Source: Utricularia gibba
Taxonomy: Eukaryota > Plantae > Magnoliophyta
Assembly: GCA_002189035.1 (NCBI GenBank)
Contig: NEEC01000013.1
Span: 3,154,252-3,218,251, forward strand
DNA: 64,000 nt
Direction of reading: 5' to 3'
Shown here: piece by piece, positions 1 to 64,000 of the stretch
How the letters are laid out: each line of letters starts with the position of its first letter
How positions within the stretch are numbered: the stretch's first letter is position 1
Notes under the pieces: generated by a model
Seen by the model: only the letters and a program-made list of their open reading frames with translations
Told to the model about the DNA's origin: nothing
The model's database searches: none
Program-made: the position numbers and the translations under genes

Positions 1-44
1 AAAGTGAAGGCAGGCTCATGCAACATCTCTGTTCTGCTCCGCAG

Positions 45-1164
45 GGAGTATACCACTGTGGCTACCATTCTGAAAAATCATACGGGGCAGCGTCCTATGT
101 CATTACTCACCCAAACGGCAATATACTCATAGACAGGTACAACCTCCACTCCCTCACAGTAAGTAGGTGTAAGTTTTAACTCGGGGAACAGTTGAGCTTC
201 CCAGGCTGATACATTTTTTTGGTAACTTGCAGCCCTAGATATTCGGCGCCGTTGGCAGACAGGATTCGGAAGATGGGAGGAATCCGCTACATGTTCCTCA
301 GCCACAGGTGTTAAACGTTATACGTTGTCTCTCATCTATTACCGCCTTTTGCTTATCTTTGTCGGTCGCTTCATGGCAACACTGACTTGTGACTGAGTGC
401 AGGGATGATGTTGCTGATCATGAGAGGTGGTCAAAAGAGTTCGGCTGTCAAAGGATTCTTCATTCCGAAGAGGTAAACATACATTGCCTGGAAGCCACTT
501 TCAGAAAAAAGATCACACATTAGACGTGATTTACCAGGTTGGTCCGGCTACAGCGGATGTCGAGATGAAGCTAGAAGGAAGCGGGCCATGGACGCTCGAT
601 GATGATCTTACACTGATATTCACCCCTGGCCATACACAAGTTAGTTCGTCCTCACATTTTTCCCCCGGACTTCTGCTCCATGATTCTTAGGTTCTACTGT
701 TCGACAAATCTTAGGGAAGTGTGTGCCTACTTGACAAAAAGAGGAAGGTGCTTTTCACAGGGGACCATCTTTCCATGGGGGAGGGAGAATCCGGGTTGCT
801 CATTTCAGAGGAACACAACTGGTTTTCAGGTTCTGTTCTTGAGTTTTTAGTCTATTCCATTTTCGTGCTGATCTTCGATTCAAGAATATCACATTCTCTG
901 AACTCCCTGCAGTTCCCTTGCAACTGAAGAGCGTGGAGAAATTGCTTGACTGGGATTTTGAATGGATACTTCCAGGCGAGTATAAATTTTCCAGCTCGCT
1001 CTATTGTATCCCTCTGCTGATCAAACCTTACTAGTCTGGGAATGACACCCAGAGATGGACATAACGATCATGACTTTTCAGGGCATGGGAGGAGAGCTAG
1101 TTTTCAGAGCATGGAGGAAAAGAACCAGGCTGTGAAGTCTCTGTTGGCTGCATATGGGAAGTAA
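45..1164 (+). CDS. Metallo-beta-lactamase-fold hydrolase (plant family), 5' part outside the window; multi-exon
   Basis: Spliced exons read [40 protein letters not shown] (HxDxxxH metal motif), TPGHT, LFTGDHL, EWILPGHGRR; stop TAA at 1162-1164. Confidence 0.8.
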
Positions 1165-1324
1165 GAACCCAGTTCAGGAATGTTTCCGTTTACTTTTTTC
1201 TAGGAAAAAAGGAACCGAAATCCGGGCCTTATCAGAGTACATGCAATCAGAATACTTGTTCTTTGGATACTAACTTATCACGAACACCATTGATGGTCAA
1301 ATAAAAAAGAAAGACGAGATCATT

Positions 1325-4300
1325 TCATGGCAACCCCAGCAGCTCCAAGTTCCCTTGGCTTATATTCCAGTCTCCTCTCTCAATCTCTGCGAATAGTTGC
1401 TCCCATGCCCAGCCAGAATATCCCAAAAAGAACCTGAAGTCATCAAGTGAGCGGTCGCCAATTCTGATTTCTTCGATTACACCGAGAATGGCAAATTGAT
1501 CAATGAAGTGGATGTTTGGCAAAACCTCGACGGATATGTCTTGTATTGAATTGTTTGTTAGAGCAACAAGAGGCATCCCACGAGTCACGACAGGACCACC
1601 AAAAAATAAGGCGGCTTCTTTGAGCAGCATAAGATCCTGCCCAAGTTCAACAGAATCCCAGGTGATAGGTTTGTTGGTAATCAGACCCTGAAATCCCGAG
1701 ATTTCATCTGCTTTAACTAACAGGATTCTGGATTCGTCAAATGGGTGAATACCGAGAAGCTTCCCAGTAGCTATCAAAACGCAGCCAACAGGGAGATGGC
1801 TTCTTTCGTGTGAAGCGAAAGGGGGCTTGGCCACAATCTGGTCATGTTCAGGCAATGCATTATGCGATCCATCTTTAAGAATGACTTCATGGTGGAAGCT
1901 CCGGCTCCTAGGAGCCCGTTTAAATGCTTTGAGGCCATGCAGGACACCTAAAGGAAGAAAAATAAATCATAGCAACACCAGAATGATAAGTAACAGAAGT
2001 ATGGATCACACACTTTTTAAACGGAAAACCCAACGTGATGCAAACGCCAATGGATTACATAAAAAGGTAATCGTAGAATAAAAACTCACTTTTATCAATG
2101 ATAACATCTCTTACATCGCTACCATGGACTGCAAGAAAATTGAGAATACCACATACTGAAGCATCTCCTTCATAAGATATTGTATTGTTCTTCTTTCCTG
2201 CAGGGAATAGCAGAAGACGTGGATATATTTCCCTCTGCAAATTCAAGTGCATCAGACATTAGTATATATAATGATAAGAGTTGCAATTGTAAAAAAGACC
2301 AAAGTATAAGGCATCTATAGTGGGATAAAAATATTGAATAATTTGATACAACAAAAGTCGAGTACTTCAAGTGCCATGACCTGCAATTGTTGTTGTGTAA
2401 TAAAGCTGCAGTCGTTTACGGTGCAATCCATCTTATAAATGAGCGGCAACTTTGATGGCATTTCTTCAGCATAATCTACCATAATCAATAATGCAAAACG
2501 TTGCTATTATAAGTTGCTATCCATGTTCAAGCTCTAGAATGCCTTTCCCGATAATTATGGCATTCACAGAAAGTCAGTCCACTACCGAATGCTACTGGCT
2601 ACTCTAGAATAAAATGAGTGGAAAGAAAAAAAACAAGATTTAGAAATTGCCATCTTCAAAAAGAACACATTTTTAAGGATACTCCATCTCAGTTGTTAAG
2701 TAGAACATGGAAGGCTAAGAAGTTCAAGAAGAATAAAGATGAAAAATCACAAGTGAATCTTTGAAATCACGACAATGTTGACAAAATGACCTTACTCGTC
2801 CATTTCCCTTCTCTTGAGGTACTACTCCTCATCGCATGTTTATAGACCTTAACTGCATGTTGGACTTCCCGTACAGCAAGTTCCATCCTTTGGCAAAATC
2901 CACACCAAATATTGCTGAAAAGGACTAATACGTTCTTGTTCCATGAATTATTAGAATTCTTAGGGTCAGAAGTGTTACCATAAACCAACTCAGCAAAAGT
3001 CCGGCTGGTAACCACTGGAATAGACCCTTTCTCATGAAAATCAAGATTAACAAACGGTGGATTTTGTTCAGCTCTCAAGGCAGGAACTGAGACGCCTGAT
3101 TGAATAAAAGGTAGAAGGTGTCCAGCGACAAAGTCCTTCACAAATGTAGATAGTGAAGAGCGATTTACCAGATCCTCATGCAAGACGTAGTGTTTATGCG
3201 AACTTGGATCAATTATAACAACTGAGGGAACCTTCAATCCTCCAGTAAGAGTTTCTAGCAATGTGTAGTGTCCATCAATAAAATAAAAAAAGAAAGAATA
3301 GAATTCTTCTTGGCCTTCATTTATTTCTGAGAATCTGGTCTCTGTGGCTTCTCTTTCCTTGGCTCCCCCTTCCGCTTCAGAATCCAAAGAATTATTTTCC
3401 ACCAAATCATCTTTGTCCTCAATAACAATAGGCTCAATATAGGATGGATTATTTAGCTCTGCATGCTGTATACTGGCATCAGTAATCAATGTCTGCTTCT
3501 CATTGCTTTCAGAACTTTCAGATTCAGCAGGTGTTTCCTTAAACAGTTGATTAACTTGACCGCCACTTTTTGATGGTAAACCATCAACAAGTTCAATGTT
3601 AAAATCCTGAGACAGCAGTTGAAACCCTGCACTCTTTGCAATTGAACTCAGTTTAAGTTCATTACTCTTCAGTGCATAATTTAAGATCTCCTGCACCGAG
3701 CTACCTTGCATATTTGGGGCGAGGTTTTCCAAGGTAACTTGTTTTCCATCTTTCATGATCATTACAGACATCCTATCTGTAAGTACTATCTTTTGTGACA
3801 AAGGGAAAGAGTTCAACCTTGGATGTCTGAATCTATTAAGTGATGCTCTGTTACTTTTGCTAGTAGTACTGTCAGGCCTCAAACTTCGAGGTTTCTGCAT
3901 GCCATTAAACATCCTTGTCTCCTGTACGAAATCTCTAAAATAATTGAGTGCCCTTTGGCTTTCTCTTCTCACTTTCGTACTCTCGGATGACCTGTCGACA
4001 AAAAGAAGTATTGTAGGCCCTTCTGCATGCAAGGCAGCCTCAACTCCATGACTGGCATCGTCTAACTGCATAATGAAACGTTATACGCGTCGTAAGTATA
4101 GAAAAATCCCAGTAACAATTATTAACTAGAAATTAAAATGGAATTGCAGTTTATTCGAACAAAAAACGCACAGCCCCATGTGAGAAAAAGAACGTCGATT
4201 CAGTGGTGTCATGCTTCTGGAAATAAAAAACGAAAATGATTAGACGGAGTAACTTACCTCTAAAACAGGTGACACCTGAGCTTGCAGGATAGTATGCAGA

Positions 4301-5797
4301 TTCTCAGTTTGCTTGACAAGCTTATAACAATTGGGAAAACCAGCCAAATGGATAGCCATCAACCATGGATGCGGCTCCTCAATATTTAGCAGAGGTAGAA
4401 GTGACTTCTCATAAACCACAGCAAATTTGTGCCGCTCAGGAGGCAACAAGAACTGTCTAGAAAGTACTACAAAATTCTTCAGAAATACTTCGAAATTTTT
4501 GAATTCGTATTCAGTACAGTAGCCTCCATAATCAGTTGTAGCATTCCAAAAAGTAAGCATAGGCAACTTGTTTGGCTCATTAAACCCACTATCCATACCG
4601 CAAACTAGGCTGTCGTCATCAGTAACCTATCCACATGGAAGAAGATTAGGAATCACATTTTCTTAAATGCAATCAATAAGAAATGTGATACAAAGAATCA
4701 AGAGACTACCGTCAACCTTCTTGTTATCGTTTTCTTGAAAATTAAAGCCCACATTGTCCATTCCATTAAAGTCTTCCCCGAGATATTTCATCCCTGAATG
4801 AGCTTTACATTGTAATCATCAGATGAAATCAAGCATATACCTTGGGTATTCTCAAATGTTAAAAGCATACAATAAAGGGCAAAAAATTCACTGCAAATTA
4901 TGAAAGCTTTACTGCTTACATACATGGTTTATTTTTTGAATGAATATGTTTGGCAAGTAATCTCTGTGTCCATCCACAAAATTCCAAGAGAAGTACAAGT
5001 TTGTCACTTGATTGAAGAAACTGATGCAGTTCATCAGGGGTGTTCAAAGATCTAAAAGGAAGGTCATCAGGTGAAAGAGACATAGCATGGTGGATGGAGG
5101 ACAAAATATTTTGCAAGCGAAGCCTCCCCGAATATTTATAAGAAAGTGAATGGCGGTGATAAAAGAATGTTATTCCATCATTAGCTCCAAGTGCATCAGC
5201 CAGCATCTTTTCCTCATGTTTGTTTAGGAACATAAGCTTCAGTTCACCGAGCCTATGTTCATCACTTGCAACAGCTTGAGCCAATTCCCTCATTAGAGAC
5301 CTTGACTCACCGCACCCTAAAAAAAGATAAAAATATGAGATACAATTACTGAATGAGGGGCACGGCCATCAAGACTAGTTTTTTCGATGTTCAAGATCGG
5401 GTCATCAAAAAAGCATGAAGACTTCATTATTGAAGCTTCTCCCCTAGCATTAATCTAGGGCAAAAAAAAAAAGCGGCAGATTCAAAGTTAACTCGCACCG
5501 TGGAATGAAGGTCAGGCCTTTAAAGTTTTAAGCGCTGAATTTTCGCGCAGGACTACTCAGGTTTATGATCAACATCACGCGGATACAACCATAAAGCAGA
5601 AGGGTGAAGGTATTTACAGGGCACGGACACAAGGAGAAGCAGATGGTCATGCAGTCGAATCTGATAAGTGTAGTTTAACTTGGTGAGCATCTGCCATTGC
5701 ACTTCCCTCCAGGCCCGTCGCAATTCACTGGAAAAAGAAATAAAACGGCGAACGCCGCCAGGGCCAGAAGCCCTCCGTCGCGGCAATAATTAAGCAT
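1325..5797 (-). CDS. Secretory thioredoxin/PDI-like-fold protein with C-terminal DUF179 (AlgH-like) domain; multi-exon; one apparent 1-nt frameshift near 5705
   Basis: ATG at 5797 gives a signal peptide MLNYCRDGGLLALAAFAVLFLFPVNCDG, continuing after a -1 G as EVQWQMLTKLNY..QIRLHDHLLL. Contains WCGFC (CxxC) motif in ORF 2767-4071 and DUF179 motifs LITNKP, LFFGGPV, FFLGYSGW in ORF 1325-1855. Confidence 0.8.
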
Positions 5798-6311
5798 ATG
5801 CCTATTATCTTGACGAAATCGGGCAGATTCTTTGACGCCTGCGAGATATCTGGAATGGCGCTGCGGGAAAGGGCAGAAGAAAGATGGACGCGACTAACTA
5901 AAACAAGCGTCCGATACAAATTGGGTTGATAAAATAGGCAAGGCAAAGCAAAGCAGAGGGGTGGTCCTCCTGCGGCGCATTTTATTTATTTATTTATTCA
6001 TAACAGTACGCTCCTTTTATTTGATTTGATTACCATGCCCTACACTTTTTTTAAACGAGAAAATGGTGTGGGTTTTTGTTGTGCACATGGCTCTTGTAGC
6101 TCCTGGATTTTCTGCCTCCTTAGGGTAAAAAAGAAATGCAGCCCGTTGCAACTTTCAAAGCAGCTCATTATGCGAATTAAGTTTCCAGGATGACTATCGT
6201 ATGTCCAAGGACACTCTACTTGTCAACTTCGGCGTCGCATCACACTCTAACCTGTGCTTATAAATACACATTCTAAAGACACCGGCAACAAACATTAATT
6301 TCTAAGCAAAG

Positions 6312-8471
<2,160 letters not shown>

Positions 8472-8680
8472 TGGTTATTGATTATTGGTGGTGTTTATTG
8501 CAAAATCCAAAAAGTCAAGATTTGAACACCAAGGCTATTACCCACTTCCCGCGACTAGAAATAAAAAAATAATCAATGTGAGGGAAGGCGTCTTCCCTCC
8601 CATTGGCCTGCAAACAAATGCAACTTCTTGTATATAATAACACGGCCAAACCCGTCGTGCCAACATAGAGGTGGCCAAAA

Positions 8681-10741
<2,061 letters not shown>

Positions 10742-10931
10742 TCTTCTAAATGTCAATTTCAATAATGTGTGATACCATCCCGTACCCACCCACGTACCAA
10801 TAATGTTCTACAAACCTAATATTTGGAAACGTGAACAACAACATTTCAGTATCATTGGGTTTCGATAGATACAAAATAGTAACTTGCATGCTGTAGAAGT
10901 AGAACAACAAAAACATTAATAATGCCTGTCA

Positions 10932-12434
<1,503 letters not shown>

Positions 12435-12849
12435 GGTTGTTGTGCACTTGTGCTGCAAGGGAATGCAGCAGTAGTTGAGTGCTGGAACAAGTAGAAGAAA
12501 TTCAAGGAACAAGTGCTGGAATTGTGATTGTTGTTGCAGTCAGTTTTGTAGTATCAGGTTCACACAATTCGGCATGTAGAGAGTAATATGATGTTGTAAA
12601 GGTTATCTATCCATGGGTGTGGGGTGGGGGGGCATGTGTTTGGGAAGGAGAATGGATCAGGTTTGAGGTTTTTGTGAAGGGAAGAAGATTGCTTCATTGT
12701 GTGGCTGTGCTGTTTGATGGCAGCTTTTCAATGAGGGAAGACAGGGCCCGTAAGGCGTGAGGATTAAACATTACGGGAATTGTACTGAAAAGGTCAGAGA
12801 TGTAATTGGGGGTCGCACCCACAGGGCCCGCATCAGCACCCGCTTGAAA

Positions 12850-13005
12850 TTGGGCTGGTTGCACTAATATGGGCCAACTCCACGGTCTCACCACCCCATC
12901 TTCAAGCTGCTTGTTATTGGGCTGATTGAGCACAAAGGCCCAACTTTAAGATGGGCTTACACAGAATCCCATATCTGGGCTGGTTAAGGCACGCAAGCCC
13001 AACAT
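12850..13005. promoter_or_regulatory. Cluster of site II (TGGGCY/RGCCCA, TCP-binding) motifs upstream of GAPA and of an unexplained + strand region
   Basis: About seven TGGGCY or reverse-complement motifs within about 155 bp (e.g. 12851, 12870, 12918, 12938, 12952, 12977, 12996). Confidence 0.5.
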
Positions 13006-15506
13006 AAGTTGTTTCATTGACATGAGAGCATCCCAAGTCGGGCGAAATCGCGGTGGCGGGAGAAATGAAATAATTGGGTTAAGGTTTTCATTTCAAAATC
13101 TCTTCGATTCTTTTCACTGGTTTTGCTGTGTTGCCCGAGGATCTCTTCACTCGATCCGATGGAGATGCTAAGGTTTATAAGATTCTGAAGGAGGAATCAA
13201 CAATAGATGGATGGCTCCTCAAGAATCAAGAATGAAGCAACGGCAATCATGTGTCCTCTCCCCAAGGGTTGTAGCCTAAGCTCGTCAGACACAGCCACCA
13301 CGCTATTCATGGATCTGGTTTCCTAATCCTGCCCATCCTTCCTTGGGGTAACTCTCTAATCTGCTATACTCGAAATCTTTTTTCGTTTTTAATTGGGCGG
13401 CATGGGCATTCGGAAGCCCCCTTTGGAGGGACTAGAGACTTGTGACAAGATGAGAGTCTCATTACTGCAGTCACGCTGTTTCATATGCATATCTTGAATA
13501 ATTTATGCGGCACCATGACACGGCTACTGTACATGCTATCTGTACGGCCGCTAGAATGGAACATCTAAGAGGGAGGATGATCGTTTTCACAATCGATTGT
13601 TCGGTTACTATTGAGTTGTCGATGCTGGAGTAGTTGATGACCTACCTATTCCCGTTTGCTGTTTCTCACTCACAAACCGTTCCTAATTTAATTTACCCTT
13701 GCAGCCTAATTTTCCGCTTCTGGCAAAGAAGAGACATGGACTCTTTTAAACCATGCGTATCTTCTTCCAACTGGTACTGCAGTGCAACCATATTCGTTTC
13801 GTCACATCATTCCATCTCCTGGGTCTGCCCCTCGCCCTTCATCAGGTAACCAAAAAGCATGAAATCTATACAATTAAAGTGAGTACTGACTATACTTTCC
13901 AACAAATGGGTCCGCTCTTGATCCTATCACTAAGCCAAGGAATGGTTAACGCTGTGGGCCTCATCTCTCATTTCCATATATGTCTTTGGCACCTTCCCAA
14001 GATTGATGGTTGATTGATGTTCTGCCGCACCCAACTTTCCCCATAATTAATATAATTATGTGTCACTGATAACGAGTCTGGAACTAATGCTGTCTTGTCC
14101 TTATCCCATCAACCATATGGTTGATTCCTCGTCCCCGCAAATGCCCACGAGCAGAAATTAAACATCCTTTTGATACTACCGCGATAATTATCTCTATTAT
14201 TTTTTAAAGGCACTTATTATGAGTTTTACCTTACTTTTTCGCATTTGAAGCCGTTTCTCTGTATCGGTACGATGCAAAGCTGTTGCAATTGTTTGTTTTA
14301 AAGTCTCGTTAAAGTGCAACCCTTTTTTGACCAAACTATCTTGCTATGCTTTCTTTCTTCTGGCTCTGCCATTTGGGACGCTCTTCTCCCATGAATGCAA
14401 TCTGGTAGAATGTCCAGGTCAAAGCACATCATTTGTGTGTTTTTCTTCCCAGGTCATCATCATTGTGACGAATCACATCTATCACCACTACCTAACGGGT
14501 TACTTTTTGCAATAATTCATCGCACATCATTGGAGTGGATATCAACTATTGCATTGAGCACAGTATTAATATCGTCAGGAATTAAGTACCCTTTGCTATG
14601 GACGTACGGTGTGTAATTTTTTGGCACTGGAGTTGTTACTCTCCAATGACAATGATGATGCGCATCATTGTTAACATAAGATCTTTGAGGATGGAATATC
14701 ATTGCAGGAAAAGAAACGAGTTGTGCTATGAATGATGACATAGCTCATTTAATGTTGTGCCTTCGAATAGTAGGAAAATGTTTGCAGCGAAGGGAGAAGA
14801 TAAAATACGCATTTACGTCAGTCGGGTCCAGGTTGCTCACCGGTCCCGCCGGAATAAGTTGCAGCCTGAAATATTCAGACTGAGTATGAGACCCCAGGCT
14901 GGAAAAATAGTAATCTCGACTGAAAATCGAGCTGTTATTTTGTGGCCAGCACCCCACAGCTAAGCTAGTGAATTCTAAGGACGTAGGGGGCGGACTCATC
15001 GCCGCAATTGGGTTTCTTCTCTTGTTGTATGTGCCTTACCAACCCCCTGCACCTAAAAGGAAGTGGATAAATAATTCCACTAGCCCCAAGGTTGTCGCTG
15101 TTGCTGATGAAAAAATAATTCGGCTGGTGCGTAACTTCACCCTCCTTTTATATACCAAATTATTCTGTGAATTTAGTATCAAGACAGCACAGCAACCCAA
15201 TTCTTCTTTGTGAAATGGTATCAAGTACCAGAGGTGGGGTGCGGCGTGCGCTACAGTCAGGCATATATTGCTGTTCCCGTCTTTACCCGTGTAATCACTG
15301 TTAGTTTTTTCTGCTCTGGATAACGGAAAGGCTTCAGATCTGTTGGCAGAGAGGGCTAAGGCGAGAATAAAAATGAGGGAGTTCAGAAATGCCGTTGCAG
15401 TCCATAAAAGCTGAATTCTTTTTAGAGCTAGTCCAGAGTTTCGTTTGAAGGTTGTGCTTTTTGGTTCTTTTGATTGAAAAATTAAACTTGGAAGGCGTTG
15501 GCGGAA

Positions 15507-18500
15507 ATGATCGAAGCATTTGGAGGTTCCTATATTGGAATTCGCAGTAGCAACGCTGGCAATGGTGTGCTCAAGGAACTTCAGGTTGTCTTCTGCTCTC
15601 TTATCTCTCTCTCTCACACACACGTAGACATCTTCTTTGCTGGCAAGGTGTAGGTTTATCGGTTTTCTTCCACTCCCCTGGCATCGGAAGTTCTATTTTT
15701 CAGTACAGTGCTTCTTTTTTCTTGGGGTTGGGTGGGGTGGTGAATCACCATCCTGAACTCTCCCTTTCGTATCCATTCCTTCATCTTGCGTGCAAAAACA
15801 AATTCTTAGAAGTTTTTAATGATCGTAAATGAGGCAATTTTGGAATAGTAGCCGCACAAAAGCAGAAAGATGCCCACCGCCACTTCAGTAATTTATTTGT
15901 TTCATCCTTTCAAACACTGCGTATTTATTTCATTTTTGTCTAAGCAAAAATGACGGCCTTGGAATCTTTAAAAAATGCTACTCGGCAAGATTGATGTGCA
16001 TGCTGAAAATTGACGTAATATTCTCTTCGATGAGCAGCAATTATGGAGAGAAATTGGGGAGACCGAAGCTGACAAAGATCGAATGTTGGTGGAGATTGAG
16101 CAAGAGTGCTTAGAAATCTACAAAAGAAAATTTGATGAAGCGACAAATGTTAGGACACGTCTTCAGCATTCTATTGCCACCAAGGAAGCTGAGGTTGCAA
16201 AGCTTGTCGCGAGTCTTGGAGATGCAAATATTAACTTTCAGGTGATTTAGCGTTTTCAGAAGTTTCTTAAGAAAATATGAATGTTGTCGTATTTTTTGTT
16301 ACTCTCTTCTCTGACGATTACTGCTGGGCCATGTGCAATATACATAAGTTTAGAGTATTGTCAATTTGCAATTCTGACCATTTTTTTCTATGATAACAGT
16401 TTTTATCCTCATGTTCAGCATTCGTGTGATGTTATTGGCCACTAGAATCCAGTTTGGATTTGAATTCTAGGCTATTGCCTGACGATATGGCTAATGCTTT
16501 TTTAGTAGATTTTGAAATGTTTAATTTACGTCAGGTCAAATTCTGCATCTGTTTTTTATGTTAAGTCCTGTTAAACTAATTGAGCAAATTTACAAACTCA
16601 TAACCGTATCCGTGATTTCCAATTGACTCAGTTATATTTTTGCTAAACAGGTTTTGCCTTACAAGAAGGCATATTCTTTGAGAGCAAAACTAGACTCAAT
16701 TACACCCTTAGTGGAAGAACTAAACTTGAAAAAGGAGGAGAGAGTGAAGCAATTTGCAGATGTTAAGCTGCAAATTGAAAAGATAGCAGATGAAATTTCT
16801 GGATACAGCCATGTTGTTGGCTCCATGAATTCATTGAATGTTGATGAAGATGATTTGTCTCTGAGGAAGCTTAGGGAATACCAATCCAATCTTCACGCGC
16901 TCCAGAAAGTTAAGGTATAAAAGTATTACACAGTAAAAAGTGAAAATAGTTGGTTTAATCCACGTGCTATTTTTCAAGAAATTTTCAGGGTATTCTATTT
17001 CTGTTGCATGCGCCTCATGTGATATAATTGCGTTTAGTCGTTCAGACGTTTAGCCCTTAGTGGTATGTATATTTGGAGTTGCAGTCAGCATGCATACTAT
17101 CCTTCTTAAAATGTTTTCAGCTATCCCTTTATGTTAGTCAGCAGTGTACTTGTGCTTATTGATACCTTGGTTCCAATTTCTTGCATGTACATAATGTACA
17201 TATTTAGCTCCAGTATTTTATATGATGCGGATTATGTAGAGGCCTAAATGTGTTTCATTTTGTAGTCTGAACGCCTGCAAAAGATTATGGATTATGTGAA
17301 CGAAGTGCATACTCTGAGCAGTGCAATGGGTTTGGATTTTGGTAGAATCGTGGATGATATTCATCCAAGTCTGCATCAATCAAGCATTGAGAATACAACA
17401 AACATTAGTGACACCACAGTAGAAGGGCTCGATGAAGCTGTCCAAAGGTTAAAATCTGAAAGAAAGAATAGATTCCAGCAGGTGTTGCCGCTTACAATAC
17501 CTTTTTAATTCTGCGATTCCCTGTTTTCTTGCTGAAAAATTCTATATGTTGCAGCTGAAAGATATGGCAATCTCTCTGTCCGAACTATGGACATTGATGG
17601 ATGTGCCAAGGGAAGAGAAAACACATTTCCTTAAAATTACTTCGATACTTAGCCTATCTGAAACAGAGATTGTGCAACCATCTGCCCTTTCACAGGGAGT
17701 TATCGAACAGGTGTGGAAACTGTGGTGCACTATTCTCATTTCCAGGTTTTCATGCTCGGTCAATTTTGGCTTCTTCTTGATAGGTATCCACTGAGTTTGA
17801 GAGACTGAAAAAACTGAAAGCAAGCAGGTTGAAGGAGCTGGTGACGAAGAGGAGGTCAGAGCTGGAGGAGATTTGCCATGAAGCTCATATTCTTCCGGAC
17901 CCAAGTTCTGCTGCTGAGAAACACAATGCTTTGATAGAATCTGGTAACTGAACTTGGCTTGGGAGTTGACGTTAGTTCTCTTCTGGTACCTTAACTGCTG
18001 CCTTCTTCAGGGTTGGTCGATCCTTGTGAAATCTTAGCCAATGTGGAGGCTCAAATACAGATAGCCAAACAGGAAGCATCTAGCCGTAAAGAAATAAATG
18101 CCAAGATAGATCGATGGCTTGCAGCTTGTGAAGAAGAGAAATGGCTGGAGGATTATAATCAAGTCAGCTCTGGGGACCTCGATAATTTCTTTGATTGTAT
18201 CCTCTTGATTCCAGGAGTAAATTATTCTGAATTCTGATATTCTCCACAGGACCATAACCGTTATAATGCTGGAAGAGGAGCGCATATTAACCTAAAGCGT
18301 GCTGAGCGAGCTAGAATTGTGATAAACAAGCTTCCAGGTGCTACTCTTTTTACTTTTTGATGATGCCTTCCCACTCTTCTTCTGACATGTAGAGCTGTTA
18401 TTTTCAGTGATGGTCGATAATCTAATGATGAAGGCTTTGGCATGGGAGGCTGATAAACAGAAACATTTTCTTTACAATGGGGTACGTTTTCCCACATCCA

Positions 18501-19075
18501 GTCAGCTTTCGATACTTGGCCTTTATCCTGGGCATTTAGATTTGAATACGCTCAGGCTGTTCTATCCAGGTACGTTTTGTTTCCATTCTGGAGGATTATA
18601 AACGAGCCAGACAAATTAAGGAAGAGGAGAAAAAACGAGCCCGGGTAGCATTATAATTTCTATTATTTGGCGTCTTCATAATCTTTAATCAATTTGGACT
18701 CTAAGACACTGAAAGCTTGCCAGAAAAATGTATTGTTGGTCTGATTCTACTTGATGTGCTCCAGGACCAGAAGAAACTTCACGACATGCTCCTCGCTGAG
18801 AAAGAGGCTATGCGGGGATCTAAGCCAAGTCCTAGACGGTTGAAGCCCAGTGGCTACTCAACATGTGGAACGGGGTTTGCAACTCCATCATCCCGTCGGA
18901 ATTCAGCTGGATATGAGCTCCTGACTCCACGTTCTTATTCGGGCCGCCAGAATGGGCATTTCAAGGAAATGAGAAGGCTTTCCACCGCCCCTTGAACTTC
19001 GCTCCAGTTCCAAAAGAGGACACCATTTCATTTTCATCTGTTTATGGCTCAGAGCCTGAATCTCCCTCTCTGTGA
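15507..19075 (+). CDS. MAP65: Microtubule-associated protein 65 (MAP65/Ase1/PRC1 family, MAP65-6/7-like); multi-exon; apparent 1-nt frameshift at 18988-18991
   Basis: Exon 1 MIEAFGG..VLKELQ joins [31 protein letters not shown]; [16 protein letters not shown]; [19 protein letters not shown]; C-terminus RRLSTAP(L)[26 protein letters not shown] if one C is restored. Confidence 0.9.
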
Positions 19076-20534
19076 TGAATCTTGAGCTTCGCACTGTAAG
19101 TGGTTCCTAATGCAATCAGTTTTTTATTTGTGTAATTGCCTATTTCACAAAACTCAGGTTTTTGCAACTCGTCAACTTGAGGAATAATTAGAAAATCACG
19201 TTGCAGGTCCTCTCGATTCAAATGAAACAGGATAAATGCTTGCACCTGGTGTAGATGCCTTATCTCAGACTCAGGTAATTGTGTTTTGTCTAGGAATTCT
19301 CGTCTCTTGCATTGAGTACGGATGTATGTCTAAATAGGATTCGGTATGCTTGAGTTCCGTGTACATATTCTTGATGGCGACATACAGTTGGTAGCAACAC
19401 GTAACCCTGTGCAGTAAAATCCGTCTGGTTGTATGTTTTGTTTCTGTTCATCGTCTGTATTAGCTTGTGGAGCATTTGTCTGATATCTGTTAATCTCGCT
19501 GGCTTGCGGCGAATGGTGTCTTTGCTTTTTTTTTTTTTAATCTTGCAACCTCACCCTTTTACGAGGCGAATGGTATCAACTATTGCAGAAACAGCTGGTC
19601 TCAGCTTGTGCATTTAGTTTGCCGTTAGTGTAATCTAATTGTCGTTACCTTTAGGCGTCCAGTCCAATCAATAATCTTTGATTATTGGGGCGGATGAATG
19701 GACAGCCAGCCCTCTCCGATACAGACAAAAAACAACTGTTTGCTTAGAAATTGCATGTGGGCGATTGTGCGGAGAACATGAGCGGTCTGGCTTGGTGGGC
19801 CATTTGGATCCTGTTCTTTTGTACCCGCACGCTACTCCGAAATACATGCAATGATTTGTTTGGCGGATCAGGGAAGAGAAACCCTGACGCCACCATGAGG
19901 GGAAGGGGTGTGGGTGGGGCTTGAAGTGGTATTAGGATTTGTATTTGCATTGGTATGCGAGGAGCGGATATGTGGTGTGAGTCAGCGTGAGAGCAACCGG
20001 GAGGCATCCCACCCCACCATCCCTTGCCCTGTAAAATCAACACCAGCAGCATCATTTGGTGATGGCAAGTTGGGTGCCCGCCCTACTTGGCCCACTTGGT
20101 CCGCCACTTGGTGGTGACCACAAGGAAAAGTACAATTTCCATGCAGACTGCAATACATCGCCAATGATGCTTGTGATGTGCCAAGGGGTAGAATGGTGAT
20201 ATATAAGCAAGTTCCTCGCGCAGGCACCCGCCAGCCTTGTATGTGTTCCGAAGTGGATTTAATAAATGTGATTGGCAGTTGGCAGCGCAAGGGATAAAGC
20301 CGGTGACTCAGCGGTCCGATTGATTCCAAGAATTTAAAAAGCGAATTTCTCTGGCTCACTTTTTTCGGGGAGTCCTTTTGGATGCATACGCGACTGGAAA
20401 GGTGCAACCTTTTGTGGCTGATATAACACCTCTGGTCTACTCTATACAGAGACAGACGTCGCCTGGACGTTTCGCCGCTCTTCTCGAGTATAACTCAGAG
20501 AGAGGAGGCCCGGTCGGGGGTGGCCGGAACACGG

Positions 20535-20561
20535 AAGAGGAGAGGAGAGGAGAGGAGAGGA
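20535..20561. repeat. (GAGAG)n pentanucleotide microsatellite in the CIPK 5' region
   Basis: gaggagaggagaggagaggagaggaga seen directly. Confidence 0.8.
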
Positions 20562-20616
20562 GATCCATTCCATCTCCATCGTTGCTGCTGCGGTGCGGTG
20601 GTCTGACTTTGATAAG

Positions 20617-23364
<2,748 letters not shown>

Positions 23365-24099
23365 AACTGTGGAAAAAAATGCACATAAGCTTTTCAATAA
23401 AAACCATTGAAGATTCAGCGGTCACGAAGTGTACATAAAAGGTCTCCGCTTGCTTGCCACCCCCACCCCCCATCTCCTGCTGTTATATATTCTTGGCATG
23501 CGTGTATTTGTTGTATACACCAGAGCAACATGAGAAAGATTTCTATCCATAATTGGTGTAGATTTCCGGCATGTGGAAACAAACCACGTCACATTGGTTA
23601 TTTAAGCTAAACAAAAATACGAGGGTTATGGGGGACTAGGTGTATGCACATTCAGATAAAAGCCTTTAAAATTTATGACTCGATTGCCAAATCCACGCAC
23701 GGTTTCTAATGAGTGAATTATGGCTCTCTCTGACCCGACCTTTAAAATGCAATGTGTCGTGCCGATCTTGATGCTTCAACGGGAACGGAGGAATCAGATA
23801 ACAGATTTCTACAGCTGTTGGCCGGCCCTGCATTCAGATGAGCAAGCAGGCTTCTTGATGATTCTGGAAGAAAGGGAGAACGGCTCAAGTGGAGGCCCAG
23901 AAGGCCAAGCTTTTCAGCGTCTTGATTAGCTTTCTCCAGCCTCATTTGGAAAAGAGTGAAACGGAAATATTTGCATTGCAAATTTGCAATACAGATCGAT
24001 CGTTGGATCGGCACCGGCAATAACCATGCCGCAGAAGGTGGGGGGGCCGGCAGGCTCGCATGCGCCTTGAATATTTTATTATCATCACTTCACCGCCAG

Positions 24100-25825
24100 T
24101 CAAGGAAGCGGCTCCTGGGAGTCCCCCAGCCTCGACAAATGAAGATAAGCATCTGTACCTGAGACAAGCAGGAGCTGAGTGATGCTGGGAAAAGAAAAGG
24201 TCACCGAGTCCATCCCGAAAGTGTGAGGATCAATTTACCATATCCTTCCATGGATATAATCTGCAGATCCCCACCAAAATATCTTGCATACAACCGGCTT
24301 ATGGGAAGCCCATACCCATAACCAGCCATTGTCATTGATGTTTCGATATCATCTTCAGGCCCTTCATTCTGAGGATTCTTTGCTGTACTGTAGAGGTAAG
24401 TGAAAATTCTCGGAAGGCCACTTCTAGGTATGCCACCCCCTTCATCAGATATCTAAAACAGAACAAATGCCGGGATTTAAGAACTAACTTGAAACAAATG
24501 TAACGGGAATGATTGAAATGAAAACCAGCCTTTATGGTGACATCCTCCAGCCCATCGGCAACCACAATCCGGACAGGAGGAGGAACCTTGTCGGAGTTGA
24601 TAAATTTTTCTTCAACAGCTCGAAGCGAGTTCTTAACTAACTCATACACCATCAAGTGCAAGTGTGAAGGTACATAACTGCCAAGAGGGGAAAGTAATAC
24701 CAGGGATGAACAGAGAAGCTGCAATAGCAAAAGATAAAAAGTAGTCCTCACTTACGGAAACGTGAACTCGGGATCGCCATAAATACTGATGTCGGGCGAA
24801 CTGCCATATCGACGCAAGCAAATGGCGCGAGCATCTTCACTGGCAGATCTTGCAACCTCCACGGGTGACATTTTAGTATGGATATAGCCTACACAATCAG
24901 GAGGCGGATTTGGATCATGCAACGCAACATGCTGCCCTGAGATCATAAGGAGAGACAAGCTCAGCATATCATTCTTATTCTAATGAGAAGCATGCAACTT
25001 GAAGCCAAACAAGAAATGCCAGGTACAGATTGATGCGTAGAGGTGGAGAAGGAGCAAACCGATGAGCATCCGAATCCCAATTCTGGACATATAAAATCGA
25101 TCTAAAAACTCATGAATTTCACCCAAATCTCCATAAACAAGCTTAGGATTAAGATCCTTCTTCAACTGCTGAACTCCTAGGGCCATCATGGGAACCACGT
25201 TGTTATGTCTAACTTTAATCCTTTTAATCATCTCCGTGAACTCCAGCTCATCAGCATTATCTTTGATATCCGGAAAGCTCCTAAGCTCGCGGAAGGATTC
25301 TAAGTACCAGTCTTTCACCTGAATAAGAAATATCGTGCGGCAGGAATTCAGATACACACAGGCAATAATTCAATATGCTAGAAGATTGTACTATCATGAC
25401 GCCTTCCCATAAACAGGATTAGCAAATACGTTAATTCAAGGGACCAGACTGTTCATAGGAATAAAGAGAAAAAAAATTTTCGAGCAGCAAAATTAACAAA
25501 GGTGAGTGTGTTGTTAGCATTATTGCAGAAGGAAGAATTAAGAGCCATTGATTGATTCCGGATAGAGTCAGAAGACCTTCAAGACGGCGGATTTTTTGGA
25601 CAAGCCATAAGGGAGGGACTCGAGTTCAATAGCACGGCGCGCGATTCTGATGGGCAACTCCTTGTGAAGAAACTGTGAAGCAATCAGCAAATTCCGGGGA
25701 GTAGGCCGGGAGCCGAATTCCATCATGTAGCGAAGGCTGACGCCATTCTGTTTCATGGCCCCAAATCGGCGGACTTGTTCCATCACCCCTTTGGAGATTC
25801 CCTCGAGAGCCTTGTTGGCTGCCAT
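24100..25825 (-). CDS. PDK: Mitochondrial pyruvate dehydrogenase kinase
   Basis: [108 protein letters not shown]. Confidence 0.95.
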
Positions 25826-27784
25826 TGAAGCAGCAAGCGTCCTCCTAGTCCTCGGCACAGATAAAAAGGTGGGGCGAATAACATCGATCGGCGTAACCAG
25901 CGCAAGCGCAATCAGGTAAAATCGAAACAAGGCAAAGTAGTGGTTTACCTCGAAATCACCGGCCAAACGATAAAAAGACAGACAGATATATAACAATATT
26001 ACTTACACACCTGCTCCTCTAACCTTGTGGTCCTGCGTAGCTGGAAAGCGTGCATACTCGATAAGAAGGAAATTGTTGAGGGTGACGGAGCGGGGGACCC
26101 AACCATCCTGCATCCTGCGTCGCTTACGTGGACACCGGACACGCAGATGGTGGCGATGAGATTGAGGGAGGGAGGGAAATTGACAGGCTTTTCCATGAAA
26201 TTAGAGCTCGGCAGGCCCAATTTACTTACTGGCTTGAGCTCGTGTTGGATACGATAACTCTTGCTCCTGAACCCAAATGGCAAAGAGTTTCCTACCCTAT
26301 ATCATTGCCAAAATGTTGTGTATATATTACCAACTCAACGAACCCAGCCAACCAGGGTAGATATAATTTGGCCTTTAAAACAAGGTTTGGTAATTGGATT
26401 AACAAAATACCCATGGGGTGAGTGAGTGCTGTGGCTGTGTTTGTGTAGCGAGAGATGTTCCAGTTCCAGTTGGAGTTCGACTCATGATTAGCCGAGGTGT
26501 GTTCGACTCAGCCCAGGCCTACTCCCGTCGGCCTCTCCATAAATTGCAAACCTTGGTCGGAAAAATCCAAACTTTCTACTGCAAGTGCACACGTGCATAC
26601 CTACCTGCCTAGCGCGCTCCATTCAACATTTGTTGGTGCCCCGTGGCCGTCGATTCTCCAGCGAGCGCAAGGCAACAGTCCAAGTCCATCTGATTGGGCC
26701 TTCTTTCCGTAAATATTCATTTCCAGATTATTTGAATGGGTCGCTCATTTTCCCCATCGCAACAACGCCACAACCTTTAATTTCATTATTTATTTATTAT
26801 TTATCGGGTGGAGTTAGTTCTTCGCTCGGGAGCCCGGCCTGCTGCATGCTCCAGAGTGTGTCCTAGTCGAGTCTTCCATGTTCCATCTCCCCTTCCTTTC
26901 AACCCCGTAACAAATGCATTGCATTCATATGGGTGATGTCATTATGCATTAATTGTGGCGCTGAAAGCTGCTTATTAACTAATTGTATTCCACTCCACTA
27001 AAAATGTACACTTTGATGATTGGTTCAGCAACCACCCCCACCCCCAGGTCAGATGTCCTCGCTTCTCCTCACTCAGTCATGTCGTGGCGCCTAGTCATTC
27101 ACACACTCATGAATGTGTGGTGCGGTATCATTTTTATATTGTATTCTAGTTTGGTATCCGCCAAGCAATCAACTTCAAGAGCCCCTCATTTGAAAATGCC
27201 TACTTAACTGATTTGGAAAAGTCAAAAACCTTCCGATTTGCTTTACTGGTGAAATTCGCCATGTATCCATTCCTTGCCTTCCTATCGATCAGCCCATTCA
27301 TTCTTCTTACTCGTCTCCTGCTGCTAACAACATATGCTTGCTGCATTCCCCTCTGCAGATTCTTTTGACTCGAGTGCCAGTACCCTGTCTGCCACAACAG
27401 ATGAGATACTCCTTTTTGTCTTCTTGGTAATAGGCGTCCCCAGCAGCAATTTTTGACTACAAAACATCCCTCTTGAATATAAATCCTTTGCCAGCCAGAT
27501 TGGCTGCGGCGATGCAACTGATGTTTGCAGAGATTTTCATCTGTACCCGAGCTTAGGCAATCTGGGATTTGGAGCTTTACCAACTTTCAGCCGGCCAAGC
27601 TCTCCCACCTCCTTGGCCGTCGTTTAACACAAATAAAGTTTGAACCTTCAACTCAGGTTTCTTGCTATTCTATATCTTTATGTAGGATTTTCGTCTTTGC
27701 TGCTTTTGCAGCTGCCATTGATTGTGAAAAGGATATTTTTCCGAATTAATTCTGTTAGTATTTGGCAGCCTCTCGAATTCTGCC

Positions 27785-29652
27785 ATGGGTTCTGGTTCCC
27801 GCTACGGAGGTCTGAAAAATGAAGTATTTTTTCACGTCGCTGTATGTATCGGTTTCGTGATACTTCTTGTTCTCGTGTTGCTGTTCGGCTGTTATGCTTA
27901 CAAGAAATCTAAGAAGGGGAAGGGGGCGTTGCCTACGGTTCGGAATACAGATGTGTCGGCAGAAATCAAGGACATAGGGGTAGACCAGAACTCAGCCAAC
28001 CATGCCGATCATACGGCATTTGTCTTCGATGTACCTGAAAACCGCAGTGATGAAGATGTGAAGGATGAGAACGTTCCAAATGTTACATCTTACGTTGAGT
28101 TCCGGGAGAAAAAACCTTCTCTGGTTGTGAATGAATTCATTGCTTCTTCTCCTACTGCTGGTCTTCCTGAGCTCTCTCATGCGGGCTGGGGTCACTGGTT
28201 TACATTAAGGGATCTTGAGATAGCCACCAACAGCTTTTCCAAGGAGAACGTTATTGGGGAGGGTGGGTATGGAGTCGTTTATAGGGGCCAACTGATCAAT
28301 GGGACAATTGTTGCTGTGAAGAGGATTCTAAACAACTTGTACGCCTTGACACCATCGTAAAAAGAGTAGCTCTTACATGCTGGCGTGATCATAGAAACCA
28401 TTGGTCTCTGATGCAGGGGACAGGTTGAGAAAGAATTCAGAGTGGAAGTAGATGCTATCGGCCATGTGCGGCATAAAAACTTGGTTAGGCTTATCGGTTA
28501 CTGCATAGAGGGCACTCATAGGTAGGTCTCCTATGTTCAGATGGAAAATTCATGGTTCAGTTTCCAGGATCGCCTTAACAACTACTTGGCTTCATATCAG
28601 GCTTTTGGTTTACGAGTATGTTAGCAATGGGAATCTCGAGCAATGGCTTCAAGGTAGGATGTCTGCAGGGTACCTCACATGGGAGGGGCGTATGAAGATA
28701 ATACTTGGCACAGCTAACGCGTGAGTTAGATGTGGCTTACTGCCTTTCTTCTCCCTGTAATGACAGTTTTTCTTCTTTCAGTTCATTCCCACTGCTTCTC
28801 ATAAACGAGTTGTTTTCTGTCTGTCCTTGTAGTCTAGCGTATCTGCATGAAGCAATTGATCCAAAAGTGGTGCACCGAGATGTGAAGTCAAGCAATATAC
28901 TTATCGACGATGAGTTTAATGCAAAGCTATCTGATTTTGGACTCGCCAAACTGCTGAGTGCTGGGAAAAGCCACATTATCACCAGAGTTATGGGAACCTA
29001 TGGGTGAGGATTCGCAAGATTGAAAATGTTAGCGTTATTTATAGCGAAACCCAACCCCGCCTTCCTTGTTGATCTAGCAGATATGTGGCTCCTGAGTATG
29101 CAAGCAGTGGCTTCTTAAACGAGAAGACAGACGTGTACAGCTTTGGTGTAGTCCTTCTGGAGACCATAACAGGCAGACAACCAGTGGACGACTCGCTCCC
29201 TGTCCATGAGGTGAGCTTGCATATTTTCACGTGCAATATGGGTTGGGTTGGCTTGGCTTGGCTTGGCTTGGCTTTGTTGGAGTCGGGTACTGAAATCCAT
29301 GGTGACGAGGCAGAAGAATATCGTGGACTGGATGAAGATGATGGTGGGAGCCAATAGGCCGGAAGAGGTGATAGACCCATTTCTGGAGGTGAGGCCTTCA
29401 ACATCTGACTTCAAACGAGCTCTGCTGATAGCCATGAGGTGCGTTGACTCCAACGTCGAAAAGAGGCCTACGATGAGCAAAGTTGTCCGAATGCTGGAGT
29501 GTAAGGAGTATCCCGTTGCAAGAGAGGTAGGGGCAGGGTGGTGTGAGTTGTGATAGTTAAGCCAGGTCTTCCTTTCCTTTCATCACTGAAACAAACTTCA
29601 GGTGCGCACAAGGCAGAAAGAGAGGGGAGGAGGAGGAACATCCGGCAGCTGA
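27785..29652 (+). CDS. Single-TM receptor-like kinase (RLCK-V type)
   Basis: N-terminal TM helix, [63 protein letters not shown]; last exon ends TGA at 29650-29652. Confidence 0.88.
29245..29272. repeat. (TTGGC)n pentanucleotide microsatellite in the RLK intron
   Basis: ttggcttggcttggcttggcttggct seen directly. Confidence 0.8.
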
Positions 29653-29963
29653 TTTCTTATACAAAACACGAAACCCAGTTTGGACTTGGAGCCAACAGCC
29701 ACTAGAAATTTACACACTTGACCCCAGGAGTGGTGCCCCCCGATCAATATTCCAAATTTGGGATTGCATGTTAGCTCTCATGTACAATCACAATTCACAT
29801 GCACCAGCAGTAGATATTATTCCATCGCTGGTGCTGTCGGATCTCGCAAACGCAGCCCTAATTCTAATTGAAATCCACTCCTAATTCTTTCCTCCGCCCT
29901 TCGCACGCGGGAACATAAATCTGACATCTTTGATAATTCGCCGTTCCAGATACCGTTTAAATT

Positions 29964-31688
29964 ATGGTCGGAGAGACCGAGGCCATTTGCCAAGCCACCC
30001 TCGCCATCAAGTGCCTTCGCATACCACCGACTCCCGCAGGAACCGATGCCCATTTTCTTCATGTATCACGGCCGGATGCGGCCTCAAACGCTCCTGTGGA
30101 GCTTTCTCGCCTGGACACGGTGAGCGTCTGCCATTTAACATCGGCCTAATTTTATTCAGGATGTTGATTCCATTTCTTTGTGTCTTTCCACGGTATCTCT
30201 TTGGCTGAGATTTGTATGGGTTCTCTACTTTCTTCGTTTAGGTTCTATTTTTCTGTTTTTGCGTTTGTTCTTCGTAGGATTCTTGTCTTGATCTGGGCTG
30301 GAGTGCCTTGTTTTGTCCAGCCTTTACCATGTGATGCAATCGTTTCTTTCGTTTCTGTGCTCGCTGGATCGGTGTCCATTCGAATTAATACACTTCCTCT
30401 TGGATCGTTATTCTTCGAATCAATATACTATCTCCTGGATTGGAGTCTTATACCTGCTTAAAAGAATATGTTCGCCACAGTTTCAACATGGATTTGCTTG
30501 TGTTTTGTTGGAAAAGCTGCGTCAACAGCTTCACTTGCATGCTGTGTTCTGTTCGATTAGAATTTGATCTAGGAATTACTGTTTTTTTCCCGCCAATCTT
30601 GTTCAGTCTCAAATGAAAGGTTATCATCCATGGGTCATCTCTATTTGATTTATTCGATATCTCTTATGCTTTCTAATGTTTTCATTGCCGTTAATCAGGC
30701 TTTTACCCGCCCAGCAAGGGTTGCTTCTATTAAACAAGCGGTCAGAGGGTACTGGCCTAGGATTAGGTCAGGAAGTCATACGGATACTGGAACTCGGAAT
30801 TCTAATGAGGATGAACATATTCGTATAGATGATTTGGGCACCCACATGGGGTCTCTCTACGCGTGGTCCGAACCAAGTTCTTTTTATGCTATATTTGATG
30901 GCCATGGTGGCCCTGCTGCAGCTGCTTACATGAAGAAAAATGCCACTAAACTTTTCTTTGACGACCCTAAATTGCCTCGAAAATCTGATATAGATGAAAA
31001 ATTTTTGCACGATTTGAAGAGTTTCCACAGCAGATATTTTTTGCTTGCGGATGAAGCTTTGGCTGATGAGTGCAACATTGTTGATTCATATTGTGGGACA
31101 ACAGCTCTTACTGCACTTGTTCTTGGAAAACATCTACTCATTGCAAATGCTGGCGATTGTCGAGCTGTTCTTTCTAGAAGGGGTGTTGCGATTCAGCTGT
31201 CCCAAGACCACAGAGCATCATGCCAAATGGAACAACAGAGGGTAAAGGGCTTGGGTGGTACAATTGAATACGGATATCTGAATGGTGAGCTTGCAATTAC
31301 AAGAGCCTTAGGTGACTGGTACATGAAACTCCCATTTGGCTCTCCGTCGCCACTTACAGCAGAGCCGGAACTGCAGTGTGTTCCGTTGAATGAGGATGAT
31401 GAATTCCTGATCATTGCATGTGACGGTGTTTGGGATGTGATGTCAAACCAGGAGGCCGTGAGCCTGGTCCGCTGTGAGCTGAGTTGCTACAATGATCCAC
31501 AGCGGTGCGCTGAGAAGCTCATCAGTAGTGCATTAATGCGGGATACCTGTGACAACGTCACAGCTATTGTCGTATGTTTTACCTCGAAGATTCAAGAATC
31601 ACTCCGCTCTAAAAGGCGGGCGTCACTGAGATTGTGCATGTCTGCGGAGGCCTGCGACAAGCTTAGGAGCCTGTTGGAAGAACGCTGA
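29964..31688 (+). CDS. Protein phosphatase 2C (clade G-like); exons 29964-30119 and 30699-31688
   Basis: MVGETEAICQ start typical of the clade; FYAIFDGHGG, ANAGDCRAVL, TRALGDW, IIACDGVWDV, DNVTAIVV; GT/AG boundaries keep the frame. Confidence 0.9.
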
Positions 31689-32176
31689 ACGAGAAAAACA
31701 AGAGACGTGTCCCGTGGAGTTTGCATGCAACACGACAACCTTCGCACGGGGGTGTTTGGTGTTGTTTATGGGAAACTTTCTTAAACGCGGGGCCATGCAA
31801 AAAGATTTGACTTTTATGATTTAGGTTATTTGAAAGAAGGAAAAAAAATAAAAATAAAAATTGATTAGTGATCAGGAATTGGGGATAAAGGAGGATTATT
31901 ATTTCTACACCCATGGCCATGGGGGAAGGATTCCTAACCGGGGCGGATCCGACATCAGGCAGAATGTGCATCTTCTTGTTGTTCTTCTTCCTGCCAGTCC
32001 CAGCAGCAATCACAAGACATTCCATTAGGAAGAAACCAGTAACCCTACACTGCGGACCAACAAAAAACTACAATTTTGTGTTGTTCATTTCACCCCTCCA
32101 CTCTCACAAGATCAGCATCAGGTCCACCGAGCAAGCAGCTGCAGCAACTATTATTATGTACACAGATTTGATTGAA

Positions 32177-34757
32177 TCACTCGGCTTTGCTTCGGTACAC
32201 AGGATGATTATCCAACGAAAAGCTGTCCAGGTTATACTCGTGTTCGCCTGGCAAAATGTCTTCCGACTGCATTGTTTAGAGAATACCAATGTTTATCATC
32301 TATGATAAGCATCACATCACAAGAAAAATTTGCATGTTTACCTGTTTCAGAAGTGCACTCATGAGATCATAACCTTCCAACTGATCGTTGAAAGGGTCGT
32401 TTTGGAAGCCCATAGCAGGGAACCTTTCAGCCTTAATTCTCGATGAGCTGCTGCTGCTGCTGCTCCCATGACCAACGGATGTGGTAATCTGATGGTTGAT
32501 GTTGCTAATTCTAGTCTTGGTCTCCTGAGAAGGTGTTGGTTGGACAACAACTGACGTAGGAATATCCATGCGTACTTGCAGGCTAGGCTGTTGGCGGGAT
32601 TCAAACGAAGGACCAATGCTGCTTTGATCCAATTCACCAGTTCTGTTCCGTTTTAGCTCATTCAGAGCAACAAAGTTTGCACCCAAAACTCCTCCGGATC
32701 CACCTTTAGGCTCAGACTCCATCTCCTCTTCGGCTGTCCCACTACAGGTGAAGGCCACATTTCTTGAGCTATTGCCCATAAGGGGAAATGACCCTGGTAA
32801 ATCCAAACGTTGACTCCTTGAGAAATCCACAATATTCGATGGCTGGGTTACTGATGAATAACTTGGCAAGTGAACATTCCCAAACCCGCTCCCTCCCAAA
32901 ATAGCATTCGAAACTCCTGAAGGCAAAGATGACTGAAGATTTAATACATGCCCAGAATTGATTTTATTCAAAAGTTGAGTCCTCAACTGGGGTTGAACCA
33001 TCTGTGGCATCATCATACTGCTTTGGTTAGACTGCGAAGGGATATGCATATTTATGTTACCAAAGGACTGCCCAGATTGATGTAGAGCAGCAAGCTGCTT
33101 AGAATCCATATTCGTTGGGATCCCATGTAGCAGATTTGTTTGCTTACTGCTATCATTCTGAGACTGCCCATTCATGAACCTTATCTTGGGACTTTCAAAG
33201 CTGAAAATGTTTCTCTGGTCAATTAATGTTTGCACCGATATCCCATGTAGAGGAGACAATGTCCCAAACGTTGCATCAGGGTTTCCAAGGAATGTATTTC
33301 CGATTCCACTCGGTTGCGGTAAGTTCAGTCGCCTAAGATAAAGGCGATACTTCTGCAACAATGTTTAGTCATTACTTTTAGGAAAAAGCAATCGACCAAC
33401 TAAGTATGATAAAAGATGATCTGATCAAACCTGAAGGTGGCTAGCCACATTCTCTCTAGTGAGTCCTGGAACATTCATAAGTTCCAGAATTTTCTTGGGT
33501 ACAGCTTCTGCAAACAACATGTGCGAGTTTGATGAGTCAAATAGACTAGTGAGATAAAAGTTAACGCAAAGCAAAAGAGAGAGGACTAGGAATGAGTCCT
33601 GTCCCGCCCCAGATAAGAGACATACTGTCTATTCCAAGCTGATTAACAGCATTGACGAACTGTTGATGAAGCTCAACCGACCAAACAACCCGCGGTTTTT
33701 TCAAAGTAGATGTATCATCCCTTTCTTCAGCCTCATCATCTTCTTCCTTCCTTTTCTTGGAACCACTTTTCCAGTTACCTTCATTCGCTGAAGAGGTACA
33801 ATCAGCGTCTTCAGAGGGTCTTTGCACCCTTTCGCCATCTTCACTTCCAGAATGCTCAAATTCCCTCTCCTTCAGAACCTGCTGCTTCCTGCGAACCACG
33901 TGCTGCCATATGTTCTTAAGTGCCTCCATACGAATGGGTTTTATCAGGTAATCGCAGGCACCATGAATAATGCCCTTCATCACAACATCTTTGCTATCAT
34001 CCGCTGACATCACTAAACCAACAACCAAAAAAAATCTCTCACTTTAAAGAGGTAAAGAAGACAAGCGCCTGATCCCTGAAATATTAACTTACTGATTACT
34101 GGCAGGTCCATTTCTAGACCAACGCACTCGAGAAGCTTGAAACCATCCATATCCGGCATGTGAACATCACTCAGAACAATATCGTATCCATCTTTGTTAT
34201 CTCTGAGTAGCTTCAAACCAGTTTCTGCTCGACTACTCTTCGTGACTGAAAACCACGAAGGACAGCAATATTGAAATACTACACCTTCTAAAAGAGTCAA
34301 CCTTACAGCAAGTACAGAACTAGTTCTACTCTGTGATCCAATTGAAACCTCTTCCTTGGATTTTTTTTATAAAAAACAGTTAGTTAATCGCACATCATAC
34401 TTGTTAAATTCAAAATACACACAAATATCGAGACCCGCACCACATCCACATGGAGGAGATGTATTAGATCTGTTGATGAACCAACCAGAGGATGCACGAG
34501 AAAATCATATCAGAAATTTCAGAAACAAGGCATAACCAGGAGAAAGACAACGACCCGCCGACACACAAAAATGCGTGCTTTGGTGTTACCAAACCTTGGT
34601 AGTGACAATTTAGGAGCATCTTCTCCAAGATCTTGAGACACGTGAGGTCATCATCGACGACAAGGACCCTGAGACCTGCGGGAAATTGTCCCGGAACTCC
34701 TTCAGCGGACTTGAAGCAATCAGTGGAAGTAGCAGTACAAGTCGGTCCAAGATTCAT
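32177..34757 (-). CDS. Type-B cytokinin response regulator (ARR1/ARR2-like: receiver plus GARP Myb-like domain)
   Basis: [31 protein letters not shown] (phospho-Asp intact), [32 protein letters not shown]; last exon [29 protein letters not shown] ends at 32177. Confidence 0.92.
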
Positions 34758-37592
34758 TCTTCCTGGGTATTCCAACAAAGATTACATGAAATCGGTGGAA
34801 CCCAGATGTGAGATCACGTGTTAATCGTAAATCGTGGGCAGTCAACGAAAACCCACGAGACCAGAAAGTAGGGGTTTTTGAGGAGCAAGGGAAGGCAAGG
34901 CAAAGGGAGGAGGTGCTGCGTCGATGCGCGCAGACGGGTGGGGTAGAAGGCGTAGGAGGAGGTGTTGGGCTGAGCTGGGGTGAGAGTTTGAGAGAGATGG
35001 GGAGGGGAGGGAAGCGATTTGATGGAGGAGGGTTTTGTTAATATTCAGTGGCCTGCCTCGGCCTCGGCAGTCGGCACTCACTAGCAAACGTATGGATTTT
35101 CCGAAGAAGGGTAGGGAGTGGGACTGGGACTGGGACTGGACTGGGGGCGAGGGTAGGCCATTAAAAATTAAGGTGACAAGAAAATAAAAACACTGAATCG
35201 GATTCAATTGGTCCCGATGCAATTAAAAATCAACAACTTTGGATGATGCCGGGACTCCAGATCCGTCTCTAAAATAGGATAACACCCAGCTTAATGAGGG
35301 AAGAAAGCAAAGTAAAAACTAAACTATAATCTGTGTGGCATGATCAAGGGATCCTCAAACTATTCACTGCTCCGCTTACAGTTGCGTAGTTTGGAAAGTA
35401 GACCAGAATAGAAGTTGCATTATCATTACCATTAGAGAAAGAGGAAAGGAAAGACTGAGGGACCCGACCCCATTGGCATTGGTATTCTAGTTACCCTTTC
35501 GGCTCGGTTGTTTGTGTATGGGAAATTTGCTCAATAAAATTCCCCTGCTTACTTGTTGATGGCAATTGGCACCAACCACCACCTTTTCTCCACTACGCCT
35601 CTCTGCGCCATTAAAACACACCAAAAACAAAAACAGAGGCCCAACCCAAATCCCAAATCCCAAATCCCTCCCTCCGGAGGTGTCTCAAATCTCCTATTAA
35701 AAAGATGCCGATTTCAAGTGGTCCCCACGAGACTTTATTGTTTATTTACCTGTTTCGGGAACTCGCACACGTTACTTCCTCTTCCTTGACGTCAAAACCA
35801 ACCACACGGCACACACAGATGGATCGAGTTTCATTCAACACATGGGGATCGGATGGGGCTGCCTGCCTCCTTTCCAGCATTTTACAAATCAGAAGCAACC
35901 CAAGCATTGCTGTTTGTTGGTCTACTACTAAATTCTTCAAAACATTCAAGAATTACACGGACACCATATAAAAGGTTTATTTTATCCCAGGTTTTGGTTC
36001 AACTCATGCATACCCAGTGCTTGAGGGAGGAGGATAACGATGCATAATTAGGCGTGGAGTGGAGCACATGGAATGCTGTCGGCAGGGGACGACGCCTTTC
36101 GCACCACAACCTCCAACACACTACTCGGTGATCTTCGTAAAGAAGGTCCAGTTATCGGTATTGTCATTTTTTGTGTGGTGTTCATAACAAGGGGACCTCA
36201 CTACTTTCTTTACCTATTCCAAGCTGATAGTTTTCACTTACACCACAACGCACACATGGGATGGGATGGGCAACGCCTGCTTGTCCACCCACACCACCAA
36301 GTGGTAAAATTGACCCTGCCTGCCCTGGGGGTAATCATCAATCTTCCAAGGAGTAATATCTAATATACTTGGGGCACCGGTTCCATAAAAATTTTCTCTT
36401 CTTCTGAGCCCTGGCCCTGCACAACAATTTCAATACTGCCTTGGGGGAGTGAGGGAGGGAGGGATATTTCATGATCATTCTAGTCATGGAAGAATTGAAA
36501 GAAACCCGTCCAATACAACAATAAATCCTGGCTGCACTACTCTATAGTCTAGTCTACCCCATCCCATTGTCAACTGCTACACCCTATCTACTCCGCCCGC
36601 TGCGCCATCCAGGGCGAACACGTGCCCCGGTATCCTACGGCCCATGTGACCCGCCCAGCCTGAAGCTGCATGCTGCTGTTGCTGTGAGTTGTTCAAGAAA
36701 GGCGAGGTGGGGGTACTTACTAGTACTAATTCGGCCCCTACGCTTGTGCATTTATTAAAAATCTCGCCGTCACTCGTCCCTGCAGTACTCAAGGAAGGAA
36801 AGAAACCCACGGTATTACCTCTCATCTTACACTACTTTACATTCATATGAAATAGAATCACCTACTAGAGCCCAAGGTAAAAGGATCCCCCTGCCCAGAT
36901 GAATCTTGCAAGTTGAGATCCCAAAAGACAAAAGAAAAAAAAATACTTTATCCAAAAGCCAAGATAACTGCATCTAAGAAGACATGGATGCTAGAGTTGC
37001 ATGAGATGTTCTCGTAATTGCCAAAAGAAATCATCAACTCCTTGACGCTTGGAGGCAGTTGAGGAGGGCAATGCGATGGGAGACACTATGAAGACTTGGA
37101 CACAGTCGAGGAGGGCAAAAGCCCGAGGCCAGGCCCCATGTCCTACTTACAGTATAGTGCCTCCTTCCACGCAACTGGAAACAGTGTTCAATTGACTGTC
37201 AGCTGTTGATCGCAGAGACAGTTGTGTTTCACAAAAGATTCACATTTCGGTTACCAGCTGGTATCATGCCAACACAATGCTGACAGCTAAATGATAAATA
37301 GATATTTTATAAATCAACATAAGCTTAAGACCAGAAAGTGTTCCATGTGCAGGTCCTCTGCTAACCTTGAGAATAATCAACCCACTCCCAACGGAATGAA
37401 CCAAAAACAAGAAAAATAATAAGACCCACATAACTGTATAGATATGTCCATGGCTGAAGAACAGTCCGCCCCCACACGGGGACAGAAGGAATGGAAAGCC
37501 ACCTACCTACATTCCTTCCATAATAGCGCCCACATTTATAATAAGATGAGCAGGAGTTAGACGGAAAAGAGAAAAAGGTCGTCCTTGAATTC

Positions 37593-39378
37593 CTATTTCG
37601 GATATGTACCATGGGAACTGAAAAAGTTGTAATCTGGGTGATTAACTTGCAACAGCTGAAGCCAGTTGCCAGCAGCTTGCGACAGAGAGTTCATCTTCTG
37701 GACTTCATGAATTCCATTTACACTCCAATCTGATGCTTTGAACTTGTGTGAAGCAAGGCCAAAGGTAGGTAGTGAGAGCTGGCTTCCTGGATCATGTATC
37801 CCTTCAGACTCTATATGCATATGAATCTGTTAGCCCAATGAAGTTTTAAAATAAGAAAGCAGACAAGAATGTTGCCACTTACTTTCAACGGGATTTGCAA
37901 GGAAATGGAATGTAAGGAAACAAGTATCCACATTTTGCAGAGTTGGCCCGACAGGTATCCTATATATGGGGTACCTTCAAATGGACGGATTCTCTCCTTC
38001 AGTCACGGGATGATACAGATTTAACTACACAAATCTTTGGTTCACGTTAAAACATACCAAGCAATACAAATCCAGCTTGCAGGATTCAGATCACAGCTCC
38101 TGTATGATTTTAGGTCAGGGAACTTGGAGGCAAGAACAGTTATCTGAAGTCACAGTAAACAAAAAGGTCAGCATTTACAATGAAAATTTGAAATCAACAT
38201 GCAATCTTAGCATTTGCCTTGTCAGCTAATGGTTCACGATGAAATGGAAGCTCCCTTTCGAAGTACTCAAAAATAAGCAGACCACAGGAGGTGCTACTAT
38301 CATTTCCGTCTGCTGAAGATCCAGGATGAGTATGATTCCTTCTAGAATGCCTGGTAAAAACCTGGCCAGATATACTCTGTGGATCCCAATATCCTTGACT
38401 GTTGTCTACAGATCTATTGGTAGAACATTCCTGGTCACCATCACTGGTGGATGAATTGCTATCACTCTCTTCTCCAGGTTTCCTGTCACGAGGTTGCCAA
38501 GTAAGCATCTGGGAGATTCCATATAACAATGAACAATGAATAGCATCACTACAGGAAGCAAACATCACGTTATTATAAGTATAAGATGGTATTCTGATAG
38601 TGAACTACTTCAATATCCAGTGTTCAAAGTATCATCAATGACATGTAGCTCACCTTTGCTGGACAACATTTTTTGATGGATCTACATAAAGCTGAATACC
38701 AGATAGAGAAGGCACATAATATTGGACTACAGAATCTGTTCCATTCAAAATCAAAGGAACTCCAGCTCCATAAACACTCCATTCTCTGAAGGACTCCCAA
38801 AGATCGCTGAGATTGAAGAAGGGATGGAAGACATGCTTGCGATTTCTCCACGCCTGCACACTTGACTGCAGGAGAGTGAAACATCAGGCAAACTTGGTTA
38901 ACATTGCAAGAAAAATATACACAGCTGGAAAAAAGATTGTGTGGGTAATGTGCCACCAGTGTTTACAACATACGCTGTTCCCTGACTAGTTGCAGAAAAA
39001 AGCATTCCTTTGCCTAAGTAAAGTTCAACTGCGAACCGTTTGTGAAGAAAAGAAGTAGATGGCACCAAATCTATAAAGCCTGGATGCAACCAGGATGGGG
39101 TAGCCAAAATCTAAAAGGGAAAACAATAAACTGGTTTCACATTTTCTTCAAATATTGCAGAAAGAAAGTAGATTTACCCTTGGAAAGTGCTGCGCGGGCA
39201 CAACTGGGGTGGTGTACTCCAAGAAACGATTCAAATTCGAACCCGACTTCAATTGTCTCCTCCTTTCAGGCGATGAGGAATAAGAAGATTGCGTCTTCAA
39301 CTGCCGGTGCTGATTTTGCTTCCTCAAAGCAGGAGGGCGGTAGAGCCTCTCCTCCCCAGACCTCCTTCTCGAGGACAT
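37593..39378 (-). CDS. DUF789 plant family protein
   Basis: [68 protein letters not shown]. Confidence 0.88.
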
Positions 39379-41091
39379 GCTTGACAGGTGAAGATAATGG
39401 CGATAGAAGTATTCCCAAGAAAAATTGTCAGAACGCCAGTTTTGGCTCGTGATTTGATCCTCTCTACTGCGCACTATCAACTATAAATTCCTCCGAGAAA
39501 CGCAAGGTTTTAGAGAGGTTTTAAGGGCGATAAGGAATCTAGGGATCGCAGATTGGGGAAACTGAAGATTGGGAATGGATCGTTGATTTGAATTTGAAGC
39601 CGCAGCCTGACGCAAAGCAGAAAACCGGACGTAATTGTGCGTGTGCTGCAGAGTATTCCGAGTCAGTTTACCAAACGATCCGAATCTATAATTTAACACA
39701 CAAGGCCCTCCCTAAAATAATTGGCTCATGAGCCCAGTTATGGCCTAGTCCGATTGGAAGGGGAAGCCCAATAACTGAGCCTTCACCCTAAAAGCACGCA
39801 AAATCAACCGAAGTACATCAATGGCGGCGGAGCACCAATTCACCAGACAGAGAGTCCATGAGCAAGCATCAGGGCAAGTGCAAGAAGAATACAGAAGGAC
39901 TTACGGATGGACATTAAGAAGCGGGATGAGATGTTCGACGCTAAGAGGCTAGGTCGTTTACGATCGAAGGTTCCATCTTTCGTTCGTTGCTCCTTGTAGT
40001 TTTTCATGGACCAAAGAAGCCCACCCTTTTTAAGCTAACATAGCTCCTCACTATAATTGCTTTCCTGGGAGTTCATTCACCACATCTGCCCCTAGCCCTC
40101 ACTGAATTTCTGCCAATGCTGTGATATTATTATTCACGAGCTAGCGGAAGCTGGGAAAAAGAAGAGAAAGAAGCATTACTCGCAGGAAGAGGATATCTCT
40201 TTACATGCCTATATTAGCTACAAGTTAGCTTTTCAAAGTTCAATCCGTTATTTTACTGCTGAGGTTTCTGCAAGTCGCTTGGTCATTAATTGGAGCACTA
40301 CATCAGACCTTCAGTACTGGACTCTTGTACGTGTATGTGTCAGGTTGCCTAAAGTGGTGTAGAAACTTGGCTTTGCTATGGCAGAAATTGCGTGGATTGT
40401 ATGAAGCTATAGCATCCACGGCTGCTCTTCTAATGTTGGATGGGAAGCTTAAGAGCATATTCCGGAAGTCCCCCCAAGAAGAGCCATCCCTAAACCTGTC
40501 CTCGAATGCCCTTCACTCTACTTTGATTTCATGGGATGAAGCTGTCAGAGGAAAATGCGATTTCTGGTGGTTTCTAGCCGGCTGTCTGTGGAAACCCTTT
40601 TTTTTGTTGCTTTATGTACAATGGAGTCCTCAAATCCTACGGTAAAGAAGTTGGCCAAGGGCGAGTTGCAGCCATTGGTAGATGGAGGTTATTTGTTTCA
40701 CTCTGCCCCTGTCAAGGGGTACGTTAAAGACGGATGATTGATTATCGCGTGACGCCCTTGGAGTGGTAAATGACGAGAAACATGTCATTCCGTCGCGCAG
40801 ACGGACCTTGTTTCCATTGAAGGTGGTTGTGAGAAGAATGATAGTCTGGTGATATCTCCATTTTTCAGTGGATAATAGCTGAGAGATGCTGGTCGCATAT
40901 CTGTGCCTAAATTCCTTTTTGATTGAGCCGTTTGCATTTCTGCTGGACACACAAAGAAACAAGGCAAGGCAATGAACCATCACAATTCACACAGAAACAT
41001 AGCAAGTTTTTTCGGAAATATCAAATGAAATGGAAACATAGTGAATGTAAGCTGTGCAGGATGTAAACGAAATACAAATGGCGAACATCTC

Positions 41092-42892
41092 CTACTCTGC
41101 CAGCTTCGTCAGGCGATGAATTGTAGTCCTTGCAACACGGTTGCTAGGATCCAGTTTCATGACGGTTCTGAGATCTTCGGCCCCAAGCTTGTATTTCTCC
41201 ATGCTCTCATATAGAAGAGCGCGTTGAACCAGGACATCCACATTTTTGCTATCCTGTTCGAGCACCTGCAGACATGAATGTCATGAGATATAACAATATT
41301 CCTACTGTTGCAGAATTTGGGGATAAGTGCTTATATCAGTAAGCACAAAGCAAACAAGAAAAAACTTTCTCCAAACAGTGGCAACAGCTATCATCATAGC
41401 TAATTTTTCTGCATAACCAAAAGTTCTAAAAAAATCCAACTCAGTATTGGATTTTAAAGAAAATCAAGATGTGAGCCTAATTTATTGTCCATGTTTCCAA
41501 TGTGCCAAAAGGAGACCTTGAAGTTCCCAAAAATCAACCGTAGCCAGCTGAAATTGTACTTCAAAACCATGGTTGCAGAGCATGCAGTAATAAACACAAA
41601 TCAATTGTGCAAATTCGATGGTAGTTATACAACCTTACTACAGTCAGCCACGGCCTTCTTATATTCCCCAACTTCCTTGTAACACGAAGCCCTGCTAGTC
41701 AAAACCTCACACAACCCATTCACATCACCGGCCTTCTCAAGAAGAATAAAAGCCCAAGTTAACCATTTGATAGCGTCGGCAAACTGTCCCCTCTTGTAAT
41801 TATCCATACCATTGATTTTTGCAGAAGCGGCAGAAACCCCACAGGAAGGGAAGAAAGTCCTTCAGTGTCAGTTGCTGCATTTGTATCATTCCCTCCAGTA
41901 AGGTCTGGCTTTATTCCCCAATGATCTGAAAGCGGCTGGCAGGTAAATTCTTCCATTCCTGTTGCTCCACTTTTGGGAGCCGAAGAAAATAATAAATCAA
42001 AATCATTGTGCACTGAATTTTGTTGTGATGACTGAATTCGACTGCCAGTAGCAGAAAGCCCAAAACCACCCAAAGGATCATCGAAGCTAGCAGGGCTAAC
42101 ACCTACTGAAATTGATGAAACGCTGGTTTTCAAGGGGGGATACTGAGATTCAACATCCTTGCGTTCACTATCTTTGCGCGAATCGCTCATACGACAAGGC
42201 GGCTTAGGCGCAAACTGAACAAACGATGCAAAAGGATCCTGAGCCTTTCTTACTCCATTTCCTGTCGTACTCATTGATGACCCTCCAAGAGTTTGATGGC
42301 TATTACTCTTTGCATCCAAACTCACATTGGCACCGCCAAGACTGGAACTTGCCCCGTTAACAGAAGCAGGATTAGCACTTGCATTGCCAAAACCGGAAGT
42401 TGAGCTGAGAGTTGCGCTGCTTTTAACTGAAGAGCTGGTTCTAGGCAATGGAGCTTCCATAGTTCCCTCGGAGAACGAGTTCTTCCAGGAAGCAGTTGCC
42501 ACGTTTTTCAGTGGTACGGCATTGCTGCTCTTGTTCAGGCCAGTTGCTGAGCTTAGCAGATCACCAAACAGATTTGAGTTCTTAGTATCCACAAGTCCCA
42601 CAGCACTCGAAACGGAAGAAGAATTCCAGGTCTTCCCAAATATATCGCCTACCATCGATGGCGGACCTGAAAGAGATCCCCTAACGCCTGACTGAACCGA
42701 TGTGGCGGGCTGATTGGTCCACGCTGGCTTGATAGGGCGTTGGTGCCAGGTGGGCGCCGACGTATTGTAGTTATTCGTGGTCGTCTGATTCTTCAGATCC
42801 TTCATAGGCTGCGTTCGGCCAGAACCTAGGCCGAGATCGAAATCAAATGCATTGCTTGTACCCGTTTTCCCGTTCCCATAGCTGGAATTCAT
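41092..42892 (-). CDS. TPR-repeat protein with long Ser/Gly-rich N-terminus; apparent 1-nt frameshift at 41837-41840
   Basis: FDFDLGLG N-terminal motif; after restoring one G: GVSAASAKINGMDNYKRGQFADAIKWL..RASCYKEVGEYKKAVADCSKV; last exon LVQRALLYESMEKYKLGAEDLR..HRLTKLAE*. Confidence 0.85.
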
Positions 42893-43624
42893 GATGGGTA
42901 TGCCTTCTTTGCAACCAGGTTATACGAATGAAGATCTCAAAAAGAAACTGGGTTCTTGAAGATGAGGCTAATCACGGCGTAGCAAAATACCCATCGAATA
43001 AAAATTAGGGATTAGAATCAAGGGCAGTAGATCTGAAACGACTCGAAGAAAAGAATCAAGGTAATAGCAGGAAGAGAGGAGAGGCAACATACCTTGTCAG
43101 CGAGGAAGGGGAATCCGTGGAGTGTTGTTTTTGTGGATCTGGAGCTTCTTTTTTTTCCGGATGGAAGGCTTTAAGAGGATCACAACCCCTTGGATTTGTC
43201 ACGTGTGACGAAATTCACTCCCTCGCAACAAATGTTGTAATTGCCAATGCCATTAAAGAGTGAAAAACATACCAATTCTTTGTTCCATACCCGGCTCCCG
43301 ATTAACTTGATTTTAGTTTTTAGACTGATTGATAATTTATTTAAGCTCATGTTTTTTCTTCTTGCAAGAAATGGATACAATGACGTTTATTTTATGTCGA
43401 TGTAAGAACAAATAATATACATATATATACTTTAAGGCCTTTCATTTTGGTTGCTCTATTTTGACGCCGAGCCTATGATTTTTTTCTTGCATTTATCCAT
43501 CCACAATATTAGCAACGGAATTAACGGCACAAGTTAGAAAAATCGCAAGTTCAAATCCGCAAGTACACAATAATTATCAGTGCAAGAAAATAAAAAGAAA
43601 GCAAAGAGAGGAGGAGGAGGAGAA

Positions 43625-45319
43625 ATGTCCGCAAAGAAGGTGGCGATTGCAGGGGTAGCTCCGTGCTACTTGTGGGAATGGTACGGGCACGAGTGCCAAG
43701 GCCGTGCAGACCATCTGCTCTCCATAGATTACGAGGAAACTTGCGAAAATACCTTGTCCAAGCCCAACACTACAAATCCTAAGGACCTTATTCAGATCGC
43801 ACTTGAAGCCACCATTCAGAACGTCGGCGATGTCCTGAACAACTCCACTCTACTGAAACAAGCCGCGGCGGATTCAAGCACCAAGGACGCGCTGGATGTG
43901 TGCAACTAGGTGCTAGAAACCACGGTGGATGATCTTAGGAAATCTTTTGAAAAAGTGGAAGAATTCAGTGCGGGGGACATGGCTGGATATGTTGAAGATC
44001 TGAAAACATGACTCAGTGCTGTCATAACCAACGAGGAGACCTGCATTGATGCGTTTGAGAATACAACGGGCGATACGGGAGAAAAGATGAAAAATCTGCT
44101 AAAATTGACATGGGAATGATCAAGCAATGGTCTAGCCATGGTGTCTGATATTTCTTCCATTTTTGGACAGCTACAAATTGTGGATATTGATGCTACTGGG
44201 GAAGCCAGTAGCAGAAGAAGACTTCTGGCAGAGAGGGAGGGAGAGGGGAGGGGGTGATGATGAGATGAGGAGGCTTCTTGCCGCTGCAGGGATGAAACCA
44301 AATGCACTGGTGGCACTTGATGGACGCGGTCAGTTCAAAAAAATCAACGACGCCATCGCTACTGTTCCATTGAAGAATAACAAGCCATTTGTGATTCGTG
44401 TGAAGGCGGGCGTTTATAAGGAAACCGTTGTTGTCCCCAAAAAGAAGAACTTCATTATATTGGTGAGAGATGGACCATTGAAGACAGGAGTCACCGGCAG
44501 CAAAAACTATGCTGCCGGCGTTAAGACCTTCAAACAGCCGCAGTGGGTGAGTGATCCCATCACCTGATTCGTTCATCACCAATAAAGAATCGTTTGTTTA
44601 ATTTTTTTTTTTTTCTTTCAGCGGTAGACGCGGGAGATTTCTTCGCAAAGGACATCGCCTTCGAAAACAGGGCTGGTCCCGAGGGGCACCAAGCCGTGGC
44701 CCTCCGTGCGTCGGGCGACAACGCTGTGTTCTTCAACTTTCACATGGATGGGTACCAGGATACCCTGTATGCTCACACCAATCGGCAATTGTACCGTGAC
44801 TGTCAGATCTCCTGCACCATCGATTTCGTCTTTGGAGATGCCCTCTCTATTTTCCAGAATTGCAAATTCATCATTCGTAAGCCGATGGCCAACCAAGCTT
44901 GCATGGTCACCGCACAAGGCCGCGTGGAAGAACGCAGCATCGGGGCTATCGTCATTCAACACGGGGACATCACGTCCGAACCCGCGTTGCTCGCTGCCAA
45001 TCCGCGTCATAAGGCCTACCTGGGCCGGCCATGGAAGTTGTTCTCCAGGACAATCATAATGAACACTAACACTGGGGGCTCCATCTCACCCGATGGCTGT
45101 TCTCCATGGGCAGGAAACTTCGCATTGGATACATTGTGCTATGGTCAGTACCAAAACAAGGGTCCGGGCTCCTCCACTGCCAGTCGCGTCAAATGGAAGG
45201 AAATCAAGCGCATCACTCCACAGATTGCTGAGAGATGTACACCCAGCAAAGCCTTCGTAACGGATGCATGGATCAAGAATAAGGGAATTCCCTATGTTCC
45301 TGGGATGATGAATACTTAG
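43625..45319 (+). pseudogene. Group 2 pectin methylesterase (PMEI pro-domain plus PME), pseudogene
   Basis: In-frame nonsense codons at conserved sites (TAG 43907, TGA 44009 for DLKTWLSA, TGA 44117 for ELSSNGLAM), frameshifts in the TM/pro-region and near 44532, and substitutions in conserved motifs (NFHMDGYQDTLY, ISCTIDFVFG, DGCSPW). Confidence 0.9.
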
Positions 45320-45474
45320 CTCACCCCCTAACATCTTGTATTGTTGGTGGTGAAACCCAGCAAGAGCTAGTATTTTGTTATTAGTATTTAATTTATCCTG
45401 TAGTTGTGCAAATACACCACGACAGTCCCATTCAAGAAAATTCAGACCAAACATGCATTAAAGGTACTTCCAAT

Positions 45475-45664
45475 CCAATTATACGCCAAGGATCCAATCA
45501 TCCCCGCTCGCCCATGCTGTCCCGCTCCCAATACATGAAATACAGTGAGAGAACGAGAGAGAGAGAAAACGCAGGGAGGGAAAAATCGAATTACCAACAG
45601 CTCCAAGCTTGTTCTCCACAACCCATTGCATCATAGATTCAAGCTTGCCCTTGCCTTCACCCAT
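45475..45664 (-). pseudogene. Truncated HIG1-domain (hypoxia-induced, HIGD/Rcf-like) gene fragment
   Basis: Exon 1 MGEGKGKLESMMQWVVENKLGAV|G with GT donor at 45594, then (G)TAWASG(M)IGSLAYNW, matching the recalled plant family consensus WxxEHKLRxVGCLWLSGIxGSIAYNW. The acceptor is non-canonical, there is an extra G, and no IHARLHAQ C-terminal half was found. Confidence 0.65.
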
Positions 45665-46233
45665 TATAATATACCCTTCTCCAAGTCCCGTGTCGATCCC
45701 TTGTACGCTGGTTTTGGCTTTGGCTTCGACGAGCTTATGCGTCGCAGGAGCGCGTCGAACGAGCACGAATTTTCTCGAAAAAAGAGAAGAATACGACCAC
45801 GACCTAGCAACCAGATGATCTATGGGTCACATAATTGCAAGGGCTACTTGGGCCGTAGCAAACCCATACTGATCAACCCAAGCTAAAGTCCTAACATCTC
45901 AATTACCAGAGGCCCATCACCAATTCGCTAGTCCATTCACAGGTCCATCAAACCCACCCCATACGTTTTCTAGGTCAAATGGGGAATATCGAAGAATGCC
46001 TGATTGTTAAGGCCGAACGGAGTACACAACGGAAAGCGAATCGTCGGCCCAGGAGGATGTAGGGCTCGAGTTTCCCTCCATATTCACAAGGGACGCGGTA
46101 AACCTACCCCCATTCAATTTCTGCGTGGCCTGCTGTCACACACGACTCGAGAGTCTCTCTACCATCATCAAGTTTATTCATCCTCTCGGTACCGTTTTTC
46201 CGTCGGCCATTGCTTCTTCTTTCCAACCCGCAG

Positions 46234-49200
46234 ATGCTTGCAAATGGTGCTCTTCAAGTTGAAGGAAATGCCGTCGCCGGTGCTTCAGGATACAGGAGCT
46301 TAGGCCTCGACTCAACGCGTCGAGCGGCCATGCTGCAAATGGACAATGATTTTTTTCTCGGTATTATTTTTCGTGGCCGTGTTTCGTTGATTATTATGTA
46401 AAATATTCTATCATTGTATTAGAGAGTGATCATGTCCTTGATGGGGAAAACATGGTAATCGCAACTGTTCTTCCCATTTTCCTTTAACGCTTTCAATCAA
46501 ATATTTGATGTTTTTTTTTTTTATCATTGAGTATCTTGGACAACGTATAGAAAAAAAAAATGTGATCAATATTCAATATTTGTTTGTGGACGGTCATCTG
46601 GTACTCGTGTGCTCGTTATTGTGATCTTCAGATGATCTTGAAAAATAGTTCATGACTGTTTTAATTGCAAAAAAATCCCTTTTCTGCTGGTGTCTATTTT
46701 TCAGGCTTATTCTCTACTTATGTTTGTAATCTGATAGGTGACGCTTCAGAAGATGTTGGAGATAACTGTTTCTTCTGTTTTACCAATACGTTACCCGTTG
46801 ATGACGCATATTCAGTGGACGGTGCACTTGAAACTCAGTTAGTAGATCCAACTGCTGAAACCCAGGTCATGGATGATGTCGCCTATGATAAATGTTTAAC
46901 ACTTAAATTTTCAAGGGAGTCTGATGCCGATAAAGCTGAAGTTAATGCAAAGAGTACAATGAACAATGTCAACCCTGTCCCTGACACAGAGGTGCAGATT
47001 CTAGATAGTTTTACTGATAAACTTTGATGGTAAGCCATTTACAACTGAGGTTGCGCTTTCCAGTATCCTTGCAGACAAGGTGAGATTGCTTCAGGAACGT
47101 CATTTGACAAATGCACGAATACAAGTCACCATTCAGGTCCATTTTCTCTGCAAGACATGCAAGGGCATGATTTTTTTTTATTAGTGTAATCACCTTTATA
47201 TGATCTGATTCCAGAACTTCACGCATTTATGGATGATTACTTAGTAATCATTTTATCATTATATTTTACTGCAAATTACTGCTATGATCAGTAATTTTAC
47301 TTGATCTATGTGGTTTAGTGCCCATATTTCTATAATGTGTATCTGAAAACATGAAACTCTTCCTTTAACTAGCACACAAATGACATGTCTTATTTCAGGG
47401 TCAGTTCTCAGAGGCTTTACCTCAATCCGTGTTGCATCCGTTAGGGCATCTGGTTTGGCAGCTCAAGCAAAAAAAAAGTTTGTGCATCATCTTCTGAACC
47501 ACAATACCACCGGCAAGATATGCCATCTTTATCAGGTTTAACGAATTCTGTTACAAGAATTAGTTGGGATATTTTACCTAATAACAGCCAGAGAATATGT
47601 GAGGGAAGTGTAGGATCAGACAAACGCAAGGTCAGGAGCACAACTGTGAGGAAACTTTTCAGGGAGGATGATGCCAATGAAGTTGCTCTCTCAGAAATAA
47701 GAGATAACTCAGTTAAAGATGTTGGCATTCCCAAATCGGTGTCTTTCATGGGGTTAGTTTATGACGGTGACCATGAACCTGGAGAGTTGTCACAATCTCA
47801 TGCACTTGAATCGGTGGAAAAACTTATCAAGCTTAATGCCTTTGAACTTGAGAAAGGTTTCAGCCCCCAATTTCAAATGAAACAAGCAATGAAAGCTGCC
47901 TCTAGTGCGAGAGGCTGCAGAGACTTGGCACAGAAGTCTGCTGTACGAAGCGTGGATGGAATTTGTGAAATTTTTGATTGGAATGAGAAATGCGAAAATG
48001 ATAGTGGTGGTGGTTTCTTCGCGACAAAAAAGGACCTTTGCTTTGCTGATGGAGTCCCTGATAGGAAGTGCCTGGGAGGAAACCTAAAACCTAGGGACCC
48101 CCACTTAGACGTTGAGGCTAAATATGTTGTTGAAAAAGAACGTAAAGATTCGAGGGAAAATTTAGCTGATCCACTTTACTCAGATTCGCAAATGTTGCAG
48201 CAAGAAAATAGAAATTCATTTTCGAAGAAAGAACAGCACTTCTCTCCGAGTCTGAAAAAGGATCTTTTTTCCATCAAGTCCAATTTGGTATACAATGATA
48301 TGGACGGGGATTTTCTAGGCATTGAAAATATAGGCCCGGACACTCAAAAGGCTGTTGAAGCGATGGAGGATCTGTGTTTTGAGGTGCATTTAAGTGAAAC
48401 TGGTAGTGATGTTTGTAAAAAAGGAGCCAACAATGGAGCTAGTAGAGATTCCGCTTCTAAAAGACCCAGAAAAACAAGTTGTAGTAAACGGTCCAAGGAG
48501 ACGAGTAAAAAAAGGCCATATGATGCTAGTCGGGTAAACCTTGAGTTCAAGACAACTGTAGACAAGAAAAGAAACGTGACTGCAAAATGTAGTAGTGACA
48601 ATGCTTTAAGCATTTCAAAATCTAGGGGTCCAGGGCCATGTACTCCCAAGCAATCAGAGGAAGGATTCTTTGAATCATCTGGGGTTTCAAATGATGGTGC
48701 GCATGGATCTTTGATTGAATCCTCACATTCACAAGAAAATCATTTGGACCAATGGTATTCATCTGATGTTACCCCTTCGCACCAATATTTCTCCAACGGA
48801 CGTTCAAGGAATGCTGTCTTTACATGTAAGGAGTATGATCGGAACATTCCTGATCAGATGACGTCAAAGGATGCTAAAGCTGTTAGCTGCTTGGAATATT
48901 CAACAATGAGAGGGCTTGAAACTTTTCCCACAGCTTCTACGTCACTTGATGATTGTATCAAGGTGAATGATGGATCCCCTATTTGTATGGGGGGTGAATA
49001 TCCCAAACAGTTTTGCAGAAAGAGGTCATCCAAGCTGTACCTTAAAAGAGAGATTGATAACCTAGTACCACAACCTTCGTGTCAATCCACTGCCTTGCGA
49101 AAGAGAAGATATATTGCCCATGTCAAAGTCTTGTTCAGCCAGCATCTGGATGTAGATGTTATTAAGCACCAGAAAAGGGTATTGGTTTTCCCTTCAAGTT

Positions 49201-50228
49201 TCGTTATGGGGTAGGTTAAACTGATTTATTTTGTTTTTTATGTGATAAAATATTTCAGATTTTGGCCCGGCTGGGTGGGGAAAGTGTATCATCAATTTCA
49301 GATGCAACACATTTCGTGGCTGATGAATTTACGCGTACAAGAAATATGCTAGAAGCAATTGCGTTTGGAAAGCCAGTTGTTACCCATTTATGGATTGAGA
49401 GCTGTGGACAAGCTAATTGTCTTATTGATGAAAAAAATTACATACTTAGGGATTCCAAAAAGGAAATGGAGTTCGGCTTCTGCCTACCAGCTTCTCTTGA
49501 AAGAGCAGGCCAACATTCACTGTTACAGGTAACTGATGCCTTAAGCGGTAATAATTGGAGGATCTTATATGACAGCAGAGTTTCCTGATTTATGTAATGC
49601 AGGGCAGGAAGGTCTTGATCACCCCAAATGTAAGCCCCGGAAAAGACATTCTTGCAAATTTGGTCAAAGCGGTCGGCGGTTTGGTAAGTCCAAGAAAAAA
49701 AAGGCTTCTTGGCCTTTTTTTTTTTGTATTATGCGATAATCACACCCAGACCAAGAAAAAAGACTTCCCATTGAATGTTAGCAGCCAGTTGAAAGACTCG
49801 GGCGATCTGTGCTGAAGGATGGAAGATTTATGGATGATCTTATTCTGTCTTGCAATGAGGATTATGATGTTTGTGTTCCTTTTATAGAAAAAGGTACACA
49901 TATCCCCTGTCCAAAATAAACTGAATAAGAATGCGCTGATTGATTTTTATGCAGGTGCTACTGTCTACAGCACGGAGCTATTGCTGAATGGAATTGTCAA
50001 GCAGAGACTGGAGTACGAAAGGTTGGTCCGCAGTACTCGTAGTACACCTAAATTTTGGTCTGGTTGGACCTAAAGAATCGGCCTGTGATGGTTCATTTTG
50101 ATCCCAAATCTCTTCGGCTAATCGACAGGCATTTTCTGTATGGTGATAAAGTCGAAAGAACTCGTTCCAGACTCTGGGCGAAAACGAAGGGCCGCAATCT
50201 TCCAGTGAGGAAAAACAAACGATGCTAG
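46234..50228 (+). CDS. BRCT-domain DNA-damage protein (MDC1/PTIP-like plant family); apparent 1-nt frameshift in A9 at 47469-47477
   Basis: Conserved GFTSIRVASVRASGLAA; large exon 47399-49177; BRCT motifs ARLGG, ATHFVADEFTRTRNMLEAIAFGKPVVTHLWIESC, YSTELLLNGIVKQRLEYER. Start exon is uncertain. Confidence 0.82.
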
Positions 50229-50461
50229 TAAATGGAAGCATGAATTGAACACTCTACTCTCTTATTCACATTGTGTGAATCCCTCAGCCTCGGTTGGTTC
50301 TACTTCCACAAGTCTTTGTTTGTTTAAAAGAAAGATATCCCACTGTAATTATTAGAACAAAGTATTTGCTTCTTACATATCACAGTTACAAGAGTTGGTC
50401 TCCTCTAAAATATTACATAATGTGGCTGGCACTTGGTCAATTAATTATAACGTATGTCCCA

Positions 50462-53400
50462 TCAACGATTGGCCATGATCCCAAGAGCGTCTCTGGTTTT
50501 CCCGAGCATGTTAAAGACAGTTGCGGCAATGTGAGCTGGTGTTAGTCCTGCTTGCATCATCTGGTCGGCTGGGGATCCATGGTCAATGTAACGGTCGGGA
50601 AGAACGATTGGCCTCCACTGCACAAGATGCCATTCATTAAGTTTTTAATCAGATGGCATTCCCTTTGTTTACGGCATCTAAGCGAGTATTGCAGATGAGT
50701 TTACCTTCAAGTTGCCATCTAGAAGGCCATCCAGTGCTAGGAAGTGCGCAACGTGTGATGCAAAGCCGCCAATTGAACCTTCTTCCACGGTGATGAGGAT
50801 TTCATGTGATTTGGCCAGGCATCGAACAAGAGCATGGTCCAGAGGTTTACAGAAGCGAGCATCCGCAACTGTTACATCCAGGCTATGGGATCCTAACAAG
50901 GCAGCAGCAGCCAGACAACTCTGAACACCTGTTCCGTAGCCCAACAAAGCCACTCTATCGCCCTCCATAATTATTCGCCCTTTCCCAACCTGAACAATAT
51001 TATGGTGGTTGATGAGTTAATAATTCTTGATTAATTTAGGACCTCAGCAAGATTGTTTAATGACCCAATGACTGAATAAATGGTTAGTGCCGAACCTCTA
51101 GAGGAACTCCCTTGTTTCCAAGAGGCAGCTTCACGCCTACCCCATTACCTCTTGGATACCGGAAACAGCTTGGTCTATCGTCTATGGCAGCGGCCGTTGC
51201 CACCATGTGAAAAAGCTCAGCCTCATCTGAAGGGGCCATCACAACCATGTTGGGGAGGCATGCCATATAAGTAACATCAAAAGCCCCACAATGGGTAGGG
51301 CCATCGGCTCCTACTAACCCTGCTCTATCCATTGCAAACCGCACTGGTAGCTTCTGTAAATCCACGTCATGGACAACCTGAATTTAAAAAGAAAAAAAAC
51401 GAGTGAATCGCAAATATATCGATGTTTTGAAAATGCAGTGATATTATGACATTGGAAATTTACTTCGAGGAAAGAAAAAAGATGCTAGCTCACCTGGTCA
51501 TACGCTCTTTGCAAGAATGATGAGTAGATTGCACAAAACGGTTTAATGCCTTCACATGCCATGCCAGCAGCAAAGGTTACAGCATGTTGCTCAGCTATCC
51601 CAACGTCAAAACATCTGTTTGGAAACCGACGTTGAAAAAGATTCAGTCCTGTTCCTCCTCCCATTGCAGCATGGATAGCAACAATATCCTTGTCCACCTC
51701 AGCTTCAGAAATAAGAGCCTCTGCGAAGTATGCTGTGTACGACTGAGTTTCAGAATTGGACTTAAACTGTTTTCCAGTTGCAGGATCAAACTTGGTCACG
51801 CCTGCAAAATGCAAAATAATCAATTCAAGACTCGTGAAATTACTGGAAAATGATGGAACAAGACCAACCAAACCAGGCGACATTCAAACAAGTTAAAAAT
51901 ACATAAATAAATTACCATGATACTTGTCCGCGGCCTTTTCAGCAAAGGGGTATCCCCTGCCTTTCTCTGTTGCAACATGAATCAAAACAGGACCAGTGAT
52001 GTTGGTGTTCTTTACTTCTTTCAGAATGGTTACCAGGTCATCAATGTTGTGACCATCAACTGGACCAATGTAGTACAGCCCTAGCTCCTCAAACAAAGTT
52101 GCACCTGAACCACTTATGAGTCCACGAGCATACTCATCAACCTTAGCAGCAAGCTGATGCATGGGCCCTCCAATCTGCTTCGTAACTCCCTGAGACAATT
52201 TGAAGAGACGATAATCAAGCTGTGAATCACTTAAGGGTGAAGATATATGAGACTAACCTTGGCAACTTCCCTTAATTCTCTGAGTGGCCCATTGGACTGC
52301 AACCTGCTCAAAGCACTACTCAAAGCTCCAACAGGAGGGGTGGGACCATCTAAGTTAGCAGTAGGCAGCGAAACTTGCTTATTGTCATTGAGTATCACAA
52401 TCATGTCGGAGTCCAGGTATCCAGCATTGTTCATTGCTTCATATGCCTGACCTGCTGTCATTGCTCCATCTCCGATCACAGCTACGACATGGTTTTTCCT
52501 TCCTTTTATATCTCTTCCCACAGCCATTCCTGATTATGTCACGAAATTTATTCTCAAACCAACAAATCCCTTTCCGTGACAAACTCTACAAAATTAATAG
52601 ACGATCCAGGGAAAATATTTGTCATTGCTATATTATGGTGGTTTCCATATGTAGAATAAATCATGCATTTCTTGAACCAAGTCTGAATTGAGTTCATTCT
52701 AAAAACAAGATATACCTAAACCAGCTGAAATGGTGGTTGAACTGTGGCCAGCACCAAAACAATCGTATTCACTCTCAGAGCGCTTAGTAAATCCACAAAG
52801 ACCCTCAGTTTGTCTCAAAGTTGGCATCTTATCCCGTCTTCCAGTCAGAATTTTATGTGGATATGACTGAGAATAGGAAAATACGATTATAGCATGTTTT
52901 CTATGGTATCTTGTGCCATCCAAAAAATAAAAGAAAGAAAGAAAACACACCTGGTGACCAACATCCCAAAGAATTCTATCGCTAGGGGCATTAAAAACAT
53001 AATGAAGGGCCACCGTGAGCTCAACAACACCAAGACTTGAACCAAGATGACCACCGGTTTTAGACACGTTGAAAATAACATCTGAACGAAGTTCATCTGC
53101 AAGCTGTTTAAGGTCCTGCACGGCGCAAAAAATTTTCATTAGCAAATTTAAAACCTCATAAAATGAGCATCTTGTGCCGCACTGGACCTTTAAAGAGAGA
53201 TTTTTCATGTGAATTGGATAATTTATGGTGTCCAGAAGGGGAGTTGGAGGCTTCTGTGAGAAGTATTCCCCTCGTTCTGACAATGATGCACTTATCCCAG
53301 CTGACCTTTTTTTGGCCTGAAAAGATGCCAAACAAGCACTCCAGTTAACAACATGAAGATGGGTAAACCCAAATACCAAAATGAGATTAAGAAAGAACCG

Positions 53401-53837
53401 TTTTTTTCTTTTTTTGATAAACCGAAGTACTTTTATTAGCAAGCTCTCACATTCTAAGACGCTATTAGTCACACACACACACACACACACACACAAAACA
53501 GCAGAGCATTTATAAACCCCTAAGTCTTAACAACCTCCGAAAAGATTAAGAAAAAAATATACCCGGAAAAATGAATGTCAAAGTTGCCAAATAATGAGCA
53601 TGTGACCGTCCCCATACTAGGTAAACCTGGAAACCCCTAATCATGCAGAAGAGTTTCCTATCAATCTCAGGAACACCTATAAAATATGAGCAAATTGTGA
53701 ACCTGATTCAACTTGTTTGTGAGGTTATATCTCAGATCCGCGCCATGTAGCCAGTCAGAAGGACTAACTTTCTTGCGAGCATCTGCCGTCGCCACTACGC
53801 TCATATTTCCACAAAAGGGAACAGTGCTAAGAGCCAT
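50462..53837 (-). CDS. DXS: 1-deoxy-D-xylulose-5-phosphate synthase (clade 1), plastid MEP pathway
   Basis: [99 protein letters not shown]. Confidence 0.96.
53469..53494. repeat. (AC)n microsatellite in DXS intron 1
   Basis: About 13 AC units seen directly. Confidence 0.9.
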
Positions 53838-54340
53838 GATGAGCAGCGCTTCTCTCCACAAGCTTTTGTATAATTCTTATGCTGGGCTGCAGGCGTAGAA
53901 CTGACACGAACTGCTAAACTCAAGCTCAACTTGATTGCCTGTTCAAACAGAAGGTCAGAAATGCGGTGGTTGAATCTGCTCGACTTTCCTGTCGCAGAAG
54001 CTCGATCTGGGGTTTCCTCTAGACTCAACAGAAACTGGCTAGATACCCAGTGAAATATTGATAGCCGTGACCGAGTTTGGTGAAGAGCTCAGTCGAAGAA
54101 TCGAAGAAACAAATTAATGGGGTTGTGCATCTCTGTAACAACCTTCTTCTCCAGGAAATTGAACGCATTTATGGAATGGTTGAAACCAAAGGTGCCAGAG
54201 TGAGTATTAGGCCACGTCAAGGGAAATCACTAGAGGATAGATAAGGAATCAGGATTTCGGATTTTCCTTTAAATATTTTGCGTGTGTTTTTATTGGATTT
54301 AATTTTTGTTGATAACAGTATTCTTTCATTAAAACTAGCA

Positions 54341-54398
54341 GTAAGGCATCGGTTTTTGGTAAAGGCATGATGCCAAGGTTCGAATCCTGTTGCTTCGA
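54341..54398 (+). pseudogene. trnQ: Degenerate mitochondrial-type tRNA-Gln(UUG) fragment (putative NUMT)
   Basis: GTAAGGCATCGGTTTTTGGTAAAGGCATG..CCAAGGTTCGAATCCTGTTGCTTCG resembles the plant mitochondrial trnQ 3' two-thirds as recalled; anticodon TTG at 54356-54358; intact B-box GGTTCGAATCC at 54377-54387; 5' acceptor strand missing and anticodon stem broken. Confidence 0.7.
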
Positions 54399-55177
54399 CT
54401 GACGACATGGGAAGCTGCGGCTGACTGCAGTACCTTAGCCCCCTGCTCTGCTTTTAGCAAGCCAAAGGGCATGGGATTCTGTATACTGCAGTATAAACCT
54501 TCCTCTTTTTTCAAAGATGATCTCCAAACCTGAACAAATCCGGTAAGAAATCCAATAACTACTAATCACTCTCCCCAAGCAGTGGAGGTTGGCATCCTTT
54601 GAAACCAAAAACAACAACCAAACACTTTAGAAAACATTTTTTTGGGGTTTTTCAGACTAGTGCTCTAAAACATCCCAAAACCAAACCGGAAAATTTTGGA
54701 ATTTCCAGGTAACGGGCCCCGGTTTGAAGACGCTGCATGAAGCACTAAGATCTTGAGACCCAACCAAGAGTTCTTGATGCTTCCATTGGAGCGTGAGCTC
54801 CATTTCTCCAAGATACCCATGTTTCTTCAATTGAGACTTTGGGTAAGGTGTAGACCTCAAATGGACTGGTGGCATGTGGAAGACTCGTTGGATTTCACAG
54901 GCTCAAAGTATCCGACACCATGATTACAACTCCTGCCCATTTGAGTTGAAGTTTTTGGGGTTCACCACCAACACCCAGTGGCTGGCCCATGCGTAAATTT
55001 GGATGACACTGGGCAACAGCGATTGCCACGTACTATGTGGTAGAGGATGTTATTGGTCCATTAGATATGGCTTATCCTCCCGCTATCCAGCAAGGCCACA
55101 AAATCATACAAGGTAGACCAGAACCAGATCTCTCTGGCATCACACACGTCTTCAGACGGCCCTGCCCCAATCAGTCC

Positions 55178-55801
55178 ATGGCTATGGCATCCCAAGCCTC
55201 TGTGTTGACATCCACACTCGCAAACACCAGCCGTCTGGTCCCTGCGTCGAAGCACCAATCTCTCTTACATTTCTCCACCGTGAAGCCTATCTTGTCTTCC
55301 ATTGCCCACCGCCCGATCCGAGCCATGTCAGGGGAGGCGCCGCCAGCTACGGTAACCGACGCTCCCGCAGGATTCACTCCACCGGAACTGGATCCCAATA
55401 CACCGTCGCCAATATTCGGCGGTAGCACCGGCGGGCTTCTCCGCAAGGCCCAGGTCGAGGAATTCTATGTCATTACCTGGGACTCCCCCAAGGAACAAGT
55501 GTTCGAGATGCCCACAGGCGGCGCCGCTATCATGCGCCAGGGCCCGAACCTGCTGAAGTTGGCTAGAAAGGAGCAGTGCCTGGCCTTGGGGACGAGGTTG
55601 AGATCCAAGTACAAGATCAAGTACCAGTTTTATCGAGTGTTTCCTAATGGAGAGGTCCAGTATTTGCACCCCAAAGACGGTGTCTACCCGGAGAAGGTGA
55701 ATGCTGGTAGGACCGGGGTGGGCCAGAACTTCCGATCCATAGGTAAGAACGCCAATCCGATCGAGGTCAAGTTCACTGGGAAGCAAGTGTACGATTTGTA
55801 A
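55178..55801 (+). CDS. PSAD: Photosystem I reaction center subunit II, intronless, with transit peptide
   Basis: [59 protein letters not shown]; start MAMASQAS at 55178. Confidence 0.97.
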
Positions 55802-55880
55802 GTTGCTGATATCAAATGTACATCCAATGAATCGCTGTCAAAAAAAGATCTCTACTTCACTCAAAACATTCCACTCCTTT

Positions 55881-56205
55881 TTGTTTGCTTGCACATACAA
55901 GCTAAGCCACCAGCATAACCTTAACCTTATATATAATATATAGTATAGAAGATTTATATTCAAAGTTACACATAAATAATTGTTTTATTAATTAACATAT
56001 GTATAATCATATTGTATAATTATACCAATCATATATTCATTTTTTGATTAATAGATAATATACATAAATGGAGAGAGTTTAATTATATCTATAGCAATCA
56101 CGTACTAAAACCTCTATTTATAAATATAAAACGTTATATACAATTAAATACATGTATATCCAATTATACTATACTTAAACATACTAATATTTTACTATCA
56201 AACAA
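55881..56205. mobile_element. Very AT-rich island, possibly a decayed MITE
   Basis: About 320 bp of markedly AT-rich sequence bounded by TTGTTTGCT (55881) and ATCAAACAA (56197-56205), an 8/9 inverted match resembling PIF/Tourist-type ends; no clear target-site duplication. Confidence 0.25.
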
Positions 56206-57052
56206 TCTTTATATCACCATTCTTAATCACTTTTTGGAGGTTCTATAGAAGTAGTCGTAGATGAAAGGACAGTTCGCCCACATCCGATAACCAATTCTTG
56301 TTCACCCAGGATGATCGTGGGAAATTTGAAACCAGGACACATCTTAACCGTTGCTCAACATATAACTCAAATAAATACATCAAATACTGGAAAAATAAAA
56401 TCCGAAATTGTCAGCATGGGCGATAAAACCCTACTCTTTAAAGAAGCCCAATTGTTTCCTCAACAAAAGAAGCCCAATCCAATAACGAGAGTAAAACGCA
56501 TGCCCAAGTCCAGCCCTCCGCTCCAGGAGAGCTCTCCCCATTTTCCCTTGCACTCGTCTCGCTACTCGACGATTTTGTGCTGTGTGTTCATCATACTTTT
56601 CACTGCCTCACTCGGGAAAGGTGATTGTTTTCATTTTGGTATTTCATCCTTTTACGAGTTAATGGACGTATGCGTGGGAGACGAATTGTTAGGGTTTTAG
56701 GTGCATAACAGGTGCTTGATTTGTGATTGATATTATGACTGGTTCATGGATTCTCATTACCTGTTTCTCACCCGCCTTTTGAAGCGTTCGTTTTTATTTT
56801 TGAATCCGGAGGGTTGAATCCGAGAGCGGGATTTACGTCCCTTAATCTGGAAGAATAAAACTTCGTTGAAATTTAGTTCTCTCAGGAGAGTGTACTGGTA
56901 GGTTGGGATAGGTAGTATCTTATATAGTGAAAACGTAGACTGGTTGCCGTGAAATTTGAATGCTGAGGTGTTTCATGCAAACATGTGATATACATCTCAT
57001 CTCGCATTATGCTCTAGCAATCTTCTTTTATTGGTATTTTCAGATCAATAGC

Positions 57053-57505
57053 ATGGCAAGAGTTGAAGGTGAAAGCAAAGAACCTCCCAATGAGCAGGCT
57101 GTTGCGAGCATTTACACTTCAATGAGAACTGAAATAAATCAAATTTATTCCAAAATCACCGAACTAGAAATGGAGGTCAGCGAGCATTCTTTGGTAATCA
57201 ATGCCATAAAACCATTAGATCCATCCAGGCGGTGCTACCGAATGATTGGAGGAGTTCTTGTTGAGAGGACAATTAATGAAGTTTTACCTGCTGTGCAAAG
57301 AAACAAGGAAGGGTTGGAGGAAGTCATTGCTCGACTAAGTGAAGCATTGGAAAAGAAGAAAACTGAGATGGCTGACTTTGAGGCTAAGTACAAAATCAGA
57401 ATTAGAAGGGTTGACGATGAAATTAAGGATGAGAACATCAAGAAGGGAGGTAACGCCCAAGGAGTTCTTGTAGGTTCTGCTGATGCTGATGCGCAGCCAA
57501 AATAA
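57053..57505 (+). CDS. PFD2: Prefoldin subunit 2 (single coding exon; probable 5'UTR intron)
   Basis: KITELEMEVSEHSLVINAIKPLDPSRRCYRMIGGVLVERTINEVLPAVQRNKEG, C-terminal QGVLV; cag acceptor just upstream of the ATG. Confidence 0.93.
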   Translation: MARVEGESKEPPNEQAVASIYTSMRTEINQIYSKITELEMEVSEHSLVINAIKPLDPSRRCYRMIGGVLVERTINEVLPAVQRNKEGLEEVIARLSEALEKKKTEMADFEAKYKIRIRRVDDEIKDENIKKGGNAQGVLVGSADADAQPK

Positions 57506-57887
57506 ATTTTCACTCGCTCACTAATGGCACCTTTTCAATTTGGACTCCAGTCAGTGTGGCCTTCAAATTAATTTCTCCTGCTGTTATTCTATATTTGGAT
57601 GTTTTTGTTGAAGGTTGTTAGCCAGTTTCTTTTAGTTTGTCGTATTTCTTCGTTATTGTTTATTATTGGAGGCACTTCTCAAATTATGTTTGGATATCAG
57701 CCGTTGGATCCCCTATATTTACTCCTCTTGATCTCCACTTTTAGCATCGCCTCTCCTGATAATGGAACGGTTATTAGCGCCACCTTCAGGATTATCTATC
57801 CTCTTCCCTCTGTGTTTCTCTCCCTGTCTCTTTGGCTTGCGTCTGCCTTCCTCTTCAGAAAACTTTCTGTGAGGGAGGGATAGAGTG

Positions 57888-58287
57888 ATGGTTGCCGTCC
57901 CCATGAGTTTCCTGGACAGAGGATATGGGGCGCCGGGCGGATCCATTCCTGTCGAAATGTGTAAGAAAATTGATACGGTTTTGTTTGAATGGGAAGCCCT
58001 TCAAATGGCCGTCCAAAATGAGTGGGGTGGGTGGAGTACCATGCAGAAGTGTCATCAACTTGTCTCTGATGTACTATCCTTGTTATGTGGAGGATTAGCT
58101 GAGTTAGACGAGTTGGAAAATTTGCTTCACGAAAGAATGCTGCTCAGTTTCAATGCAGAAATTGAAGACGGTAGCACAGAGGAGGTATGTCTCTGCCTCT
58201 TTTTCATCGGCGACTATTCCTCTGATTTATTTAGTAATATAGGTGGCTGAGCAGTTGATGATCATACGCAATGAATACTTCAAATAG
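57888..58287 (+). CDS. TSR2: Pre-rRNA-processing protein TSR2-like (WGG domain), short form of about 113 aa; exons 57888-58184 and 58243-58287
   Basis: WEALQMAVQNEWGG, ELENLL, FNAEIEDGSTEEV|AEQLM; GT-AG intron keeps the frame. Confidence 0.78.
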
Positions 58288-58989
58288 AGGCATGATTGTA
58301 AACAAATGCGTGATGTTTCACGGGTAACCCTTTCAGCTAGTGTTTTTGTGTTGATCCAACGAGGTGCCATTGAGCTTATCGTTTCGCCTCTCTGAATATG
58401 TGGACATTGTTTTTTCCCTGTTGTCTTCATCTAACAATGGATTTTTGTTTATCAACAGTGTACCTTGGAAACAGGGCCTTGAGAGCTCGTATTATGTGTT
58501 TTGCACCAGGATAGGTACTTTGGTTTAGAGTTTTGTCGTAGCTTGTCAAAATGGCAACGCAACATTATGAATGCAAAATGGAAGTTAGATGCTTTGGGAG
58601 AAAAGGGGCGGGGGCCGTAGTGGGGATGGGAAATTCCAGTCCTAGATGATGAATTGAATGTAGCGAATGTTTAACGATGGTATGAGATACTTGTGACCTA
58701 TGAAGTGGTTGTGAGAATTCAAGGTAAGAGAGGGAGTTGGCCCTTTGGCATGTTCATTCTCATCCAAAACAACCTGAAATAAAGGCTATCGTGCAAGTGT
58801 GCAATTTTTTTTTGAATATTTTTAATTTGTTGTAATAAGAGAATCGCACGGGATCGGATGGAATTGCTGTGCGCGTGTTTTGCTTTTGAAGGATTGAAAT
58901 GATTTCATTAAATATGGTGCAAACCGGACTGAATATTGGGTAAATGAGATTGTTTATCTCAAAGTTTAGAGCCATATGATACCTGAGCA

Positions 58990-59245
58990 AGATAATAAGC
59001 TGATTGGGGTGTCCTTCCCTGCTGGCGAGGCGAATGGTGCGAGACTGGGAAGCCTTGATTTTCCTTTGGACATCAGCGGCTAGTGCAATCAATTCGCCCC
59101 AGTAAGCTTCTGCTCGGTTGTTCTGCAGTAACGGGAATAGGCGATTAGTCTCGATAAAGTTGGAGCCTTGGAGGTCTTTAGCAACGCCAAGTGCGAAGGG
59201 GACAACTAAAGCATCAGCGTGCTCGCGTGAAGAGACTGTTGACAT
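58990..59245 (-). mobile_element. RNase H-like (RVT_3-type) relic, possibly from a non-LTR retroelement
   Basis: ORF 58760-59245 begins SREHADALVVPFALGVAKDL..FIETN..LIALAADVQRKI..IRLASREG, loosely following the plant RNase H-like pattern (HAEALA..AL..A..L..VESD..DI..L..F.H..REGN). The 3' part of the ORF looks non-coding. Confidence 0.35.
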
Positions 59246-60587
59246 TATGCGTATCTCCTGCTGATGGGTGCTCCAAGAAGGTGATTATTTTTTCCTGTGG
59301 TATTTGCGTGAGATCATCAAGAACTTGGTGTAATTTTTTAACTAACTCTCATAAATGTAATATACTCCAGAACACGAAATCATCTTTACTAGATGATATT
59401 TATGCAAAAGTTATGTATGACGTAAACATGCAATTGCGACGTATAAATTTTATACCTAGCATGATCAAATCCCTAATTAAATAATATTATAAATTATTGG
59501 CTATTCGGTTGACTTTATTTTATCCTTTTATTAGACAATCACGGCTTTTATTTATTATACATAGTGGCGCAAGAAATGCTACAAAGCCAACCCAGTTCAG
59601 GGGAGGAGGTTATCTAACTATGGCCTTCATTGAGGTGCATCTTTTTCGGTGTCTAGATTCTAGTGATCAGAGTAAGCTAGAAAGAACATCTAACTTAGAC
59701 GTCAGATGTACTACTAGCCTTTCCTGGGGTTGGATATCAATTCTTGGTTCCACCACAAATGGGGTGAGGAGGAGGAGGATGTGCGATTTTGGGAAGATTA
59801 TTGGGGAGGGGGTGGTAGGGCTCTAAAAGAATGATATCAGGAATTGTATGGTTCAAGGATTGGATATAATTGCTCCTTAGGTGAAGCATGGAGATGGGTG
59901 AAGAGTAACACAGCCAGAGATGAGCTACTAGAAGGAAATAGGGTTTAGGGAGAATGAAGAAATAATCCAAGACTCGATAGATGAATAAGGGGATGGAGCG
60001 ACAGATTGGAGCTGATGGTAGGTGGAATTGATACATTTTTCCATGGGGAAATTCAAGTGTGTGGAGCTATAATCATCATGCAAATAGTGGATTCAAATGT
60101 GAGAACAACATTCTCTCTATTTAGACAATAACATTAGAGTGGATTCAAATACAGTCAATATTATAATATCAATTCATCAGTGGCTGACAAACTCTAAAAC
60201 ATATGTTCACAGTAGAGCCTATGTGAGCGAGTAGTGACATCATGCAAATGGTGTATGGTAAAATTTGTAAAATAGAGAATTAATAGGGAAAATATCCCCT
60301 AAGGATACATATGTTATAAAAAAAGGATATTCGATTATGAAATTTGATGATTTTGACATAAAAAACTATTATTTTTAGGATGATATTATCGATAAAAACT
60401 TTTTCAGGAATCTGTGTTTACAATTTATTTCCACTAATACAATCCTTGGGCTTTATCAATGTGTCATATATTATATAAGAAAAGAAGACAACATAAGATG
60501 AGGGTATATGATGTCATGAGGGAGTTTTAACCAAAGCATTTTACACTCAAGTTACATCAACTCAAAATAGTACATTGTTTACATTGT

Positions 60588-62004
60588 TCAATCACTATCA
60601 CTCAGAAGTGCAAGGAGATTGAGAAAGAGATTGATTATATCGAGATAGAGGCATGTAGCTGCTTCAATTGCCTGATCGTAGTTGAAGCGCTTGATGATAT
60701 TATCAGTATCATAAACTATGAATCCACAGAAAACTAGTGCTCCAATGCAAGCAAGAACCTGCTCTCCCACTCTTCCCATGGGAAATATGATCTGTCGCAT
60801 CAAGAATTTGAAGAGCACATTATTGAAGTGGGGAAAGTGTGGAACTATACTTTTCCAAAGAAGAATGTACCCTGATGATTCCAAAGGCCATGAGAAGTAA
60901 CATAGCACAAAGTAAAAAGGGACCCAAAAAGTTGAAGTCATAGCCTCGATTTGCGGCCACGAATGTGAAAAGTGTGAGAGCAGTAGTCACCAACAGTGTC
61001 AGACCAGCAGCCAGCAACACAATTTGCCCTGAAAAATGTCACCATGAATAAAAAAAAATCCACCCCTACTATTTTCTAAATTGTAATAAATCTAACTTGT
61101 GAAATTTACCAACATCTTAATACCAGCACAAAAAGATCACCTTTCCTTTGGGTGCAAGCAGCTCCCACCATCCATGCCATTGCAATGGTGAAAAGAATCA
61201 AAAGAATGATGTTCCAGGGATGCCGTTGGCTGAAGCAAGACATCATAAAGCACACTACAATCACGAAGCCGGTAAACAGATCATCATCACCGAGACTCTT
61301 GATCTCATCCCATTCATTTTTAATATCAATGCCATTTTTTTTTAAATTGAAGCCACAACTCAGAAATGATTTATTTTCGAACTTCAGATCATGACCCCCC
61401 CCCCCCCCCCCCCCCCCCAAAGAATTAAAAGACGAGAAGGGAAAAATCCCATATATAGGATCCGCATTGCCCAACAATGGCAGCAAGCCAATCAATTGAG
61501 TCCATATGGAGATAGCGCAACAAGTTTTTAATCGGTTTCATTCACAATGTTCTAAGTTCCATAACACATGCAACGTCCATCACAGTTGATCCAGGTAATC
61601 AAAGTCACAAAAAAAAGAAACTGAAGTCATGTCATACACATGGTTTTTCTTGAGTTCGCATTTTTTTAAATAGAGCGAACATATTCATTGCCAAAGCGAA
61701 TTTCAAAAGTTGCCAGAGCATGTGTAATAAAATAACTATTAAAAAAGCTCACATATAACGGTGAGGATCATGGCAGCAATCATGATATAAAGCCCTGCAG
61801 CTGTTTGCATGAATTCGCGAATTGGAAGAATGAGAAACATGGCAAGGCCAACCCCAACCGTAAGAAGAAATTGTAAGCACAGGATCGAATAAACTTTGCG
61901 GATGAAACCCAATCGGAGATCTGGTGGATCTTGCATGCCGGGTACATTTGATTGATGTTACCCATCTCGATGTCTTGACCATTCTTGTTCGAAAAGAATG
62001 CCAT
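60588..62004 (-). CDS. Bax inhibitor-1 / Lifeguard (TMBIM) family membrane protein; apparent 1-nt frameshift at 61938-61942
   Basis: DIEMG..MYP(G)MQDPPDLRLGFIRKVYSIL, HPWNIILLILFT, YDFNFLGPFL, FIVYDTDNIIKRFNYDQAIEAATCLYLDIINLFL. Confidence 0.88.
61395..61418. repeat. C24 homopolymer (G24 on the sense strand of the Lifeguard gene intron)
   Basis: 24 consecutive C seen directly. Confidence 0.85.
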
Positions 62005-62865
62005 TATTGAACGATAAAACTTTTTTCAGATGCTAATACGATAAGTGTTTAAAAAATTTGGAATGGGCGACCTTTATTTTACAGAACAAAAGGAAAGAAA
62101 TCTAGGAAGCTAGATATGCTGTGGTGTCGAAAAGAAATGAAGGGCATCAGAGAATGCAGCCGAAATTTCAGGACATACATGATAAGAAGAAAGAATTCCT
62201 TGAATTTAAATGATGGGTATAGGATAACCAATGAAAAAATACATACAACAATAGAAGATTTCCCGGCTCTCCCTTATTTAAGAAAGCCTCTACATTGCCT
62301 TCAAGAGTGAGCGAACGGTGTATCAAAATTCCGAAAATTACAAATAGTAAACAATCTTGAACTGAACAAGGACAACATGTAAACAAAAAAAAAGAAGAAA
62401 GATTAATGCGTTATCTTCACTTATATGTATGCGGAAATGTAGAGATCCTATAGTTTTAAACATGAAGTTTTGAATAGAAAATTCGATCACAAAACCAAAC
62501 CAGACACAATTAATTGACACAACTAATGAAACAAAACTAACTTTATTCATAACCTCCTAATCTAGTAAATGATGGAAACTTTATCCTAATGACACATTTA
62601 TTTTGGACATAAGTAAGATCTTATAAACTAAACAACACATGTATAAAACCCACATTATTAACTATACGGCCTTCGTACTTCTCCTAATAATGATGTCTTT
62701 GAGCAAAATTCAATTCGCTTACTCAGTTGAATAAATTTGGAAACACACAAAGGCATTGTTAAAAGATCATTTGCTTACTCCTAAGTGGCACAGAATACCA
62801 GTCCAACTTGACCATCATTATTACCTTCACGTAAGCCATTAAACTCAATATAGATATGTTTACAA

Positions 62866-62970
62866 TTTAGAGTTCAAAGTTTAGGTTTGAGAGTTTAGGG
62901 TTTAGGGTTCAATATTGAGGATCTAGGGTTTAGGGTTGAGGGTTTAAGGTTGATGGTTCAAGGTTCAGCA
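62866..62970 (+). repeat. Degenerate interstitial telomeric tract (about 15 heptamer-like units)
   Basis: tttagag ttcaaag tttagg tttgagag tttaggg tttaggg ttcaata ttgagga tctaggg tttaggg ttgaggg tttaagg ttgatgg ttcaagg ttcagca; same strand as the terminal array. Confidence 0.85.
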
Positions 62971-63375
62971 CTTATGGCCGGTGCCATCCCCTCTGACCAT
63001 CATCATCTGAAGCATCATAGAGCCGGCACAGTTGATAATAACCACCATGCAGGCAGCACCAAAGAGAGTTTTCAGCTGAAATCCATCACCTGCTGCTGCT
63101 TAGGATTTTTTCAGCATTGTATTGGAAATTGCTATCTATACTCTTGGACAGAAGTTTTCGACATAGTCAGACGTTTGTATGCAGTGAACTGGTATGGTCC
63201 GAATTTCTCGGATCCAACTCAGTATGTCCGAAATTATCGATCCGAGTATATGACCCGACCCGACCCGAATCCAGTCTACAGAGCGTTAACGAACTACTAC
63301 ACGATTTTCATTAGTCTTCGGTTCGAGAAAAACTGCCGTACTGCAAACTGCATCTCGTGCATTCGGAATCGGGAA

Positions 63376-63574
63376 ATGGTAACTGCATTTGCTTCCGTTG
63401 ATTTTGCCGTTTGTTTGATGTTCTGCTTTCGTTTTCCGATGACTTTTTCTGTCGATTGTATTTGAAGGCTCCGGCAGCGAAACCGATCTCTAGCCCTGTT
63501 CCGGCTGAGTGGTATCCGATCCTCGCTTTTTTCATGGTATCAATTGGCCTTGTCCTCACCGCATCTTTCTCCAT
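63376..63574 (+). pseudogene. 3'-truncated TMEM258/OST5-like gene (oligosaccharyltransferase small subunit): ATG-only exon 1 and exon 2
   Basis: ATG 63376-63378 | GT intron 63379-63467 AG | exon 63468-63574 APAAKPISSPVPAEWYPILAFFMVSIGLVLTASFS | GTAAGT donor at 63575. Matches the recalled plant OST5/TMEM258 N-terminus (AKPISSPVP..YP.L..F...IGLV.TA.FFI); the YEATSSR.. second half is absent before the telomere. Confidence 0.8.
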
Positions 63575-63662
63575 GTAAGTGGCTTTTCAACTGCGAAATG
63601 GAAATCTCAGATGTTTTTTTATGTCCGCTGTTTTAGGGTCGAGTAACCTTCTCCTCGGATAG

Positions 63663-63808
63663 TTTCGGGTTTAGGGTTTAGGGTTTAGGGTTCAGGGTTT
63701 GGGTTCAGGGTTTAGGGTTCAGGGTTTAGTGTTTAGGGTTCAGTGTTTAGGGTTCAGGGTTTAGGGTTCAGGGTTTAGTGTTTAGGGTTCAGTGTTTAGG
63801 GTTCAGGG
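63663..63808 (+). repeat. Proximal variant telomere repeats (TTCAGGG, TTTAGTG, TTCAGTG, TTTGGG, TTTCGGG) mixed with TTTAGGG
   Basis: Parsed directly into heptamers; includes an exact 49-bp tandem duplication. Confidence 0.95.
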
Positions 63809-64000
63809 TTTAGGGTTTAGGGTTTAGGGTTTAGGGTTTAGGGTTTAGGGTTTAGGGTTTAGGGTTTAGGGTTTAGGGTTTAGGGTTTAGGGTTTAGGGT
63901 TTAGGGTTTAGGGTTTAGGGTTTAGGGTTTAGGGTTTAGGGTTTAGGGTTTAGGGTTTAGGGTTTAGGGTTTAGGGTTTAGGGTTTAGGGTTTAGGGTTT
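63809..64000 (+). repeat. Canonical Arabidopsis-type telomere (TTTAGGG)n, about 27 copies to the window end
   Basis: Uninterrupted TTTAGGG array, G-rich strand 5'->3' toward the end. Confidence 0.99.

Follow-up and report, generated by a model that had tools for sequence, protein, structure and literature searches.

The first two coding exons of an OST5/TMEM258 gene set against telomeric repeats in the genome assembly of Utricularia gibba

Towards the end of the 64-kb stretch of Utricularia gibba DNA analysed here, to which we refer as the window, the beginning of a small conserved gene runs into telomeric repeats, and the question raised by this locus is whether the gene was broken where it stood or whether a piece of it was brought to the chromosome end from elsewhere. 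The original prediction, made from the letters alone, had described a housekeeping gene of the TMEM258/OST5 type cut off in its second intron by the telomere, and had allowed for both histories. According to the assembled join, this gene piece, hereafter the stub, most likely constitutes the last ~700 bp of unique DNA at the chromosome end (62966-63662).

On the forward strand the stub opens with a coding exon consisting of nothing but the ATG (63376-63378), with a GT donor directly 3' of it, and proceeds through an intron of 89 nt bordered by GT...AG (63379-63467, GTAACT...GAAG) into a second coding exon of 107 nt (63468-63574), which encodes residues 2-36 and two bases of codon 37, that is, the N-terminal tail of OST5 together with its first transmembrane helix. 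A second intron then starts with a GTAAGT donor at 63575; of this intron 88 nt remain (63575-63662), including a telomere-like 8-mer at 63631-63638. When re-read in the window, the coordinates originally given for the ATG-only exon, the 89-nt intron, the 107-nt exon and the GTAAGT donor were all correct, and the start of the telomeric repeats at 63663, 88 nt past that donor, was borne out by both the sequence and TRF. The spliced 36-residue peptide is MAPAAKPISSPVPAEWYPILAFFMVSIGLVLTASFS, and the signals of the stub are free of stop codons, frameshifts and splice-site defects. Read without further splicing the peptide would end in ...TASFSM and by way of an acceptor at 63636 in ...TASFSMVE, in either case before a stop codon, and going by these reading frames the stub would code for a one-helix peptide of 37-39 residues at most.

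The assignment of this peptide to OST5/TMEM258 has several lines of evidence behind it. Against the Pfam family PF05251 (Ost5) it scores 29.7 bits with an E value of 7.7e-7, which passes the curated cut-off of 27.4 bits, residues 6-35 aligning with positions 1-30 of the 73 in the profile. A HMMER (phmmer) search with exon 2 against 1.84 billion representative proteins gave 40 matches with E values from about 1e-7 (best 1.3e-7) to 8e-4, and all of the 13 matches that were retrieved out of these 40 are plant OST5/TMEM258-like proteins. The identity of the stub to the plant OST5 proteins retrieved is 66-81%. The proposed homology is therefore upheld by the Pfam threshold, by the plant OST5 matches and, as described below, by an exon layout shared with relatives in the Lamiales, and the observation of an OST5 stub is confirmed far beyond chance. 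The complete OST5/TMEM258 protein is a small oligosaccharyltransferase subunit of ~76-80 residues with two transmembrane helices (YEATSS...GFGSLF...), whereas the stub encodes only 36 of ~78 residues and is a gene fragment that could not work in the complex.

The comparison with relatives was made on six OST5 loci drawn from three families of the Lamiales (Erythranthe, Sesamum and Primulina). In all six, exon 1 is the ATG alone, joined to its intron in the same ATG/GTA layout as in the stub, and exon 2 is exactly 107 nt long and ends in AT with a GTA donor next to it, so that exons 1 and 2 of the stub and its intron phase match the structure of Lamiales OST5 genes to the base. The identity in exon 2 amounts to 78-83 of the 107 bases, and intron 1 measures 105-128 nt in the relatives as against 89 nt in the stub. 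Beyond this point the agreement ceases, since intron 2 extends over 1.1-4.9 kb in the six loci and is followed by exon 3 (I-YEATSS...VFL), a short intron and exon 4 (GFGSLF...YV), both of which are absent from the stub. A tblastn search with the C-terminal halves of seven plant OST5 proteins found no second half (YEATSS..., second helix) anywhere in the 64-kb window, the best E value being 0.18, and the earlier statement that no exon for this half is present accordingly applies to the window as a whole. What is present are the first two coding exons of OST5 only, telomeric repeats taking over after 88 nt of intron 2, just as had been proposed. An AAACCCT telo-box-like motif is found ~15 nt 5' of the ATG in the OST5 genes of Erythranthe and Sesamum (5985-5995 of the fetched loci); the stub has no such motif just upstream of its ATG and carries it in the opposite orientation within intron 2.

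The surroundings of the stub likewise differ from those of its relatives. In Erythranthe and Primulina an ALE2-like receptor kinase gene lies upstream of OST5 on the same strand, and downstream a WD40 gene of the MSI/CAF1C type is found in Erythranthe, Sesamum and one pair of Primulina loci, an amine oxidase gene taking its place in the other Primulina pair. Neither the ALE2-like kinase nor the MSI-type WD40 gene was found on searching the 64-kb window, remnants included. In Primulina huaijiensis two kinase-OST5-WD40 blocks lie ~590 kb apart in one chromosome record, with identical OST5 proteins and with second introns of 4.9 kb and 1.8 kb, which points to a segmental duplication in the recent past or to a duplication in the assembly.

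Instead of the kinase, the stub has upstream of it a degenerate telomere-like tract of ~100 bp (62867-62965, forward strand), which comprises ~14 units oriented like those of the terminal array and ends 410 bp before the ATG, between the stub and a gene for a BI1-like/LFG membrane protein. TRF reports its core (62879-62951) as 10.4 copies of a period of 7 with 69% matches. The tract is a candidate for the relic of a former chromosome end, or alternatively may be a breakpoint scar. Given that the usual OST5 neighbours are absent, the synteny breakpoint falls at this tract, and when the array at the other side is taken into account, the OST5 piece is found to be severed from its usual context on both sides, with telomeric repeats at each cut. 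The 410 bp between the tract and the ATG (62966-63375, forward strand) are unique within the window and presumably represent the OST5 promoter and 5'UTR. Their GC content is 46%, compared with 32% to the left of the tract, and neither of their strands yielded a Pfam family, nor did the stretch have a convincing Atlas match. A tandem repeat of GACCC (3.4 copies, 63252-63268) is located in this presumed promoter/5'UTR, ~110 nt upstream of the ATG. Neither an Rfam match above threshold nor a tRNA was detected in 58000-63660.

The nearest genes to the stub include those for PsaD (55178-55798) and prefoldin-2 (57053-57502), both on the forward strand, and the BI1-like/LFG gene, identified from its open reading frames and their translations, which is on the reverse strand (60588-62004), head-to-head with the stub, and is the last complete-looking gene before it. 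The LFG frame is broken by 1 bp at 61934-61944, where the translation reads ...NQMYP up to the break and GMQDPPDLRLGFIRKVY after it, and would be restored if the C/G run of TACCCGGCATG were one base longer; to judge from this run, the break looks like a homopolymer consensus error of long-read data rather than the mark of a real pseudogene. The closest proteins to the PsaD of the window are from Lamiales, at 83% identity, and a database look-up found no exact records of the window's PsaD and prefoldin-2 proteins. PsaD could not lead to a syntenic end either, since in Erythranthe and Sesamum this gene is flanked by other genes and offers nothing to align.

On its other side the stub is bordered by the terminal array, which covers ~340 bases (63663-64000) and is described by TRF as 48.6 copies of period 7 with a score of 580. 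The repeats directly abut unique non-telomeric DNA, their G-rich strand running 5'-3' towards the window end, and the array is probably a true chromosome end. Its proximal part (63663-63808) is rich in variant units and contains a block of five units (35 bp) twice in tandem, and its distal part (63809-64000) is made up of 27 uniform canonical 7-nt telomere repeats up to the end of the window, both on the forward strand. Within the proximal part, canonical units alternate with variants that have C for T or T for G, and one unit is of 6 nt.

The original prediction had also pointed to the telomere-like 8-mer in the intron remnant as a possible seed for telomere addition. The 8-mer is indeed present at 63631-63638, and its 7-mer core (63632-63638) would be expected only ~0.011 times per 86-nt stretch; on both strands of the 63.66 kb the core occurs 13 times, three of these being exact copies inside the upstream tract. 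As the point of telomere addition it is however ruled out, because the first repeat unit begins only after a further 24 nt of unrelated sequence. It may be a native telo-box-like element of intron 2, and, more speculatively, it may have helped to recruit telomere proteins near a break.

If the stub is a captured fragment, a complete gene would be expected elsewhere in this species. Among the best 120 of 417 matches in a profile search for the full-length OST5 of U. gibba, none was more than 81% identical to the stub; a search with the 54-residue genomic reading frame as query gave no full-length candidate, and exact look-ups of the 55-residue open reading frame and the 37-residue spliced product found no gene product on record. 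The same 417 matches extend over a wide range of flowering plants, and since OST5 is so widespread among them, the loss of a sole copy is unlikely. On the reading of a captured fragment, the working OST5 would be located elsewhere, beside its usual neighbours.

The dN/dS ratio of exon 2 between the stub and its Lamiales orthologues is 0.12-0.27, which indicates that the exon was constrained for most of its history, and this constraint together with the intact splice sites implies that the piece is young, or else a recent copy of a working gene. The dN of the stub is 0.14-0.20, that is, ~3x the value among the relatives (0.04-0.08), and three residues stand out when it is set beside 142 plant OST5 proteins. 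An I occupies a near-invariant T/S/A position where none of the 142 has I; an S occupies a near-invariant position where 140 of the 142 have F and one has S; and an A is likewise seen in none of the 142, albeit at a variable position. In sequence terms, the raised dN and the unusual residues would fit a fast-evolving lineage and a short period of decay alike.

Further evidence comes from sequencing runs, which were searched for the share of sampled words that each holds, the kind of each run being a guess and several runs designated "DNA?" behaving like RNA. RNA runs of several studies hold 0.08-0.20 of the 73 words sampled from 62960-63662, and ten RNA runs from three studies hold 0.41-0.47 of the 17 words sampled from 63468-63660; one further RNA run, included for its species label only, holds none of the latter. 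Exon 2 alone predicts 77 of the 163 word positions of 63468-63660, or 0.47, and since the observed shares match this value, the RNA that contains exon 2 has neither its boundary with intron 2 nor the intron remnant and is spliced at the donor between 63574 and 63575, as a full-length gene with normal splicing would be. The RNA runs hold a further 2-8 of the words sampled from 62960-63662 beyond exon 2, as exact matches, and these are presumably 5'UTR. It is possible that the exon 2 RNA originates from an identical full-length gene elsewhere, from an intact allele or from the stub locus itself by use of a cryptic acceptor. In one run of 2013 the share of sampled words from 63468-63660 is 0.82, which means that in data outside the assembly consensus exon 2 is joined directly to the intron remnant.

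Taken together, the choice between a healed break and a captured fragment, between which the original prediction did not decide, leans towards the captured fragment on account of the upstream tract, the absent neighbours and the exon 2 RNA that lacks the intron boundary, none of these being decisive. The reading that we tentatively prefer is accordingly that of a non-functional 5' stub, in which ~700 bp of an OST5 gene lie between a relic tract and the present telomere while a working OST5 resides elsewhere. The rise in GC content across the tract, the constraint on exon 2 with its intact splice sites and the wide occurrence of OST5 speak for it as well. In such a history, an eroded or uncapped chromosome end would first have lost all of its telomere but the degenerate base; a segment of ~700 bp originating in the OST5 locus would then have been attached, whether through end-joining with a broken fragment or through copying (filler or break-induced synthesis); and the new end inside OST5 intron 2 would finally have been capped by telomerase, the order of these events being a reconstruction. 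Against capture, the upstream tract might have arisen independently as an interstitial insertion of telomeric sequence or be the scar of an old rearrangement, the loss of synteny is weak evidence in that it is common in fast-rearranging small genomes, and the word shares of the RNA fit equally well with transcription of the stub locus and the use of a cryptic acceptor, at 63636 or in the repeats. Furthermore, with only 69% matches in the tract and RNA matches that look exact, capture must assume that the tract was already degenerate before it was buried. The simplest reading of unique sequence joined directly to outward repeats is in fact a terminal deletion in situ, whereby a native OST5 beside the LFG gene was broken in intron 2 and healed by telomerase, its distal part (exons 3-4 and beyond) being lost or turned into another chromosome end and the upstream tract being an unrelated interstitial insertion. 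The rare telomere-like 7-mer 24 nt before the junction could have aided the recruitment of telomerase, and the three residues unseen or nearly so in the 142 proteins as well as the ~3x dN would fit decay after truncation. However, a same-orientation telomere tract lies exactly at the breakpoint where the ALE2-like kinase is missing, dN/dS is well below 1 in a piece that shows no stop, frameshift or loss of a splice site, the exon 2 RNA lacks words of the intron 2 boundary, and a deletion in situ requires the loss of a near-universal gene, or else a second copy anyway. We regard it as doubtful.

Capture and deletion in situ both take the end as fixed, which it need not be. The join might be an assembly artefact at a low-coverage contig end, it might belong to a single allele or somatic clone of a vegetatively propagated plant that also has an intact allele, or the array might be interstitial, with the rest of intron 2 and exons 3-4 to be found past 64000. 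The window stops inside the array, leaving the contig end outside view, the assembly has 1-bp homopolymer errors of the long-read type, such as that in the LFG gene, and the splicing of exon 2 at its donor in the RNA is what an intact allele would produce. On the other hand, the intron and the array have in common no repeat of more than 7 nt by which an overlap assembler could have been misled, the polarity is right and a variant-rich base followed by 27 perfect units is how a true telomere is normally built, the ending of a 64,000-base window within the array suggests anchoring on the contig end, and the run of 2013, with 82% of the words up to 63660, indicates that the sequence up to the join exists outside the consensus. 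That the end is not a fixed one seems rather unlikely. It is improbable, finally, that the stub is a working unit, with a housekeeping promoter that drives a TERRA-like transcript towards or into the telomere, a functional one-helix peptide of 37-39 residues, or both. The presumed promoter, the ATG, the splice sites of intron 1 and the donor of exon 2 are all intact, a U-rich intron of 62 nt (63575-63636) with a good acceptor (AG at 63635-63636) is available, and the RNA of three studies holds exon 2 and the 2-8 upstream words exactly as in the stub DNA. Even so, the shares of 0.41-0.47 include no boundary or remnant words in any RNA run and so give no sign of unspliced read-through, the RNA may derive wholly from an identical full-length gene, neither a 37-residue nor a 55-residue gene product is on record, and positive support does not go beyond the intact signals. 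There is likewise only a slim chance of a live stub whose spliced RNA extends into the chromosome end, the last intron making use of TTTAG/G at 63636 or of acceptors in the telomere repeats; if this were true, a plant would have a telomeric transcript that starts from a defined promoter of genic origin, possibly together with a peptide that mimics the first half of OST5.

Returning to the captured, non-functional stub, we regard it as a pseudogene-like relic from which no effect on glycosylation is expected, provided that a full-length OST5 exists. If the join is real, it presents at base-pair resolution a natural plant chromosome end whose reconstruction took place within a gene, the genome being very compact and nearly devoid of subtelomeric sequence, and the stub and the relic tract 700 bp further inside record two successive end states of one chromosome.

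How the stub relates to known systems can be seen from three kinds of chromosome end. The healing of broken ends by telomeres added de novo is a classic finding in maize and wheat, with an engineered counterpart in the telomere truncation of Arabidopsis, and the stub resembles such chromosome healing in that its repeats, as assembled, are joined to unique intragenic sequence with outward polarity. Unlike in simple healing, however, the base of the stub array is variant-rich and not uniform from the first unit on, and the telomere-like 7-mer lies 24 nt upstream of the junction. In Arabidopsis, gene fragments or duplicated segments have reportedly been found in subtelomeric regions (Wang et al. 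2010 Plant Mol Biol and Kuo et al. 2006 Genetics are the works said to describe them), and the stub is similar to these in that pieces of genes from elsewhere sit within kilobases of the telomere in a plant whose genome is compact, but it differs in ending exactly at the telomere, which places the break point inside the gene. A third parallel is offered by the formation of new subtelomeres, which recalls the stub by its relic tract, its short piece resembling internal DNA and its new telomere, all in one orientation. In PMC11406999, which cites Kim et al. 2019 Genome Res, telomere-insert-telomere arrangements in wild strains of C. elegans are presented as such new subtelomere formation, and a unique sequence common to two chromosome ends of an Arabidopsis accession is discussed there in terms of recombination healing. 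The described new subtelomeres are unlike the stub insofar as its insert is of ~700 bp only and carries the 5' end of a gene, from a source locus that is presumed. The stub in conclusion adds another case to a type of event that is already known, and a neat one, since the gene concerned is tiny and conserved and the intron in which the break falls can be recognised.
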